Notes: generated by a model not told the origin, from the letters alone. A stretch of DNA of 64,000 nt from a virus (IMGVR_UViG_3300031998_000008:32001-96000), one strand, 5' to 3'; positions 1-64,000 are shown, counted from the stretch's first letter. Program-made: numbers and translations.

Positions 1-2604
1 CATTATATATGTTGTACTTGTTAAATGTGTAAATGTTTTTGGAATACCATTTAAGTCACAATCATTGAATGTTCCAAGCAATATTATATCAGTCGCATAA
101 AGATTAGTTTTTCTATTTAAAGTATCTGATTCTTTACTAAATTCGCATGGTTTTAAATAGTAAACTTTTTGCCCCTTTAGAGTTGTTCCTTCATGACATA
201 TTCCACCATTTACCTTACCAAAAACAGGAGAAATTTTAAATCCTGATTTTTTATGAAAATTATTACCTTTTACGATTTTTGTAGTTAAAATACTAGCATT
301 TGATGCACTACTTGTTGCAGACATAGTATTAATAGGACTATCAACTTTAGATATTATTCTATATCCGTTTACCGTGTCTTCTCTATATCCTATAGCACAT
401 TGTTGAACGTATTTTCTACTGTTACGAAAAATTTTAGTATCATCCATACATCCTTTTATCTTTTCCTTTGCCCAAGTAATCCACAAAAATCTTACTTTTT
501 TCTTCATGAATCTAACCCATCTTGGATTGTATATAACACCATTAATCCAATCGTTATAAAAATCAAAATTAATAACATTATATTCCATTGCAAGATTCAT
601 TTCAATACAAGGTAATAGATAATCTGTTTTTGTTGTTAAACAATGTGTTTCATCTGTTGGGTCTGCATTTTGGTCATCTATTGAATGTGAATCATCAGCA
701 TCTATTCCATCTTTAGGATTTCCATTCTCATCTTTCTCATATTCATTACCGTTTTCATCCTCATTAAGAACATAATATATTGTTTGTTTCATTATATTGT
801 AAGTATAACCAGTTGGTACATTACCAGTGTCATCAGGTGTTTCTCCTGGCGGCGTATCACCTTCAGAGCCCTCATTTCCATCACAATTTATTTGAGATTG
901 GCATTCTACTTTAACACTCTTTAATAACGTGTTAACTACTTCAAAATCAGGCATTGGCGCAAAAAACCAATTTTCTAAATCTGGGCATAAGCCATCTTTT
1001 AAAACGACAAGTTTAAGTTTTTTAATAAAATCAACTAAACTAGGAAACAAACATTTCCACCCAAATTTCCAATTCCAAGGCCACCAACTATCACAAAAAC
1101 TAAACCAATAATATCTAACAGTCGCAATTGATGCGATGATTCGTCCTAAAGCAGCAATTACAAAATTAATTATTTTAGTAACAAAAATAAAAGTTTTTAT
1201 TATGACACACATAATTGTAAACATAAGAGGCAACTTGATTCTTATGTTGTTATATGGCATTGGGCTATTAGGACCAAATTTATTACAATGCTTAATTCCT
1301 GAGAATTTTTCTTTTCTCCAATTGTTGTTCTTTTGAATTCTTGGAATATATGATTTTACAGAATATACATTGTTCCAATATAAATCTCTGAATGATTCAT
1401 CTTTTGTATATGAACCAAACTCATAGTCGTAGTTTTCTTTATAATCTTTTGGGTTGTGAGGAACCAAAACCTTTGCCCTAAAGAAGTTGTCAGGATTATC
1501 TTCAGAATCTTCCATTGATATTCTGAATCTAACAGAGGCTCTTGTTGGAATACCTTTATCTGGATTGTCAGTTGGAACCATATTTCCATATTCATCAGTA
1601 ACCATATAATCAAGATTCATTGGTATTTGATAGCACCAAACACCATTTGCATTGATAAGTTTGTTACCTTTAATTTGAAATTCTTCAACAGAGCCACCAG
1701 GAGTTTTTCTAATCATTTCTATTTTACCTTCTCCTGTTACAAGTTCATCCATATATCCCATTGCATCTGTTGGAACACATTTCTTTGAGAACCCGTTAGA
1801 GTTGTTATCACTAACGATTGAACCCATGAATACACATGTTGGTTCAAATTTGAAATTAACATCTATATCACATCTTGTAAGGCCAATAGTTTCACCAAGG
1901 TCACTATTACCCCAAAATGGATTTACGTTTACAACTTGGTCCTGTGAGAATATCTGACTAAGGTTGTTATAGTCAGTACCACCTTTAAACTTTGTAGGTG
2001 TTTCAAATTGTTCAATTGTATATCCTTTATAAACGAAATCTCTTGGCTTTTGTGATAATATTCCACAATCAGATAAATCCAAATCCATGTGAATTGTATG
2101 AGCACCAGTTGGTACGCCACAAATCATATAGTCACCTGCATTGTTTGTTTTTGTTGTGTATGTATAATAATGGTCAAAAACTTCCAAAATTACATCATTA
2201 TCAAGAGCATATCTTTTAGTTGGGAATGTACCAACAACTTGGTGACACCCATCAACACGCTCATTAGGTAAAAGATTATATCTAACGCCATTTTTATCTT
2301 TTCCAATGCTTGAATTAAATGGATAGATACTTCCAACATCAGTTCCGTTTGCCAAGTCTGCTTCTATGAATATGCTAACCTTTGCATTAGGAATACCAAA
2401 TCCATTATTTGCAATGACACGCCCAACCACAACGCCATAATTTGAGTTGTGCAATTGGTATGCATCTTTACTCTTGATATTAACTGAAAGGACTTCAAAT
2501 GTATCGTAATCCTGAATCAAGTCAGCATTTACTGTAATGTATTCTTGTTTGTTCTCACTACCTACATTGGTCCTTATTCTATATGATTTATTTGCTTCTG
2601 ACAT
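1..2604 (-). CDS. Large conserved virion/baseplate-associated protein (runs off the left edge; absent from the ORF track)
   Basis: ATG at 2604 gives MSEANKSYRIRTNVGSENKQEYITVNADLIQDYDTFEVLSVNIKSKDAYQLHNSNYGVVVGRVIANNGFGIPNAKVSIF. The segments I translated (start, 1021-1260, 1-60) are in the same frame and stop-free, ending ...CDLNGIPKTFTHLTSTTYIM at base 1. It lies downstream of the baseplate wedge genes. Confidence 0.8.
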   Translation of the reverse strand, partial: MSEANKSYRIRTNVGSENKQEYITVNADLIQDYDTFEVLSVNIKSKDAYQLHNSNYGVVVGRVIANNGFGIPNAKVSIFIEADLANGTDVGSIYPFNSSIGKDKNGVRYNLLPNERVDGCHQVVGTFPTKRYALDNDVILEVFDHYYTYTTKTNNAGDYMICGVPTGAHTIHMDLDLSDCGILSQKPRDFVYKGYTIEQFETPTKFKGGTDYNNLSQIFSQDQVVNVNPFWGNSDLGETIGLTRCDIDVNFKFEPTCVFMGSIVSDNNSNGFSKKCVPTDAMGYMDELVTGEGKIEMIRKTPGGSVEEFQIKGNKLINANGVWCYQIPMNLDYMVTDEYGNMVPTDNPDKGIPTRASVRFRISMEDSEDNPDNFFRAKVLVPHNPKDYKENYDYEFGSYTKDESFRDLYWNNVYSVKSYIPRIQKNNNWRKEKFSGIKHCNKFGPNSPMPYNNIRIKLPLMFTIMCVIIKTFIFVTKIINFVIAALGRIIASIATVRYYWFSFCDSWWPWNWKFGWKCLFPSLVDFIKKLKLVVLKDGLCPDLENWFFAPMPDFEVVNTLLKSVKVECQSQINCDGNEGSEGDTPPGETPDDTGNVPTGYTYNIMKQTIYYVLNEDENGNEYEKDENGNPKDGIDADDSHSIDDQNADPTDETHCLTTKTDYLLPCIEMNLAMEYNVINFDFYNDWINGVIYNPRWVRFMKKKVRFLWITWAKEKIKGCMDDTKIFRNSRKYVQQCAIGYREDTVNGYRIISKVDSPINTMSATSSASNASILTTKIVKGNNFHKKSGFKISPVFGKVNGGICHEGTTLKGQKVYYLKPCEFSKESDTLNRKTNLYATDIILLGTFNDCDLNGIPKTFTHLTSTTYIM

Positions 2605-2607
2605 ATT

Positions 2608-2847
2608 TTATTGTGCTATTTTGAAAGTTTTCTTTATGTTAATTGGTTTCTTTGAAAACAAGTGTTTTATGATTAAAAATGCCCCAAAAATAGGAACTAT
2701 CGGTATCATAAGGATAATGAGTAATAAATTCTTTATGCCGCCAAAGAAAGTTTCACGAATATGAGTTGCCTTACTTTTAGGCTGATTATCTCCGTATTTT
2801 CTTTGAAGATAAGATATTTGTTGATTAGTTTTACATCCACATCCCAT
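2608..2847 (-). CDS. Small membrane protein with N-terminal MGCGCK motif
   Basis: 79 aa with one hydrophobic segment (LLLIILMIPIVPIFGAFLII). CTATTTAT motif 19 nt upstream; 3 nt gap to the next gene. Confidence 0.7.
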   Translation of the reverse strand: MGCGCKTNQQISYLQRKYGDNQPKSKATHIRETFFGGIKNLLLIILMIPIVPIFGAFLIIKHLFSKKPINIKKTFKIAQ

Positions 2848-2866
2848 TTGTCTAATATTGTCTTTA

Positions 2867-2874
2867 ATAAATAG
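2867..2874 (-). promoter_or_regulatory. Putative late promoter motif CTATTTAT
   Basis: The same 8-mer occurs 16-32 nt upstream of 12 starts in the window. Confidence 0.65.
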
Positions 2875-2920
2875 TTATTCTTACTTTTTATAATATAAAA
2901 AAAGTGGCATAAATATAAAC

Positions 2921-2948
2921 AAAAAAGAGCGGTAAAACTGCCGCTCTT
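2921..2948 (-). terminator. Rho-independent terminator
   Basis: GAGCGG/CCGCTC stem followed by a T-run on the minus strand, just after the wedge gene. Confidence 0.7.
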
Positions 2949-2971
2949 CCTTTATCATATACGAGTTTATA

Positions 2972-4906
2972 TTACTTTTCTTTAATTCTAATCCTAATGT
3001 CTTTTTCAGGATATTTAACCTCAAACATACTATCACCGTCACTGTAAAGGATTCCGTCAGTTGCTTCAAGGTCAATTAAATCAGCATTTCCATCACCAAG
3101 ATAAACATTTTCACCATCAAAAGCGTTTGATGCGATTGTTTCTTGACCTATAAGTGTTTGTGAATATCCTTCACCATGTTCATTATACACTCTGAAATTA
3201 ATTAAGTTTATAACGCCATCTGTCTTTGATATTTCCTTTTCGATGTCACCTGTATAGATTTCATCTCCCATGAATTTACTATTAACATCAAGGTAATTCT
3301 TTATGACGTTAATAATGTCTGATATGACAACTGTTTTTTCATAGTTTTTATCAATGATTACGTCAACATCAAATGAAAGGTTAATTATCTTTCCACTTTT
3401 AATTTCAACAAAATCATTAATCATTCTATATCCAGAAAGATAATTCATCATATTGTTTACAAGTGTTATAGGTATAAGGTCGTTTAATTTTCCTTCTCCG
3501 TCAATACCAAGAAGATAAATCATAATTTTATTGTTTTCTTCCATAACACCAACTCTAAATGGCGTTCCGTATTTAGGAGGAAGCCTTAATATTCTATCAA
3601 TATAATCCTTAACTGTTACACACCTGTTTTGAGCGCCTTGATTGTATTTTATCAAATATTTCAATTCACGTTCACTTGGCATATCTTTACCTGATACTGA
3701 AGGAGTTGTATTTTCAACTTTAAGTGTTTGATATATAGCATTTGCAATTTGAGCATCACCCCTAAATTCAGCATTTAAAGATGAAATTTTGTTGATAGCA
3801 CCTGCGGCAACATTACTTGATTTACCGCCTCCTATTCTATACAATATGAACAATGTTGTATCCGCATTAGGCAAAATTCCTAAGTTATTATTATTTAATA
3901 TCCTTGTTATTTGCCATTTTGAGAATGCAGCCATATCATTACCCACATTTGCATATTCAGTTCCATTACCTGAACCAAATATAATCTTCAAATAACCATT
4001 GTCCATATATTCAGTTATGAATTTTCTCCTTATAGGTTTCCACTCACCCTTTGTTATATAGAAAACTGGTTTGTTTTTACCTTCACTATAAGCGGTTCCA
4101 TCTGAACCATAAGTGTACATAACAGGCTTACCGTTATTTTCTTGGTCAAGCCATGCCCAATTTTGTGCAAGATTATCAACTTCATAATATCTATTGTAAG
4201 TTCCAGGACATCCACTTGAATAAAAATCGCCATATGGTGGTGGAGTTACCCTTGTATCAACGCCATTCCATTCCAATATTGATTCAATGTTCATAACACC
4301 TTCAAATGGCAATATAACTTCCATGAATGGATAAATGTCGCTTGCGTGAAGTACCTGTCTATAAACACGTGTTTCACCTGCCGTAACAACAGCAAGTTTT
4401 GAAACTGTATATCCTGTTATTATGCCATTTGTGTTTACCTTTGGAACTATTGTTCTGTTTGTGTTTCCATTTGAATCAAATTGTAATTTAAAATCAACGT
4501 CTTCAAGCAACTCAAATGATTGTGAAGTTGATGCAAATTTTGTACCTCTTTTTACAATTGGTGCTACTGACCATTCAGGTTTGTTAGAACCAACAGGTAA
4601 AACACAACTGATTTTTACCTCAGCCATTGAACCTTTTGGTCCTGGAATCTTAACACCATTATTTCTTGCTATTGCATATAAAGAGCCTTTTTCTTGTGCG
4701 CTGTCAATATTTGTTTCCTGATAAACCCTATCAATGTGATATGACAAATTGTCAGCAACATCAGCTGCCAAATCTATTTGCCATGCAGCAACTGAAGCAT
4801 CGTCATATGATATATTAAAATCAGGATAATATTTCTTAGAAAATTCAATTAAAGCATCCTTGTAATCTTCAAAAGTCCTGTTTAGATATGAAATACCCTT
4901 TTCCAT
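2972..4906 (-). CDS. Baseplate wedge protein (T4 gp6 / baseplate J-like)
   Basis: N-terminal ISYLNRTFEDYK...LSYHIDRVYQETNIDSAQ, plus YRIGGG and AQNRCVTVKDY, typical of gp6-like wedges; adjacent to the gp25-like gene. Confidence 0.85.
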   Translation of the reverse strand: MEKGISYLNRTFEDYKDALIEFSKKYYPDFNISYDDASVAAWQIDLAADVADNLSYHIDRVYQETNIDSAQEKGSLYAIARNNGVKIPGPKGSMAEVKISCVLPVGSNKPEWSVAPIVKRGTKFASTSQSFELLEDVDFKLQFDSNGNTNRTIVPKVNTNGIITGYTVSKLAVVTAGETRVYRQVLHASDIYPFMEVILPFEGVMNIESILEWNGVDTRVTPPPYGDFYSSGCPGTYNRYYEVDNLAQNWAWLDQENNGKPVMYTYGSDGTAYSEGKNKPVFYITKGEWKPIRRKFITEYMDNGYLKIIFGSGNGTEYANVGNDMAAFSKWQITRILNNNNLGILPNADTTLFILYRIGGGKSSNVAAGAINKISSLNAEFRGDAQIANAIYQTLKVENTTPSVSGKDMPSERELKYLIKYNQGAQNRCVTVKDYIDRILRLPPKYGTPFRVGVMEENNKIMIYLLGIDGEGKLNDLIPITLVNNMMNYLSGYRMINDFVEIKSGKIINLSFDVDVIIDKNYEKTVVISDIINVIKNYLDVNSKFMGDEIYTGDIEKEISKTDGVINLINFRVYNEHGEGYSQTLIGQETIASNAFDGENVYLGDGNADLIDLEATDGILYSDGDSMFEVKYPEKDIRIRIKEK

Positions 4907-5295
4907 TATATCTTAACTCCTACTGTTGTTATTTCAGTCTTATTACCAACTTTAACGCCATATTCAACAGTCACGATTATGGCATTTTCGTCATTTTCAT
5001 CTTGGAAAATATTGAAATCTCTAAACTCAACTTCAGGTACATACCTTTTTATTGAACTTGAAATTTCATTTTTTATTTCCGAAATTGAATAATTGTCATT
5101 TGGGCTAAATATGTACTTTATCAAGTCAGTACCAAACTCAGGGTCTCTTAATTTTTGTCCCTTTGGGGTAAATATCACATGTAAAACTTTTGATTTGACG
5201 CATTCAGTCTCATTGTTATTTACATCAAGATAAATGCCATCTTCATTGTTTGAAGAAAACGGATATTTTATTCCATATTTTTGATGTTTAGCCAT
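4906..5295 (-). CDS. Baseplate wedge subunit, gp25/GPW family
   Basis: GIKYPF...IFTPKGQKLRDPEFGTDL signature; 129 aa. Confidence 0.85.
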   Translation of the reverse strand: MAKHQKYGIKYPFSSNNEDGIYLDVNNNETECVKSKVLHVIFTPKGQKLRDPEFGTDLIKYIFSPNDNYSISEIKNEISSSIKRYVPEVEFRDFNIFQDENDENAIIVTVEYGVKVGNKTEITTVGVKI

Positions 5296-5314
5296 TAAAT
5301 TATGTTTTTCTTAA

Positions 5315-5322
5315 ATAAATAG
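5315..5322 (-). promoter_or_regulatory. Putative late promoter motif CTATTTAT
   Basis: 19 nt upstream of the gp25-like ATG. Confidence 0.65.
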
Positions 5323-5327
5323 TTAAA

Positions 5328-6146
5328 TTAATGTTTTATAAGTTCAATTTTATAAACACCATTATTTAATTCTATAACCGTTGGTTTCCTTACAATTTTA
5401 TTGAAATCAACAGCAACTTTTAGTCTGTCAACATAATGCCAAATTAACTTCATTGCACTTATCATAACATCATTGTCAGACCTTTCAATATCCCTTATTT
5501 TTGTGTTCACATAGAAATATTGATTAGCGTCATTAAAATTAAAATCTTCAATATAATCAATTGAGTTTAATTCAATAAATTGATTTATAACTTCAAGGCC
5601 ACGAGAATTCCTATGTTTCAATAAACACAATGTAATGACTTCATCATTTGGGTATTTTCTTTCCATGAAATCATTAGCGGATTCAATTATTTCATCAACA
5701 AGTGATTTATGGACCAATATAAAGTCACCACGAAAGAATGGAACATGTGTAACAGGAAATATAAGTTTGCCACCATATACTTTATCATTATCAATAAACT
5801 CGCTATTTACAAACAAATCAACTAAGTCAATGTTTATAACAGTTGCTGTGTTTGTGAACAATATATAATCATAATCAACATTTTGCTCATTAAGAAGTAT
5901 AAGACTTTTTAGTGTTTTTTCACCTGTATCATAATATCCATCTTTACTTTTTGTGAAGATGATATGGTTATCATTGTCTATATAATCTTTCTCTGATGAA
6001 TGCATGAATAATATATTAAAATTATCCTTTTCACCATTAAAGATTCTTTTTCCCCAAGTCTCTTTTATGATATTTTCCTCTTCTATATATTGTTCAATAT
6101 CACATGACAATGACAATATCAAAACTTTTTTCTTATCTGTTCCCAT
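5328..6146 (-). CDS. Putative glycosyltransferase (GT-A, GT31/galactosyltransferase-like)
   Basis: Motifs IKETW, EKT, YDYILFTNTATVIN, VYGG, FFRG and ND. Paralogue of 39201..39998 and next to a large GT. Confidence 0.55.
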   Translation of the reverse strand: MGTDKKKVLILSLSCDIEQYIEEENIIKETWGKRIFNGEKDNFNILFMHSSEKDYIDNDNHIIFTKSKDGYYDTGEKTLKSLILLNEQNVDYDYILFTNTATVINIDLVDLFVNSEFIDNDKVYGGKLIFPVTHVPFFRGDFILVHKSLVDEIIESANDFMERKYPNDEVITLCLLKHRNSRGLEVINQFIELNSIDYIEDFNFNDANQYFYVNTKIRDIERSDNDVMISAMKLIWHYVDRLKVAVDFNKIVRKPTVIELNNGVYKIELIKH

Positions 6147-6155
6147 AAATTAGAA

Positions 6156-8942
6156 TTAGGTGTACATATTATCTTCCATCTTGACATATGGTAACTTATA
6201 AATCTTATCATCGCTGAAGTTATGTTGTAACCATAATGTCCAAATTCTTTCTGACAAGAATCCACCGATTTCTGTTTGCCATTTTACAGCAGCCTCATTA
6301 ACAGGCTCTTTTTCATATCTGATATACTTACCAGTTTCAATGTTATAATTGACATGCTCAATCAATTCTTCCTGAGTATGAATATGCGCCATATCCAAAT
6401 AATGAGTAAGGCAATCAAATAAAAATTCACAATACCTATTATAATCTTCAGATTTCATTATGAATCCATTTGAATAATAAAGATTTTCACCATTCTTTAT
6501 ATATTTGTCATAATCTTTTGCATATTCAGGATGGAAATGCTTAATTGCGACTTCCAATATGTACAAATCATCAATACAATTTGAAAATTTATATCCTTCC
6601 TCAACTGTATTTGCAGGAATGCACATTGGTTGGTCTTTTGTTGGCTTGCTATTTTCAGGATGGTTGAATGGCTCACATGTGATTACATCATATTTATCAA
6701 AGATTTCTTCAAAATTCATGGTTTCATTAACACCTGAAAGCGGCCTTCTATATTGCATTTGACCTTTATAATCAGCATCATTAACATTTTTCCAAATCCA
6801 ATATATTCCCGTGTTTTCGACATAGAAAAAGTTTAGCATTGAAATGTTATCTTCCGTATTGTCTTTCAAGTTGCAAACATTTGTTCCATTTGCAGCTCCA
6901 ACTTGTAAAGGTGTCACAACTTTGTCATCCAAGAATTTGAAATTCTTTCTTGAATAGCACAATGAAAAAATTTGTATATCTTTATTTTTTTCTCCATTAA
7001 ACGGAACAAGATAACTAACATCAACACCCAATGTTTTTTTGAAATATTCAACCTTTTCTTCAGTTACTTCATTTCTCTTGAAGAATAATTCAATAAGTTC
7101 TTTATTTTTAATTGGATTACCATCACAGAATCCCCTTTTAACCTTGTTTGCATATTCTTCAGCAGTTTTTGTTGTAAAATGAAGAAGCCCACCCCTTCTA
7201 AAGTCATAAGGAGCAAATGGTAACTTTGAATCGCATGGAATGCCAAATGAGTTACAGCATCTAATATTATCGTCTATTGGAGTGTGTGGAGTTTGTGCAT
7301 ATGTTATTTTTTCTAATCCCCCTCTAATGATTGATTTTATATGAAATGTATCAGGAATATTATATCCTGTTGATAAATTAACATCCAATGGGATTTTAAA
7401 TCTAGCCAAAACAGGTAAACCATTATCATAAATCATGCCACAATCGCCAAATAAAAGCCAATTCAAGTGAATCATGTCGAAATCTTTGAATGCTTTATCT
7501 GATAAGTATTCTTCAACATTTCTACAATTATTAAGAAACAAAAATTCATCTATATCAAAAAATGCAATCCAATCATATTTATCGCCATATTCAGCATAAC
7601 ATTCATTATATGCTTTAAATTGGCATGGAGTAGTTATATTTCTATAATCTTTTAGAATTACATAGCCACTTTTAATATAATCACCTATTACGGTATTGAA
7701 ATCATCTTCATTATCTCTATTGTTGTCATACAAACAAATATTTGTAAACCCAAAGTTTTTATTATATTCAACGTATTCTCTAATATACTTGTTTTCAAGC
7801 CTTCCAATACAACAAAGAAGAACTTTTAAATCGTTTGCATCTTCAACTTTTTCATTAAAAATCTTTTCAAATGACTTAGCGACTTTATCCCATGTATAAT
7901 TTTCAACACATTTTAATGATGATTCGACTTTTGAAAGCCTATATTTTTCATCCTTTAAGCATCTTATGGCATCTTCCGCTAACACGTCATAAAATTTTTC
8001 AAGATTATCATAATTCATTGGCTCCTTATCATCATCATAAAGTTCAGACCCAACAAATCCATTATAATCCTTTAATGTTGTTGTAAAACATCCCCATCTA
8101 CCTAAAATACATGCATTTTTTGCAAGCGCATTTTCAATGGATGTAACTGAAAAAGTTTCATCGCTTTTATTATACTCGTAATCATATCCATGGTTTGGAT
8201 ATACCCAAATTTTAGATTCGCATTGTCTTCTTACTAATTCACTTTTTGTAAGATTTCCAAGCAAATTTATACCATCTTGATTAAATGATTTTATTTTATA
8301 ACCATTATCCCTGTATGAACATATATCAACTTCAAAATCAGGAACTTCTTCTTTTATTTTTGGAAAAATATTTTCAACGAAAAATCTAACGCCTTTATTA
8401 AATCCACTTGAAAACACCATTTTATTTCTTTTTTCAAGACCATTTAAGCCTTCATACAATTCTTTTTCTACACCATCAAATACCACACATACTTTATTCT
8501 CAGTTATGTTGTATTTTTTCTTAATTATGTTTGCTTGAAAATCGGATTTGCAGAATATTTTTTTAACCCTATCTAAAGTATCAACTTTAATATTGCCAAT
8601 AACATTTATATCATGGCACATAAGAAATATGCTATCACAATTTGTTATCTCTTTTAATGGTTCGGTTGTACGGCTTAAAATAATGTGGTCAAATTGTATT
8701 TCTGAGCAAGTATCTTTAAATGATTGAATTGATTTATATTTTACCGTGTTTTTACCAACTAATATGTCATGCTCGTTTGTTGGATTCCCAAAAACATAAA
8801 CATCATACCCACATTTTGCAAATTCTTCTGACAATTTAATTGCCCATATTTCAGAACTTCCAATTCTTCCTATATTATAGTTGTTTTCATCCCATTTGAA
8901 ATTCATATCAGGGATAAAGCAATAAATACCTAATGTCTTCAT
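6156..8942 (-). CDS. Three-domain glycosyltransferase (GT-B/GT4-like + GT-A GT2/GT92-like + DUF4422-like)
   Basis: Domain 1: GSSEIWA...ETFSVTSIE (E-x7-E). Domain 2: YIREYVEY...LYDNN...WIAFFDIDEF. Domain 3: PLQVGA, DNIS..N..Y.E.TG.YW.WKN, YRR, GFLSER. Confidence 0.8.
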   Translation of the reverse strand: MKTLGIYCFIPDMNFKWDENNYNIGRIGSSEIWAIKLSEEFAKCGYDVYVFGNPTNEHDILVGKNTVKYKSIQSFKDTCSEIQFDHIILSRTTEPLKEITNCDSIFLMCHDINVIGNIKVDTLDRVKKIFCKSDFQANIIKKKYNITENKVCVVFDGVEKELYEGLNGLEKRNKMVFSSGFNKGVRFFVENIFPKIKEEVPDFEVDICSYRDNGYKIKSFNQDGINLLGNLTKSELVRRQCESKIWVYPNHGYDYEYNKSDETFSVTSIENALAKNACILGRWGCFTTTLKDYNGFVGSELYDDDKEPMNYDNLEKFYDVLAEDAIRCLKDEKYRLSKVESSLKCVENYTWDKVAKSFEKIFNEKVEDANDLKVLLCCIGRLENKYIREYVEYNKNFGFTNICLYDNNRDNEDDFNTVIGDYIKSGYVILKDYRNITTPCQFKAYNECYAEYGDKYDWIAFFDIDEFLFLNNCRNVEEYLSDKAFKDFDMIHLNWLLFGDCGMIYDNGLPVLARFKIPLDVNLSTGYNIPDTFHIKSIIRGGLEKITYAQTPHTPIDDNIRCCNSFGIPCDSKLPFAPYDFRRGGLLHFTTKTAEEYANKVKRGFCDGNPIKNKELIELFFKRNEVTEEKVEYFKKTLGVDVSYLVPFNGEKNKDIQIFSLCYSRKNFKFLDDKVVTPLQVGAANGTNVCNLKDNTEDNISMLNFFYVENTGIYWIWKNVNDADYKGQMQYRRPLSGVNETMNFEEIFDKYDVITCEPFNHPENSKPTKDQPMCIPANTVEEGYKFSNCIDDLYILEVAIKHFHPEYAKDYDKYIKNGENLYYSNGFIMKSEDYNRYCEFLFDCLTHYLDMAHIHTQEELIEHVNYNIETGKYIRYEKEPVNEAAVKWQTEIGGFLSERIWTLWLQHNFSDDKIYKLPYVKMEDNMYT

Positions 8943-9049
8943 ATATTTTTTTATAAAAATATAGAATATAGAAAATTATAGTAAACACAAAAATAAAAAA
9001 ACACACCTTATTCAAATGTGTATTAAAAATAATATATTACGAAGTAAAT

Positions 9050-9206
9050 TTGCAAGAAAGCCCACTACTTTAGTGGTTGTATTAGTTGCACTGCTGACAG
9101 TGCCATTGGATATATCCAATGTGGTTAATAGGTATAACTTATTAACAAATACGTGCTCTTAAAATTGGTTAAGAGCCCAACGATTTCAATCTTTGTAGTA
9201 TGTCAG
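9050..9206. mobile_element. Degenerate non-autonomous IS200/IS605-type miniature element
   Basis: Left end TTGCAAGAAAGCCCACTACTTTAGTGG and right end CCCAACGATTTCAATC...AGTATGTCA resemble IS200/IS605 subterminal hairpin ends. No ORF; several internal hairpins. Confidence 0.55.
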
Positions 9207-9226
9207 ATTTTTATCAAAATATCAAT

Positions 9227-9715
9227 TTATTTCCAAAATTCTTTTGTTACATCAATCAATTTTTCTCTCGTAAAAACCTTATACATCCTTTGATTCGTTG
9301 TTTCTTTATTTAACGGACCAAACTCTTCAATATAAGGGCCAATTTTAATATAATCAAAATTTTCTTTCATATAATCCTTTATTTTTGGTTGTCCTGAATA
9401 AAGGCAAGTGACTATTCTAAATCCATTTGGGTCACTTATAGAGCCAAAACAATATTTTTCTCTAACATGCTGAGATAATTTGCAAAGAGTTTTAACATCA
9501 TTGCCTTCTCCCATGAATATTACACAGTTTATACCCCAATTTTCTTCTATTAGTCTATCAAGTTCTTCTATTGTTAGTTCTTGACCAATATCTTCACGTA
9601 AATCAGGTGTATGACATCCTATGCAATGATTTTGGCAATTTGTTATGTTTATTGCAAGAGACACATGATGTGGCATCTCTTCAAATACTATAGCGTAATC
9701 TTTGTATTTAATCAT
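9227..9715 (-). CDS. nrdG: Anaerobic ribonucleotide reductase activating enzyme (radical SAM)
   Basis: CQNHCIGC (CxxxCxxC), FMGEG, KIGPYIEEFGPLN..TTNQR. Directly after nrdD; ATG at 9715 preferred. Confidence 0.93.
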   Translation of the reverse strand: MIKYKDYAIVFEEMPHHVSLAINITNCQNHCIGCHTPDLREDIGQELTIEELDRLIEENWGINCVIFMGEGNDVKTLCKLSQHVREKYCFGSISDPNGFRIVTCLYSGQPKIKDYMKENFDYIKIGPYIEEFGPLNKETTNQRMYKVFTREKLIDVTKEFWK

Positions 9716-9719
9716 AGAA

Positions 9720-11912
9720 TTAACCTTTATAATAATAACGATGTTCCGCTTCAATTTGTCTTGGCTCAGCAAATGAAGAAATTCTCTTCAAATACCCAAT
9801 AACACGTGTTAAATAATCAAGGTTTGTGCTTCCGCAATGTGGGCATACATCCAAAGTATGCTTGCTAATATATCCACATTCATTACAAACTGTATTTTTA
9901 ACATTAAATGTGAAATAGTTACATCCATTATTTGCAGCAATTTTCATAAATTGCCTATATTGTTCCTTTGAAAGATGCTCTTGAAGATTTGCATGTAAAG
10001 CGCTACCACCATCAAGGTATTTTACATAATCTCTTCCGTGTAAAACGGTCTTTTGTATAATGTTTACTGATTCATCTTCAGGATTATAGAAATATGAACT
10101 ATAAAGATTTCTGTTAGGACTTACCCAATAGCCATCTTTTTTATCCCATCTATAATTCTTAGCAGCCAAATTTTCAGCAGGAACAAATTCAGTATTAAAC
10201 ATACATTCTCTTGTTCTATCTTTTCTATTTGAAATATTGATGGTTTCCAAAATATTATTAACAAATTCTTTATATTCATCATTAACACTTACTTTAATGC
10301 CTAAGAACTCAGCAGCATCAGTAATTCCATTAACGCCAACAGTCAAATATTGCTTTTTCATATCAATAAAGCCAGCTCTATAGACATCAAGCATATTTGC
10401 TTCCAAGAAATCTTTAATTGTATCGTTAAATGATTTTTGGTATTTGTGAACACGTTCAGTAAGTTCCCTTACTTCATTTCTTATATATTCATACAAGGCA
10501 TCTTTATCATATTCAAGGCCCATTTCAACTATATTCTTACCATCTTCCAATGTAACGCCGTATTCATCATCAAAATACTTTCTTGCAGCATCTTGAATCA
10601 ATCTTGGTAAGTTCATTGTCATAACTGATTTAGAACCAGTTGCAACTGAAGCAGTACCCATTGAATATTGGTGTGTTGTGTGATTGTGGTCAGCATCATC
10701 TTCATCTAAATCCTTTAATGAATTACGCAACCTACAGCAACTACTTAATGAATCAGGACTATCGGAAAGATAGCAGAAGAAACTATGACCTTCTGACCAC
10801 ATTTCAGCAGTGAAATCTGCATATTCTTTATCCAAGAAATCATCAGCGCCATCTGTAAGTAATGCCATTGTTTCAACGGGGAATGTGAATGTATATGTCA
10901 ATCTTTCCTTATTGAACCACTTCATAAATCTCTTTTGTAGCCATGAAAGAGTTTCCCATACAGGTTTTGTGTCATCTGGAAATACAAAATCACCAAACAC
11001 ACCTTCGAAATATGGTTTATCAAAATATGAAATATTCCAAAAGACTGTTTGATAGCCACGATTACCTGCCGGCATATTCATACTGTGTACCACTTGTTGG
11101 AATGCATTGTCAATAACATCACCAATAGTTCTTTTCTTTCTACTCAAGTCAACAACTTCATCAACTCTATTAATATAATCTTCGCCATAATCTTTTCTAA
11201 TGAAATAATCCATATACATTAAAAATTCAGGAGTTGCAACAGCACCCATGAATTGTGATGAAATTGAATAAACAAGATTGATAAATTCGCCACAGAATGA
11301 TTTCAAGTCTGTTGGTGCTACTGATTCACCACCAAGGCCCTTTAATCCATCAACAAGGAAAGGATACATTGTTATAGCAACGCAATACGGATAACCAGGT
11401 GTACCACTTTCATCATGCTTATACAGCCTGTGTGATTCCAAATCAGCAATGTATTGTTCTGCAAGTTTCTTGGTGTAATTGTATCTGATTTTATCAAATA
11501 GAATATATCTATTTTGCTTGATATTATCTTCTTTATACAATTCTTGTCCAAGAGTAACAATGTTCTTATTGCTTACATTTGCATTTGAGTCAAATTTTGA
11601 CCCCGTTGCTGCGTTCTTTGCATGGATATATTCCTGAATGAAGTCATTTTTCTTTCTTCTCGGTACAGTGTCGTTGTAACTCCTTGAATATTCCTTTGCA
11701 ACTTTTTTGTTTATGCTCATAAGGGCATCTTCTACCTGTCTTCTAATTTCTTCGGTACTAATATTGTCATAAAGAAAAAGGCTGTTGACGATACTTTCAA
11801 GGATTAAATCATCACATTCTTCGCCAGTAGCCTCATATGCTTTACAAATACCACTCTTAACTTTCTCTCTATCAAATTCTTCTAAAAAATGCTTACTTTT
11901 TCTTACGTTCAT
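9720..11912 (-). CDS. nrdD: Anaerobic (class III) ribonucleoside-triphosphate reductase with ATP cone
   Basis: N-terminal ATP cone, PYC, SSCCRL, C-terminal CxxC...CxxC and glycyl-radical loop TRVIGYL. Confidence 0.95.
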   Translation of the reverse strand: MNVRKSKHFLEEFDREKVKSGICKAYEATGEECDDLILESIVNSLFLYDNISTEEIRRQVEDALMSINKKVAKEYSRSYNDTVPRRKKNDFIQEYIHAKNAATGSKFDSNANVSNKNIVTLGQELYKEDNIKQNRYILFDKIRYNYTKKLAEQYIADLESHRLYKHDESGTPGYPYCVAITMYPFLVDGLKGLGGESVAPTDLKSFCGEFINLVYSISSQFMGAVATPEFLMYMDYFIRKDYGEDYINRVDEVVDLSRKKRTIGDVIDNAFQQVVHSMNMPAGNRGYQTVFWNISYFDKPYFEGVFGDFVFPDDTKPVWETLSWLQKRFMKWFNKERLTYTFTFPVETMALLTDGADDFLDKEYADFTAEMWSEGHSFFCYLSDSPDSLSSCCRLRNSLKDLDEDDADHNHTTHQYSMGTASVATGSKSVMTMNLPRLIQDAARKYFDDEYGVTLEDGKNIVEMGLEYDKDALYEYIRNEVRELTERVHKYQKSFNDTIKDFLEANMLDVYRAGFIDMKKQYLTVGVNGITDAAEFLGIKVSVNDEYKEFVNNILETINISNRKDRTRECMFNTEFVPAENLAAKNYRWDKKDGYWVSPNRNLYSSYFYNPEDESVNIIQKTVLHGRDYVKYLDGGSALHANLQEHLSKEQYRQFMKIAANNGCNYFTFNVKNTVCNECGYISKHTLDVCPHCGSTNLDYLTRVIGYLKRISSFAEPRQIEAEHRYYYKG

Positions 11913-11982
11913 AACTAAAATCTTTCTTATTTTAATAAATAAGAGGCTCTTTCATTTTGTTTGAAAAAGCCTCATATTTTTT

Positions 11983-13512
11983 TTAAAATTTATCATTGGG
12001 CTTTATTAAACCAACAAAATTTCCTTCTACAACTTCCTCACTATCAGTCTCTTTACTGACAACTTCATCTTTTTTGGCGTTTATTTCCCTGAACAATTTT
12101 GTTCGTTGTTTTTCCTGAAGGTCGGCGGCTTGTTCCTCCCATGCAAGTGAATCATCAAACTCTTGAACTTCATCACATGAAATTGTACTTGTACCGTTGT
12201 CAAATTTTACATTATTAAATATTTTTCCCGACTTTCCTGAACGATTTTTAAGCACTGAAATTACTGCTTTATTTTTATCAATATCTCCAATTGCCCTTGC
12301 TATTGATAAAATCAACTGAGCAACATGGACTTTTTTTGCTGAGCCACTTGCTTGGTCCATTCTAACAACATCAGGACTGTTCATACTGTCTTTTGTGCCT
12401 TGAGTCGGAATCCATATAGCACAATCAAGGTCATGTGCCATATTTTCCAATTTTCTCATTGTAACACCCTCACGTGTCCATTCTGTATCAGTTGAATATC
12501 CACCCTTTTCAGGAGCAAGACATTCAAAATAGTCAATTGAAATTAAATCAGGTTTGAATCCTGTATTGATTAATCTTCTTACAAATATCTCAATATCACT
12601 TGCACTTTTAGTGCCTGTCTTAAAATGTTTTAACCTAAGATTATTTGTTAAAGCCTCTTTGTCTTTAAAATTGTTAAGCCAATTTTGCACTTCATCCCTG
12701 TCTTGAGTGGAAAGTCTCTTCATTGTTCTAGCTTCCCATCCTGTGATTCTTGAATAGTGCTTTCTTGTTATATCAACATCATCATCCTCGAAATAAATTT
12801 GTAGTACTTTATATCCTTGATGATTATTCATGTCGCATTTATAACCTGCGGCATATGAGCATATTGCTGTTGTAAATGTTGTCTTACCAAAGCCAGCTGG
12901 GGCAATTATAAGTCCAAGTTTACCCTTATCAAGACCACCGCCAAGAACATCATCAAGAACACTAACACCTGTTGGAATTGACACTGTATAATCATTAGCC
13001 AATGCCTTATCCATCATTTCATAGATGTTATAACCAAAATCATCTTCCTGGCCAGCCATTGCAGCTTCATCTAACATCTTTTGGCATTCCTCATACCTAT
13101 CAATGTCACCTTTACCTGCAATTTCAAGAATTTTGTTAGCAACTTTAATGAGATTTTGTTGTTTGAAAAAGCGTAATGCTGTTTCCTTTACAATTGTATA
13201 TCCCTCATAACTTGTCTCAAATTTTAATTTTTTAACAAGTGCATTCCACTCATCTATATCATTTTGGGTTTTTGCCTTTTGATTCAGCAAAAACCCAATG
13301 ACTTCGTATGATGGCATTACATTTTCATTTTTGTAATAGTCCTTTACAGTACCTACAAAAGTTCTAAGTAATGCGTCAGTAAATGCGTTTTGGTCAACAA
13401 TTGACGCTATATCTTCAAAAAATTTAGGTTCTTCTACAAAAATTTTAACAAGTTTGTATTGAAAGTCTAAATCCAAGTAACCTAAGTTACTTTTATCCAA
13501 TTGTTTACCCAC
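11983..13512 (-). CDS. Replicative DNA helicase (DnaB / T4 gp41-like)
   Basis: IPTG..LD..LGGGL, Walker A APAGFGKT, IDYFE, PTQG, KNRSG. GTG start. Confidence 0.92.
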   Translation of the reverse strand: MGKQLDKSNLGYLDLDFQYKLVKIFVEEPKFFEDIASIVDQNAFTDALLRTFVGTVKDYYKNENVMPSYEVIGFLLNQKAKTQNDIDEWNALVKKLKFETSYEGYTIVKETALRFFKQQNLIKVANKILEIAGKGDIDRYEECQKMLDEAAMAGQEDDFGYNIYEMMDKALANDYTVSIPTGVSVLDDVLGGGLDKGKLGLIIAPAGFGKTTFTTAICSYAAGYKCDMNNHQGYKVLQIYFEDDDVDITRKHYSRITGWEARTMKRLSTQDRDEVQNWLNNFKDKEALTNNLRLKHFKTGTKSASDIEIFVRRLINTGFKPDLISIDYFECLAPEKGGYSTDTEWTREGVTMRKLENMAHDLDCAIWIPTQGTKDSMNSPDVVRMDQASGSAKKVHVAQLILSIARAIGDIDKNKAVISVLKNRSGKSGKIFNNVKFDNGTSTISCDEVQEFDDSLAWEEQAADLQEKQRTKLFREINAKKDEVVSKETDSEEVVEGNFVGLIKPNDKF

Positions 13513-13523
13513 TAATCACATAA

Positions 13524-14285
13524 TTATACCACATTATATAGCAATCTATCTGAGTCGTGATTCCAACAATCGAACAAATCATCAACATCAGTAGTATAAT
13601 CCTTGCTATCAGGATAGCTACATGCGTAGCAAATGTTTTTAATCAAGCCATAAACAAGGTCTGACTTGTCTTTGACCATCATATAGAGCAAATATTGCTC
13701 AAAGGTCAAATGCTCGGTATCCTCCTCAGAGAATTTACCTCTCTTGTTGGATAAGTCAATCTTATCCCTAACGAACTTAGGATAGTAACCATCCCAAGTA
13801 ATGGCACAAACTTCTCTACCGTCCACCTTAAAAGCAAACTTATAGGTTGATTTGTTATCTTCAGCACTTGACTCAGTAAGTTCACCATCATCAAACTTAC
13901 TGCCAAGAGGCTTGACGGTTTTATCTTTACAAAGAACAAAGTCGGTCTCGGTATTACCCTTAACAACAAGGCCCTCACCGATTGTCATTTTTGCAAAGTT
14001 TTCATCCTTTGACACGTATTCCTCCATTTGTTCCTGAGTATCAAAAACTCTTGGAGCGTAAATTGACAAATAAATCTGAGTTTTATCCTTCAGGTCATTG
14101 TCAATGATGGCTGCACACCTTCTAATGGCATTTGTAAGTTCATATGAACGCAAAGCCGTTGGGTTAAAATTATTAATTCTAAAATAACGTTGGCAAATAA
14201 TATTACCATCTGTCGTAAAGACAAATTCGAATCTTTCTTTATAGTCCTTTTGTGATTCGGCGGACTTCTGTTTAAATTCTGCCAT
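13524..14285 (-). CDS. Hypothetical protein between exonuclease and helicase
   Basis: 253 aa clean ORF with its own -35/-10-like promoter; no recognisable motif. Confidence 0.75.
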   Translation of the reverse strand: MAEFKQKSAESQKDYKERFEFVFTTDGNIICQRYFRINNFNPTALRSYELTNAIRRCAAIIDNDLKDKTQIYLSIYAPRVFDTQEQMEEYVSKDENFAKMTIGEGLVVKGNTETDFVLCKDKTVKPLGSKFDDGELTESSAEDNKSTYKFAFKVDGREVCAITWDGYYPKFVRDKIDLSNKRGKFSEEDTEHLTFEQYLLYMMVKDKSDLVYGLIKNICYACSYPDSKDYTTDVDDLFDCWNHDSDRLLYNVV

Positions 14286-14338
14286 AAATTAAAATTTTAA
14301 AAATTAAAAAAACACTTTTCTAATCAAATTGTACTTAA

Positions 14339-14367
14339 ATTATATAAAATTTCTTTTGATAAAACAA
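14339..14367 (-). promoter_or_regulatory. Sigma70-like promoter TTGTTT-N17-TATAAT
   Basis: Exact 17-nt spacer; the same architecture occurs at 15636-15664 and 20158-20186. Confidence 0.6.
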
Positions 14368-14385
14368 ATAAAATTTTATTCATGT

Positions 14386-15618
14386 CTAATTATTTTCATC
14401 TTTAAATTTCTTTTTCTCCCTATCAGACAATTCTTTAAATGGTACAAAAAAATTTGAAAAAGAATTAATATCCATCAAATCTTCTATACCGTCTCGCTTA
14501 ATCATTTCGTATAAATTTTCAAATGAACGGCCTTCAGGGTCCATTGGAGCGTACATCATGGATTCAATATCACCCTCTGCTCGTTTTGTTAGCAATGGGT
14601 GCTTCAAATCAATGATTTTTTCGTTAATTTCATAAAAATCGCCATCATATTGCTTGTTTGAAACGCCATTTACTATGTTTTCATGCCATTTTAACGGTTT
14701 TTTCTTCTCAGCAACACGTTCATCAATCAGTTTTTGGGCTTTTTCCTTTACCTCATCTATAGTTATAGGTCTTTCGGCCATTTCAGGCATCAATTCCATC
14801 AATCTTGCCTCTGAAAGACCCTTTATATTACCTATATTATCAGATGTATCACCACATAGAATCTTTTTTATGAGAACATTTTCAATTGGATAACCCTTAA
14901 TTGACTGAAAATTCTTAACTGAAAGGTATTTTTTAATTCTCCTGTCATAAACTGACACTGTTGGAGTGATTAATTGTGTCAAATCTTGGTCAGAACTGAC
15001 TATAACAATCCTTTCTTCAGGCTTTTTATGTAATGTGTAGTAGGCAATGAAGTCATCACCCTCAGTTTTATTGTCAAAAAGGACCCTAATGAACATTTCT
15101 TCACAATACTGCATGATAATGTTGCGTTCTCTCTCGAAATTTTCATCAACAAGTTCTTTTTTCTTCTTTCTTTCTTCCTTTAGGGCCTTTTCTTCGTCAG
15201 AAAGTGATTCTTCACGCTCTTTTTTCTTATTTTTATTGTAAATTGCCTTTTCCATGCACTTAATTGTCATGTTTAAGCGTTTCCAATAGTCACTTTCTTC
15301 TTCACCATCAATAACATGCTTTGCGTAATTCTTATCCCTATTCGCTTTATACTCATTATATAATTGATACCTCAAAATTCCAGACTCTGAGTCATCAAAA
15401 ACAACATAAACGTATGAATATTGATAATCCCTAAGCATTAACTTGATTTGTAAGAAAAATTGGAATATACCCCCATAGTGAATGCCATCTGCATTAATCT
15501 TTGTGTCAGCCATACATTGGCGCAAAAGGTTATTACCGTCAATTATCAATGTAAAAAACGGTTTTGCAGATAGTTCAGGATGTAATTCTTTTATATTTTG
15601 TCTTACGGGCTGTCCCAT
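14386..15618 (-). CDS. 5'-3' exonuclease / flap endonuclease (T4 RNase H, PolI N-terminal-like)
   Basis: IIDGNNL, YKANR, EGDDFIA, SSDQDL, GDTSDNI. Confidence 0.92.
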   Translation of the reverse strand: MGQPVRQNIKELHPELSAKPFFTLIIDGNNLLRQCMADTKINADGIHYGGIFQFFLQIKLMLRDYQYSYVYVVFDDSESGILRYQLYNEYKANRDKNYAKHVIDGEEESDYWKRLNMTIKCMEKAIYNKNKKKEREESLSDEEKALKEERKKKKELVDENFERERNIIMQYCEEMFIRVLFDNKTEGDDFIAYYTLHKKPEERIVIVSSDQDLTQLITPTVSVYDRRIKKYLSVKNFQSIKGYPIENVLIKKILCGDTSDNIGNIKGLSEARLMELMPEMAERPITIDEVKEKAQKLIDERVAEKKKPLKWHENIVNGVSNKQYDGDFYEINEKIIDLKHPLLTKRAEGDIESMMYAPMDPEGRSFENLYEMIKRDGIEDLMDINSFSNFFVPFKELSDREKKKFKDENN

Positions 15619-15635
15619 TAACTTACTTTTTATAT

Positions 15636-15664
15636 AATATACAAATTTAGATACGAAAAAACAA
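15636..15664 (-). promoter_or_regulatory. Sigma70-like promoter TTGTTT-N17-TATATT
   Basis: Upstream of the exonuclease ATG, with a 17-nt spacer. Confidence 0.6.
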
Positions 15665-15670
15665 CAAATC

Positions 15671-16471
15671 CTACTGAGGATTTTGTGGTATATTGTTCCA
15701 TTTCTTCAAAATCTCAGTGATTATTGGGTTTCTCACAATATCTTCCTCTGTAAATTCCAAAAATCCAACGCCTTCAATGTCTTTTAGAACGTCAAAAGCA
15801 TAATCAAGCCCACATTTATCACCTGATTTCTTAATGTCCTTTCTATCTATTTGCATATTATCACCAAGAAACACCATTTTACTGTTCCTACCGATTCTTG
15901 TAAGTATTAAAAGCATTTCTTGCTTGTTGAAATTTTCTGATTCGTCAATGATTATAATACTGTCATCAAATGTTTTACCTCTCAAAAATGAAGCAGCCTC
16001 TTCAACAACCATGTCGTTCTTCAATAAATTAACAATAATGTCTTTGCTGTTAAAATTACCACTATCATCCAATATTTTTTCAATCGTGAATTCAATTGCA
16101 TCGAAAAACGGCTGCAATTTTTCATCAACAGAGCCAGGAAGTAATCCAAGAGGCATTGATGATGATTCAACATTAGGACAACAAATTATAATTCGTCTAT
16201 AAGGCCCGTTTTTAAGTAAATCCAAGGCTGTTTCAGCTGCTATGTATGATTTTCCCGTCCCTGCGGAACCTTGGCAAAAAACGATTTCTTTTTCCTTTAT
16301 TAAATTATGTAATTCTTTTTGTTTTTGATTTTTACATTTAAGTTTTAATTTAAAGTTTAACAACTTTGAAGGATTTACTTTGGCCTCCTCCTTTTCAGGA
16401 TTCATTTTGGTTTTGATGTACTCAAGTTCATCTTCATCCAATGATTCCACAAGTCTCTTTTTCTTAGCCAT
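15671..16471 (-). CDS. phoH: PhoH-family ATPase
   Basis: GSAGTGKS, LGLLPG, FLRGKTF, IIDESEN, LTRIG, GDNMQID, DIVRNP. Confidence 0.95.
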   Translation of the reverse strand: MAKKKRLVESLDEDELEYIKTKMNPEKEEAKVNPSKLLNFKLKLKCKNQKQKELHNLIKEKEIVFCQGSAGTGKSYIAAETALDLLKNGPYRRIIICCPNVESSSMPLGLLPGSVDEKLQPFFDAIEFTIEKILDDSGNFNSKDIIVNLLKNDMVVEEAASFLRGKTFDDSIIIIDESENFNKQEMLLILTRIGRNSKMVFLGDNMQIDRKDIKKSGDKCGLDYAFDVLKDIEGVGFLEFTEEDIVRNPIITEILKKWNNIPQNPQ

Positions 16472-16504
16472 AAAAACAATTTTTTAGAATTATTAATTTA
16501 AATA

Positions 16505-16538
16505 AGAAAAAAGCACTACTATTCACTAGCAGTGCTTT
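16505..16538 (-). terminator. Rho-independent terminator upstream of phoH
   Basis: Minus strand reads AAAGCACTGCT-loop-AGTAGTGCTTTTTTT. Confidence 0.7.
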
Positions 16539-16546
16539 ATCGTTAT

Positions 16547-16573
16547 TTAGTAATATGTAGTCATACAACTCAT
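16547..16573 (-). CDS. Candidate micro-ORF / leader peptide MSCMTTYY
   Basis: ATGAGTTGTATGACTACATATTACTAA starts 17 nt after a CTATTTAT motif (16591-16598) and ends just before a terminator. Confidence 0.3.
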   Translation of the reverse strand: MSCMTTYY

Positions 16574-16602
16574 ATGATATTATTTATATCATAAATAGTA
16601 CA

Positions 16603-17247
16603 TTACTTCTTAAATTGAATAATACTTGTGATGCTACCTGAACCATGCCATTCACATTCACTATCATCATTAATCAAAATTTCAACAGTCTTGATTTTAT
16701 CAATTAATTCTTTGTTTTCCAATTCAGTTAAATAATCTGAATGTTTATTAAAACATAACAATCCAATTGGGTTTGTTGATAGATTAGTATCATTCGCATG
16801 ATGATGTAAATCTTCAATAATATAGATTCCATCTTCTGAAAGAAGTTCGTTTAGCCAATATAAATTAGTTATTTGATGTTTTTCCTTATGTGAGCCATCA
16901 TCAATTATAATATCAAACTTCATACCATTATTAACCATTTCACTCTTGAACTTGTTAATGTCAACATATGAATCTTGGTCAGCAATATGTATATGTGTAT
17001 TGTAATTTTCAAATGTTTTTGTGTACTCAGCAATATCAATTGCATGTATTTCACAGTCGCCATGGAAAAAGTCATCATACATTCTTAGGCTTCCACCGGC
17101 TTCAACACCGATTTCAAGTATTCTAACATGCCTTTTTTGGTATTTTTCAAAATATCTTTGATAGAACTCAGTATAGGCGTGTTTTTCCCTAAATTCAGTA
17201 CCTTTATCTGTGCCATATTTATTGGCAATCTTCGTTAATACTTCCAT
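16603..17247 (-). CDS. Class I SAM-dependent methyltransferase (MycE/OleY-like sugar O-methyltransferase type)
   Basis: YGTDK..H.Y, ILEIGV..GGSL, DQ, FDIIIDDGSH, GIYIIEDL. Confidence 0.8.
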   Translation of the reverse strand: MEVLTKIANKYGTDKGTEFREKHAYTEFYQRYFEKYQKRHVRILEIGVEAGGSLRMYDDFFHGDCEIHAIDIAEYTKTFENYNTHIHIADQDSYVDINKFKSEMVNNGMKFDIIIDDGSHKEKHQITNLYWLNELLSEDGIYIIEDLHHHANDTNLSTNPIGLLCFNKHSDYLTELENKELIDKIKTVEILINDDSECEWHGSGSITSIIQFKK

Positions 17248-17248
17248 A

Positions 17249-18469
17249 TTATTCTATTTGTTCTGTATCACTTTCCTCGAAATCAACATCTTCTGCACTA
17301 AATTGCATGTCTTTTCCGTTATTTTTAGCAATTTCACTTAATTTTTTCAGAATTTCAGGAATTCTTCTCTTCTTGTATTCTTCTTGAGAATCTTTATCAG
17401 TTCCGATAATTCCGGTATCAGTACAAATAAACTCACCCTCATATGTTACATTGAATGGGCTTGGTAATTGGTTTTTAAGAACCTTAATCTTGGTTTGTGT
17501 ACCATAATTATAAGTAAGGCCCTTTGAAACAGCAGACAATCTCTTAACTGATGATTTTAATTGTCCGCCAAGAAGAATAATAAGTCTTGAACGATAAGTA
17601 ATTGATTTACCACCCTTCATTTCCATGCTCGGTGGAGCAACAGGATTAGTAGTACCATCAAGCCAAATTTTGTTAATCATAACCATTGTATTGGTATATT
17701 TTGCAGAAACTTTTCTTGATGATGGAATTTTATTATCCATAATATCTTGGAATGCGGCAGAAATAGTACCTGCATCGAACATATTGTTACCGACTTTACT
17801 GTTATAAGACTTCAAGCCGCCAATACTACCAACTGAATCCCATAAGAACAAGAATCCTTGGTCAATATCACCATTAGATTGGGCCTCAAGGAATTCATTT
17901 ATTGAATAAACAATGTCTTCAATAACAGCAGAATTTCTCTTTTTACCGCCACGCTTACCTGTTGAATAATCAATATCGCCATATCTTTCCATTAATATAG
18001 CATTATTGAAATATACAAACGGTCCATCATATTCAATAATTCTATTTTCTTTAACAATTGAAATGTCACCAGTTTCAGGGTCAACTACTTCAACATTAAC
18101 ATCACCATAAACAGGTGTTGCATCCATACCCATATCTATAGCATATTGGAAATCAAAGTTGTTCTCAGTATCATAAATAACAGGAACGATTCCTTGCCTT
18201 TGTGCTGATACAATTGCATGGTTTACCAATGTTGATTTACCCGTATTTGGGTGTCCACAAATTGTTGTGACATATCCCTGTGGAAATCCTGGTAATTTTA
18301 TTGCGTCTTGGAATGCCTCAGGCATTAAAATCCAATCAATTGGTTTGTCTGCATTACTTGCATTTTGAATTTCACCCTTTTCAACACTAACGCCAAATCC
18401 CATCTTTGCTTTCAAATCTGAAATCGTGTTCTTCTTTTTAATAGGTGCTTTTTTCTGTGGTTGTGCCAT
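17249..18469 (-). CDS. RecA/UvsX-like recombinase
   Basis: Walker A GHPNTGKST, YDTEN, WDSVGS, MKGGKSI; clustered with the SSB gene. Confidence 0.88.
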   Translation of the reverse strand: MAQPQKKAPIKKKNTISDLKAKMGFGVSVEKGEIQNASNADKPIDWILMPEAFQDAIKLPGFPQGYVTTICGHPNTGKSTLVNHAIVSAQRQGIVPVIYDTENNFDFQYAIDMGMDATPVYGDVNVEVVDPETGDISIVKENRIIEYDGPFVYFNNAILMERYGDIDYSTGKRGGKKRNSAVIEDIVYSINEFLEAQSNGDIDQGFLFLWDSVGSIGGLKSYNSKVGNNMFDAGTISAAFQDIMDNKIPSSRKVSAKYTNTMVMINKIWLDGTTNPVAPPSMEMKGGKSITYRSRLIILLGGQLKSSVKRLSAVSKGLTYNYGTQTKIKVLKNQLPSPFNVTYEGEFICTDTGIIGTDKDSQEEYKKRRIPEILKKLSEIAKNNGKDMQFSAEDVDFEESDTEQIE

Positions 18470-19098
18470 TATAAATCTGTGTTTTCATATAAAGGATTAT
18501 GTGTCTTTTCAAAATAACATCTTCTACACAAAGACACGTATCTATCATCACCTCCAACTTCAATTTGTTCTCCATCGGTGACAACTTCGCCATCCTTATT
18601 TATTCTTGCATTAAATATAGTTTTACTATTACAATAACAGCTTGATTTGATTTCTTCAAAACTGTCAGCTATTTCAAATAATCGTTTTGAACCAGGAAAC
18701 AATTGTGTCCTGAAGTCGGTTCTTAATCCGTAGCATAAAACATTGATTCCGAAATTGTCTGCAATTGCACCCAATTCATCAACTTGCTTTTCAGTCAAGA
18801 ATTGACATTCATCAATCAAAATCCATTTAAGGCCATTTGCTCCGTAGAACAAATCAGCATTAAGGTATTTTGAAATCATTTCATAAAGATTATCGTCAGT
18901 GGAAATACTAACACACTCAATATCACCTATTGCACGTGAATGTATAACATCTTTACCATCCCTATCATCTATTTTACTTTTAAGGACAATAAAAGGTATT
19001 GAATGTACTTTGAAATTATGTGCTGTGGCAATAAGATGTAAACTCTTACCACTACCCATAGCACCGTAATTAAATTTTATCTTACCATGACAACACAT
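18469..19098 (-). CDS. tdk: Thymidine kinase
   Basis: YGAMGSGKS, IDECQF, YGLRTDF, IEVGG..RYVSLCRRC. Confidence 0.95.
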   Translation of the reverse strand: MCCHGKIKFNYGAMGSGKSLHLIATAHNFKVHSIPFIVLKSKIDDRDGKDVIHSRAIGDIECVSISTDDNLYEMISKYLNADLFYGANGLKWILIDECQFLTEKQVDELGAIADNFGINVLCYGLRTDFRTQLFPGSKRLFEIADSFEEIKSSCYCNSKTIFNARINKDGEVVTDGEQIEVGGDDRYVSLCRRCYFEKTHNPLYENTDL

Positions 19099-19101
19099 AT
19101 A

Positions 19102-20088
19102 TTAATAAGGTAAATCATCGTCATTTATTTCCAATGAATTGGCAAATGACTTATTATTGTTTTCGCTTTCTTTAACTTTTTGTTCAGCGTCTTTTATTTC
19201 CTCATTAATTTTAGTTGTGTTAGCGCCATGTTCTTTTTCGTATTCTTCCTTGTCAACCCACATTCCCTTTGATTTATCATACCAAGGAACTCTCATTTGT
19301 GAAACTAAATTAAGATATTCATATGGCTTGCATGTAAAAACTTCTTGCCATTTCTTGTTGTCAAATATCCATTTCTTCATTTGTTCCTCATCTTCTGACA
19401 ATGGGCTTCTATCACCATCATCAATAATGCTTGGTGCTGATTTTTCTGCTGATGTGATTGTTACATTCAAATCACGGCCACTATAAATGTCAAGAATATT
19501 GTTTTCTTTGCCTTTCTTCTTAGCCTCTTCTTCTCTTAACTTGGCCAAATTAAGAATTTGGTTGTACGGGTCAGTTTTGTCCTTTGCTCTGATGTTAAAC
19601 TTCCAGAATTTAACGCCATCGCTTTCCTTTCCACGTTCAATACATCTCACAATAACAGCCTCTTGGCTCTTGAATGCAAGAGATGCTTCTTGTAACGCTT
19701 TTTTCTTAGCAGGGTCTGTTTCTTTTGTTGATTCCAAATAAGCGGTATAGTTCATTTCACAAAATGGACATTTATTGCCATATTTCTCATGGTCAATTCC
19801 TTCCGTCTTATTTAAGCAAATGTAGGATTTATATGGCTTTTCGCCTGGTTTTACCATTTCTTGAGGGACTTTCACGTTGTGAATGTGTATTTTCGCAAAC
19901 GGACTACCTGTTTCCAAGTCCATCGGTAATAACCTTATTGTAAGTGTTTTTTGGTCTTCTCCTTCTGAGAGTCTTACATTTAGGTAGTTTTTTACATCAA
20001 AACCTTCTTTCTTTGGTTTTTGTTCTTCAGTCTTTTCGTTTACAACTGAATCTAAACTAATGTTTGGTAATTCAATTAAGTTACCCAT
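19102..20088 (-). CDS. Single-stranded DNA-binding protein (T4 gp32-like)
   Basis: IRLLP, H..C..CPFC zinc site, VKFWKF, GRDL, acidic tail DDDLPY. Confidence 0.85.
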   Translation of the reverse strand: MGNLIELPNISLDSVVNEKTEEQKPKKEGFDVKNYLNVRLSEGEDQKTLTIRLLPMDLETGSPFAKIHIHNVKVPQEMVKPGEKPYKSYICLNKTEGIDHEKYGNKCPFCEMNYTAYLESTKETDPAKKKALQEASLAFKSQEAVIVRCIERGKESDGVKFWKFNIRAKDKTDPYNQILNLAKLREEEAKKKGKENNILDIYSGRDLNVTITSAEKSAPSIIDDGDRSPLSEDEEQMKKWIFDNKKWQEVFTCKPYEYLNLVSQMRVPWYDKSKGMWVDKEEYEKEHGANTTKINEEIKDAEQKVKESENNNKSFANSLEINDDDLPY

Positions 20089-20157
20089 AAAATTAAGTAA
20101 ATTTTTTCATAAAATTATTATTTTAAAAGTGTTAATAAATAAAAGTATTTCTTATAT

Positions 20158-20186
20158 AATATACAAAAAATATGCGTAAAAAACAA
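20158..20186 (-). promoter_or_regulatory. Sigma70-like promoter TTGTTT-N17-TATATT
   Basis: Upstream of the SSB-tdk-recA operon, with a 17-nt spacer. Confidence 0.6.
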
Positions 20187-20216
20187 TTATTGGGCCGCAA
20201 AAAGCAGCCCAATAAT
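20187..20216 (-). terminator. Hairpin, likely terminator
   Basis: ATTATTGGGC...GCCCAATAAT inverted repeat immediately after the stop at 20219. Confidence 0.55.
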
Positions 20217-20218
20217 CA

Positions 20219-21004
20219 TTAATATCCAAATATATCTTTTAATCCAACTTTGTTATTGGCTATATCCTTTGCAATAGAATTATAGTCAACAAAATCGTCT
20301 ATATCTCCTTTTGTTATTTTATATTGTGGGTCATCAGCACCGTTGTTGTCTGAATCATCACTATAGTTTTCAGGAGCATAATTATTCATGTACTCGTTAG
20401 GTGTCATGCTATATGGAGATGATTTAGTTGAACGCATTGTTAATCTTTGCATAGGGGTTGGATTTCTCTTTTCCATTTCGCCTTTAAGACTACCAAGATA
20501 TTGATTTGTGTGTGCATCAATATCGTTAATTCTTTGTTCTATGCTATCAATTGATGACATAAGTCTTTCAAACTTTGATGCTAAAGCATCAACTTTATGT
20601 TCAGTGTCTTCTTGAGCATCTGTTAAATCATCAATTTCAACAACATCATCTTCAGGACCAGGAACACCTTCTCCACCTGCTGCGTTAGGGTCAGCACCCA
20701 TTGCGTTAGGGTCGCCTCCCATACCATCCATAGCAGCGTTTTGGTCAACACCTTGTGGTCCAAAACCTTGTGGCGGTTGAGCACCACCATTAGGGTCAGC
20801 ACCGGCCATTGGGTCAGCACCCATTGCGTTAGGGTCGCCACCGGCCATTGGGTCAGCACCCATTGCGTTAGGGTCGCCGCCATCCATTGGGTCAGCACCC
20901 ATTGCATTTGGGTCGTTTTCATCTTCAACCATTCCGGCTGGTGTTACATACTCAACCAAATGCCTGAAATTACTTCTTATTTCGTTTATATTAGTCTTAG
21001 TCAT
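20219..21004 (-). CDS. Acidic low-complexity late protein (possible scaffold/internal head protein)
   Basis: GGDPNAMGADPMA repeats and a coiled coil; INE/LVE motifs at the N-terminus; downstream of a CTATTTAT promoter. Confidence 0.7.
   Translation of the reverse strand: MTKTNINEIRSNFRHLVEYVTPAGMVEDENDPNAMGADPMDGGDPNAMGADPMAGGDPNAMGADPMAGADPNGGAQPPQGFGPQGVDQNAAMDGMGGDPNAMGADPNAAGGEGVPGPEDDVVEIDDLTDAQEDTEHKVDALASKFERLMSSIDSIEQRINDIDAHTNQYLGSLKGEMEKRNPTPMQRLTMRSTKSSPYSMTPNEYMNNYAPENYSDDSDNNGADDPQYKITKGDIDDFVDYNSIAKDIANNKVGLKDIFGY
20790..20915. repeat. About 3 tandem 39-bp coding repeats
   Basis: Unit ccggccattgggtcagcacccattgcgttagggtcgcca; further partial copies near 20683-20725. Confidence 0.85.
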
Positions 21005-21335
21005 TGAGTAATTGCCTATTGTCTTCTGTCAATATTATTTTTGATGATTCGGTTCTTTCAATTAAACCCTTGTCTTTCTTTATAACTTTTGTATCATTCA
21101 AAACGCTTGCTACGTTTTCAGCTGATGCAATTTGTTCTTCTGTCATCATGGCTTTCTTATTTTTTCTACTATTATTTTTTACAGGCTTTTCGCCTTCAAA
21201 ATTTTCCTCGTTTACTACTTTTTCTTCCTCAACAATTGGTTCAACTGACACATTTGGTTCTGAATTTGAATTACTGTAAACCTTTTTGTGTGTCGGCTTT
21301 CCACATTTCTTTACTATAATTTTTATTGAAGACAT
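20997..21335 (-). CDS. Hypothetical late protein
   Basis: 112 aa ending KKDKGLIERTESSKIILTEDNRQLLND. CTATTTAT at 21352-21359; overlaps the next gene by 8 nt. Confidence 0.7.
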   Translation of the reverse strand: MSSIKIIVKKCGKPTHKKVYSNSNSEPNVSVEPIVEEEKVVNEENFEGEKPVKNNSRKNKKAMMTEEQIASAENVASVLNDTKVIKKDKGLIERTESSKIILTEDNRQLLND

Positions 21336-21375
21336 AATTCACTATTTTAACATAAATAGTTTCAAAAGAGAAAAA

Positions 21376-21990
21376 CTACGAGTTATTACACTCGTTATCA
21401 TTTGAAAATAAACAAGGTATCAAATAATCATACCCATTAAAAAGAATCCTGACATCCAACGGAATAGAATCTTTGTTTGTGATTACTGTTGTATTACCAT
21501 ATACATTACTCAAGAACATTTTTACATTTTCACCAATATAATTAAGTTCCCTTAACGAAATTCCGTAAACTGTTTTATCGTTATCATAAACATAAACAAT
21601 ACCATTAAAAAGAAACGAAACTATCTTTTTCCCTCCACGGAAAATAATGTTATTAACTAATTGAAAATCAGGTGATAATGTACCATTTATAACAACATTA
21701 ACATACTTATATTGTATTTTCGACTTGAAAATTTCAATAGCATTCTGTATGAAAATTTTAAGCCTTGATTCATATATGTTTCTTTTTTCACGTGGTCCAT
21801 AGGTCCAATAAGTGTTATCATCAATTGACATGTCCAAAATCTTAAAGTTCGGATAATTTTTCTTTGTCAATTCAACACCGACACATAACACAGGGATACC
21901 ATCTATTAAGTCATTTTTGTTGTCAACTACATTGTAAAAAATTTTATCATTAAACAAATTTTTAGTTAAAATATTGGCAATTTTTCTCAT
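21376..21990 (-). CDS. Hypothetical protein
   Basis: 204 aa ORF filling the space; TTTTTGTATAAT element upstream. Confidence 0.7.
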   Translation of the reverse strand: MRKIANILTKNLFNDKIFYNVVDNKNDLIDGIPVLCVGVELTKKNYPNFKILDMSIDDNTYWTYGPREKRNIYESRLKIFIQNAIEIFKSKIQYKYVNVVINGTLSPDFQLVNNIIFRGGKKIVSFLFNGIVYVYDNDKTVYGISLRELNYIGENVKMFLSNVYGNTTVITNKDSIPLDVRILFNGYDYLIPCLFSNDNECNNS

Positions 21991-22030
21991 TGAAAAAGTT
22001 TTTTATTTATTATACAAAAAATTATTTCAT

Positions 22031-22060
22031 AAAAAAAGGCCGTGATTAAATCACGACCTT
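22031..22060 (-). terminator. Rho-independent terminator
   Basis: Minus strand reads AAGGTCGTGAT-TTA-ATCACGGCCTTTTTTT. Confidence 0.7.
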
Positions 22061-22064
22061 ATTC

Positions 22065-25000
22065 TTATGCAGTTCCTTGCATTCTAAATATATCAATTTC
22101 AGGTGTGTTTAATGCACCATACACATACATCCCATTTTGCTTAAAGTCAGAACACCATCTTGTTCCTGTGTACATGCAAATATGACCAGGATAATCACTG
22201 TCAGTTCCTTTTTTATAAACAGCAATATCACCTTTTTGTGGAACATATCCACCTGCTTGTGAACTTGGTATTGTTGTAATCTTTGTAAACCCGATTGTTG
22301 GAAGGAATGTTGAATATTTATAAGCCCAATCGGGTCTTCCGTGATTACCAGTATAACTATTACTACCATTAGGACTTGTATTAAACCCAACATCTATTGC
22401 AGACCTAACATATGCTGCACAAGCATGTGTTGTTGCTGAATATGAATGTGATTGAATCCATTCGCAAGCGGCATCAATATTATATCCATTAACCGAGCCA
22501 ACATTGTTTTGTGCAGTAGATTCAGTTCCTATAGAATTAATGTAATTAACTATTGCATTAACGTGCATATCAGCAATTGCAGCCAATCCTTCTTCACTTT
22601 CAAGCCATCCTCTACCTGTTTGATATTTTCCGTTTGCATCAGTTGTTTTATATGTACTATCATTGCTCCATGATACATTATTAACTGTATAATCAGCAAA
22701 GAAGTTTTCGGTAAGAATACATGCACAATTTTGTTGTACAGCACCATCTGTACAATTTGGAGTTAACATATAATTGAATAATCCATCACTTTCATATGTA
22801 ACTTTACTAAGCATCCCATCAGGCGCTGTTCTTATTTGGCCATTTCTAACTTTTTGTAACAATTCCTCACCTGCTGCCCTTAAAAATGCAGCAAATCTTC
22901 TGGAATCTTCCCTCTTATATTCATGCGTAGTACAATCAGTCTTATACCACATTACAGGATTACCATTTCTATCGAATTTAAGACTGCCATCTTTGTTTTT
23001 TACTTGATACGTTGTACAACCAGTTGCACGTCCATAAAATACACATAATCTATTTCCACCACACCCATTCCAATGCGGAACAACTGATATAACATTATCA
23101 GAGCCATATTTTGTTACCAAATTTCTAGTTTCAACCATAGAATAGCCCTTTGCGGTTGTGTGTGCTCCTCCTTTATTGCATCTATGTACGTTTTTATTAT
23201 AACTTGTACCGTCTTTAAATGTTTTTGTTCTAAGTCTTGGAATTATATAATTATCAATTAAATTTGTACTCCATGCCCATTCTTTTGATTTTTCAGTATT
23301 TGGCCCATGAGCAGGTGTTATACAAATCAAAGGCTTTTCTCTTGTTATGTTGCTTGGGTCAATATCACTTTCATCAGCACCCGCATTAAAGTTTGGATTA
23401 GGATTTTGATTAACACTTCCAGTTCCTGCTATAGAATTTGCTTCAACATTAGCACCAAGCACAGGTGTATCAGTTGGTGCTTCTGCCGGCTTATCGCTAA
23501 CAAGACTTACAATATCACCATCAGTAAACGGTATCAAATTTCTATTTTGTCTAACCCCAACTATCGTTGTCGTTGCATCACCAGGTGTTATTACATGAGT
23601 TACCTTTTTAATCATGTAAGCGCCTTTCCACAAAGGAACATTGTTCAATTGGAAATACATAGGTGGGAATATTTGCATATCACCCATCATTTCAACAGTA
23701 CACTCATATGCATTGTTTGCATATACCTTATAAATGTCTTGACCATATAATGTAGTTTGTCTTACAGTTTCAGAACCTTTTGCCGCAATTTGGAATGTTG
23801 CATTTAATCCTGCTTCTGTTACACCGTATTGTCCTGTTGATAACTTTATATCCTTAAAATATGATTGATTACCCTTACCAAAAGTTACGCCAAATGCAGG
23901 AACACCATATCCAAAATCGTTATTATCAAATAACGCTCCAACAATCTCATCATCAGTAAAACTAAACCCATCACCATCAGGGGACCATCCATTCATATCA
24001 ATATTGCTTGTTGAAGAATCACCAAGATGTTCGGATGGTTTATATGTATAAAGAAACATATATGTATATGAGTTGTCATCCCATTTTTGACATGATGGTA
24101 TTGGCGTAAAAATAGTTTTTATATCTTCTGTGTTGTTAAACATAAACCTTTGTGGTATAGCTATAAGCATACCACCGCAATCTTGAGCAACTTCTGTTAA
24201 AAATTCATACAATGACCTTGAATTATAATTCATAGTGCCCTCATGCTCATTTATTGCTGCTGAAGGAATGCTTGTTGTAATCCAGTCTGCAACTTTTGTT
24301 AAATTAACCCTTAAATTATATCCAATATCACGGTATAAACTATCCATGTATATGAAATTATCAAGTTCATACAATCCTGAATCACCATCATATATTGTCT
24401 TATTTCCAACATTTCCACCATAACTAAAATCAGAAGACCTTGAACTCCTAGTAGAACGTGCTATTTTCCATGTGTTTTCTCCCTTTGTAGCACCACAAAT
24501 CCATTTATTATATAGTGATTTAAGCGTCATATACGTACTAAGCCTTAAATCTTCACTCTTAAACGGGTCTTCGTTCATTTCCATTTCCGTGAATGCCTTT
24601 CCGATTTCATCATTACTTGCGACTGCTATTTTACCATATACCCTATTCAATTGGTCCATGAAGTTTCTGAATCCGTTTTTAAAATCAGCAACCTCAACAA
24701 CCATATCCTGTCCATAGAAACCGCCATAATAATCAAACACGGTACATACACTTAAAAGAAGTTTCTTTAAAAATCTTTGAAGTTTTTTTGCATTATATAC
24801 ATTATTTGAATCAGACTCAAGGCCAACACTCATCTTAACAAAATTAAGATTCAATGGCTCACCATATACAAGACTGCCATCTTGTCTTGGTAAACGTAAA
24901 TTCAAATCTTCAAGAACATCAAGATTTTCTGAAAACTCAGTTTCTGCCCAATGTTCAAAATATTTTTTCAAATATACCTTTCTTGAATCAGATATGTTGT

Positions 25001-28000
25001 CACTCATTCCAACAAAAGCACTTGGTATTTGTCTATATCCAAATGTACTACCTGATGTATAGTATATAAAAGAAGAAGAGTCTTGTAAGTAAAACGTCTC
25101 ATCACATTTAGGAAGACTAAATGCGCTTACATGCATTTCCTTATTTATTTCATTTTTGTTTTTGTCAATACGAACAAGATACTCAGGAACTGTTCCTCCT
25201 GAAACAAAATCAACGTCCCTATTATACATCCACCAATAAAAAGCACCTTCTTTAAGCAAAGATACTTTTTGTATTACTGTATTTGTTTTGTTTACAAGTC
25301 CACAATCGGGAAAAACTAATGGTATTGTTAATAAGAACAAATAAGCCTTTGCATATATACTTGTTTGAAGATTATATATATCAGTATCAAATAGTCCAAA
25401 ATTGCTATAAATTCCATTATCATCAAAATACTTATGTTCAGCACGTATGGTTTCCATTCTTCTTACTGCTATATTTTCTAAATCCTCATTGCCACCGTTT
25501 CTTATCAATTCTTCTATTTCAGAGTCTGATAATGTATTACCACTATTTTCCCCATCTATGTAAACAAAATAGCTACCAATTGTTGTACGATTACAATTTC
25601 CATTCACTTCATCAGTTATACGTCTAAATGTCTTTGACCCACGTTTAACATCGAAGTCTATATCAAACAATCCTTTTGCATCTTCATCTTCTGTTTCACT
25701 CTTTTCACGAGTAAGTTCAGCACCTATATTGTTCATTAATGTGTTTACATAATCTCTTGTTTCATACAAAACAAATGTACCACCAGGAAGTGGTTTCCCG
25801 ATTTGTAAACTACCCTCTCCACCATAATAAGAACCATGATTTATTGTTGATATGTATCTATTTGTTGATTGTAGATTGCCGTTTGAAAAATCATGTTTTA
25901 GTTCATTTGTTCCATTGAAGCAAAGAGGATAATACTTGAAATGTGTATTATCATCTTCTTGAGCATACTTATATTCTAAGTAGTCAACACCTCTATCAAT
26001 TTCTTTTCCAATCCAAGCACCAATGTTATTTGAAAATGGCATTCCGCCAGTTGCTAATACGCCAATGAATCCACCCCAATACTTACTTGTATCTCTTCTT
26101 TCTGGTCTTGAACAATGAGCAAACAAATTTGAGTTTGTACTTTGTGACCCATCTATTTGCCAAGAACTTCTTATAGGGTTTTTAGCTGATGTTGTTATCT
26201 GTTTTATAAAATCAGTCTTTTCATCGCCAACATTAGCATCATCAGCAAACTTTTTAATAAAATCAACAAAGGTTCTTGAGTGAGTTATACCAACAGCCTT
26301 ATAAAAATTAATTGCTTCAACACGTCCAAAATCACCAGCCTCAGAACTATCAGATGAATCTGTTGATGATACCATATAATAAAACATTCTAAGAGAAAAT
26401 ATTGCATATATGTCACCAATTATTTCATCAATACTTGCATTGTTCTGTATTTTTTTAGCAACGCTAGCATATGGGTTTGGAAAACTACCATTATTTGCAA
26501 TATCATAAACTGTTATTGGTATAAAGTTTTCAACACTTGTTGCAGGACCAGATTGTACTGCATTTACAGTTGTTCCACTTGCTCTATATCCCTCTATTAT
26601 ACGATTTGCCTCTTGTGATTCTTCAAAATATAATTTTGACCCATTTAACAACTCATATACAAATTTTATTTCTTCTAAATTTTCTTCAGGATTTCCTACC
26701 AAAGCACCTTCTTTTCCTGGCCATATTTCCTTTTTTCTTGTTATTGAGTTGTTTTCTTCATCTTTACAATCTTCATAAAATGTTGCAAATGGCGGTAAAT
26801 AATTACCCCTTAGTTTTATACCTTCAGCACCTTCTTTTGGCGTTTCTGTGTCAGTATCACCGTCACCTATACCATATGTTGTTTTTTCTCTTTTTGTTCT
26901 ATCCTTTTCTAATTGGTCTTTTATGACTTCAAGATGTTTAAAATAAACATGCATAAAGGTTTCAAGATGAGCAAATGCCAAATCAAAAATATTTTTTATT
27001 GATGGCCTAAAACCAAGTGCTTGCTCAACCAAAGAATCATGTTCTTTTTTATAGTCTTCGTTGTATTTTACTTTTCTCTTTTCTAAGGCATTTTTTCTAT
27101 CAGTAAGATACCTTATTCCTGTGCTATATTTACTACTTCCTCTATAATGAACATATAATTTAAAAGTTGTCATATTTTCATATGATTTCTTTTCAATACA
27201 ATCACTCAAAAATTTCATCAAAGGTTCACTAAATTCTTGATGTCTTCCATCATCTTGTAATGCCTGTGCAACAACGGCATGTCCGTGTTCATCCTTTGAT
27301 TCATACCATGACCATGTATGTCCATTGTATTTCCATCCACTTTTGTCTTTTGTAAATACATAATAATGCTCACTATCATTAACCCAAGTATCAATAGCAC
27401 CAAAATACCCTTTAATTTTTTCTTGTCCACCAGAAAACTTGTCATCATAAGCACTTAATGCCTCTGAAAACGCAGTTAATTTATCGCCAATTCCACTGTC
27501 ATGAGATGCTATTGTGTTTTCAACACCACATATAAACATGTATGAATATTTTGGGTTTTCTGTATCCTCCTCAAAATATGAAAAATATTTAACGTTATCA
27601 TTAACAAACAAATCATTATAACAATTGATGATATGTGTTAATGCTTCAATATCTTCATCAATATCTTGCATCATTTCATGGGTTTCTGATTGTGCATTTG
27701 CAATGCTTTGTGCGCATTCAACTTCAGCTATTTTCTTAGCCAATTCAGGAAATTTAAGCATTGGTGACTGCATAACCTCATTTCCATTATCATCATACCT
27801 ATAAAAGCAAAATTCATTACTTGCAATTTTTTCTTTCCAATACTTATCACCCTCTTCGGTATATGGGGCAATGGCAAGGCATGTCATTGGTACATCAGCA
27901 AAAAGCCCATACATATGACCTATGAAGTTAACGGTTAAAACAAAGTTACCATTCTTTGAATCAAAATCAATATCTGTTTTATTTACAGCAAGTCTATACG

Positions 28001-28538
28001 TAACACCCTTCCCATAAAATCCTTTTACTTTCAATATAAACAAAGGATATGGCATTGTGAACAATGATTTATATAAATGATATACTTCTCCACGATTCCC
28101 TTCGTTGTAGTATTCTTGTTCTGATGGTTGCATAACAGTAGCACCCCTAACATCAACAAACTTAACAACAACGGTTGGGTGTAACCAAGAATCATATGAT
28201 ATGTTTATTGATTCTATGCCAAGGCATTCTTGAGTGTTGTTCCTTGGGTCAACATTTTGTATATCGGTAAAATTAGTTGTTAAGAAATTATCAGTACCGC
28301 CTAAAAAAGATAACGTACCTGCTGTTGTTGCAAAATGAAGAACTTTTTGCTCATTTGTTTCATTCGCAAAACCACAAGAATATCTATCATTAGTAAACAC
28401 AGTCAAATCAACAGCAATGTTATAGTCATCATAAGGAAAAACTATAGCATCTGAAGTAGGCGTGTTGTTGAATGTCAATGTTGTTGGTTCAAAATATCTT
28501 AACCTACCTAAATTTTTTTCTTCGTTGTTTTCAGCCAT
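22065..28538 (-). CDS. Large baseplate hub / tail-associated lysin with C-terminal amidase_3-like and CHAP-like domains
   Basis: Hub-like N-terminus and YECTVEMMGD..I.P.MYFQL..VP...GAY.I..V.H segment. Amidase motifs TPAHG, KEW, PHWN, LTENFF; CHAP-like CAAYVR...KGDIAV...GHICMY. Confidence 0.8.
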   Translation of the reverse strand: MAENNEEKNLGRLRYFEPTTLTFNNTPTSDAIVFPYDDYNIAVDLTVFTNDRYSCGFANETNEQKVLHFATTAGTLSFLGGTDNFLTTNFTDIQNVDPRNNTQECLGIESINISYDSWLHPTVVVKFVDVRGATVMQPSEQEYYNEGNRGEVYHLYKSLFTMPYPLFILKVKGFYGKGVTYRLAVNKTDIDFDSKNGNFVLTVNFIGHMYGLFADVPMTCLAIAPYTEEGDKYWKEKIASNEFCFYRYDDNGNEVMQSPMLKFPELAKKIAEVECAQSIANAQSETHEMMQDIDEDIEALTHIINCYNDLFVNDNVKYFSYFEEDTENPKYSYMFICGVENTIASHDSGIGDKLTAFSEALSAYDDKFSGGQEKIKGYFGAIDTWVNDSEHYYVFTKDKSGWKYNGHTWSWYESKDEHGHAVVAQALQDDGRHQEFSEPLMKFLSDCIEKKSYENMTTFKLYVHYRGSSKYSTGIRYLTDRKNALEKRKVKYNEDYKKEHDSLVEQALGFRPSIKNIFDLAFAHLETFMHVYFKHLEVIKDQLEKDRTKREKTTYGIGDGDTDTETPKEGAEGIKLRGNYLPPFATFYEDCKDEENNSITRKKEIWPGKEGALVGNPEENLEEIKFVYELLNGSKLYFEESQEANRIIEGYRASGTTVNAVQSGPATSVENFIPITVYDIANNGSFPNPYASVAKKIQNNASIDEIIGDIYAIFSLRMFYYMVSSTDSSDSSEAGDFGRVEAINFYKAVGITHSRTFVDFIKKFADDANVGDEKTDFIKQITTSAKNPIRSSWQIDGSQSTNSNLFAHCSRPERRDTSKYWGGFIGVLATGGMPFSNNIGAWIGKEIDRGVDYLEYKYAQEDDNTHFKYYPLCFNGTNELKHDFSNGNLQSTNRYISTINHGSYYGGEGSLQIGKPLPGGTFVLYETRDYVNTLMNNIGAELTREKSETEDEDAKGLFDIDFDVKRGSKTFRRITDEVNGNCNRTTIGSYFVYIDGENSGNTLSDSEIEELIRNGGNEDLENIAVRRMETIRAEHKYFDDNGIYSNFGLFDTDIYNLQTSIYAKAYLFLLTIPLVFPDCGLVNKTNTVIQKVSLLKEGAFYWWMYNRDVDFVSGGTVPEYLVRIDKNKNEINKEMHVSAFSLPKCDETFYLQDSSSFIYYTSGSTFGYRQIPSAFVGMSDNISDSRKVYLKKYFEHWAETEFSENLDVLEDLNLRLPRQDGSLVYGEPLNLNFVKMSVGLESDSNNVYNAKKLQRFLKKLLLSVCTVFDYYGGFYGQDMVVEVADFKNGFRNFMDQLNRVYGKIAVASNDEIGKAFTEMEMNEDPFKSEDLRLSTYMTLKSLYNKWICGATKGENTWKIARSTRSSRSSDFSYGGNVGNKTIYDGDSGLYELDNFIYMDSLYRDIGYNLRVNLTKVADWITTSIPSAAINEHEGTMNYNSRSLYEFLTEVAQDCGGMLIAIPQRFMFNNTEDIKTIFTPIPSCQKWDDNSYTYMFLYTYKPSEHLGDSSTSNIDMNGWSPDGDGFSFTDDEIVGALFDNNDFGYGVPAFGVTFGKGNQSYFKDIKLSTGQYGVTEAGLNATFQIAAKGSETVRQTTLYGQDIYKVYANNAYECTVEMMGDMQIFPPMYFQLNNVPLWKGAYMIKKVTHVITPGDATTTIVGVRQNRNLIPFTDGDIVSLVSDKPAEAPTDTPVLGANVEANSIAGTGSVNQNPNPNFNAGADESDIDPSNITREKPLICITPAHGPNTEKSKEWAWSTNLIDNYIIPRLRTKTFKDGTSYNKNVHRCNKGGAHTTAKGYSMVETRNLVTKYGSDNVISVVPHWNGCGGNRLCVFYGRATGCTTYQVKNKDGSLKFDRNGNPVMWYKTDCTTHEYKREDSRRFAAFLRAAGEELLQKVRNGQIRTAPDGMLSKVTYESDGLFNYMLTPNCTDGAVQQNCACILTENFFADYTVNNVSWSNDSTYKTTDANGKYQTGRGWLESEEGLAAIADMHVNAIVNYINSIGTESTAQNNVGSVNGYNIDAACEWIQSHSYSATTHACAAYVRSAIDVGFNTSPNGSNSYTGNHGRPDWAYKYSTFLPTIGFTKITTIPSSQAGGYVPQKGDIAVYKKGTDSDYPGHICMYTGTRWCSDFKQNGMYVYGALNTPEIDIFRMQGTA

Positions 28539-28541
28539 TTA

Positions 28542-28856
28542 TTAACCGTAATATTTCTTATTTTTATCTATTGATTTTTGATAATCAGATAATGACACAT
28601 TCAATGGATATGGTATTCTAAGTTCAACACCGTCAGGTATTCTGAACTCCAATGAGCCATATTTTGCATTTGCTTGCATTATAAGCCATGCATAACTTGA
28701 ACTTCCATAATATTGATATGAAACAAGGTCCAATCTTGTCTTACCCTTTTCATATGTAATAAATTTATCGGTATCTTTCTCAGGTAATTCTCCAAAAGAT
28801 ACAATATCTATTTTGTCGCCGTTTTTAAATTGTGAATATCTATCAAATGCTTCCAT
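28542..28856 (-). CDS. LysM-like baseplate protein (T4 gp53 / P2 gpX-like)
   Basis: RLDLVSYQYYG...WLIMQAN...LRIP; ATG at 28856. Confidence 0.8.
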   Translation of the reverse strand: MEAFDRYSQFKNGDKIDIVSFGELPEKDTDKFITYEKGKTRLDLVSYQYYGSSSYAWLIMQANAKYGSLEFRIPDGVELRIPYPLNVSLSDYQKSIDKNKKYYG

Positions 28857-28895
28857 ATATAATAATACCAATTACAATTATTAAATCAATAAATT

Positions 28896-31800
28896 TTATC
28901 TTTTAAGGCCTGGCGAATAGTTTTTATTTGCTTTTTTATCGTATATAGATGCATTTGCATAATAATTTGATGAAACAGCATTTTGAAGTCTTTCAACAGG
29001 ACCTGTAATATCTTGACCTCCAATAAAATTGAAGTTTATGTTTATATTTGCAAACATTGGCTGAACACCTGCACCTTCAGGATTTAAATCCCATTGGATA
29101 CTGCTGTCGTTTGCGTAGTCTATACTCATTGAAGTAATACAAATCTTCGTATGGAAGAAGTCACCAATTCTTAATATACAATAAGGTGCTCTACCGAATG
29201 ACAAGTTTCCTGCATATTTAACATAATTTGGGCTTGTAGCATCATGCGCTCCTGATGATAAATCTAAAGTTGGCCCCTGTCTTGTACATTGTTGTAAGAA
29301 TGTAAGCCTTGAGTTAAACCCTTCAGGAGTTATTGAATGAAATGCAGGATTAAAATATCTTATTTTTTCTATGATTTTTTCATAAGCAACATCTTTTGTG
29401 TCAGCAAGTTCAGCGAAATAAAGATACTCATTGCCGCATGAATATTCATCTGTTTGCGTTGTTGTAAGAACCGCTTCTGTCATATTAGCTGACGTACCAC
29501 TATTATCACTCTGAACATTATCAAAATTTTGTTCAGAAATAATACGTGTGCCTCTTTCGCTTGGCTCACTGTTTGTTGTTGTTTCTTCATCCCATTTTAT
29601 CCTAAACAACACATAAGAGCAACGTGCTATTTTTGCTTCAAGACTATTAATATCTCTATTTTCAGTGCCAACATCATTCATTGGTATTTCTTTTGGCGGT
29701 AAATCATTAAATTGTTGTAAAGTTATATTACTACAGTTTTCGTTTGTTGCTTTTTTAATTAAATCTCTACGCCTATTACCAAGTTTAACATTGTTATTGG
29801 CAAATCCATGTGAAGAAGCAAATCCTTTTGCCTCAATAACATCTATTTTAATGTTTGTTCCAATTTCGCCAAAAATAGTTCCACCTGATGATTCTGTATT
29901 TTGGATAACTTCATTCAAATGGTCATACCCATTCGTTGCATCAAAGAAACTATATATATCAACAGTTTCATCATTGTTAAATAATGTTTTCTTAATTTGT
30001 GATTTTACATCATTTGATGGTGCATAATTCAAATTAAACAATGACTTATTATGATTCTCATAAACTTGGTTTGGAATGTCGCTATCCTCTTCATTTACCC
30101 ATTCGGTCCCTGAAGTACCCTTTTCATAAGTTTTTAAACTATTAATTGCAACATCAGTTTCATAATCAAAACCAGAAAAATTATTTGGGAAAAATAAAAC
30201 CAAAGCAACTTTTTTAGTTCTTCCTTGATAAGTTGGGTTATTTGGTGTTTTGTCCGGATTTGGATTTTCATTTGGCGTATCTATTCCGTTACCACAAGTA
30301 CCTTCTAATGGTTCACATCCCGCAAAAAATCTAAGTATTTCATTTTCACGTTCATCAGGATTATCAACCTCTTCGTTTCTACCTCTCCACTTGTTTATTA
30401 TTGATGGATGGTCTATTAACAATGTAAAACTAAGTGTACCGCTTCTATCGGTGTTAGTGTATGTATAAATTTGTTCTCCACGCCCAATAAACTTGTTTGC
30501 GTTCCAATCAACGTTAACATTTTCAGTAAACTTTAAATTATACGGTGGAAACCACATTATTCTGCCGCCATTTGGTCCTTGCTGCTCATTTGATAATTCA
30601 TTTTCAATACGAACATCTCTCCATGCTAAGTTTTCAATAGAAAACATGCATTTTTTAACATCATTTTTAATATCCTCATTAGTTTTTGTCTTTCCATGCA
30701 TAGGCGTGATTCTGACAAATCCATTGTCCATAAGAACACTATTATTCCCTAATGTTACAGCACCGTTATTAGGTCTTAAATTAGTTTCTTTATACATGTC
30801 CTGTGTATCAGAAAGACTACTTTTTGTCTTAAATGGACGTATTAATGTGTTTAATTTTCCATATTGATGATGTGCAGTCCAAACACGGCAATAAGGATTT
30901 TCATATCCTGTACTGCTATCAGCATTCCTTTCTGCATTCTTAATTAAAAGATTCCTACCCCTTGACAATCCAAAACTTGATTTTGAAGTAATTAATTCAT
31001 TATCCAAATCAACATTAGATGTGTGGAACCTATTGATTAATGAACCTATTTTTTGATTATAGAATAAACTATTTGTTCTTTGTATTAACTTTGAATATCC
31101 GCTTGCAGATTCCCCAACACTTGGTATGAATGATTTAACATATTTTTCATCAACATTTATTGTTGGTGAACCGCCTTCGTCATGTTCTCTATAATAACGG
31201 TCAATAGTTGAGCCTCCATTACCCTTTGTAACTACACTAATAAAATCACTAATTTTCTCATTTACGCTGAAATATTCAAGTTCACCTTCATTTTCGCTTT
31301 CAGGCCCAATTGCATATGTGTTTTTGTATGAATAATTTGCATTTGCTTCTAAATTAGCAGTTCTGAAATCTTCAGAATTTGCATATATTCCAAATTTTCC
31401 AAGTGTTGACATTGAATATGAAGCATCCATTAGCCTTTCCAAGTCACCATAGTTTCTATTTCCAAGGCCATCACTTAATTCTTGAAATTTCCTATGCTCA
31501 GCAAAATAGTCAAAATCATATCTCAAATTACGCATTCTATACTTATCTCTTTCGTATTCAGCAATTTCTACAATATCTTTAAGTATTTCTTTTGTGTAAT
31601 TTCTATCCCTATGATTTGTTATTATATCAGCCTCACCTTGTGTTTCCATTAAATTTGATGGAACAAGGCCCATGTAATCGTACCTGTTTTCTGAACTTAG
31701 CCCATCATTACCTGTCCATTCGCTAACATTTCTTGTATAGTACATAAGTTCATTTGCATACCCACCATTACTATCTTTTATAAATCCATGGTTTGAATGC

Positions 31801-32276
31801 AATACATATCCATTAATTGAATATTCGTCACCAAAATTTGATGTTTCAGGTATTTTATGTGGATTATATTCACCAAAAATATAACTGTCATAATCAACAG
31901 GAACTATGCTTCTGTAAAAATCGTTTACATCATCTCTAATATTGGTTTCTCTAATTGTTGATTCAAATTTTGTAAATCCTGTCTCAGTAATAAAATTTAG
32001 ATTTGATGTTTCAACATTATCATTTTGATGATATAATCTACCAATAAAATCAGAATAAATTATTGGTTTTTCAAGTTTACCATCTTCAGAATATACATAA
32101 GCATTTGTTGTCTTGATATTCGATTTATCAACCCTAAGAACATTACCTCCTTCAAAGTTGTTTGCCAAATTTGAACTTCTTAGGTCAAAACCATTAATAT
32201 CAAAATGTGTAACTGTATATATACTAACACCTTTATCAATGCTTAATGATTGTGCATCTTGTACTAATTTTCCCAT
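28896..32276 (-). CDS. Baseplate / tail-tube initiator-type protein with OmpA-like insertion
   Basis: WFPPY..F.E....W....IGR.E.IYTY..T.RSGTLSF and P.CILRIGDF..TK tube-initiator-like motifs. Located between the tape measure and LysM genes. Confidence 0.65.
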   Translation of the reverse strand: MGKLVQDAQSLSIDKGVSIYTVTHFDINGFDLRSSNLANNFEGGNVLRVDKSNIKTTNAYVYSEDGKLEKPIIYSDFIGRLYHQNDNVETSNLNFITETGFTKFESTIRETNIRDDVNDFYRSIVPVDYDSYIFGEYNPHKIPETSNFGDEYSINGYVLHSNHGFIKDSNGGYANELMYYTRNVSEWTGNDGLSSENRYDYMGLVPSNLMETQGEADIITNHRDRNYTKEILKDIVEIAEYERDKYRMRNLRYDFDYFAEHRKFQELSDGLGNRNYGDLERLMDASYSMSTLGKFGIYANSEDFRTANLEANANYSYKNTYAIGPESENEGELEYFSVNEKISDFISVVTKGNGGSTIDRYYREHDEGGSPTINVDEKYVKSFIPSVGESASGYSKLIQRTNSLFYNQKIGSLINRFHTSNVDLDNELITSKSSFGLSRGRNLLIKNAERNADSSTGYENPYCRVWTAHHQYGKLNTLIRPFKTKSSLSDTQDMYKETNLRPNNGAVTLGNNSVLMDNGFVRITPMHGKTKTNEDIKNDVKKCMFSIENLAWRDVRIENELSNEQQGPNGGRIMWFPPYNLKFTENVNVDWNANKFIGRGEQIYTYTNTDRSGTLSFTLLIDHPSIINKWRGRNEEVDNPDERENEILRFFAGCEPLEGTCGNGIDTPNENPNPDKTPNNPTYQGRTKKVALVLFFPNNFSGFDYETDVAINSLKTYEKGTSGTEWVNEEDSDIPNQVYENHNKSLFNLNYAPSNDVKSQIKKTLFNNDETVDIYSFFDATNGYDHLNEVIQNTESSGGTIFGEIGTNIKIDVIEAKGFASSHGFANNNVKLGNRRRDLIKKATNENCSNITLQQFNDLPPKEIPMNDVGTENRDINSLEAKIARCSYVLFRIKWDEETTTNSEPSERGTRIISEQNFDNVQSDNSGTSANMTEAVLTTTQTDEYSCGNEYLYFAELADTKDVAYEKIIEKIRYFNPAFHSITPEGFNSRLTFLQQCTRQGPTLDLSSGAHDATSPNYVKYAGNLSFGRAPYCILRIGDFFHTKICITSMSIDYANDSSIQWDLNPEGAGVQPMFANININFNFIGGQDITGPVERLQNAVSSNYYANASIYDKKANKNYSPGLKR

Positions 32277-32302
32277 TTTAATTTTTATATCTGATTTTAT
32301 TT

Positions 32303-35179
32303 TTACATTCTACCCATTGAGTTAACATCGGCTCTTCTTGTGCCATAGTTGTTATATCCTGTTTGCTCTATAATCTTATCAGTTAATTGTCTTACAAAGT
32401 TTTGGTCTGAAAGCAATCCATCAGTTATGTCAACTTCCTGTCCATTTCCGCCAACCAATGTTATAGTTCCACTTATATTAATATCATATGCGCCTCTTCC
32501 GTGATTATTTGTTCCTCCAAGTGGATTTGCCCTTTCAGCAACATTAACTGCTCTTCCAATTTCTGGAATTCCTGTAATTTTACCGATTTTTTCTGCACTT
32601 CCTTTAATTAAAGAACCAGTCAATTCCATTGTTTTTTGAGTCATCTTTAATGGATTTAAGAAATCAAGACCTGAAAATCCACCACTTCCACCAAATTCAC
32701 CATTAAAGTATGCATTTTTAACTGTGAATGTACCCTTTGCAATATTGGTTCCATTCTTTTCTTTTTCTTCCTTTTTCTTGTCAATAGCGGCCAAAATATC
32801 CCAATCACCTTTCTTTTCGAGTTTTCTTCTCATTCTGTCTGAGATTTCACCGCTATCCAATGCCTTGTTGATGAGTTTATATGAACGAGCACCATAATCA
32901 CCTTTTCTTTGGATACCCATTCTTTCAAGTTTTTCATCAACACGCATTTCACGTTTTACTTTTGCCATTTTAACAGCCCCAACAACAGCACCTCCAACAG
33001 CACCAACTGCTGTACCAATAGCAGTACCAATTCCTGGGAATGCACTACCAATCATAGCACCAAGTGCAGCACCTTCTAATGCAGTTGAGCCTATTTTCAT
33101 TGCTGTATGTGCGGTTCCACCTTTTTTGATTTTACCGCTATCAACTAACATGTCAGTTGCTATATTACCTGCTGCACCAACGATACCTGCAACACCACCT
33201 TTAGCAACACCTGCTGCCATCTTTGTACCTATCTTTGCTGCTGTTTTTGCTGCAATTCTCTTTCCTCCTTGTTTAGCAACACTAGACATACCATGCTTTA
33301 TTGCCTGTTTTTCAGCATGTCTTGAAACAGCACCACCTAATTTTGTATAACCTTTACTTGTTAATTTTGCCCCTATTTGGTCAACTCTTGTTATTGAACT
33401 TGCGCCAAATCTTCCTGCTTGCTGTCCTAATTGAGACTCACCAAATCTTGTTGCAAGTCTTCCACCGTATTTACTTCCACCACGTTTAACAGCAGTTTTT
33501 CCACCTTGTTCAGCACTACTGGTTAACAAGCTTTTACCACCATTAGACATACTATTTGCCGCATTAACACCTCTCCCTGTTAATCCACCACCACGGCTAA
33601 ACATACCTTTAATACCACGAACAGTATCAATAATTTGCATAGGTATGCTCATTAGCCCAAGAGCCATGCTCCCAATACTCTTTGCAAAACTACCTAATGC
33701 AATTATGGTTAATAACGTATTACTACGTCCAATTGCTTTATGTATGTCTTTTACTGTATCTCCAGTTCCACTTTTTTCAATAAGTCGTGCTTTATTTGCC
33801 TCATATTGCTTTTTAGTACCTTCTTCTACATCATAAAGACTTCTTAATGTTCTTGCAATATCTTTAATATCAGCTGCTTGGTCTTGTGTTTCTTTAATTA
33901 AATCCTTATAGTCTTTATTCTCTATTTCATCAAGAGTCTTAAATTGGCCATTTATAGAAATACCAGCCCTTCCTTCTTTATCAAATGTTGCTGAATTCTT
34001 AATTAATTCTTGTAAGTCTTTATTTAACCCACGTGCATTTGCTGATGAATTAATTTGTCTTGTAATTTCTTCACGTTTTTCATTTGCTGTAACACTCTCC
34101 ATTAATTGAGAGTAATCCATTCCCATTGCTTGTGCAGCAGCTTTAATACGTTGCTTGTTGAATGCAGAAACTTCAACTTCACCAGTTTGCTTATTGAATC
34201 TTCCAAGCCCACCAACCATCTTTATTACTCTGTCAGTTAAGCCTTCCATATCCATAAGGCCCTCTGATAACATTCCCAATGGGTCAGCAATAGAAGCAAA
34301 TTGTCCACCTAAAACTTGTAATTTTGATGCCACATCAATTGAGCCTTCAATTGTACTTACCTTATCAGCAAAAGATGCAACTTGAGCCATGTCAAGTTTT
34401 ATTGCTGTTGCTTTCTTTGCCATGCTTTCAAGGCCCTTTAACCCATTCTTAAATGTATAGTTTTGTGCTATCCTAATGTTTTTAGCAACATTATCTGAGT
34501 ATTTTTCAAATGATAATCCGTGCTTTGATGCTTCAGCAAACATTTTGCCTGCATGGTCGGCAGTGCCATTTAAACTAACACCAAAATTTTCAAATGCAAC
34601 AGCAAGTTCAGTACTTTTATCACCCATTACTGCTGTCATTGCAGCCAAACTTTCCTGTTGTGCGTTGTCAATTCTTAAACCTCTTCCAACACCTTGAACA
34701 TATTGTTGTTGGGCTTTTAAAAGTTCATCTGTTGAAATATTATAATTTATTCCAATTTTACCATTTACAACATTGTCTATTGTGTTTTTTCTAAGGCGCT
34801 TCATGCCTTCTTCTGTCATAGCCAATGTCTTAGCGTATTTAGATGCTGCTTCATCTGCCTTTGCCCATGGTTCTAACATATGGTTTAATTCACCATACAT
34901 TCCCTTTAGCGTATTTACTGTTTGGTTAAGAGCACCATTTATACCTTTAACAACTGCAAAAGCCTTACCAACCCCATTTGCAAATTTTCCCCATTTACCT
35001 GAAGCACCTGTAGAACTGCCACCACCAAATCCACTATCTCCGCCATCTCCCCCTGAATTATTTGATTGGTTGTTTCCACCAGAACTTGGCGTATTTTCTC
35101 CACCCATCAAATTAATAATTTTATCAAGTTGGTCGGCTACTTCGTTTTGGAATCCATTATAATCGTATCTATTTGCCAT
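32303..35179 (-). CDS. Tail tape measure protein
   Basis: 958 aa, helical and Ala/Gly/Lys-rich, with hydrophobic Gly-rich segments; downstream of the tail chaperone pair. Confidence 0.8.
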   Translation of the reverse strand: MANRYDYNGFQNEVADQLDKIINLMGGENTPSSGGNNQSNNSGGDGGDSGFGGGSSTGASGKWGKFANGVGKAFAVVKGINGALNQTVNTLKGMYGELNHMLEPWAKADEAASKYAKTLAMTEEGMKRLRKNTIDNVVNGKIGINYNISTDELLKAQQQYVQGVGRGLRIDNAQQESLAAMTAVMGDKSTELAVAFENFGVSLNGTADHAGKMFAEASKHGLSFEKYSDNVAKNIRIAQNYTFKNGLKGLESMAKKATAIKLDMAQVASFADKVSTIEGSIDVASKLQVLGGQFASIADPLGMLSEGLMDMEGLTDRVIKMVGGLGRFNKQTGEVEVSAFNKQRIKAAAQAMGMDYSQLMESVTANEKREEITRQINSSANARGLNKDLQELIKNSATFDKEGRAGISINGQFKTLDEIENKDYKDLIKETQDQAADIKDIARTLRSLYDVEEGTKKQYEANKARLIEKSGTGDTVKDIHKAIGRSNTLLTIIALGSFAKSIGSMALGLMSIPMQIIDTVRGIKGMFSRGGGLTGRGVNAANSMSNGGKSLLTSSAEQGGKTAVKRGGSKYGGRLATRFGESQLGQQAGRFGASSITRVDQIGAKLTSKGYTKLGGAVSRHAEKQAIKHGMSSVAKQGGKRIAAKTAAKIGTKMAAGVAKGGVAGIVGAAGNIATDMLVDSGKIKKGGTAHTAMKIGSTALEGAALGAMIGSAFPGIGTAIGTAVGAVGGAVVGAVKMAKVKREMRVDEKLERMGIQRKGDYGARSYKLINKALDSGEISDRMRRKLEKKGDWDILAAIDKKKEEKEKNGTNIAKGTFTVKNAYFNGEFGGSGGFSGLDFLNPLKMTQKTMELTGSLIKGSAEKIGKITGIPEIGRAVNVAERANPLGGTNNHGRGAYDINISGTITLVGGNGQEVDITDGLLSDQNFVRQLTDKIIEQTGYNNYGTRRADVNSMGRM

Positions 35180-35208
35180 TTAATAATCAATTTTATAATA
35201 TTTCAAAT

Positions 35209-35216
35209 ATAAATAG
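35209..35216 (-). promoter_or_regulatory. Putative late promoter motif CTATTTAT
   Basis: 29 nt upstream of the tape measure ATG. Confidence 0.6.
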
Positions 35217-35238
35217 GTGATATTTAATTTATATAGAC

Positions 35239-35266
35239 AAAAAAAGCGGCATAATTACCGCTTTTT
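35239..35266 (-). terminator. Rho-independent terminator
   Basis: Minus strand reads AAAAAGCGGT...GCCGCTTTTTTT, overlapping the stop at 35255. Confidence 0.65.
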
Positions 35267-35528
35267 GTTATTATTATTTGATTGTTCAAGTTTTGCAAAA
35301 GCATTAAGTTGTTCGCCCTCATATGTTCTAACATTACTACCATTTCCTTCATCCATTTCTTTGCTTATTGCATCTTGTTCAAGATTATGCTTATGGATTA
35401 GTGTACGTCTATCTTGTATTGGTAATCTCATAATCATATCCCATGACATTCCTATATGCTTGAAACACCCCCATTCTTCATCAAGAAGATTTTTAGCATA
35501 TTCATTCGGGGAGATTAAGAAATAGAAA
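35255..35528 (-). CDS. Tail assembly chaperone C-terminal extension (probably reached by frameshift)
   Basis: EYAKNLLDEEWGCFKHIGMSWDMIMRLPIQDRR lies in the +1 frame overlapping the end of the upstream gene and has no convincing start of its own. Confidence 0.6.
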
Positions 35529-36797
35529 TTGGTCAAGTTGCAGAAAGGTAGTGAATGAGCCACCTCCAAGACTCTCAGGTCTTTCAACTGTGATATTGTA
35601 ATCAATACCAGGCTCATTCTTTTGCATATATTTTCTTAACGCTGAAGAATCTCTTACATTCATCTTCATAATGAAATCAGAAATGTAATTTTTATCAGTA
35701 ATACCATCAACAGCCATGATAAGTAAATTTAATCTATTTGTTAAAACATGATTAAATTTCAATGCTTCTTCTTCATCCATACCATCGGCCCATTTTTCCA
35801 ATGTTCTTATTGCCTTACGGATGTTTACTTTATCATCGTTACTCACTTCCTTGTCTGATTCAATAAATGTATCAAGAGTATTTACATAATCTTTGATAGC
35901 ATGCATTTTAAGTTTTGAATCTTCAGCCTTACTCATGTTTTCCAAAAGAACGGTGTCACGATGTGTTGGGAATCTAAACTTAACAACTTTACCGCTAACA
36001 GGAAGTTTAAACTCAAACCATCCATTTGAATCACCCTTTAGGTCAAATTCCTTATATTTAAGTTTTGACAAATCAACAATTGTATCGAATTCTTTTCCTG
36101 TTTGTTCGTCTGTTGCTGTAATTGGGTATTCATTACCATATCCACTTGCTCTAAGGAACAAAATGATAGCCTCTCTATCACCCTCAAGCAAATCCATTGG
36201 GTCAATTTCTTGGCTCAAAAGTTTTTCTTGAAGAATATAATCAAGAATCAAATTATCACGATAAAGGTTTGGTGAAACAATCATGTTTTCATCATATGCT
36301 GTCAAATATGCGACTGAAGCCTTTGAAATTTTATCCTTATATCCTTCACCCTTTGATGGCAACGGAATAACATCAAATGCAGCCTCAGGATTATAATTAC
36401 CCTTTTGAGGAATATACTCTTGTTCAAGTTTTTCTGATGTTGCATTTATTGCTGTATCAAGTTTTTTCTTTCTATCCTCTTCCATCTTATTCATCATATT
36501 GATGACATTTGAATTATCAATAGCATTAGTTTCTTTTTTCTTTGGTTGTGATTTTGATTTTAAATCTTCAGGATTTCCGCCGGCTTGAATGTATGCATTG
36601 ATAATATCTTGCTGTGAATCTGTAATCAAATCCAATTCCTTTTCAATATCTTCCTTTGTGTACTTCTTAGTTCCATCTTTATTGATGGCCTCTCTCATCC
36701 TTTTTTCTGTTGACTTCTTTGTGTTTTCATACATTTCAAAAGAAGTTCTCAACTGTTTAAGAACTTTTTCTTGTGTATATTCTACTGTATCTGCCAT
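35502..36797 (-). CDS. Baseplate hub / tail assembly chaperone (T4 gp26-like)
   Basis: IPLPSKG, YLTAYDE.....PNL, DLLEGDR.AI..FLR...YG..Y, LPVSG; upstream of the tape measure. ATG at 36797 preferred. Confidence 0.75.
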   Translation of the reverse strand: MADTVEYTQEKVLKQLRTSFEMYENTKKSTEKRMREAINKDGTKKYTKEDIEKELDLITDSQQDIINAYIQAGGNPEDLKSKSQPKKKETNAIDNSNVINMMNKMEEDRKKKLDTAINATSEKLEQEYIPQKGNYNPEAAFDVIPLPSKGEGYKDKISKASVAYLTAYDENMIVSPNLYRDNLILDYILQEKLLSQEIDPMDLLEGDREAIILFLRASGYGNEYPITATDEQTGKEFDTIVDLSKLKYKEFDLKGDSNGWFEFKLPVSGKVVKFRFPTHRDTVLLENMSKAEDSKLKMHAIKDYVNTLDTFIESDKEVSNDDKVNIRKAIRTLEKWADGMDEEEALKFNHVLTNRLNLLIMAVDGITDKNYISDFIMKMNVRDSSALRKYMQKNEPGIDYNITVERPESLGGGSFTTFLQLDQFLFLNLPE

Positions 36798-36801
36798 ATT
36801 T

Positions 36802-37317
36802 TTAATGTCTTTTCTTTTTATTTTCGTCAATTATCATTTTCTGTGTTTTATCAATTATCCAATCAAGCAATGTCTGCATAACCTTTGTCGGATTGGTTCT
36901 TATATCATGCTCCCATATCCTAAGCAACGGTATTGAGTGTAAAGCGGCCCATCTGTCTTTAATTTCATCTACACGATGATTTTTTTTCTGCATTGGGTTC
37001 ATTTCCTCATAAACTTTTCCATATCCATGATAAAAGTCACCATCAACTTCAATTAGTATTCTTTGTTTAGGAAGGTAAAAGTCATAATATCTTTTTATAT
37101 CACTTGCCAAATATTGATATTGATATTCTATTCCAAGTTTATCAAGAAATTCTTTAGCAAATTTTTCTTCCAGCTTCGAGGTTCCATATTCCTGATGCTT
37201 CTTTTTGCTCCTTTCAGCAGCCTTTCTTATAACCTCTCTCTTCGTTGGCTTTACTTTCGGCTTTCTTTTTTTCTTCTTTGGAACCGATACTTTATTCTTT
37301 ACAGGTTGAGATGTCAT
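36802..37317 (-). CDS. DUF559/Vsr-like PD-(D/E)xK endonuclease
   Basis: SKLEEKF, YDFYLP, IEVDGDFYHG, D..KD, LLRIWEHDI. Confidence 0.8.
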   Translation of the reverse strand: MTSQPVKNKVSVPKKKKRKPKVKPTKREVIRKAAERSKKKHQEYGTSKLEEKFAKEFLDKLGIEYQYQYLASDIKRYYDFYLPKQRILIEVDGDFYHGYGKVYEEMNPMQKKNHRVDEIKDRWAALHSIPLLRIWEHDIRTNPTKVMQTLLDWIIDKTQKMIIDENKKKRH

Positions 37318-37792
37318 GCTTACTACACTCCAATATTATCTTTACTGTTATATCTTTAACTTCATTTGTTAAAGGCTCTTTTTGAACGCCATCTAACTTT
37401 TCAATAGTATATGAATCCGTTCTTATTGCAAATCCTTCATTATTTAAATACTTAATAACAAAATTTTTATCAGTTATAACATCGAAATTAGTTTGAAAAT
37501 ATTTTTCAACACAAAACTCTTGCGATTCAAAAAATGTAATTGCAATTTTACGTTCTGATATAAACTCGATGCCTTTAAATAGTTCAGTTGGAATATCCAT
37601 AAATTCATAAATAACCAATGAAGATTTTAATCTTGTATAATTTTTTCCACCAAACATTGCACGTTTCATTTGAATTTTCTCAAACTCATTATACTCTTTT
37701 GGCGCAGGATACCCTAAAAATTCATGTTCAAATGAATGTGGGTTATAATGCCTTTTAATTGATTCAGGTATATCAAATACGTTATCACTCAT
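37292..37792 (-). CDS. Hypothetical protein, possibly a degenerate tail-tube fold
   Basis: KIAITFFE and KNFVIKYLNNEG echo EMQLTFRD and RDVELEMLDPTG of the tube at 38656. Confidence 0.55.
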   Translation of the reverse strand: MSDNVFDIPESIKRHYNPHSFEHEFLGYPAPKEYNEFEKIQMKRAMFGGKNYTRLKSSLVIYEFMDIPTELFKGIEFISERKIAITFFESQEFCVEKYFQTNFDVITDKNFVIKYLNNEGFAIRTDSYTIEKLDGVQKEPLTNEVKDITVKIILECSKHDISTCKE

Positions 37793-38129
37793 AATCTATA
37801 TTGTTTTTGTTATATTTTTTATTGAAAAAATAATTTTCTTTAAGAGCATCAATATTTTTTTGCATTTTTTCACAAGTTTCCGTGAAATTAACAAGTTCTT
37901 CATGTGGTAATTCAAACCATTCACCCAATTGCCTATCCGCAAAATATTTAGTATGCAGCATTTTTTCCATGACAAACGGGTGACTTGTCTGATAACTATT
38001 TATAAGATATATCTCACCTGAGTTACCTGTTTGAAGTTTCTTTATCCTGTTTTCAACTTTACCTTTGGTAACTCCAATTTTATACATTCCTTCTTTACCA
38101 CTATCACCAAGCAAATATACTGTGCCCAC
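37785..38129 (-). CDS. GIY-YIG superfamily (T5orf172/MUG113-like) protein
   Basis: VYLL, YKIGVT, RIKKLQTGN, EKMLH, GEWF. Confidence 0.85.
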   Translation of the reverse strand: MGTVYLLGDSGKEGMYKIGVTKGKVENRIKKLQTGNSGEIYLINSYQTSHPFVMEKMLHTKYFADRQLGEWFELPHEELVNFTETCEKMQKNIDALKENYFFNKKYNKNNIDYE

Positions 38130-38188
38130 TATTTTTTATTAAATATATAAGATATTGATATGTTAGTCAATAAAAATTAAAATTACCA

Positions 38189-38196
38189 CTATTTAT
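38189..38196 (+). promoter_or_regulatory. Putative late promoter motif CTATTTAT
   Basis: 22 nt upstream of the ATG at 38219; heads the tail tube unit. Confidence 0.65.
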
Positions 38197-38218
38197 AAAT
38201 GAAAATATTAATATTGAT

Positions 38219-38626
38219 ATGAAGAAAACTACAATAAACGAGAATATCAACAGCATGAAGAAAATGTCTTCAAAAATGCCTAAAACTATCAATGAAGCAA
38301 TTAACTTCAATGAAGATGGTATGAAAGACCAAGAAACTGAAATGATGGATGATGAAATGTTAGACGAACCTGAACAACACGAAGAACCACAAGAAAGTGG
38401 AATGGATGTTATGGCATTCGTTGACGATATTAGAAAGAAATCATTAAAGGGCATGGCTCAACTTGCAGATAATCCTGACGATGAAAGGTATCAATTATTG
38501 AAGAAGATTTGGCAAATATGCGATAAAAAACCTGAACAACAAACAGCATTCAGTAATCCTAACAATCAACAAGGAACAATGCAAGGCAATCCACAACAAA
38601 TGAATGGTGGAAGCCAAAGAATATAA
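38219..38626 (+). CDS. Hypothetical late protein
   Basis: 135 aa, acidic, with repeated INE motifs; precedes the tail tube. Confidence 0.75.
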   Translation: MKKTTINENINSMKKMSSKMPKTINEAINFNEDGMKDQETEMMDDEMLDEPEQHEEPQESGMDVMAFVDDIRKKSLKGMAQLADNPDDERYQLLKKIWQICDKKPEQQTAFSNPNNQQGTMQGNPQQMNGGSQRI

Positions 38627-38655
38627 AATAAAATAAAAGAAAAAAACATACTAAA

Positions 38656-39144
38656 ATGAGTGACTTACTACTTAAAGTGCCTAATGTATATGAACCATTA
38701 AGGAAAAATAGATTTATATTCAGGTTCCCATCAGATTTAGGCATTCAAGAATGGACTGTAGAATCAGGAAAAAGACCTTCAATAAACCAAAATGCAACAA
38801 AGATTGACTTTTTGAATACATCAACTTGGGTTCTTGGCCGTTATGAATGGCAGGAAATGCAATTGACTTTCAGAGACCTTATTGGACCATCAACTGCACA
38901 AGCAATACAAGAATGGGTTAGACTTGGTTCAGAATCAATCACTGGTAGACAAGGTTATGCCGCAGGTTATAAGAGAGATGTTGAACTTGAAATGCTTGAC
39001 CCAACAGGTGCTGTAGCTCAAAAATGGATTCTTAAAGGCGTTTTCTTGACAAACGTTGATTACGGGGACCTTAACTATGGACAAGATGAGTTGGCAACAA
39101 TCACAGCAACTTTGAGACCTGACTACTGCATTTTATGCTATTAA
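38656..39144 (+). CDS. Tail tube protein (T4 gp19-like)
   Basis: YEPLRKNRF, GRYEW, YKRDVELEMLDPTG...KWIL.G, GDLNY, L.PDYCIL. Confidence 0.9.
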   Translation: MSDLLLKVPNVYEPLRKNRFIFRFPSDLGIQEWTVESGKRPSINQNATKIDFLNTSTWVLGRYEWQEMQLTFRDLIGPSTAQAIQEWVRLGSESITGRQGYAAGYKRDVELEMLDPTGAVAQKWILKGVFLTNVDYGDLNYGQDELATITATLRPDYCILCY

Positions 39145-39168
39145 TCATTTAATGCAGAAACAAAATAT

Positions 39169-39200
39169 AAAAGGCTGAATGTTAAGTTCAGCCTTTTTTT
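39169..39200. terminator. Bidirectional terminator between convergent genes
   Basis: AAAAGGCTGAA-loop-TTCAGCCTTTTTTT. Confidence 0.8.
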
Positions 39201-39998
39201 TTACAATGTTTTTATTATGCCTATTGTTTGCCGCAATAGATTTGTTTCGTTTTCCAATCTGTATTTGTAATTCAAATCATAACTATATTCATTACCATCT
39301 CCACACATATCCCATGGAATCCTAAAGTTTATTGCCAATATGTTATTCCACTCATAAGCGCTTCCCTTTCTATAATTTTGGCTTTCAAATAAGGATAATT
39401 GCAACTCTATTGGTATAATCATATATGGCATTTGGCTTTTAAACAAGCATATACCCATTAGCAAATCCTCAGGAACGCCATGCCACATATATTTTGATGT
39501 TATTTGCTCACCGAATAAAAATTTATCAAATGGCGCATATTTATCATGTGCTTCTTTAAAATAGCAATAAATTCTCAAGAAAACATCAAAACTCATTAAC
39601 TTGAAATTACCATTTGGATAATTAAATATGCATGGATGTATAACATTTATTAAGCAAAAATATCCGCTATTAAATAAATTAATGTTATCCCATAACCATT
39701 TAATGTTTACGAGTGTTGAGTTATTTACAAACAGGATATAATCATACTTCTTATTGAACACTATATAATCCATTAGTTGGTAATATTTCCTATACACATT
39801 CCAATCTTCACATGCGCAATATATTGTATCGCCATCTTCATATACATAAGATGATTTCTCATCACTTGTAAAAGAATACAAATCAACATCCAGATTGTTC
39901 TCAAAAATAACACCATGGTAAAATTCCTTTAATACCTCAGTGTTATTCTTAAACAATTCTTGATTTGATGATTGTATGAAAATTCCTATTTTTCTCAT
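39201..39998 (-). CDS. Putative glycosyltransferase (paralogue of 5328..6146)
   Basis: YDYILFVNNSTLVN, NGNF, PED; last gene of the operon containing rmlD. Confidence 0.5.
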   Translation of the reverse strand: MRKIGIFIQSSNQELFKNNTEVLKEFYHGVIFENNLDVDLYSFTSDEKSSYVYEDGDTIYCACEDWNVYRKYYQLMDYIVFNKKYDYILFVNNSTLVNIKWLWDNINLFNSGYFCLINVIHPCIFNYPNGNFKLMSFDVFLRIYCYFKEAHDKYAPFDKFLFGEQITSKYMWHGVPEDLLMGICLFKSQMPYMIIPIELQLSLFESQNYRKGSAYEWNNILAINFRIPWDMCGDGNEYSYDLNYKYRLENETNLLRQTIGIIKTL

Positions 39999-40008
39999 AA
40001 ATTAAAAG

Positions 40009-40788
40009 TTATAAAATCCATTCAGTCGGGTCCTTTTTTGTTCTTGACCACGGCTTTTTATCTAATTCTTCGTAAGGCTTTTGTACAAACTTACAATGCT
40101 TGCATATATTCGGTATTGCATTGTTAAAGAAATTGTCGAACTCTTCACCGTTACATTTTTTTAAATCTATGAAAGCATCTTCCTTACCAAAATTAAAATT
40201 AGCAATTCTTTTTAAATTGTCAATAAATGCCGCATAATGACATATGTAAAGTTTTCCGTCTATAAATTGAACACACTTGAACCTTTTTTCACAATTCAAA
40301 ATCAAATCAGTATTTGTGTTTGTTTCTTCGTATGATAAATGCTCACTTATGAATCCATGCTCATGCCTGAACGTATAGAAAGTTGCATTTGTAAATTCTT
40401 CTTTCAGTTTATCATAGTGTTCTCTATAATTTTTAATAAACGGATATTCTGTTATAACTAACTCTATCGCCAAATCAAGGTTTCTTTCTCTTAATTCATA
40501 TAAACAGCCCGTAATTGTCCCATTTGTTATCAATTTAACTCTACCAGGAAAATACTGCAAAGATAATTCAATTATTGGTAACAAATCAGGATTCAAACAA
40601 GCCTCACCACCAAGTATTGTGATTTTATCAAATTTATCATCAAAATTTTTAAGTAATTCAAAGTCATCTTTAGCCTTTGACAAAGTAATCATGTTTGGAT
40701 TTTCTGCCAATGGTGAATAATGATTGCAAGATGAACAATTCAAATTACATGTATCACATATATGATAATCAATATTATTTAACTTCAT
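40009..40788 (-). CDS. Radical SAM protein with C-terminal Cys cluster (SPASM/twitch-like)
   Basis: CNLNCSSC, GGEA, ITNG, C...C....DGKLYIC...CKHC. Confidence 0.88.
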   Translation of the reverse strand: MKLNNIDYHICDTCNLNCSSCNHYSPLAENPNMITLSKAKDDFELLKNFDDKFDKITILGGEACLNPDLLPIIELSLQYFPGRVKLITNGTITGCLYELRERNLDLAIELVITEYPFIKNYREHYDKLKEEFTNATFYTFRHEHGFISEHLSYEETNTNTDLILNCEKRFKCVQFIDGKLYICHYAAFIDNLKRIANFNFGKEDAFIDLKKCNGEEFDNFFNNAIPNICKHCKFVQKPYEELDKKPWSRTKKDPTEWIL

Positions 40789-41750
40789 TACTTTTTACTA
40801 AATTCACTTATAACCCCATCATTCCTCATGCATTCAAAAAGAGAATCAATCCAATGTGGGATTTTTATACCAAATTCATTCTCAACTTTTGTTTTGTCAA
40901 GAACGCTATATTGCGGCCTTTTTGCTTTTGTTTTATACTTACTGCTTTGTGTCTGATTTATATATTTTTTTGTGTAATTTGTAAATTCAAATTTAATTTC
41001 AATTGGGTCCTTTCTCATTGGTTCATATGGCCCGAAATGTGAATAAAACATTTCAATTGCAGAAGCAAAGTCATACCAAGATGCCATTCCTTTATCAGTA
41101 TAATTGTATAGACCGTTTTTTTCAAGGATTTTCCTGTTTTTAATTAATTCATAAACAATGAAAAATGCCAAATCTTTTGCATATGTTGGTGTTCCTAACT
41201 GGTCACAAATAACATTTGTATCACGTTCAGACCTTATTCTTTCAAGCATTGTTTTATAGAAATTTTTCCCATATTCTGAGTATAGCCATGATGTTCTAAT
41301 AACAAGGCCCTTTTTATATTCCAAAGGATATACTTCACCAAGCATTTTAGTAATACCATACTGATTCAATGGGTGCATTTTGTCATCTTCAGAATACGGT
41401 GTTTTCTTTCTTCCGTCAAAAACATAATCTGTTGAAATATGTATTATATATGACCCAAATTCTTTACACGCTTTTACCAAGTTCTGTACACCCTCCACAT
41501 TTACAGAATAAGCGGCCCAATAATCATCTTCAGCATCATCAACCTTTGTATATGCTGCACAATTAATAACAACATCAGGTTTAAATTCGCTAAAATACTC
41601 ATAAACCCTTGTTTCGTTTATAATATTAAGTTCTTCACTTGTTGTAAAACGATAAATATTTTCTCCATCAAACAATTTAACAATATCTTTAATACATAAT
41701 GCTAATTGCCCGTTTCCACCTGTAACTAAAATGTTCATACCTTTTTTCAT
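40788..41750 (-). CDS. rmlD: dTDP-4-dehydrorhamnose reductase
   Basis: ILVTGGNGQL, NCAAYTKVD.AE, HISTDYVFDG, YGITK, RTSWLY, DQLGTPT, A.RP.YS. Confidence 0.93.
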   Translation of the reverse strand: MKKGMNILVTGGNGQLALCIKDIVKLFDGENIYRFTTSEELNIINETRVYEYFSEFKPDVVINCAAYTKVDDAEDDYWAAYSVNVEGVQNLVKACKEFGSYIIHISTDYVFDGRKKTPYSEDDKMHPLNQYGITKMLGEVYPLEYKKGLVIRTSWLYSEYGKNFYKTMLERIRSERDTNVICDQLGTPTYAKDLAFFIVYELIKNRKILEKNGLYNYTDKGMASWYDFASAIEMFYSHFGPYEPMRKDPIEIKFEFTNYTKKYINQTQSSKYKTKAKRPQYSVLDKTKVENEFGIKIPHWIDSLFECMRNDGVISEFSKK

Positions 41751-41754
41751 AAAT

Positions 41755-42384
41755 TTAATCTATTACTGTCCAAACTTCAAGCAATTTGCCGAAACTATTA
41801 TAACTTATTTTTGTATATCCGTTTTCACAGAATTGTTTTCCCCAAGAATTTCTTATTATAAATCCTTCTTTGTCATATCCAACAATTGATATTGCATGGT
41901 ATCCTCTTAATGAGCATCCTTCCTTTTTATTCCAGAAATCACAATGTTCACCATAAACAGGTAAAGCGCCAAAACACGGGCCATTTGAAATTATGGCAAA
42001 CTTCAAATCATCTATGTTATCAATTTTTCCATAATGTCCAATTGTCATATTACCAACGGCAGAATCAACCCCATGATGCCTAAGGTATCTAAATGCAGCC
42101 TTAAATGACATTCCATCACCTTTGTTATCCCTACTATTATAAATGTCAAACAAAGCAATTGAATTATCATCGTTTGTTAATAGATTTAAATTTGCTTTCC
42201 AATTAAGGTAAGCAGACATTGAGCATGGGACGCATATTGATAATTTTCCCTGATTTATAACCTGAGGTAAAACATTTACATATGAATATTTTTCAGGCAT
42301 AACAGCGTCTTTCGGACACTCGAATAAAATTTCAGTACCGTCTATTACTGAAGGAATAAATCCTAAATTTTCAACGTTCATCAT
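41755..42384 (-). CDS. Papain-like (C1A) cysteine peptidase
   Basis: NQG...C (oxyanion Gln and catalytic Cys), GYHAISIVGY, IRNSWG, NGY. Confidence 0.88.
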   Translation of the reverse strand: MMNVENLGFIPSVIDGTEILFECPKDAVMPEKYSYVNVLPQVINQGKLSICVPCSMSAYLNWKANLNLLTNDDNSIALFDIYNSRDNKGDGMSFKAAFRYLRHHGVDSAVGNMTIGHYGKIDNIDDLKFAIISNGPCFGALPVYGEHCDFWNKKEGCSLRGYHAISIVGYDKEGFIIRNSWGKQFCENGYTKISYNSFGKLLEVWTVID

Positions 42385-42722
42385 TATTCAGCAATTCTTT
42401 TTGTTATTTTATAAGGCTCTTCTTCACCGATTAATATGTATATAATTTCTTCATATTCAGAACAAGCCTTTAAGTACATTCTTTTAACAAACACAGTATT
42501 TGTTTCATAATCTGTAAACCTTGCCTTTAACCATGAATCATAATAAGGTAAAGTGTCAGCTGTACAAATTGAATCAAGTTGGTATTGGTTTATGTCCATA
42601 GTGTATAAAACCATCATCGAAGAAGTACCAAACACTACTTCACCAGTTTCTTTTGTTGTACCACAAGAAACCATAAATAACATAGCAAATGCTATTAACA
42701 AATTTCTTAAAAATCTTTTCAT
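42384..42722 (-). CDS. Putative lipoprotein
   Basis: MKRFLRNLLIAFAMLFMVS-C signal peptide and lipobox; CTATTTAT (42740-42747) 17 nt upstream. Confidence 0.75.
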   Translation of the reverse strand: MKRFLRNLLIAFAMLFMVSCGTTKETGEVVFGTSSMMVLYTMDINQYQLDSICTADTLPYYDSWLKARFTDYETNTVFVKRMYLKACSEYEEIIYILIGEEEPYKITKRIAE

Positions 42723-42761
42723 AGTAATCCTTTTTTTCAATAAATAGATTATGCATAAAAT

Positions 42762-42791
42762 AAAAAAAGCCGCATCCTAAGATACGGCTTT
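42762..42791 (-). terminator. Rho-independent terminator after the sheath gene
   Basis: Minus strand reads AAGCCGTATC-loop-GATGCGGCTTTTTTT. Confidence 0.75.
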
Positions 42792-42821
42792 GAATAAGGG
42801 TCCTATTTGTTATATTATGAA

Positions 42822-45452
42822 TTACTCATCGAAAGCAACACTTTCAGGATATACAACGAATGTGATTGAAATGTATTCCAATGCAGGTGTTGGTTTAATC
42901 ATAATCTTAGCAGGTAAGATGTGTTGGTCTCTTGTCTCAGGTGTGACTTCTGTCTTAACCCTGTAATCGAAGATACCTCTATTTGACTTAACGTCTGCAA
43001 GGATAGGTTCAACCAAGCCTCTGAATTGTTTTTCAAGAGCATCGTCATATTGTTCAAATATCAAGTGTTTAGCTGCTGATGTGATAAGTTTCTTAACTCT
43101 AATCATAAGTCTTCTTACGTTGATTCTGTTAAGTGGGCTTTCAACATCGTATGCTGTCTTGTTACCCCAAACAATAACACCGTCTTTACCGAATGTCTTA
43201 ATTGGGTTGATTCTATTTTCATAAAGCATGTCTTCGTCATCAAGAGTTGTTTTGAATGCAGCCTTTTCGCAATCAACGATACCACGTGTTGTACCTGCCG
43301 GTGCGAACCATGGGAATGATGTGTTATCTGTTTCTGCAATGTTTCTTACAACATCTTTAGTTGGTGACAAATACAAGTATTGATTTCTAACAGTGTCTTT
43401 GTAAAGAATCCAAGGTGCATATGTGCAAGCATATGAAGAATTGATTTCAGTGTCAGCGAAAGCCATTGCTAATTCATCAGGGTCTTGAATTTCGTAAGGT
43501 GAATTCATGATGTACAAAGCATCACCGCCTCTACCATCTTCAGGGTCTTCAACAACTTCAATTGCTTCCTTTGTCAACAGTGTTTGATTAAACCAATCAA
43601 TACCTGGTGTTACAAAAACGTTAATATCAACATCTTGAGGGTTTGACAATACTTTGTAACCTGCAAGATATGCATAATAGTCACTTGTATTTACATATGA
43701 TGGCAATTTATATTCAACTGCATCTACAAATTTATCGTAACCAATTTCATTAGTACCATAGTTGTTTACATTGTAAGCATCTGTGTTAGTTCTGCTTTCA
43801 CGGTTAATATCCCATCCGTCAAAACCACCATAGAAGCAAACTGTGAACTTACGTAATTTCTCATTCTTGTAGATAGTTTCGTTGATATACTTGGCATCGT
43901 TTTCAAAACGTGCGTTTGTGATTCTTGGCTTATAAGTGTCTGCTGTAACTTTTTCACCTGATACACAATCAAATGTATATTTGTCTTCTTCAATACCGTC
44001 AATGTAAACATTCATGCATTCTTCTGAAGAGAATATACTATCCATATGGAAACCTTTTGTGTAGACAAGGCCAGTTGAAATAACCATGTCACCATTGTCG
44101 TTGTATTTTGGTGTCATTTCATCATCTTCGTAGAATTCTCTACCTTTAAATGTCAAAACATCAGTATCAACATTTGAAATACCAAAATATTGTTTTCTTT
44201 CTTTAATTTTTGGATTATAAACTGTTCTATAAGCAATTGATGGAGCAATTGATTTTCCATAATTTGGTGTTGGGTATCCTAAGAAACCACAAGGAACGCT
44301 ACCTGCCAAATCTTCATCAGTTGCAAGTTCAACTGTAATATACTTTGATTGATTACCATATAATCCATCACTTGTACCTATCTTATATCCGATAAATGAA
44401 GAATCACCTTTTTTCATTGAACATTTGGTGAATTTTTCAAGAACCACAATATTAGCGTCAGTATCATTGAAGTCTCTAACAACAACATCAAATGTACCAG
44501 TAAATGGGTCAATCTTTTCAATTGAAACCTTAACTTGGAAATTTGAAGCATCACCGTCAGAAATTGTCAAGAATCTGAAAAGTCTCTTGATTGAAACGGC
44601 TTGACATGTTGCATTTCCACCATCTCTTGTAAATGTAGTAGCTTCTGAAACAAGCCATGGTGTCAAAGCACATCTGTATTTTCCTCTATAATCAGCATAA
44701 TCTTCTGTATCTAATGCTGTAATAGTGTAATCCATTTTGATTGTATCGCCATCATCCAAAGCATTTTCATAAACTGCTTCAACATAAATGCTACTTAATT
44801 TGTTGTCTTGAGGATTTGAACTGATAACCTTATAAATGTAATCACCATCACGTGGGTCTAATGAAACATTGTAGTATTCAGGTTCGCCAACTGTTGTTTC
44901 AACCTTAATGCACAATTTCTTAGCAACATTCAAAGTTGAAGCTGTTGGTGCTGTTCCACCAGGACAGAATGTAGTATATGTAGTATTGCTATATGGTTTG
45001 ATGCTAACGCTTGTTACAAGTTCGCTAACTGAGTCATTTGATTCACAAATGTCACCACCAATTTGACCCATTACCTTCTTACCTCTAAGAACAATCAAAG
45101 GTTTTCCACCTGTTGTTTCAGCAACCCAACATTTACCTGCGTCATAACCTGAGAAACCAAGAACCCTAACAACATTAAGTCTCTTTGATTTTGTCAAATA
45201 ACTCTTTGCAATATAAGGAAGTTCATACTTTGGTAAGCCAGTGCCTTTGTAAAGTTCGCTTGAAGTACCACCAAAATAGTCAATGAAGTCATTCCAATCG
45301 CTTATTTCAATGTTTTCAAAAGCTGGACCATATAATGTTTCACCAACAAGTCCGAGACTTGTGATACCAAGGCTTTTTACTGAAAAAACAACATCTTTTT
45401 CTTCTGTATAAACGCCTGGAGAAACGTGTCTGCCTTTTGCATTACTTATCAT
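42822..45452 (-). CDS. Tail sheath protein
   Basis: VSPGVYTEE, G.T..GPAFE, PWFAPAG..RG, LYENRINPI, VWGNKT, L.RINVRRL, P...LEYI. Confidence 0.95.
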   Translation of the reverse strand: MISNAKGRHVSPGVYTEEKDVVFSVKSLGITSLGLVGETLYGPAFENIEISDWNDFIDYFGGTSSELYKGTGLPKYELPYIAKSYLTKSKRLNVVRVLGFSGYDAGKCWVAETTGGKPLIVLRGKKVMGQIGGDICESNDSVSELVTSVSIKPYSNTTYTTFCPGGTAPTASTLNVAKKLCIKVETTVGEPEYYNVSLDPRDGDYIYKVISSNPQDNKLSSIYVEAVYENALDDGDTIKMDYTITALDTEDYADYRGKYRCALTPWLVSEATTFTRDGGNATCQAVSIKRLFRFLTISDGDASNFQVKVSIEKIDPFTGTFDVVVRDFNDTDANIVVLEKFTKCSMKKGDSSFIGYKIGTSDGLYGNQSKYITVELATDEDLAGSVPCGFLGYPTPNYGKSIAPSIAYRTVYNPKIKERKQYFGISNVDTDVLTFKGREFYEDDEMTPKYNDNGDMVISTGLVYTKGFHMDSIFSSEECMNVYIDGIEEDKYTFDCVSGEKVTADTYKPRITNARFENDAKYINETIYKNEKLRKFTVCFYGGFDGWDINRESRTNTDAYNVNNYGTNEIGYDKFVDAVEYKLPSYVNTSDYYAYLAGYKVLSNPQDVDINVFVTPGIDWFNQTLLTKEAIEVVEDPEDGRGGDALYIMNSPYEIQDPDELAMAFADTEINSSYACTYAPWILYKDTVRNQYLYLSPTKDVVRNIAETDNTSFPWFAPAGTTRGIVDCEKAAFKTTLDDEDMLYENRINPIKTFGKDGVIVWGNKTAYDVESPLNRINVRRLMIRVKKLITSAAKHLIFEQYDDALEKQFRGLVEPILADVKSNRGIFDYRVKTEVTPETRDQHILPAKIMIKPTPALEYISITFVVYPESVAFDE

Positions 45453-45484
45453 ATTGTTTCTATTTTTACTTTATTATTTTCTTT

Positions 45485-45492
45485 ATAAATAG
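45485..45492 (-). promoter_or_regulatory. Putative late promoter motif CTATTTAT
   Basis: 32 nt upstream of the sheath ATG; an oppositely oriented copy sits at 45513-45520. Confidence 0.6.
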
Positions 45493-45534
45493 CATAAAAA
45501 ACACAAAAATATCTATTTATCTTATTTTTGGAAA

Positions 45535-46704
45535 TTATAATGTTTCTGTTTTTTCGACTACATTCGTGAAGTCTTTTCCTATAAGTTTTATTTCTGAATT
45601 TTCAAAAGTTTTGTATCTTGAAACATGGACAATTTTTATTGAATCATTGTCGTTTAGTTTGAATTGCTGTAACTCTTCATCAGTAAAATAATCACTTAGC
45701 ATTACAGTATATTCATCATAACATAAATCTTCATCATTCTTGAATATTCTACTTAAATCAATAATGTTTCCATTTATATATAAGTCAAAATATCTTACAT
45801 TCTTCATTGAAATTCCTGTAATTTCTGAATCACAGTCAATCTTGAACATGTGTTTTGACGTGTTTTCTGGAAATTCTGTTATTATTTCAATTGGCTGATA
45901 TTCATATGGATTATAATCTGCTTCACATTCAGTTTCTTCAACAATGGTTTTTGGCCTACTAACTGTTGCACCGTCAAAGCATTCCAATTTTAGCATTGGC
46001 TGTTCTATAACCCTGAAACTATCCTTTGGTATTATGTATGCCTTAACAGTAATCAAGTATGATTGTGAATAGTAACGTCTATCATCAATATTATATTCTG
46101 ATTCATCTGATATATCATCAAGCGTCATTGACATAAAATGTCCTTTTGGCCTTATATAACAGTCTATTGCAGCAAAATGCTTATTCATCAACAAGTTAAA
46201 ATCATTCAACAACTGATATTTGTTTGTGAAAATTGAAACTGTGTACTTCAAATCTATTGAAATAGGTTGTTTCATCCTATAATCAATATAATACCTGTTT
46301 CCATGTCTGTCCATTGAGAATACCCTGTTCATTAAGAAGTCAATATCACCAGGAATATTCCTGATTTCACCGACTATTGTACCTGCTTTTGGGTTATTTT
46401 CCCTTGTAATAGCCTTGAAATTAAGAATAAGGTTCTTTTTTTCATCCACATGTTGCCATGATTGTAGATACTCTGAAAATCTTTGATTTGAAAGCATTAA
46501 ATAAGTAGGCAATTTCTCATTTTCATAAGAAATATCCAAATCTTCACGAACCCATCTCTCAAATTCTTGGTCTATTTCCTCATATTCAACAGGATTTGGC
46601 AACGGAGTTGCATCTTGCAGGACCTCTTTCGCTAAATTTTCACGTCTTTCGTTCCCGACAACATTTCGTTTAAGTTTTATAATATTTTTGTAATTTCTGC
46701 TCAT
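45535..46704 (-). CDS. Tail completion / sheath terminator protein (T4 gp15-like)
   Basis: Position between the neck and sheath genes; QP.SIDLKYTVSIFT motif. Confidence 0.6.
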   Translation of the reverse strand: MSRNYKNIIKLKRNVVGNERRENLAKEVLQDATPLPNPVEYEEIDQEFERWVREDLDISYENEKLPTYLMLSNQRFSEYLQSWQHVDEKKNLILNFKAITRENNPKAGTIVGEIRNIPGDIDFLMNRVFSMDRHGNRYYIDYRMKQPISIDLKYTVSIFTNKYQLLNDFNLLMNKHFAAIDCYIRPKGHFMSMTLDDISDESEYNIDDRRYYSQSYLITVKAYIIPKDSFRVIEQPMLKLECFDGATVSRPKTIVEETECEADYNPYEYQPIEIITEFPENTSKHMFKIDCDSEITGISMKNVRYFDLYINGNIIDLSRIFKNDEDLCYDEYTVMLSDYFTDEELQQFKLNDNDSIKIVHVSRYKTFENSEIKLIGKDFTNVVEKTETL

Positions 46705-46706
46705 TT

Positions 46707-47252
46707 TTATCCGTTAAATTCACTTGCATCAATACTTGCGCATTGAATTGTGCGGGCGTATGGCTTTGTCCCGAACAATGTAAACTTATTTGATGTCATA
46801 TTTACTCTTCCATCGTCAACTACTGTAAAATATTCACGATGTTCAGTGTCTATTTGTATTCCAATGTAATCACCTCTTGAAATATCGCAATGGTTTTCTT
46901 CAAGTGTTGATAAAAGTACACTAAAAGTGAGTTTACCAGTCTTTGCATAGTAACCTGTTTGAATCTTATTGTTATAAGCCTTAGTTTCAGCGTCACTTAT
47001 TTCATAAATCACTGGAAGAACAATAGGTGTCTTGAATCTTATCGCATCTTTTGATGCCTCGTTATATGTATCATTCACTTTTGTCTTTTCCAAGTCAACT
47101 TGATACAATATAACTTCCTGATTTGCATCTTGTTCTATATATTCGGTGGCAAATCCAACTTCCAAGTCAAAATCCTCAGCGCCAAAGAACTTGTTGTTCC
47201 TTGTAATCGGTACTTTATTAGTGTTTTGTGTTTGATTAAATTGAAGTGCCAT
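46707..47252 (-). CDS. Neck / head-closure protein (T4 gp14-like)
   Basis: VILYQVD.....DTYNEA....F..P and GDYI; CTATTTAT at 47273-47280. Confidence 0.6.
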   Translation of the reverse strand: MALQFNQTQNTNKVPITRNNKFFGAEDFDLEVGFATEYIEQDANQEVILYQVDLEKTKVNDTYNEASKDAIRFKTPIVLPVIYEISDAETKAYNNKIQTGYYAKTGKLTFSVLLSTLEENHCDISRGDYIGIQIDTEHREYFTVVDDGRVNMTSNKFTLFGTKPYARTIQCASIDASEFNG

Positions 47253-47293
47253 TTATTATTTCCATTTTAAAGATAAATAGTTATTTTTATAAT

Positions 47294-47409
47294 AAAAGTT
47301 ATAACTTTTGAGCGTTGAGCACTAGTTCTATAAGCACTAGAATATTAATTTAAATATAAATTAATAATATTAAAATAATATATTAAAAAACTAGTTCTAT
47401 AAGCACTAA
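47294..47409. repeat. Palindrome plus 19-bp direct repeats flanking a pure A/T tract (candidate origin)
   Basis: AAAAGTTATAACTTTT at 47294-47309; ACTAGTTCTATAAGCACTA at 47321-47339 and 47390-47408; 47341-47390 contains only A/T. Confidence 0.75.
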
Positions 47410-47468
47410 TATTTGTTTTTTTTGGAAAATTTTTGTAAATAATATATTAAGAAAAATTGTATAATTTA

Positions 47469-49511
47469 ATGTATGACACGATAAAAGGTAAAAATGAAGC
47501 CATAGACATATTAAACAATTATAACGGTGAGAATCCTTATTTGCTTAGGCTAAAGAGGGACATTGTTTTATGCCGTAAGACAAACTTGCTTACGGAATAT
47601 GTGATTGAGTACATAAAAAAGAACTGTAACAGGAAGCCTATACAAGTGAATAAGACCATACAAATTGCAGATTGGTATGGAGAGAAACTTAAAAATGATT
47701 ATGAAATTGAATTTATTCCTGAAAAATTAAGGATTTACACATTTTTCGGTGAAACATCAGTTTCTTTTCATTGTACTGTAAGATACAGGCAAAACATGGA
47801 AACTTTAGAACTTTTTTTACCAAAGAAAGCTGTATTAGGAAACTTCTTAATAGGTGATTACCATGAAGTTCAGGTTGATTTTGACCGTTATGATAATTTA
47901 TCAACAGCAAAAGACCCTAATAGAATGTTAAAGCCTCACCAAAAAGAGGCAGTTCAATTCCTTTTACATAGAAAAAAGTGCATTTTAGCTGATGATATGG
48001 GTCTTGGAAAAACTACAGAGTTAGCAGTTGCTTCAATTGAGGGCAATTTTGACTCTGTTTTGGTTATTTGTCCGTCTTCATTAAAGACCAATTGGAGAGA
48101 TGAATTGTTATGGTATGTCAAAGAGAAAGATATTTCTATAATTGATGGTGTTAATGATAAGACCAAGCCAGAATTAGAAAAAATGCTTGGATATGGCGTT
48201 GGAAAATCAGGATTAAAACGTGAACAATTGCTTGAAGAAGCAAAAAATCGTGGAAAATGGGAAGATAACAGATTTGTTATCGTCAATTTCGATATTCTTG
48301 ATGAATTTTATAAGATTCCAAGAACAAGGAGTGCTGAAAATATCAAGAAAGCATATGATGAGAGCCCTATGCTTAGGTATGCCATGAATAAAAAGACATT
48401 ACTTATAATTGATGAGGCACATAGGCTATCAAATTCTGATTCAGATAGATACAAAATAATAAATGACTTTATAAAAAGAGCGAATCCACATAGTATATAC
48501 CTTGCAACAGGTACACCCGTAACAAATAATCCTAAAAACCTTTATTGCTTATTGAAACTTATTGGCGATGACATCACCAATGATTGGCAATTTTATATGG
48601 ATAGGTATTGTGGTGCTATGAAAATTCCTGCAAAGGGAGAAAAAGAAAAATGGAGTAATTTCTTCTTTGAAAAGAAAAAAAGAGAGTATGAAAAAGAGGG
48701 AAAAGTTCCACCAACTACTTGGGGAGAACTTACTTCAAAGGAAAAAGATGAGTTAAAGGAATATATCAACACGAATGCAAGGAAAATCAACATCATCAAA
48801 GATGCAACTAACCTTGAAGAGTTGAAACTTAAACTTTCCCACATTTATTTAAGGCGTACAAAGGAAGATATTTCAGACGGATTGCCAAATAAGACAGTCC
48901 ATGAATTATTCTATGACTTTGACATGAAGCAAGAATTTGAATATGCACGTCTTTGGGAAGAATATGAGGCTGCACAACTTGAATTGGACCCAACAAAGGA
49001 AATCAATAAGGATTTGCTTGAGGGTGCTGTGTATCGTAAATATTGCTCAAATCAAATGATTCCAAATACCATAAAACTTGCTGATGAATTCATAAGCAAA
49101 GGTGAAAAGGTTATAATTGCCACTTGTTATGATGATGAATTGTATCAGTTAAGAGATTATTATGGTGATAAATGTGTTGTATTTAATGGTAAAATGACAC
49201 CAAAGCAAAAAGATGTTGCAAAAGAAGCATTCTTGACTAATCCTGATAAAATGGTCTTCATTGGACAATTGTTTGCGGCAGGTGTTGGACTTAATCTTGT
49301 TGTTTCCAATAAGTTAATATTCAATGACATTGATTATGTTCCAAGTTCTAATAAGCAAATGGAAGATAGAATTTATCGCATTGGGCAAATACATGATGTT
49401 GACATTTATTATCAAATATTTAGAGGAACACAATATGAAAAAATGTGGAATACAGTAATTAGAAAAGAACTAGTTATTAATCAAATTATAAAAAAAGAAA
49501 ACGAAAAATAA
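47469..49511 (+). CDS. SNF2-family helicase/ATPase (SMARCAL1/HARP-like)
   Basis: ILADDMGLGKT, IIDEAH, ATGTP..N, YLRRTK, AAGVGLNL, QMEDRIYRIGQ. Confidence 0.93.
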   Translation: MYDTIKGKNEAIDILNNYNGENPYLLRLKRDIVLCRKTNLLTEYVIEYIKKNCNRKPIQVNKTIQIADWYGEKLKNDYEIEFIPEKLRIYTFFGETSVSFHCTVRYRQNMETLELFLPKKAVLGNFLIGDYHEVQVDFDRYDNLSTAKDPNRMLKPHQKEAVQFLLHRKKCILADDMGLGKTTELAVASIEGNFDSVLVICPSSLKTNWRDELLWYVKEKDISIIDGVNDKTKPELEKMLGYGVGKSGLKREQLLEEAKNRGKWEDNRFVIVNFDILDEFYKIPRTRSAENIKKAYDESPMLRYAMNKKTLLIIDEAHRLSNSDSDRYKIINDFIKRANPHSIYLATGTPVTNNPKNLYCLLKLIGDDITNDWQFYMDRYCGAMKIPAKGEKEKWSNFFFEKKKREYEKEGKVPPTTWGELTSKEKDELKEYINTNARKINIIKDATNLEELKLKLSHIYLRRTKEDISDGLPNKTVHELFYDFDMKQEFEYARLWEEYEAAQLELDPTKEINKDLLEGAVYRKYCSNQMIPNTIKLADEFISKGEKVIIATCYDDELYQLRDYYGDKCVVFNGKMTPKQKDVAKEAFLTNPDKMVFIGQLFAAGVGLNLVVSNKLIFNDIDYVPSSNKQMEDRIYRIGQIHDVDIYYQIFRGTQYEKMWNTVIRKELVINQIIKKENEK

Positions 49512-49539
49512 TACTATTTATATTAAAGACAGTATTATT

Positions 49540-50451
49540 ATGAAAAAAATAAGCTTAGATGAATTTATTAAAAGGTCAAAAAATGTGCATGGTGAAAAAT
49601 ATAGTTATGAAAAATCTGTGTATGTTAATTATGATACAAAATTAGAAATAATTTGTAAAAAACATGGTAGTTTTTGGCAAACACCAGGTAATCATTTAAA
49701 AGGAAAAGGATGTCCTTATTGTAATGGAAACGCTAAATCAAATACTGAAGAGTTTATAAAAAAAGCAAATGATAAATGGGGTGATAAATTTGATTATTCA
49801 TTAGTAAAATACAAAAATAATAATTCAAAAATTTGTATAATAGAAAGAAAAAGTGGTCGTAAATTTTGGCAAACGCCAGCTAATCATTTGCAAGGATATG
49901 ATTGTAGTAATGGTGGAAAACAAAATACTGAAAACTTCATAATAAAAGCATCAGAAATTCATAAATGTAAATATGATTATTCTAAAACTGAATATAAAAC
50001 AGCAAAGGATAAAATAAGTATAATATGTCCAATACATGGCGAATTTTACCAATTACCATATAATCATTTAAAAGGGCAAGGATGTCCAAAATGTATTCAA
50101 AAATCAATTTTAGAAAATAAAATAAAAGAAATACTTGAAAATAATAGAATTATTTTTGAAGAACAAAAAAGATTTAAGTGGCTTGGAAAAAAGAGTTTAG
50201 ATTTTTATTTATCAGATTATAATATTGCAATCGAATGTCAAGGAAAAGAACATTTATATGAAACTGGACAATGGGAACCTTTTGAAATTGTTTTAAAAAG
50301 AGATATAGAAAAATATAATATATGTAAAGAAAATTTTGTAAAAGTTATATATGTAATACCAAATAACGAAAACAAAATTCCTGAATTTTATGATAATAAA
50401 ATAACAATAAGGCTTAAAGATTTTGAAAATTATATAAAAAATGAAAAGTGA
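49540..50451 (+). CDS. Free-standing homing-type endonuclease (DUF723-like Zn repeats + Vsr/PD-(D/E)xK domain)
   Basis: Three YDYS...(C..HG).F.Q.P.NHL.G repeats, then LDFYL...IAIECQG.EH. Very AT-rich; CTATTTAT at 49514-49521. Confidence 0.8.
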   Translation: MKKISLDEFIKRSKNVHGEKYSYEKSVYVNYDTKLEIICKKHGSFWQTPGNHLKGKGCPYCNGNAKSNTEEFIKKANDKWGDKFDYSLVKYKNNNSKICIIERKSGRKFWQTPANHLQGYDCSNGGKQNTENFIIKASEIHKCKYDYSKTEYKTAKDKISIICPIHGEFYQLPYNHLKGQGCPKCIQKSILENKIKEILENNRIIFEEQKRFKWLGKKSLDFYLSDYNIAIECQGKEHLYETGQWEPFEIVLKRDIEKYNICKENFVKVIYVIPNNENKIPEFYDNKITIRLKDFENYIKNEK

Positions 50452-50824
50452 AAAAGTAGGAGAAATAGTAGAAAACAGAAGTGAAAAAGAAATAATTGAA
50501 ACATGGGATAAATTGGGCCTTCTTAAAGACCTTAATGATTCTGAGAAAAGACTTGCTGCAATCTATTATGAAAAGGCAGCATTGGCAATGATTAGTTGGG
50601 ATGAAATAAAGCATGAGTTTGATAACGCCGCATTTGCAATAATTTACAAATTAGCAAAGAGAGGATATAAGTTCGACCATTTCAATATAACAGAAATGTA
50701 TTCGGTTTATTGTAATGAGTATGAAAAAGTGGTTGACCCAAAATTTAAGGATACGGCAGCAAAGGCTGCAAAAGCGACTTGTGATTATTTTTCAAAGAAA
50801 GAAAATAAGCCAAAAATAAAATGA
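50441..50824 (+). CDS. Small protein resembling the major capsid protein N-terminus (paralogue 1)
   Basis: S..VGEI...WDKLGLL..L....K..AA.YYE.AA...F....F.II. Confidence 0.6.
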   Translation: MKSEKVGEIVENRSEKEIIETWDKLGLLKDLNDSEKRLAAIYYEKAALAMISWDEIKHEFDNAAFAIIYKLAKRGYKFDHFNITEMYSVYCNEYEKVVDPKFKDTAAKAAKATCDYFSKKENKPKIK

Positions 50825-51105
50825 AAAAGATAAAATATCACATAGTAAAGTTTGTATTTTCCGTAATTGGATGGTATAAAGCAACTTTTGTATTTAAGGA
50901 AGGCCATAAGTATCTTGGTGGAATGCAGAAGAATGCAGCATCCATATATCGTGGAAACAGGACTTTTTATGAATCATTCAATGCTGTTGAGTCGACATGG
51001 GGCGTATGTGTATTTACAACACGTAATAAAACCTATAAATACTGGGAACTTGGTATTTTTAAATGGATTGAAAATAATGAAATTGAAGAAGTTACGAAAG
51101 TATGA
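50821..51105 (+). CDS. Hypothetical protein
   Basis: 94 aa, with 4-nt overlaps to both neighbours. Confidence 0.6.
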   Translation: MKKIKYHIVKFVFSVIGWYKATFVFKEGHKYLGGMQKNAASIYRGNRTFYESFNAVESTWGVCVFTTRNKTYKYWELGIFKWIENNEIEEVTKV

Positions 51106-51350
51106 CTGAAAAAGAAAAAAATGATTTCATTGATTCAATGATAAAAGTAACATATTGTTCAGATTCAGATGCTTTAGTACAATTAGAAATTAGATTGAAG
51201 CGTACAGCATATTCAATGTTTTTCGGTAGTAAAAGATTAAAAGCACTTGGAATAAACATAGAAGATGCATATGATTTTCGTGAAAAAAACAAGTGGCCAA
51301 ATATTAGCGGCAAGCATAGATTGATAAAAAATTATAACACTTTAAAGTAA
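51102..51350 (+). CDS. Hypothetical protein
   Basis: 82 aa, ATGA overlap with the previous gene. Confidence 0.6.
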   Translation: MTEKEKNDFIDSMIKVTYCSDSDALVQLEIRLKRTAYSMFFGSKRLKALGINIEDAYDFREKNKWPNISGKHRLIKNYNTLK

Positions 51351-51355
51351 CTTTT

Positions 51356-51769
51356 ATGAAAAAAATATCATGGATTGATTATTCAGAATATGAAAAGTTG
51401 CCTGAAAAGCATCATTTGGAATATTGGGATAAGATTTTACGTATAAGAAATTGCTTAGATGACAACGAAAATTCTGCTGAAATATTGGCAAAGTATTTTG
51501 ATATATGCAAAAAATATATTGAAGAACATGATTTAGAAAGTGACGAAGAATGTATATTATTACCGATTGTAACACGTGTTGTTAGATGTGATAAAAAATG
51601 GAAACATGGAGAATTTAACCCATCGAAAATTTTGTCTGTTTATAGAAACAAGAAAACAAAGGTTAAAAGCAAATTTTTCAATGAAATACAACTTCATCAA
51701 ATAGACTCTGAAGCACAGGCTGTACGTGAAACTGCTGATTTTTTTACGATTAATAAGGAAAAATATTGA
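51356..51769 (+). CDS. Small paralogue 2 of the capsid-N-terminus-like family
   Basis: YWDK...AKYFDICKKYIEE...LLPIVTRV...KW.HGEFNP.KI.SV...ID.E..A..ETA.FF. Confidence 0.7.
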   Translation: MKKISWIDYSEYEKLPEKHHLEYWDKILRIRNCLDDNENSAEILAKYFDICKKYIEEHDLESDEECILLPIVTRVVRCDKKWKHGEFNPSKILSVYRNKKTKVKSKFFNEIQLHQIDSEAQAVRETADFFTINKEKY

Positions 51770-51775
51770 ATTGAT

Positions 51776-52183
51776 ATGTTAGTAAGAGATTTTTTTGACC
51801 AAACGGTCAATTTGTACAATGAATGCAAAGACAAATACCATATGGGATATTGGAAAGAAACCCATTTGACTGACGAAGAAGATGAAAAGATGGTTGAAGT
51901 CTATTCAAAGTACCTTGACAAGTGCAAGATATATATAGAAGAAAATGATATACAGGATGACAATTATAATGCTTTGTTGCCAATTGTGTATCGTGTTTTG
52001 AAGAAGGATAAAGAATGGAAAAGTGGGGAATTTGACCCAAAAAAAATAATTTCAGTGTTCACAGACCTTAGAAATCAATTAAATGAACAATTGAAAAAGA
52101 ATCCAATGAATATTGATGATGAATTGGTTGCTTGCGTTGAAACTGCAAGATATTTTACTAAGAGTGATGATATTTTTGATTGA
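51776..52183 (+). CDS. Small paralogue 3 of the same family
   Basis: YWKE...SKYLDKCKIYIEE...LLPIVYRV...EW.SGEFDP.KI.SV...IDDE..A..ETA.YF. Confidence 0.7.
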   Translation: MLVRDFFDQTVNLYNECKDKYHMGYWKETHLTDEEDEKMVEVYSKYLDKCKIYIEENDIQDDNYNALLPIVYRVLKKDKEWKSGEFDPKKIISVFTDLRNQLNEQLKKNPMNIDDELVACVETARYFTKSDDIFD

Positions 52184-52188
52184 ATGAT

Positions 52189-52578
52189 ATGGAAAAATAT
52201 GATATAATAAAAGATTATTTTTTAGTTGAAACTTATAAAGAATATAATTTATCAAAAGAAAAGTTTCATTCAGATTATTGGCGTGAAGCCATTCCTGAAA
52301 TGTTAGATTGTAATAAAAAAGAAGACAAAGATTACATTAATAATGCATCAAGGCATCTTGATAAATGTAGAAGATTTATCTTAAATCACAATTACAAATA
52401 TGAAGAATCATATGCTTTATTAAGAGTTGTTGTTTGTCTTGTTAAAAATAACACATGGCTATATCATTTTAATCCGTATAGAATAATAAGCACATTTAAT
52501 GAAAAATGTAAAAATGAAAATATAAAAATAGATATTTTTGATGAAAATGTGTATTTTGAAGTTGCCAATAATTTATGA
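52189..52578 (+). CDS. Small paralogue 4 of the same family
   Basis: YWRE...SRHLDKCRRFI...ALLRVVVCL...W...FNP.RIIS. Alternative TTG start at 52180. Confidence 0.65.
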   Translation: MEKYDIIKDYFLVETYKEYNLSKEKFHSDYWREAIPEMLDCNKKEDKDYINNASRHLDKCRRFILNHNYKYEESYALLRVVVCLVKNNTWLYHFNPYRIISTFNEKCKNENIKIDIFDENVYFEVANNL

Positions 52579-52772
52579 ATTTTTTTGTAGATTATAGTTG
52601 CGGAATGCAAAGTATTATGTCAATATTTGGTGTTTCGTTTGCAATAATTGAAAGTGGTCCAAATATTAAGGGATATGTTGTTGAAAGGCGTGGCGAAATG
52701 AGAAGAAGACATAGAATTAAAAAGTACATCAACAATAATAATTTTGTAATAAAGTGTGTGAAGGTAGATTGA
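52575..52772 (+). CDS. Hypothetical protein
   Basis: 65 aa, ATGA overlap upstream and 1-nt gap downstream. Confidence 0.5.
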   Translation: MNFFVDYSCGMQSIMSIFGVSFAIIESGPNIKGYVVERRGEMRRRHRIKKYINNNNFVIKCVKVD

Positions 52773-52773
52773 T

Positions 52774-53253
52774 ATGGATGAATATTTGGCATTTGTTGAT
52801 TACATTGGAAGAACAATAGATGGGCAATATATATACAGATTTGACTTTACAGTTGATTCAGATAGTGTATGGGGAGATTATTTCAATGTTACACCAGCTG
52901 GTATAGTTCCGGATTTACAGCCTGACAGGAATTCACTATCCAAGACATGTAAGGTGAATTTTCCTAAAGAAATGCAAATAGCAAAAAAGAACTATTGCTT
53001 TTCAATGCAGGATTGTATAGATGGTATTATACCTGTTGTTTTTTCAGAAATATCTGAAAATTTGGTCGAATATAATGATGGCCCATTATTTTTTAGGTTT
53101 GGAGAGGATTATGAAACTGTGAAAAATACATTGAATTCAATTGGAATTGAAATGTATGACATGGAACTTGTTGAAAAGGGAGATGAAAGCGCAATTGATG
53201 CATTGATTGATAACATGGATTTAATAAATGACGAAGATGGTGGCGCTTTTTAG
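52774..53253 (+). CDS. Hypothetical protein (paralogue of 53439..53837)
   Basis: YIG...DG.Y.Y.F.F......VWG...PD...CFSM....GI. Confidence 0.75.
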   Translation: MDEYLAFVDYIGRTIDGQYIYRFDFTVDSDSVWGDYFNVTPAGIVPDLQPDRNSLSKTCKVNFPKEMQIAKKNYCFSMQDCIDGIIPVVFSEISENLVEYNDGPLFFRFGEDYETVKNTLNSIGIEMYDMELVEKGDESAIDALIDNMDLINDEDGGAF

Positions 53254-53437
53254 TGAAGGCGAATGTAGTGGAAGTGGACAAGGAACCGTATATAGTGGGC
53301 ATGGCTATTTTGAAAGGCATTCTCATGATGGATTCATGTTTAGAGAGCCAAGGCCATACATTGAGTATAAAAGAATGATAAAAAAGGGATTACGTAAATA
53401 TAGATTAGCCCCAAAAAGATTTAATTGGTATTTTTGA
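53228..53437 (+). CDS. Hypothetical protein
   Basis: About 65-69 aa, fills the gap between the two paralogues; start uncertain. Confidence 0.45.
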   Translation: MTKMVALFSEGECSGSGQGTVYSGHGYFERHSHDGFMFREPRPYIEYKRMIKKGLRKYRLAPKRFNWYF

Positions 53438-53438
53438 T

Positions 53439-53837
53439 ATGGAAAAAGAAGATATTTTGAAGTTGGTATATGTAAAATATATTGGTAAAAACACTGATGG
53501 GACATATGTGTATAATTTCTTTTTCAGCGAAACACCTGAATATGTGTGGGGACCTGCATGGGATGTTGATAATCCAAGCAATAATGGTGACATAACACCT
53601 GATTCAACTACATATTCTGTTGTTAAACAGGTTTATACAACACTTCCGTTAAAGACAGCAGAAGAAACTACATGTTATTCAATGGAGTATGCTACTTATG
53701 GAATTTTAGCATTATGTTGGATTGATATTGAAAATCTTGAAGTTTATCCTGAACATGGTAGATTAGCAATGCATTTCAACGATTCTTATTATGAAGTTGA
53801 GGATAAACTTAATCTTTATGGTTGGAATTTTAAATAA
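53439..53837 (+). CDS. Hypothetical protein (paralogue of 52774..53253)
   Basis: YIG...DG.Y.Y.F.F......VWG...PD...CYSM....GI. Confidence 0.75.
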   Translation: MEKEDILKLVYVKYIGKNTDGTYVYNFFFSETPEYVWGPAWDVDNPSNNGDITPDSTTYSVVKQVYTTLPLKTAEETTCYSMEYATYGILALCWIDIENLEVYPEHGRLAMHFNDSYYEVEDKLNLYGWNFK

Positions 53838-53857
53838 TTTTTTGTAAAATATAGAAA

Positions 53858-54172
53858 ATGGAAAAAATGTTAGATAAAGACAAACTTATTTTGGTATTTT
53901 ATATCAATGTTGCTGACATTGATAGAGCAGATGTTATTGAATATTTGAATGATGCAAGAAAAGGTCTTGCTGATTTTCTTGATGAATCAATACTTTCATA
54001 TTTTATTCCTGTTGAGGAAGAGGAAAGTCACCTTGAGTGTATCAATCCTGTAAAACTTGAAGGAACTGAATATGAAGAAGCATTAAAAAAACTTGACGAA
54101 GCAAACAAAAAATTTAGTGAAGTATTAGAAAATTTAACAAATAATAATTTTGACAATGAGTTACAACAATAA
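53858..54172 (+). CDS. Hypothetical protein
   Basis: 104 aa with LILVFYINV...FIPV...ECINP; operonic spacing. Confidence 0.7.
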   Translation: MEKMLDKDKLILVFYINVADIDRADVIEYLNDARKGLADFLDESILSYFIPVEEEESHLECINPVKLEGTEYEEALKKLDEANKKFSEVLENLTNNNFDNELQQ

Positions 54173-54668
54173 CAATGACGAATTTATAGTGTACGAAAAT
54201 CACGTTGCATTTTGGGGTTCTGAGTTTTCAAACTTCTACAAGTGCAATTTTACGTACTTAGGAATTAAGTTCAGTAGTTCCGAACAGGCTTTTATGTATG
54301 AAAAGGCTTTGTATTTCAAAGACAAAGAAACAGCCGCATTAATATTGGAAGCAAAAACTCCGAAAGAGGCAAAGAAACTTGGAAGACAAGTTCGTGGCTT
54401 TGATAGTGACGAATGGTCTGAGGTTTGTGAAGACATTATGTATAATGTTGTTTTGCACAAATTCATCCAAAATGACAAGTTACAAAAACTAATCACAAGA
54501 GAAGACCTTTTGGATAAAACATTCGTTGAGGGCTCTCCATATGACGGAATTTGGGGTGTCAAGATGGCATGGAACAATCCAAAAATTGATGATGAATCAA
54601 ATTGGGAAGGTGAAAATCTTTTGGGTAAGGTACTTGGAAGAGTTAGGGACTATTTATTAAGAGTATAA
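54156..54668 (+). CDS. NADAR family (YbiA/DUF1768) hydrolase
   Basis: FSNFY, SSEQAFM..KA..F.D, P.EAKKLGR.V..F, EGSPYD.IWG, G.NLLG..L..VR. Confidence 0.92.
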   Translation: MSYNNNNDEFIVYENHVAFWGSEFSNFYKCNFTYLGIKFSSSEQAFMYEKALYFKDKETAALILEAKTPKEAKKLGRQVRGFDSDEWSEVCEDIMYNVVLHKFIQNDKLQKLITREDLLDKTFVEGSPYDGIWGVKMAWNNPKIDDESNWEGENLLGKVLGRVRDYLLRV

Positions 54669-54735
54669 AACTTTAATTTTTATCGCTAAAAATAACACGT
54701 AATAAGCATGCCAAGGGATTTGGCTTATATAATTA

Positions 54736-57700
54736 ATGTCAGAAAATTTGAAGAAAAAGGAAATTACTCCTGAAGTAATTAGTACCTTTTTAAATGGTCG
54801 TGATGAACAGACTGGTATAGTAAATCTTGATTACAAATATCAAAACGACTATATAACTGTTTATTATAGGAATGAAAATGATGATAAATGTGTGGCACAA
54901 GAGCCATTTATGCCATTTTTATGGGCAACTGAAAAAGCATGCCGAAAATTATGTGGCGGCGATAGAAATAAAGTAAAAGAACTACTTAAAAGATACAGAA
55001 TATGGGTTAAATCTCTTGATGTAACCAATTCAGAGGGTAAAGTTGTTGAAGAAATTAAAAACGGTTATACATACCTGTTCTATGCAACTACACCAATGAG
55101 TTATTCTGAATTCTTGGACTTTTTCAAAAAAGCAGGAAATGCGGTTTCAAGTAGGAAAAAGAAGGATGATAAGGGTGGTACACAGCAGAAAGACGAAAAA
55201 CAATATTTAACAGTAACACCTAAAGAACAATTCTTAATATCAACAGGAAAAAGATACTTCAAAGGATATGAAGATTATAATGATATTCTTAGGTTGATAT
55301 TCGACTTGGAAACAACAGGCCTTAATACCAAAAAGGATAGAATTGAACAGTTTGGTATTAGGTTCAACAGACAAGTTAAGTATAAAGGAAATTATATTGA
55401 TTTTAGAAAAATATTTACAACTGAAGGTAAAACAAAAGAAGAAAAAGATGCTTCAGAGTTGTATAATATTGTAACTTTCCTTAAAATCATTTATACATTT
55501 AGGCCCGATGTTATTACGGCACATAATGGTGAGGCATTCGACTGGAACATTATTATTGGTGCTTGTGAACGTTTGGGTACTTCTCTTGAAGAATTGTCAA
55601 AGAAATTTTTCGATGGCGAACCAATTAGAAAAGATGAGCGTGAATCAATTCTTAAATTGGGCGGAGAAATTGAAAAATACCAAAAGACAATTGTACCTAA
55701 AACAATTGTTACAGATTCATTACATGCGGTTAGAAGAGCACAGGCCCTTGATTCAAACATGCTTTTCTCAAATTTGAAATATGTAAGTAAGTATTCAGAT
55801 TTGATTAAAGAAGACCGTGTTTATATACCAGGTGATAAGATTTCAGAAATTTGGAATGATACAGTTCGCATGTTTGCAATTAACGATGAGACAGGCGATT
55901 GGTATGTATATGACGAAAACCATGTATGTGAGAGTGAAGAACTGCTACAAAAGAAAGGAAAAGACAATCCAACGTTTGTTCTTTACACAAAGAATAAACT
56001 TTTAGATGGATATAAACTTGTTGATGGCAAATACATTGGACAAAAGTATTTGCTTGATGACTTGTGGGAGTGTGATATGGTTGAACACCGTTATAACACT
56101 CCTAACTTCCTTATTTGTAAAATGATTCCTGTTCCATTTGACAAATGCTGTACTATGGGTACTGCTGGCCAGTGGAAATCAATTATGCTTGCATGGAGTT
56201 ATGAATATAACTTGGCAATTCCTCAATTTTCAGAAAGAAAAACATTTACAGGTGGTCTTTCAAGACTTTTGAAAGTTGGATTTGTTGATAATGTTGCAAA
56301 ATTCGACTACAATTCACTTTATCCTTCAATCATTCTTACTTGGGGTATTAGTGATGCAAAAGACTTGTTACATTCAATGCTTTACTTCTTGGAACACGTA
56401 CTTACTCAACGTGAAAAGTATAAAGGATTGAAGAAAAAGGCAGGTAAAGCAAAAGATAAGTACAAAGAAGAGTATGCTGCTTGCACAGACCCACATCTTA
56501 AAGATGAAATAAATAGGAAAATAATGGAGGCAGCACAGGAAGAATCAGCAAACGATAAGAAACAGTTGCCTTTGAAAATTTTCGGTAACTCATTCTTTGG
56601 GTCATATGGTGCTCCAAACGTATTCCCATGGGCTTCAATTGCTTGTGCTGAAAGAACAACATGCACAGGTAGAATGGCTCTTAGATTGATGATTTATTGG
56701 TTTACTAAGATTGGTTATCAGCCAATTGTTGGTGATACTGATGGTTTTAACTTCCAACTTCCTGATGACGATAAATTCAGATATACAAAGGAAAATCCAT
56801 ATATAAGCCCAGGTCTTTCAAGAGAAACAAAAGAAGGTGTTGAATATGTTGGGTTTAGGGCTGATGTTGCTGAGTTTAACGATTTATTCATGAAAGATTT
56901 CCATTATGGTCCAAACTGCGTTAATAAGATGGGCCTTGGTATTGATGAAGTTGTTGCCGCTACTATTAACTTTAGTAGAAAGAACTATGCTGACTATTTC
57001 CCTGATGAAGAATTTCCAAAGGATGTTAAGATGGTCGGTAATACAATCAAATCAAAGAAAATGCCTGAATATATTTCAAAATTCTTGGAAAGGGGTATTA
57101 GATTATTGCTTAGAAAAAAAGGACAAGAATTTATTGAATCATATTATGATTATATTGAAAAGATTTACAATTATCAGATACCGTTGAAGATGATTGCTTC
57201 AAAAGGTAAGATAAAGAAGTCAATAGAAGAATATATAGAAGACTGTAAGACAATCACAAAAGCAGGTAGGCCGAAATCAAGACAGGCATGGATGGAACTT
57301 GCAATCAAGGAAAATCTTACAGTCAACATGGGAGAAACCATATACTATATTAATATTGGTAAGACAAAATCACAAACAGACGCTAAGAAAGTCACACATT
57401 ATTATGTTGTTGATGGCTTGTTTGGTGATAAGTCTGACCATAGGGTTGCTCTTGAAAAAGAATGGAAAAAAGATAACATTGACGGTAAGTTGGCTCCAAA
57501 AGAACGTGCCTTGTCATTGAATGACTATGTTAAGAAACATCATCCTGACGTTATTATTGAGGATGAGGTTATACTTAACTGTAAGTTGGTCCCAAGAGAA
57601 ATTGTTGATTCTGAAGAAGACATAATGTGTAAAGAGGGTGAAGAATACAATGTACAGAAGTATATTGACCAATTCAACAAGAGAATTACACCTCTTTTGG

Positions 57701-58227
57701 TTTGCTTCAGGTCCGAAATTAGAAATAAAATTTTAATTACAAATCCTGATGACAGGCAGTATTTTACATATGACCAATGTGAATTGTGTAACGGTTTTCC
57801 GAATAAAGAATCAGACCAAGATACATACGAACAACTTATGACATTGGATGATAGGGAAATCCAGTTCTGGATGTCACATCCTGAATGGAAGGTTCCATAT
57901 CTTGAATATTGTGAAATGGATTGGGAAGAAATTCAACGTGATTATCTTGAAAGAATGGAAAAAGAAAAGCAACTTGGTATTGATAAGGTTAAGGCAAAGT
58001 TTGCTGAGATTGTGTTTAATATGACACTTGATGAAATTGAAGACTTTGAAGATGGTGATATGCCAAAGGCAATGCTTGAAATTGTTGATGTGGACCCGAT
58101 TACAGGCAAATTTATGTCAAAGGAATACAAAGATATTGTCATAGGTACAATACTTGATGTGCTTGATGCAAAAGAAGAAAAAATAAACGCACTCGAATTT
58201 GAAAACGAAGTTGAGGCTGAAGTATAA
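54736..58227 (+). CDS. Family B DNA polymerase with 3'-5' exonuclease
   Basis: ExoI FDLETTG, ExoII HNG..FDW, motif A DYNSLYPS, motif B K...NSFFG, motif C GDTDG. Confidence 0.95.
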   Translation: MSENLKKKEITPEVISTFLNGRDEQTGIVNLDYKYQNDYITVYYRNENDDKCVAQEPFMPFLWATEKACRKLCGGDRNKVKELLKRYRIWVKSLDVTNSEGKVVEEIKNGYTYLFYATTPMSYSEFLDFFKKAGNAVSSRKKKDDKGGTQQKDEKQYLTVTPKEQFLISTGKRYFKGYEDYNDILRLIFDLETTGLNTKKDRIEQFGIRFNRQVKYKGNYIDFRKIFTTEGKTKEEKDASELYNIVTFLKIIYTFRPDVITAHNGEAFDWNIIIGACERLGTSLEELSKKFFDGEPIRKDERESILKLGGEIEKYQKTIVPKTIVTDSLHAVRRAQALDSNMLFSNLKYVSKYSDLIKEDRVYIPGDKISEIWNDTVRMFAINDETGDWYVYDENHVCESEELLQKKGKDNPTFVLYTKNKLLDGYKLVDGKYIGQKYLLDDLWECDMVEHRYNTPNFLICKMIPVPFDKCCTMGTAGQWKSIMLAWSYEYNLAIPQFSERKTFTGGLSRLLKVGFVDNVAKFDYNSLYPSIILTWGISDAKDLLHSMLYFLEHVLTQREKYKGLKKKAGKAKDKYKEEYAACTDPHLKDEINRKIMEAAQEESANDKKQLPLKIFGNSFFGSYGAPNVFPWASIACAERTTCTGRMALRLMIYWFTKIGYQPIVGDTDGFNFQLPDDDKFRYTKENPYISPGLSRETKEGVEYVGFRADVAEFNDLFMKDFHYGPNCVNKMGLGIDEVVAATINFSRKNYADYFPDEEFPKDVKMVGNTIKSKKMPEYISKFLERGIRLLLRKKGQEFIESYYDYIEKIYNYQIPLKMIASKGKIKKSIEEYIEDCKTITKAGRPKSRQAWMELAIKENLTVNMGETIYYINIGKTKSQTDAKKVTHYYVVDGLFGDKSDHRVALEKEWKKDNIDGKLAPKERALSLNDYVKKHHPDVIIEDEVILNCKLVPREIVDSEEDIMCKEGEEYNVQKYIDQFNKRITPLLVCFRSEIRNKILITNPDDRQYFTYDQCELCNGFPNKESDQDTYEQLMTLDDREIQFWMSHPEWKVPYLEYCEMDWEEIQRDYLERMEKEKQLGIDKVKAKFAEIVFNMTLDEIEDFEDGDMPKAMLEIVDVDPITGKFMSKEYKDIVIGTILDVLDAKEEKINALEFENEVEAEV

Positions 58228-58238
58228 AAATGTGAAAT

Positions 58239-59024
58239 ATGAAAGATATTAAATTAAGACTTGTTTATTATTTTTGGATACCAAAAAATGGGTTTAATGA
58301 AATGCATGAATTACATTTTAAATGTTTGGAAAAATATTCAAATTTATTTGATGAATCAATATTTTTTATTGCTGTTGATGATATTGACAATAAAGATATG
58401 TTAAATATTGTAAAAGATACAGAAAAAAGATTATTTAATTGTGGATTTATTAAAAATGTTACATTTAATGTAATATATAATAATGAAATGTATAGAGAAG
58501 GAAAAATTTTCAAAGAAGAAATAGTTGATAAATTTAGAGAGCGTGATGGACTTACATTTTTTGCACATACAAAAGGTGTGTCAACTTATAATATTAACAT
58601 TGAATCAAATAAGTTATGGGTTGCTGCGATGTATTATTTTAATTTGAATTTTATAAATGATGTAATTTTTTATTTAAATGGTACTACAATTAATTCATAC
58701 GGCTTTTTCAGGTGTTTTGATACAGAATTTAAACACATAAAAAATAGGTGGATGTATTGTGGAACATTTATGTGGCTTAATTGTCCTAAAATATATAATT
58801 ACATTATTTCAAACAATATTATTATTCCTGAATTATACGATAAAGGATATGCTGAAGATTTTCTTGGAAATATTATTCCGTGGACATTTTCATCTTCTAA
58901 AGGAAAATGGGTTACAAAAAATCAAGATATGTATAACAACTGTAAAAGTATTTTAAATTTTTTTGTAAATTCAGAAGATGAATTAAATGAATTTTATAAA
59001 TTTTATAATAATGTTTTATTATGA
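58239..59024 (+). CDS. Putative glycosyltransferase-like protein (HTKG motif)
   Basis: YRE, FFAHTKGVS, YCGTFMW, AEDF, a pattern I associate with viral glycan-cluster proteins. Co-operonic with GT genes. Confidence 0.45.
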   Translation: MKDIKLRLVYYFWIPKNGFNEMHELHFKCLEKYSNLFDESIFFIAVDDIDNKDMLNIVKDTEKRLFNCGFIKNVTFNVIYNNEMYREGKIFKEEIVDKFRERDGLTFFAHTKGVSTYNINIESNKLWVAAMYYFNLNFINDVIFYLNGTTINSYGFFRCFDTEFKHIKNRWMYCGTFMWLNCPKIYNYIISNNIIIPELYDKGYAEDFLGNIIPWTFSSSKGKWVTKNQDMYNNCKSILNFFVNSEDELNEFYKFYNNVLL

Positions 59025-59926
59025 TTAATGATTTAATTTTAATTACTGCTTGCTTAAAAGTTGATAATTTGTTTAAGATAGCAAATTCAATAAAAGAAAA
59101 TTTAAATAAGACAAATCTTAATGTACTATGGGCAATAGTTATTGATGGATATAATGCTGATAATGAAAAAATACAGAAAATAGTTCCTGAATTAGAAGAA
59201 TTATTGGTTTCCTATTGTATAAATTATAAATTTTTCTTATCAGGAAAACCAAATCAGAAGAATTATGGCGGTGATATGTTTAATGGACCACTTACTGAAT
59301 TGAAAAATACAATGTTTTGGAATAAGAATGCATTTGTGTACATATTGGATGATGACAATATAATACATCCCTTTTTATTTGATAGATTGAATAAAATAGC
59401 AGAATATAATGGAGATTCTGATAAAATTTACGTATTAACATGTGTTGGTGAATATGGAGAGGTTTGTGATTCTTATAAAAACGTGTTCATGCGTGAAGTT
59501 CCTTTTAAGGATAAAATTTCTATTGTACCATATCAAATAGGATTGGACCCAAGTCAAGCAATACATACGCTTAATTTTATTATGAATTGGAAATATACAG
59601 CATCAAATGGTGAAAGAAAAGAAAATAAAATGTTTCCTCCGAATGCTATATATGATGTTGAACTATATTATTATTTATGTAAAGAAAATAGAGATGATTT
59701 CGTTTGTTATAATGAAATTGATAAAAATTTTAATTATTGTTATAGTGAACGTAATTCATTTCATAATGGACTTAGAACTGATGATGAAATTGATGAATAT
59801 ATTGAATCATTAGAAAATACGGATTTATCAAGTTCTTATATTGTTGTCCAAACAAAAGATAAAAAGCCGAAAATGTTTCCAATTAATAGTAATATAGCAA
59901 AAGAAGCATTAAAAAAATTAAAATAA
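59021..59926 (+). CDS. Putative GT-A glycosyltransferase
   Basis: LILITAC, WAIVID, and VYILDDDNIIHP as the DxD motif. Confidence 0.65.
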   Translation: MINDLILITACLKVDNLFKIANSIKENLNKTNLNVLWAIVIDGYNADNEKIQKIVPELEELLVSYCINYKFFLSGKPNQKNYGGDMFNGPLTELKNTMFWNKNAFVYILDDDNIIHPFLFDRLNKIAEYNGDSDKIYVLTCVGEYGEVCDSYKNVFMREVPFKDKISIVPYQIGLDPSQAIHTLNFIMNWKYTASNGERKENKMFPPNAIYDVELYYYLCKENRDDFVCYNEIDKNFNYCYSERNSFHNGLRTDDEIDEYIESLENTDLSSSYIVVQTKDKKPKMFPINSNIAKEALKKLK

Positions 59927-59940
59927 TAAAAATTTTTGCT

Positions 59941-60819
59941 ATGAAATTATATGGCGCAATTGTTGTTTATAATGAAGAACCTATAGTAAAATATGTTATG
60001 CCATATCTTATTCGATACGGTTTTGATAAATTATTTATATATAATGACGGTTCAACCGATAATACAATTGATTTGATAAAATCTTATAATTGTGATTTTA
60101 TTGAATTTAAAGATTTTTCTATATATAAAGATAAAGTCATTAAAGAATGTTTTGATTATGCAAAAGCATGTGTATTTGCTGATTTATTTTTAATGGGAAA
60201 AAATATTTCAAAGTCTTGTGGTGAAGATATATGGGTTTATCATTCTGACTTTGATGAGATACTTTTTAATGCAAGTGGGGATAGTATTAAGGAACATATT
60301 GCTCAATTAGATAATTTTGGATTTAATTATTTTGCTGGTAGAATGATAAATTTAGTAAAAGGAGATGATTCATTTGAAGAACTTCCGCATACATTTACTA
60401 ACACAAAATGTTTCTACTGGAATTATTACGGTCAAAAAAGTTTTTTATTGAAATGTAATGATTTTACTGAATATAATTATCTTTTCGGAAACGGAAATCA
60501 TGTTATTCAATTGCAACTTGAAGACGGAAAAGTATTGTCAAATCTTTATGAATTTGGAGAATTTTATTGTTTTCATTTAAAATATTTTACATATGATTAT
60601 TTTTTATATAAAAATATTAAAAATTATAAAAAAAATATAAATTATATTTTATATTCTGAAAATGAAAAAATAATAAAAGAAAAATATAAATGTGAAACAA
60701 GCCAAAAATTTCCAATTGAAATGTTTTATGCATTAAATGGATTTTTTATTAAAAACGATTTACCAATTTTAAAAGGCAAATTTCATATAGTTGGTAATAT
60801 TAATATTTATGAAAAATAA
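59941..60819 (+). CDS. GT2-like glycosyltransferase
   Basis: VYNEE, NDGSTDNT, W.YHSDFDE, FHLKY. Confidence 0.75.
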   Translation: MKLYGAIVVYNEEPIVKYVMPYLIRYGFDKLFIYNDGSTDNTIDLIKSYNCDFIEFKDFSIYKDKVIKECFDYAKACVFADLFLMGKNISKSCGEDIWVYHSDFDEILFNASGDSIKEHIAQLDNFGFNYFAGRMINLVKGDDSFEELPHTFTNTKCFYWNYYGQKSFLLKCNDFTEYNYLFGNGNHVIQLQLEDGKVLSNLYEFGEFYCFHLKYFTYDYFLYKNIKNYKKNINYILYSENEKIIKEKYKCETSQKFPIEMFYALNGFFIKNDLPILKGKFHIVGNINIYEK

Positions 60820-60849
60820 AAAAAAGTCGGTCAAATGGCCGACTTTTTA
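60820..60849. terminator. Bidirectional terminator
   Basis: AAAAAGTCGG-TCAAATGG-CCGACTTTTT between convergent genes. Confidence 0.8.
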
Positions 60850-60868
60850 TTTAATATTAAGTACCACT

Positions 60869-61441
60869 TTATTTATTTGCATTTCCAAGTTTTTCAAGTT
60901 TAGCCGCATAAACGTTTCCTTTATTGTCAACAATCTTTATTGCGCCGGCTTTTAGTCCGATTGTGCTTATTGAATTGTTTTCGTTTAACGGCTGTTTTGA
61001 AAAATATTCATTAAGGCATTCGTTTACGATTGCTTTTATAATTGAATAGTCAATATTTCCTCCTTGAGGCTGTTGATATTGCTGTTGTTCTCTAATTTGC
61101 TGTTTTCTTTGTGGCTTTTGTTGAGGAATGTCAATATCAGCCAATGGATTTACATCAATAACTTCATTCAACATTGATTGCTTTATGTTTTCAGGCAATC
61201 TACTGTTTGCTGCTGTTGCTTGATTGTAGCGCATATCTTTTGCTTGCGGTGCTCTTCTTTGTTGTTGAGGAACCTCTTCTTCATTTAGATACATGCTATC
61301 AAAATCATTATAATCATCATATGATGATGGGTCTGGGTCATTATTGCTTTTATATGATTCTATGAGCCTATCGCCTTCAGGATTACATAAATCCCTTGCC
61401 TTACCCAATATTTGTGCTAATTGTTGTTTTGAAACTGCCAT
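60869..61441 (-). CDS. Hypothetical late protein (Q-rich, many I/L-x-E motifs)
   Basis: 190 aa with SRLPENIKQSM and IDYSIIKAIVNEC; last gene of a late operon. Confidence 0.75.
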   Translation of the reverse strand: MAVSKQQLAQILGKARDLCNPEGDRLIESYKSNNDPDPSSYDDYNDFDSMYLNEEEVPQQQRRAPQAKDMRYNQATAANSRLPENIKQSMLNEVIDVNPLADIDIPQQKPQRKQQIREQQQYQQPQGGNIDYSIIKAIVNECLNEYFSKQPLNENNSISTIGLKAGAIKIVDNKGNVYAAKLEKLGNANK

Positions 61442-61443
61442 TT

Positions 61444-62295
61444 TTATTGTAAATTATCTTCATCATCTTCGTCTTCATCATTATAGAGATTATTCATTCT
61501 GTTCATCATATCCCTATATGAATTTGACAATTTATTATCAGGATTTATTTGAGGCTCAATATCTGACTTTGATACTGGTTCTGTTTCATCACCCGCATCT
61601 AATGGTGATTGTGATGCTTGCGTTTTTGTTTCTCCTGTATCTCCTGTGTCAATTTCTGATTTTGATACGGGTTCTGCATCAGGAGCCTCTACTTTATTTA
61701 TAAAAGTATTGTTTTTTGCTAAATTGTCAACAGGTTTTGAGACTGTTGTTTGTGGCTTTGGTTGAAAAGATGTGGTTGTTTTTGGCTCTTCTTCTCCCTT
61801 TGTTATGTCAGTTTTTGATATTGGGTTTGCATCTATTGGCTGATTTTGGTTTGCTAAATTTGCTCCGTTAAAATCTCTTGCTAATGGCGTTATTGAATAA
61901 ATGTCAGAGAAACCTTTATCACCTGCCGTATTAAAGCCCGTGCTTAAAAGTTGCTGTTCGTAATCATAATATTTTATTTTACCTAATTCAATTTGCCCAA
62001 TGTTGTCAAATAGAAATAGTTTGTATTTCGGCACACCTCTTTTTGTTGAACCGAATGTCTGAAAAGCCCTTATAGCTCTTTTCCCGTTTTTAGTTAAACC
62101 ATATACGAGTGGTAAAAGGTATCTTGTGTTCTTACCTTTACCTCCTTTTTTATCATCATAAGTGATTCTTATTCTACGGCAATTTTCAATTGCAAATTGC
62201 AATTTTTCTTCTTTATCCAATTGCCATGTTTCTTTACCAAATCTCTTACTTGATAATGATTTAGCCTCGTTAATATGTTTTAAGTTGAAATACAT
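61444..62295 (-). CDS. WYL-domain protein with disordered acidic tail
   Basis: LQFAIEN.RRIRITY......R...P..YG......IRA.Q.......YKLF..D.I. Confidence 0.7.
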   Translation of the reverse strand: MYFNLKHINEAKSLSSKRFGKETWQLDKEEKLQFAIENCRRIRITYDDKKGGKGKNTRYLLPLVYGLTKNGKRAIRAFQTFGSTKRGVPKYKLFLFDNIGQIELGKIKYYDYEQQLLSTGFNTAGDKGFSDIYSITPLARDFNGANLANQNQPIDANPISKTDITKGEEEPKTTTSFQPKPQTTVSKPVDNLAKNNTFINKVEAPDAEPVSKSEIDTGDTGETKTQASQSPLDAGDETEPVSKSDIEPQINPDNKLSNSYRDMMNRMNNLYNDEDEDDEDNLQ

Positions 62296-62672
62296 TATGC
62301 AGAAATAACAATTTGTCCGTCAGCAACATTTTCTGAAGTATCTATGTTGATACCACAGTAACTGTTTTCTTCGTTATAGACTGATATGTTTTGTGCAAAT
62401 ACTCTACCACCAACACCATTTCTTCCGTTGATGTCGTATTCACCACCTGCGTTGTTGCTTGTGTCGAAATTTGAATAATCAATTGTTGATGGCCTATTGC
62501 AATCCGGAACTGAATGTGTGTGACCACCATGGCCAGTACCTTTACCCTGTGGGTCGCCTGTTGCTAATGCGTCAGGGTGCGTTGCATTATACTCATCATT
62601 TCTTGTATAGTCATTTCTTGTTAACAAGCCGCTTCTTGATTGAATACCTTTTTTCTCTAAACAAGTTTGCAT
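62295..62672 (-). CDS. Hypothetical late protein
   Basis: 125 aa, Gly/Asn-rich, containing YNATHPDALATGDPQGKGTG. Confidence 0.7.
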   Translation of the reverse strand: MQTCLEKKGIQSRSGLLTRNDYTRNDEYNATHPDALATGDPQGKGTGHGGHTHSVPDCNRPSTIDYSNFDTSNNAGGEYDINGRNGVGGRVFAQNISVYNEENSYCGINIDTSENVADGQIVISA

Positions 62673-62689
62673 AATATTTTAGTTTTTTG

Positions 62690-63346
62690 TTAATTATTCA
62701 CTATTGGTGTTATAAATCCGTTTTTAACTGAGTGTGCTTTACCATTTCCTGTTTCTTTTGGTGCTGAAGCAATCTTTTTAGGTTTTAATTTTGATGCCAT
62801 TTTTGCGGGCTCAAATTGTTTTTTGGCTGTTGCATAACTTTTCCCATCATTTCCTTGAATTTTCTTCAATGAATTCAATCCTTTTGCTTTTTCTTCAGGT
62901 GTTGAACCATTTATCGCTTTTTTTGCCGCATTACGTTCTCTATATTCTTTTTGCTTTATCGCACCGTAAGAATATTGTTTGTCACCATCTCCGAAAATTC
63001 TGTTATTAAGGTCTTTATTTCCATGTTCCTGTTCTTCGTTGAATATGTATCTATTTTCCCAATCTTTCTTTGACATTTCACGAATGTTTGCAGGTGCATT
63101 TCCACTTCTACCAAATGACCTTGAATCTCTTGGCCAATCTTTTGACTGCATTATTGCGAAGTCATCTGTTGTCATTTCATCAGAATAACTTTCACCTTTT
63201 CCTGCTGAGCCTTCAGCACTTACTTCAGTTGAATATACATCACCCATATCAGGCTTGATACCTTCTTTGTCAAGGTATGCCATGTTTATGCCTGATGCAA
63301 TTTCTTTCAATTGTCTTTCAGTTAATATGAGTGTTCTTTTTTTCAT
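62690..63346 (-). CDS. Hypothetical late protein with N-terminal ILTE.QL motif
   Basis: MKKRTLILTERQLKEI; CTATTTAT at 63366-63373. Confidence 0.75.
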   Translation of the reverse strand: MKKRTLILTERQLKEIASGINMAYLDKEGIKPDMGDVYSTEVSAEGSAGKGESYSDEMTTDDFAIMQSKDWPRDSRSFGRSGNAPANIREMSKKDWENRYIFNEEQEHGNKDLNNRIFGDGDKQYSYGAIKQKEYRERNAAKKAINGSTPEEKAKGLNSLKKIQGNDGKSYATAKKQFEPAKMASKLKPKKIASAPKETGNGKAHSVKNGFITPIVNN

Positions 63347-63365
63347 AAAATTATAATTCTAACAT

Positions 63366-63403
63366 ATAAATAGTTGTCAATTTAACTTTTTCAGCCTATT
63401 TAT
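63366..63403. promoter_or_regulatory. Back-to-back divergent CTATTTAT motifs
   Basis: ATAAATAG at 63366-63373 is 19 nt from the ATG at 63346; CTATTTAT at 63396-63403 is 17 nt from the ATG at 63421. Confidence 0.65.
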
Positions 63404-63420
63404 GTTAAAAGAAAAATATT

Positions 63421-64000
63421 ATGAATTTAGAAAATGTAAACGTATGTTTTTTAGTTGATAAAAGTGGAAGTATGACACCTTTTGAACAATCAAATTACAA
63501 CGGATTATATAATTTTATTGGGATTTTAAGAAATTCTAAAATAAAAATAAGTTATTTTAAATATCAATCAGAAAAAACAATACCTTGTGTTGTTTTTGGC
63601 AATATTTCAGAAGTTTTTCCACCAAAAATAGACAATTTTTATGAGGTTCCAAATATGTGTACAAAGATAAATGAACATATATGTGAAAGTATTAACATCT
63701 TATTTGATTATTATAAAAAACTATCAACATTAAACCAAATTCCTGAATTAACTGTATTTGTTATTATAAGTGATGGACAGCAAGATGTTGGTAATCCACT
63801 TATTCAAGCAAGCGAATGTTTAACTCGTTTTTCACAAACATATAATTCAATTGTTTTATATTTTGGACTAGAAGAAGAAAATAATATCCATGCTATTAAT
63901 GATTTTGGCGCTATATTAAGTTGTTATACATGGAAACACACAACAGACGTATGTTATCGTATATTGGGCCATTGTATTAATAGTTATTTACCAATAAGCC
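63421..64000 (+). CDS. von Willebrand factor A domain protein (runs off the right edge; absent from the ORF track)
   Basis: MNLENVNVCFLVDKSGSM (MIDAS DxSxS) and VFVIISDG; frame open to the window end. Confidence 0.8.
   Translation, partial: MNLENVNVCFLVDKSGSMTPFEQSNYNGLYNFIGILRNSKIKISYFKYQSEKTIPCVVFGNISEVFPPKIDNFYEVPNMCTKINEHICESINILFDYYKKLSTLNQIPELTVFVIISDGQQDVGNPLIQASECLTRFSQTYNSIVLYFGLEEENNIHAINDFGAILSCYTWKHTTDVCYRILGHCINSYLPIS

Follow-up and report, generated by a model that had tools for sequence, protein, structure and literature searches.

The window analysed here is a stretch of 64,000 nucleotides from the genome of a large, uncultured T4-type phage (IMGVR_UViG_3300031998_000008:32001-96000), whose record comprises 208 kb and is about 56% complete. 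An operon on the plus strand (47457-58227) contains, according to PHROG and Pfam assignments, genes for a SNF2 helicase and an HNH endonuclease, four small genes that we call p1-p4, a conserved pair of paralogues of 159 and 132 aa, a NADAR gene and the gene of a family-B DNA polymerase (PolB). This gene content agrees with the initial annotation, which had placed p1-p4 between the SNF2 helicase and the DNA polymerase. All four genes lie on the plus strand: p1 at 50441-50824 (127 aa), p2 at 51356-51769 (137 aa), p3 at 51776-52183 (135 aa) and p4 at 52180-52578 (132 aa). They had been described as an array, but they are not contiguous: two unrelated ORFs on the same strand, of 94 and 82 aa (50821-51105 and 51102-51350; together 50821-51350), separate p1 from p2-p4. 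The start and stop codons of these two ORFs overlap those of the adjoining genes in a translationally coupled string, and in the run of genes that begins with HNH and ends with the 159-aa gene, neighbours overlap or are separated by no more than 6 nt. Gene p4 starts with a TTG codon that overlaps the stop codon of p3, with an ATG three codons downstream. Both intervening ORFs are conserved in relatives. Neither matched the family HMM described below or a Pfam model, and the 82-aa ORF gave weak PHROG matches and nothing more.

The four genes had also been described as lying away from structural genes. This holds for the head genes, as the gene of the major capsid protein (MCP) lies outside the window, but not for the tail genes, as the tail sheath gene is located nearby (42822-45452) on the strand opposite to p1-p4. 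A late-promoter-like motif, CTATTTAT, stands before the MCP, sheath and other virion genes of this phage, and is uninformative in phages more distant from it. None of p1-p4 is preceded by it; the copies closest to these genes stand ahead of the HNH gene (49514) and ahead of PolB (54650). The position in a replication operon and the lack of a late-type motif suggest that an early function suits p1-p4 better than a role as head component.

Pairwise BLASTP showed the strongest similarity between p2 and p3 (38% identity, E 6e-26), followed by p3 and p4 (E 6e-12), p2 and p4 (E 9e-9) and p1 and p2 (E 9e-7), while p1 and p3 reached an E-value of only 0.067. As the initial annotation had noted, p2 and p3 thus form the closest pair, with greater divergence in p1 and p4. 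The motif that it had described as common to these four ORFs of 127-137 aa was also visible in the alignment. We defined the wider family by a profile from two alignments and an HMM of 161 sequences (about 125 positions), in which p1 belongs to subfamily A and p2 and p3 to subfamily B. The HMM matched p1 (E 1.4e-31), p2 (E 8e-26) and p3 (E 4e-25) over the full length of the profile, whereas the match to p4 (E 2.7e-11) was partial, at model positions 3-106 of 145 only. The diverged p4 is without most of the last conserved helix; orthologues of p4 (P0004 and P0005) were found on other contigs. Judged by these sequence comparisons, p1-p4 form one family, and all four reading frames appear intact. 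A search for further hidden family copies found none in the 208-kb record (about 56% complete). Likewise, T4 gene 61.1 was rejected as a family member, as the HMM gave no real match to its 54-aa product.

The MCP of this phage is of the gp23 type and consists of 646 aa. Its gene lies 44 kb away (genome positions 127047-128987) and is preceded, as in T4, by a gp21-type protease gene (130918-131628) and by a 597-aa ORF (129037-130830) whose product is very acidic, ends in a helical, K-rich C-terminus and is a candidate for a separate scaffold protein. Seventy-five MCPs of this phage group share the pattern SG.VGNI...W..LGF..GL...KEN.A.LYEN.A...SGSFETVVFPI.RRV, so that the N-terminal pattern given in the initial annotation was accurate. 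This segment, which p1-p4 mimic, is near-invariant across MCPs that are just 50% identical overall. The first helix of the mature N-arm is FETVVFPIIRRV. It is followed by a strand, SKLLANDIVSVQAMN.P.GKLF, that is invariant in 26 MCPs and joins the capsid lattice. Glu60 is invariant in the MCPs and belongs to the probable maturation cleavage site; we infer that MCP residues 1-60 form an inner helical region that is removed by the prohead protease.

Residues 1-71 of p1, the most MCP-like member in the window, align with residues 5-81 of the phage's own MCP at 31% identity. Among all 1191 ORFs of the genome, the MCP was the best match of p1 outside the family (E 0.008), and the Smith-Waterman score was 72, against 34 +/- 4.8 for shuffled sequences (z = 7.9). 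Profile-profile comparison by hhalign of subfamily A with the 75 MCPs gave a probability of 97.4% (E 1.5e-11), and comparison of the whole family with the MCPs 96.2%. Together, the direct alignment and the subfamily profile bear out the earlier remark that p1 follows the MCP N-terminal pattern, and show that p1-type members are homologous to this region. Furthermore, in a search of 1.84 billion proteins the family profile matched residues 15-85 of a 597-aa protein (E 9e-5) that is a Gp23 MCP according to Pfam. The 161-sequence HMM recognised the phage's own MCP at E 3e-21, better than p4 and with no other ORF of the genome at E <= 10, and it picked up the MCP N-terminus in each of 10 related jumbo genomes as well as in three phages that have been cultured. 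The LLPIV.RV motif of p2 and p3 (LLPIVYRV in p3) is in register with FPIIRRV of the MCP, as had been suggested. Compared with the MCP without subfamily A, p2-p4 reached only E 0.005 and a probability of 7%; their tie to the MCP is transitive, through subfamily A (E 7e-12). We conclude that p1-p4 almost certainly descend from a gp23-type MCP.

The resemblance had been thought to concern the MCP N-terminus only. The N-terminal homology stands, but the last helix of the family also matches a helix of the MCP P-domain, at residues 431-455. With the C-terminal half of the family alone, hhalign aligned this segment at E 6.9e-6 and a probability of 84.6% over 25 columns, and an HMM domain covers MCP residues 427-459; p4 lacks the matching helix. 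In the MCP model this segment falls within a single helix of 42 residues, and it aligns to T4 gp23 '...DADAELSGILATEIMLEINREVV'. The AlphaFold2 (AF2) prediction for the full-length MCP was of low quality (pLDDT 56.7) and served for helix positions only. In the family, the start of this long P-domain helix reads NIDAEAEL and is reached after a family-specific linker helix. At 25 columns, the match to this spine helix is short.

From their sequences, the members of the family are mini-MCPs that retain only three elements of the MCP: its pair of propeptide helices, the helix with which the mature N-arm opens, and the beginning of the spine helix. E-loop, A-domain and P-domain sheet are missing, and the lattice-forming strand after the N-arm helix is gone, with an unrelated linker helix in its place. 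In T4, the prohead protease cuts its substrates (gp23, gp24, the internal proteins and Alt) at an (L/I)-x-E motif. At the position aligned with this motif in the MCP, [LIVM]-x-E occurs in 13 of the 161 members and in none of p1-p4; scattered I-x-E triplets elsewhere (e.g. IVE at p1 residues 9-11) are not conserved. With the lattice strand, the MCP body and the probable cleavage site absent, p1-p4 cannot form a capsid and probably escape the processing that the MCP undergoes. We rejected MCP-like processing for the family as a whole, as the cleavage site is not conserved. Most members keep the MCP residues near letter for letter (W..LG.LEGL, FET.VFPIIRR), while the conserved charged MCP residues E71, R79 and R80 are partly replaced in p1-p4. 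The AF2 model of p1 (pLDDT 85, pTM 0.79) is a compact five-helix domain, with helices at the positions where the MCP is predicted to have them. By shape, the top match of p1 in the ESM Atlas was a Gp23-annotated viral cluster covering residues 13-76; a feature search of the same atlas yielded no usable match. Co-folding of p1 with the full MCP returned a score of 0.00, a 'no answer' that speaks neither for nor against binding.

The family is new and uncatalogued in Pfam and PHROG. Neither p1-p4 nor any of 44 family members had a significant match in these databases, including the Pfam model PF07068, which starts only after the propeptide. The search of 1.84 billion proteins revealed at least 171 representative sequence clusters of conserved length at E <= 1e-3. 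Members range from 105 to 190 aa and are mostly acidic (median pI 4.9), and in several longer chains (280, 229, 252 and 382 aa) two to four of these domains are fused in tandem. The profile signature consists of W..LG.LEGL, A..fEkmA.YL, a FPIIRR-type helix, F.P..i and iD.EAE.ca...f, and all members share the same internal deletion and the family-specific linker helix. In 50,697 GenBank phage records, searched as DNA and as protein, the locus, p1, p3 and the MCP-like member P0041 were all unmatched. PADLOC gave matches of single members only (E 7e-4 to 9e-3), which we read as chance. Foldseek found nothing in the PDB at E <= 0.001, and its sole match in BFVD was a 166-aa uncharacterised protein of 'Myoviridae sp. 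ctPuP5', probably a family member. A similarity to RabGAP TBC domains in a wide VIA-align search (peak Z 6.5) was within the noise for helical bundles and was discarded. Hence, Pfam, PHROG, PADLOC and the fold searches disclosed no likeness to any other functional family.

The distribution of the family is sporadic. Phages carry zero to four copies, in three different genomic contexts, and some members reside inside baseplate operons. A free-standing copy was present in two of the 10 related genomes, and p4 is missing from four near-identical strains, in which PolB, where present, is 99% identical. The copies between SNF2 and PolB form a clade of their own with 32 of the 161 sequences. Compared with close strains, dN/dS was 0.19-0.25 for p1 and 0.10-0.19 for p3, and ranged from 0.63 to 3.0 for p2 against four close strains. 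All 13 amino-acid differences between p2 and its counterpart in strain L099 fall within residues 1-76, which make up the MCP-like half. The low dN/dS values of p1 and p3, together with the 171 clusters of conserved length, imply that these are real genes and that p1 and p3 are under purifying selection. The accessory, fast-turnover behaviour of the family fits a role in conflict.

What could such proteins do? We tentatively favour competitive mimicry by docking to the prohead core, which on the present analysis is the most likely of the explanations considered, though it falls short of being probable. The proteins p1-p4 would be free-standing replicas of the inner, scaffold-facing module of the MCP precursor, and would occupy the prohead core (the scaffold or another core protein) at the site of the MCP N-terminus. 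They might then ride into proheads as dispensable internal cargo, much as T4 internal proteins do by means of their targeting tag, or they might tune assembly. The same MCP elements bind the scaffold in SPP1 and 80alpha procapsids, and N-terminal binding is common to P22, T7 and 80alpha (PMC6813328; PMC5644958). Since the retained parts are scaffold binders in other phages, a partner within the phage is the first choice. Several observations pull in the other direction. A cleavage site kept in so few members is unlike the processed internal proteins of T4, which argues against core cargo. The sporadic occurrence and the absence of p4 from close strains are more typical of conflict genes and argue against docking, and the fast evolution of the MCP-like half of p2 is unexpected in a protein fitted to a conserved phage partner. 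We also counted against core docking that the family is mostly acidic, that p2-p4 barely match the MCP by themselves, and that the spine-helix match covers few columns.

A conflict role would be served directly if p1-p4 were immune decoys, as the initial annotation had chiefly suggested, made before the MCP together with the replication genes and occupying host sensors or cofactors without activating them. The sensors would recognise the invariant N-terminal part of new, unassembled MCP, and the diverged copies would cover sensor variants. We regard this as unlikely, but as deserving serious consideration. It agrees with the varying copy number (0-4), the presence or absence of p4 at 99% PolB identity and the three genomic contexts, with the raised dN/dS of p2 and the location of its changes in the L099 comparison, and with the small size and acidity of the proteins. 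It also suits a location among early or middle genes, with a NADAR gene and homing endonucleases close by, although the members in baseplate operons do not sit in early regions. A phage could hardly mutate away from a sensor of so invariant an MCP segment, but no sensor of the MCP N-terminal region is known in the host. The strand that follows the RRV helix, which corresponds to the core of the Gol region, is absent from the family. As the family ends where this Gol-equivalent strand begins, a decoy of the Lit/Gol type is unlikely. Systems that sense the MCP are widespread and act on its monomers, which Avs7 and Dsr1 bind together with EF-Tu (bioRxiv 10.64898/2026.01.04.697583); another case is Lit, with the Gol region of gp23 and EF-Tu (PMC3014915). 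However, Avs7 wraps around the complete MCP fold, only a small part of which is present in p1-p4, and we found no phage-encoded decoy made of an MCP fragment in the literature. The general proposition that jumbo T4-type phages deploy early, diversifying mini-MCP copies to blind capsid-sensing receptors (Avs7, Dsr1, CapRel, Lit-like) is doubtful.

Alternatively, an old MCP-derived helical domain, taken up as an all-purpose small protein framework, may have been neofunctionalised in this lineage for a non-capsid job, for instance in taking over the host or in regulating replication. Gene order points to co-transcription with replication genes, the SNF2-PolB copies are a separate clade, p2-p4 alone no longer resemble the MCP (E 0.005), and E71, R79 and R80 are partly replaced. 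Yet the conserved MCP residues of most members indicate continued selection on a shared surface, and no likeness to another functional family emerged; we consider a new function of this kind unlikely. As a further possibility, p1-p4 might bind the MCP itself, pairing with its N-terminal module or capping its assembly interfaces. They could then serve the phage's own MCP as holdase or timer, or poison the capsids of co-infecting relatives in a dominant-negative way. Homologous domains often heterodimerise, the tandem fusions of two to four domains suggest side-by-side action, and assembly redirection has precedents in Ccm of SaPIbov5 (PMC8569155) and CpmB of SaPI1 (PMC5644958). Nonetheless, a poison directed at a near-invariant segment could not tell the phage's own capsids from those of a competitor, and a core chaperone would not be absent from eight of 10 related genomes, which renders MCP binding quite improbable. 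Finally, the genes might be functionless, decaying remnants of partial MCP duplications, in keeping with the truncated p4 that is dispensable among strains, the relaxed constraint on p2 and the adjoining homing endonucleases that could promote illegitimate duplication. For p1-p3 this is largely refuted by the intact frames with conserved length across 171 clusters, dN/dS of 0.1-0.25 for p1 and p3, the confident compact fold, and the linker helix and internal deletion common to all members; decay is accordingly the least credible explanation, and a very improbable one.

Core recruitment in T4-type proheads and the contact between propeptide and core are still unresolved (PMC9958956). A mini-MCP offers a natural, soluble replica of the MCP elements concerned, of about 15 kDa and predicted to fold well, which would make a handy probe and possibly a packaging tag. 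If the proteins act on the host instead, they would represent a new anti-defence principle, in which a virus masks a conserved structural protein by copying part of it; a true decoy would be a first example of a trigger mimicked by one of its own fragments. In either reading, at least 171 clusters outside Pfam and PHROGs gain an evolutionary origin and a testable hypothesis.

The closest known relative is gp23 (PF07068; PDB 5VF3, 6UZC, 8GMO), to which the family is homologous over the helices of the propeptide, the one that opens the N-arm and the beginning of the long P-domain helix. Unlike the family, gp23 possesses the HK97-fold body, the strand after the RRV helix and the invariant Glu of the probable protease site. 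The internal proteins IPI, IPII and IPIII of T4, and other core cargo with a capsid-targeting sequence, resemble p1-p4 in being small, dispensable, variable between relatives and encoded outside the head cluster. Binding to the scaffolding core brings them into the prohead (PMC9958956; PMC5694885), and we propose the same route here. Their capsid-targeting tag comprises about 10 residues and is cut off at (L/I)-x-E, whereas a mini-MCP is an MCP-derived domain in its entirety and does not conserve the site. Ccm and CpmB, to which p1-p4 may be likened, derive from or imitate a head component and stand in for it while the procapsid forms (PMC8569155; PMC5644958). Ccm, a complete homologue with the HK97 fold, becomes part of the shell, CpmB mimics the scaffold C-terminus, and both belong to satellites that parasitise a helper; in contrast to the Ccm type, p1-p4 are encoded by the phage in its own replication operon and contain no more of the fold than the N-terminal helices and a single further helix. 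In HK97-type capsid proteins, the delta domain forms a helical N-terminal part of the MCP precursor. It is situated in the procapsid interior and is cut away by the prohead protease, matching the role that we assign to MCP residues 1-60. That domain sits in the MCP and serves as the scaffold, whereas here the module occurs as separate genes alongside a separate scaffold candidate.

Several independent tests (shuffled alignments, hhalign comparisons, a search of 1.84 billion proteins and HMM searches) indicate that the resemblance of the four small ORFs p1-p4 to the gp23-type major capsid protein (MCP) of the same phage is homology, and descent of their family from the MCP is well supported. 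The phage's own MCP (646 aa; Pfam Gp23, E 1.9e-64) is encoded outside the window, at genome positions 127047-128987 on the minus strand. When p1 was compared with all 1191 ORFs of the genome, the top matches were p1 itself, p2 and then the MCP. Residues 1-71 of p1 aligned with MCP residues 5-81 at 31% identity, with a Smith-Waterman score of 72 versus 34 ± 4.8 in 500 shuffles; the alignment to the phage's own MCP that the initial annotation had proposed as a check thus succeeded for p1.

We built an MCP profile from 75 MCPs of the same phage group, whose N-termini follow the pattern quoted in the initial annotation. In hhalign, this profile was matched by the p1-type sequences at 97.4% (E 1.5e-11, 60 columns) and by the whole family at 96.2%. 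The family profile was also run, with no restriction on length, against 1.84 billion representative proteins; at E <= 1e-3 it matched 171, almost all of them 100-190 aa long. Among them was a 597-aa Gp23 MCP, of which residues 15-85 were matched with E 9e-5. An HMM of 161 members matched the phage's own MCP with E 3e-21, better than it matched p4, and even at E <= 10 no further ORF of the genome matched besides the family and the MCP. The same HMM found the MCP N-terminus in all 10 related 273-412-kb genomes tested, and in Microcystis phage Mel-JY01, Rhodothermus phage RM378 and a Flavobacterium phage; it missed that of T4. Taken alone, p2-p4 barely matched the MCP (E 0.005), with the register unchanged, and judged from these matches their link to the MCP is transitive.

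The claim that the four ORFs form a single family was confirmed by BLASTP, bridging members and profile comparison. In BLASTP, p2 and p3 were 38% identical (E 6e-26), and further matches joined p3-p4 (E 6e-12), p2-p4 (E 9e-9) and p1-p2 (E 9e-7); p1-p3 reached only E 0.067. Related phages contain bridging members, such as a 126-aa protein of locus L004 that matches both types at ~1e-7, and the p1-type set matched the p2-4-type set with 97.5% probability (E 7e-12, 85 columns). Tandem fusions with 2 to 4 family domains per polypeptide also occur: P0011 (280 aa; a p3-type domain followed by a p1-type domain), P0052 (229 aa), P0066 (252 aa) and P0061 (382 aa, locus L095). These natural fusions are a hint that separate paralogues may work side by side.

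The Pfam Gp23 model begins at about MCP residue 69, so that most of the stretch shared by the family and the MCP precedes it. In T4, the gp23 propeptide is cut off at Glu65, and this propeptide corresponds to the region ahead of the Pfam model. Glu60 is invariant in the MCPs, in an L-x-E context, and the second gene upstream of that for the MCP encodes a gp21-type protease; both features suggest that MCP residues 1-60 are probably a propeptide. The family spans MCP residues ~15 to 94: a pair of propeptide helices, followed by the FETVVFPIIRRV helix, whose aligned counterpart in T4 is 'PAVMGMVRRAI'. A second, weak HMM domain relates family positions 100-131 to MCP 427-459. The C-terminal half of the family alone was placed by hhalign on MCP 431-455 (NIDAEAELTALLSEQIAAEI; E 6.9e-6, 84.6% probability); the next-best placement had E 0.57. 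In the MCP model, this segment belongs to the one helix of 42 residues (H425-466), and it aligns to T4 gp23 'DADAELSGILATEIMLEINREVV', which we take to be the long spine helix of the P-domain. Hence, the initial annotation was right about the match to the MCP N-terminus, but not in limiting the resemblance to it. Together, the two matches describe the family as an internally deleted mini-MCP, in which the propeptide and the first N-arm helix are joined, through a linker helix specific to the family, to the start of the spine helix. The invariant strand SKLLANDIVSVQAMN.P.GKLF and all other shell-building parts are absent, and [LIVM]-x-E at the position of the MCP cleavage site is kept in only 13 of the 161 members.

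The predicted fold was compared with the same elements. An AlphaFold2 model of p1 (16 sequences) is a confidently predicted, compact five-helix domain (pLDDT 85.2, pTM 0.79) with helices at residues 15-24, 33-52, 60-73, 83-97 and 105-121. Once aligned, helices 1-3 and 5 coincide with helices 9-31, 41-62, 70-87 and 425-466 of the MCP model, which is poor overall. Foldseek and VIA-align searches with the p1 model gave no informative solved structure, and the BFVD match was a gut-myovirus protein of 166 aa that is uncharacterised. In the ESM Atlas, a viral cluster ranked first by shape (TM 0.40/0.43 over p1 residues 13-76); 68% of its members carry Pfam Gp23, in weak agreement with an MCP origin.

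The virus record (207,929 bp, estimated to be ~56% complete), of which the window covers bases 32001-96000, describes a low-GC phage with a contractile tail, encoding sheath and baseplate proteins, a family-B polymerase (PolB), a UvsX-like recombinase, an NrdD-like reductase and the gp23-type MCP. A tightly packed string of plus-strand genes starts with the SNF2 helicase gene (47457-49511) and continues with an HNH homing endonuclease gene (49540-50451), p1 (50441-50824), two small unrelated ORFs, p2 (51356-51769), p3 (51776-52183), p4 (52180-52578), a 65-aa ORF and two conserved ORFs that are paralogues of each other (159 aa, 52774-53253; 132 aa, 53439-53837). A 104-aa ORF, a NADAR protein and PolB follow downstream. 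The described array thus does contain four family ORFs, but it is not contiguous, as two genes split p1 from p2-p4. From the HNH gene through the 159-aa gene, neighbours overlap or are at most 6 nt apart.

The motif CTATTTAT occurs in 47 copies genome-wide, in the window for instance at 45485, 47273, 42740 and 35209 (minus strand) and at 38189, 49514, 54650 and 63396 (plus strand). Most gene-preceding copies lie 16-57 nt ahead of the start, including those of the MCP gene, the sheath gene and several head/tail-module ORFs, which makes the motif a plausible candidate late promoter of this phage group. It is absent ahead of p1-p4, both in the window and in close relatives, and the nearest copy precedes the mobile HNH gene. 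Because there is no space for internal promoters, p1-p4 would most simply share a transcript with the helicase and polymerase genes.

Family copies were counted between the SNF2 gene and the 159/132-aa pair. Their number varied from 0 to 4: none at loci L005 and L010, one at L003 and L009, three at L004 and L007, a fused two-domain 280-aa protein at L006 and L008, and four in the window. Four close strains (PolB 99% identical where the contig reaches) carry p1, p2 and p3, but neither p4 nor the HNH gene. Only two of ten related jumbo genomes have a free-standing member, at another locus; an uncultured 484-kb phage has one, and in more distant phages members lie within an insertion in a baseplate operon. 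The gene content is accessory and rapidly changing. Phylogenetically (161 members), p1 belongs to a 6-member clade and p2-p4 to one of 12 members; a single 32-member clade (support 0.97) encloses the two, which indicates a local radiation. Compared with the close strains, dN/dS was 0.19-0.25 for p1, 0.10-0.19 for p3 and, over all four strains, 0.63-3.0 for p2, versus 0-0.18 for neighbouring core genes (SNF2, PolB, the 159/132-aa pair, and NADAR where orthologous). In one comparison, with L099, all 13 amino-acid differences of p2 fell within its first 76 residues. Hence, constraint on p2 is clearly weaker than on the neighbouring genes, but the small counts fall short of establishing positive selection.

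Other genes at these loci showed patterns of their own. Mobile endonucleases or inteins concentrate in the SNF2-PolB region: among relatives (loci L004-L008 and L010), HNH ORFs break the PolB gene into 2 or 3 pieces and the SNF2 gene of some has a ~350-aa insertion, and the window's HNH gene, with a late-type motif in front at 49514, is missing from four close strains. At least one of the 159/132-aa pair, usually both, occurs in this interval in every relative examined; the two match each other at E about 1e-14 to 1e-18, have dN/dS of about 0-0.18, and gave no Pfam or PHROG match. The NADAR-domain protein (54150-54668, plus strand; PF08719, PHROG 1017) is in the same operon as p1-p4, directly before PolB. 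In strains with 98-100% identity in the adjoining genes, its own gene is 99%, 80% or 63% identical, a pattern suggestive of allele replacement. Since NADAR domains reverse ADP-ribosylation, it may be a counter-defence gene. In distant phages (L092:6499-8904, L093:5540-7393), the gene of the family member runs into the start of a 617-801-aa ORF of no known family; both are inserted between baseplate genes, and the large ORF is a possible functional partner. Outside the window, a 597-aa ORF (genome 129037-130830, minus strand; L091:3038-4831) separates the gene of the gp21-like protease from that of the MCP. Its product is extremely acidic (pI 4.2) and of low complexity, with a lysine-rich helical C-terminus, eleven (L/I)-x-E triplets and no PHROG match; it is a probable scaffolding protein.

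N-terminal binding between MCP and scaffold is common to P22, T7 and 80alpha (PMC6813328). Having retained just the elements that bind the scaffold in other phages, p1-p4 look like a free-standing replica of the scaffold-facing module of the MCP precursor. Parsimoniously, such a replica would still bind the partner of that module, the prohead core. By docking to the core, the proteins would either enter proheads as cargo that the phage can do without, or influence assembly; the variable internal proteins of T4 enter via a targeting tag, by a mechanism still called mysterious (PMC9958956). We put forward docking to the core as a tentative reading. That p1-p4 act as immune decoys, as initially proposed, seems rather doubtful to us. 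Sensors of MCP monomers are widespread (bioRxiv 10.64898/2026.01.04.697583; PMC3014915), and the gene turnover, the early operon position, the acidity of the proteins and the fact that the MCP segment they mimic is invariant would all fit; however, nothing links p1-p4 to any host factor, and they lack a Gol-equivalent strand.

The divergence of p2-p4 from the MCP could also reflect a fold neofunctionalised for a non-capsid role, but most members retain MCP residues near-literally, and we consider this unlikely. Direct binding to the MCP, or poisoning of capsids, is less probable still: the target is invariant, which speaks against poisoning because self and competitor would be indistinguishable, and a role as MCP chaperone is at odds with the absence of the family from most relatives. 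Non-functional remnants are hardly conceivable, being excluded for p1-p3 by selection, fold and family size. Compared with these readings, docking to the prohead core is the one we prefer.

Several assignments to known proteins were rejected. As MCPs, p1-p4 failed the Pfam model and miss the shell-forming parts; as T4-type processed core proteins, they lack a conserved cleavage site. Ccm-type satellite proteins were likewise dismissed, and T4 gene 61.1 was rejected as a family member on test. None of 44 members compared with Pfam and PHROG could be assigned to a family there, and we found no phage-encoded capsid-fragment mimic in the literature. We place the p1-p4 family with the virion-protein-derived mimics and paralogues.
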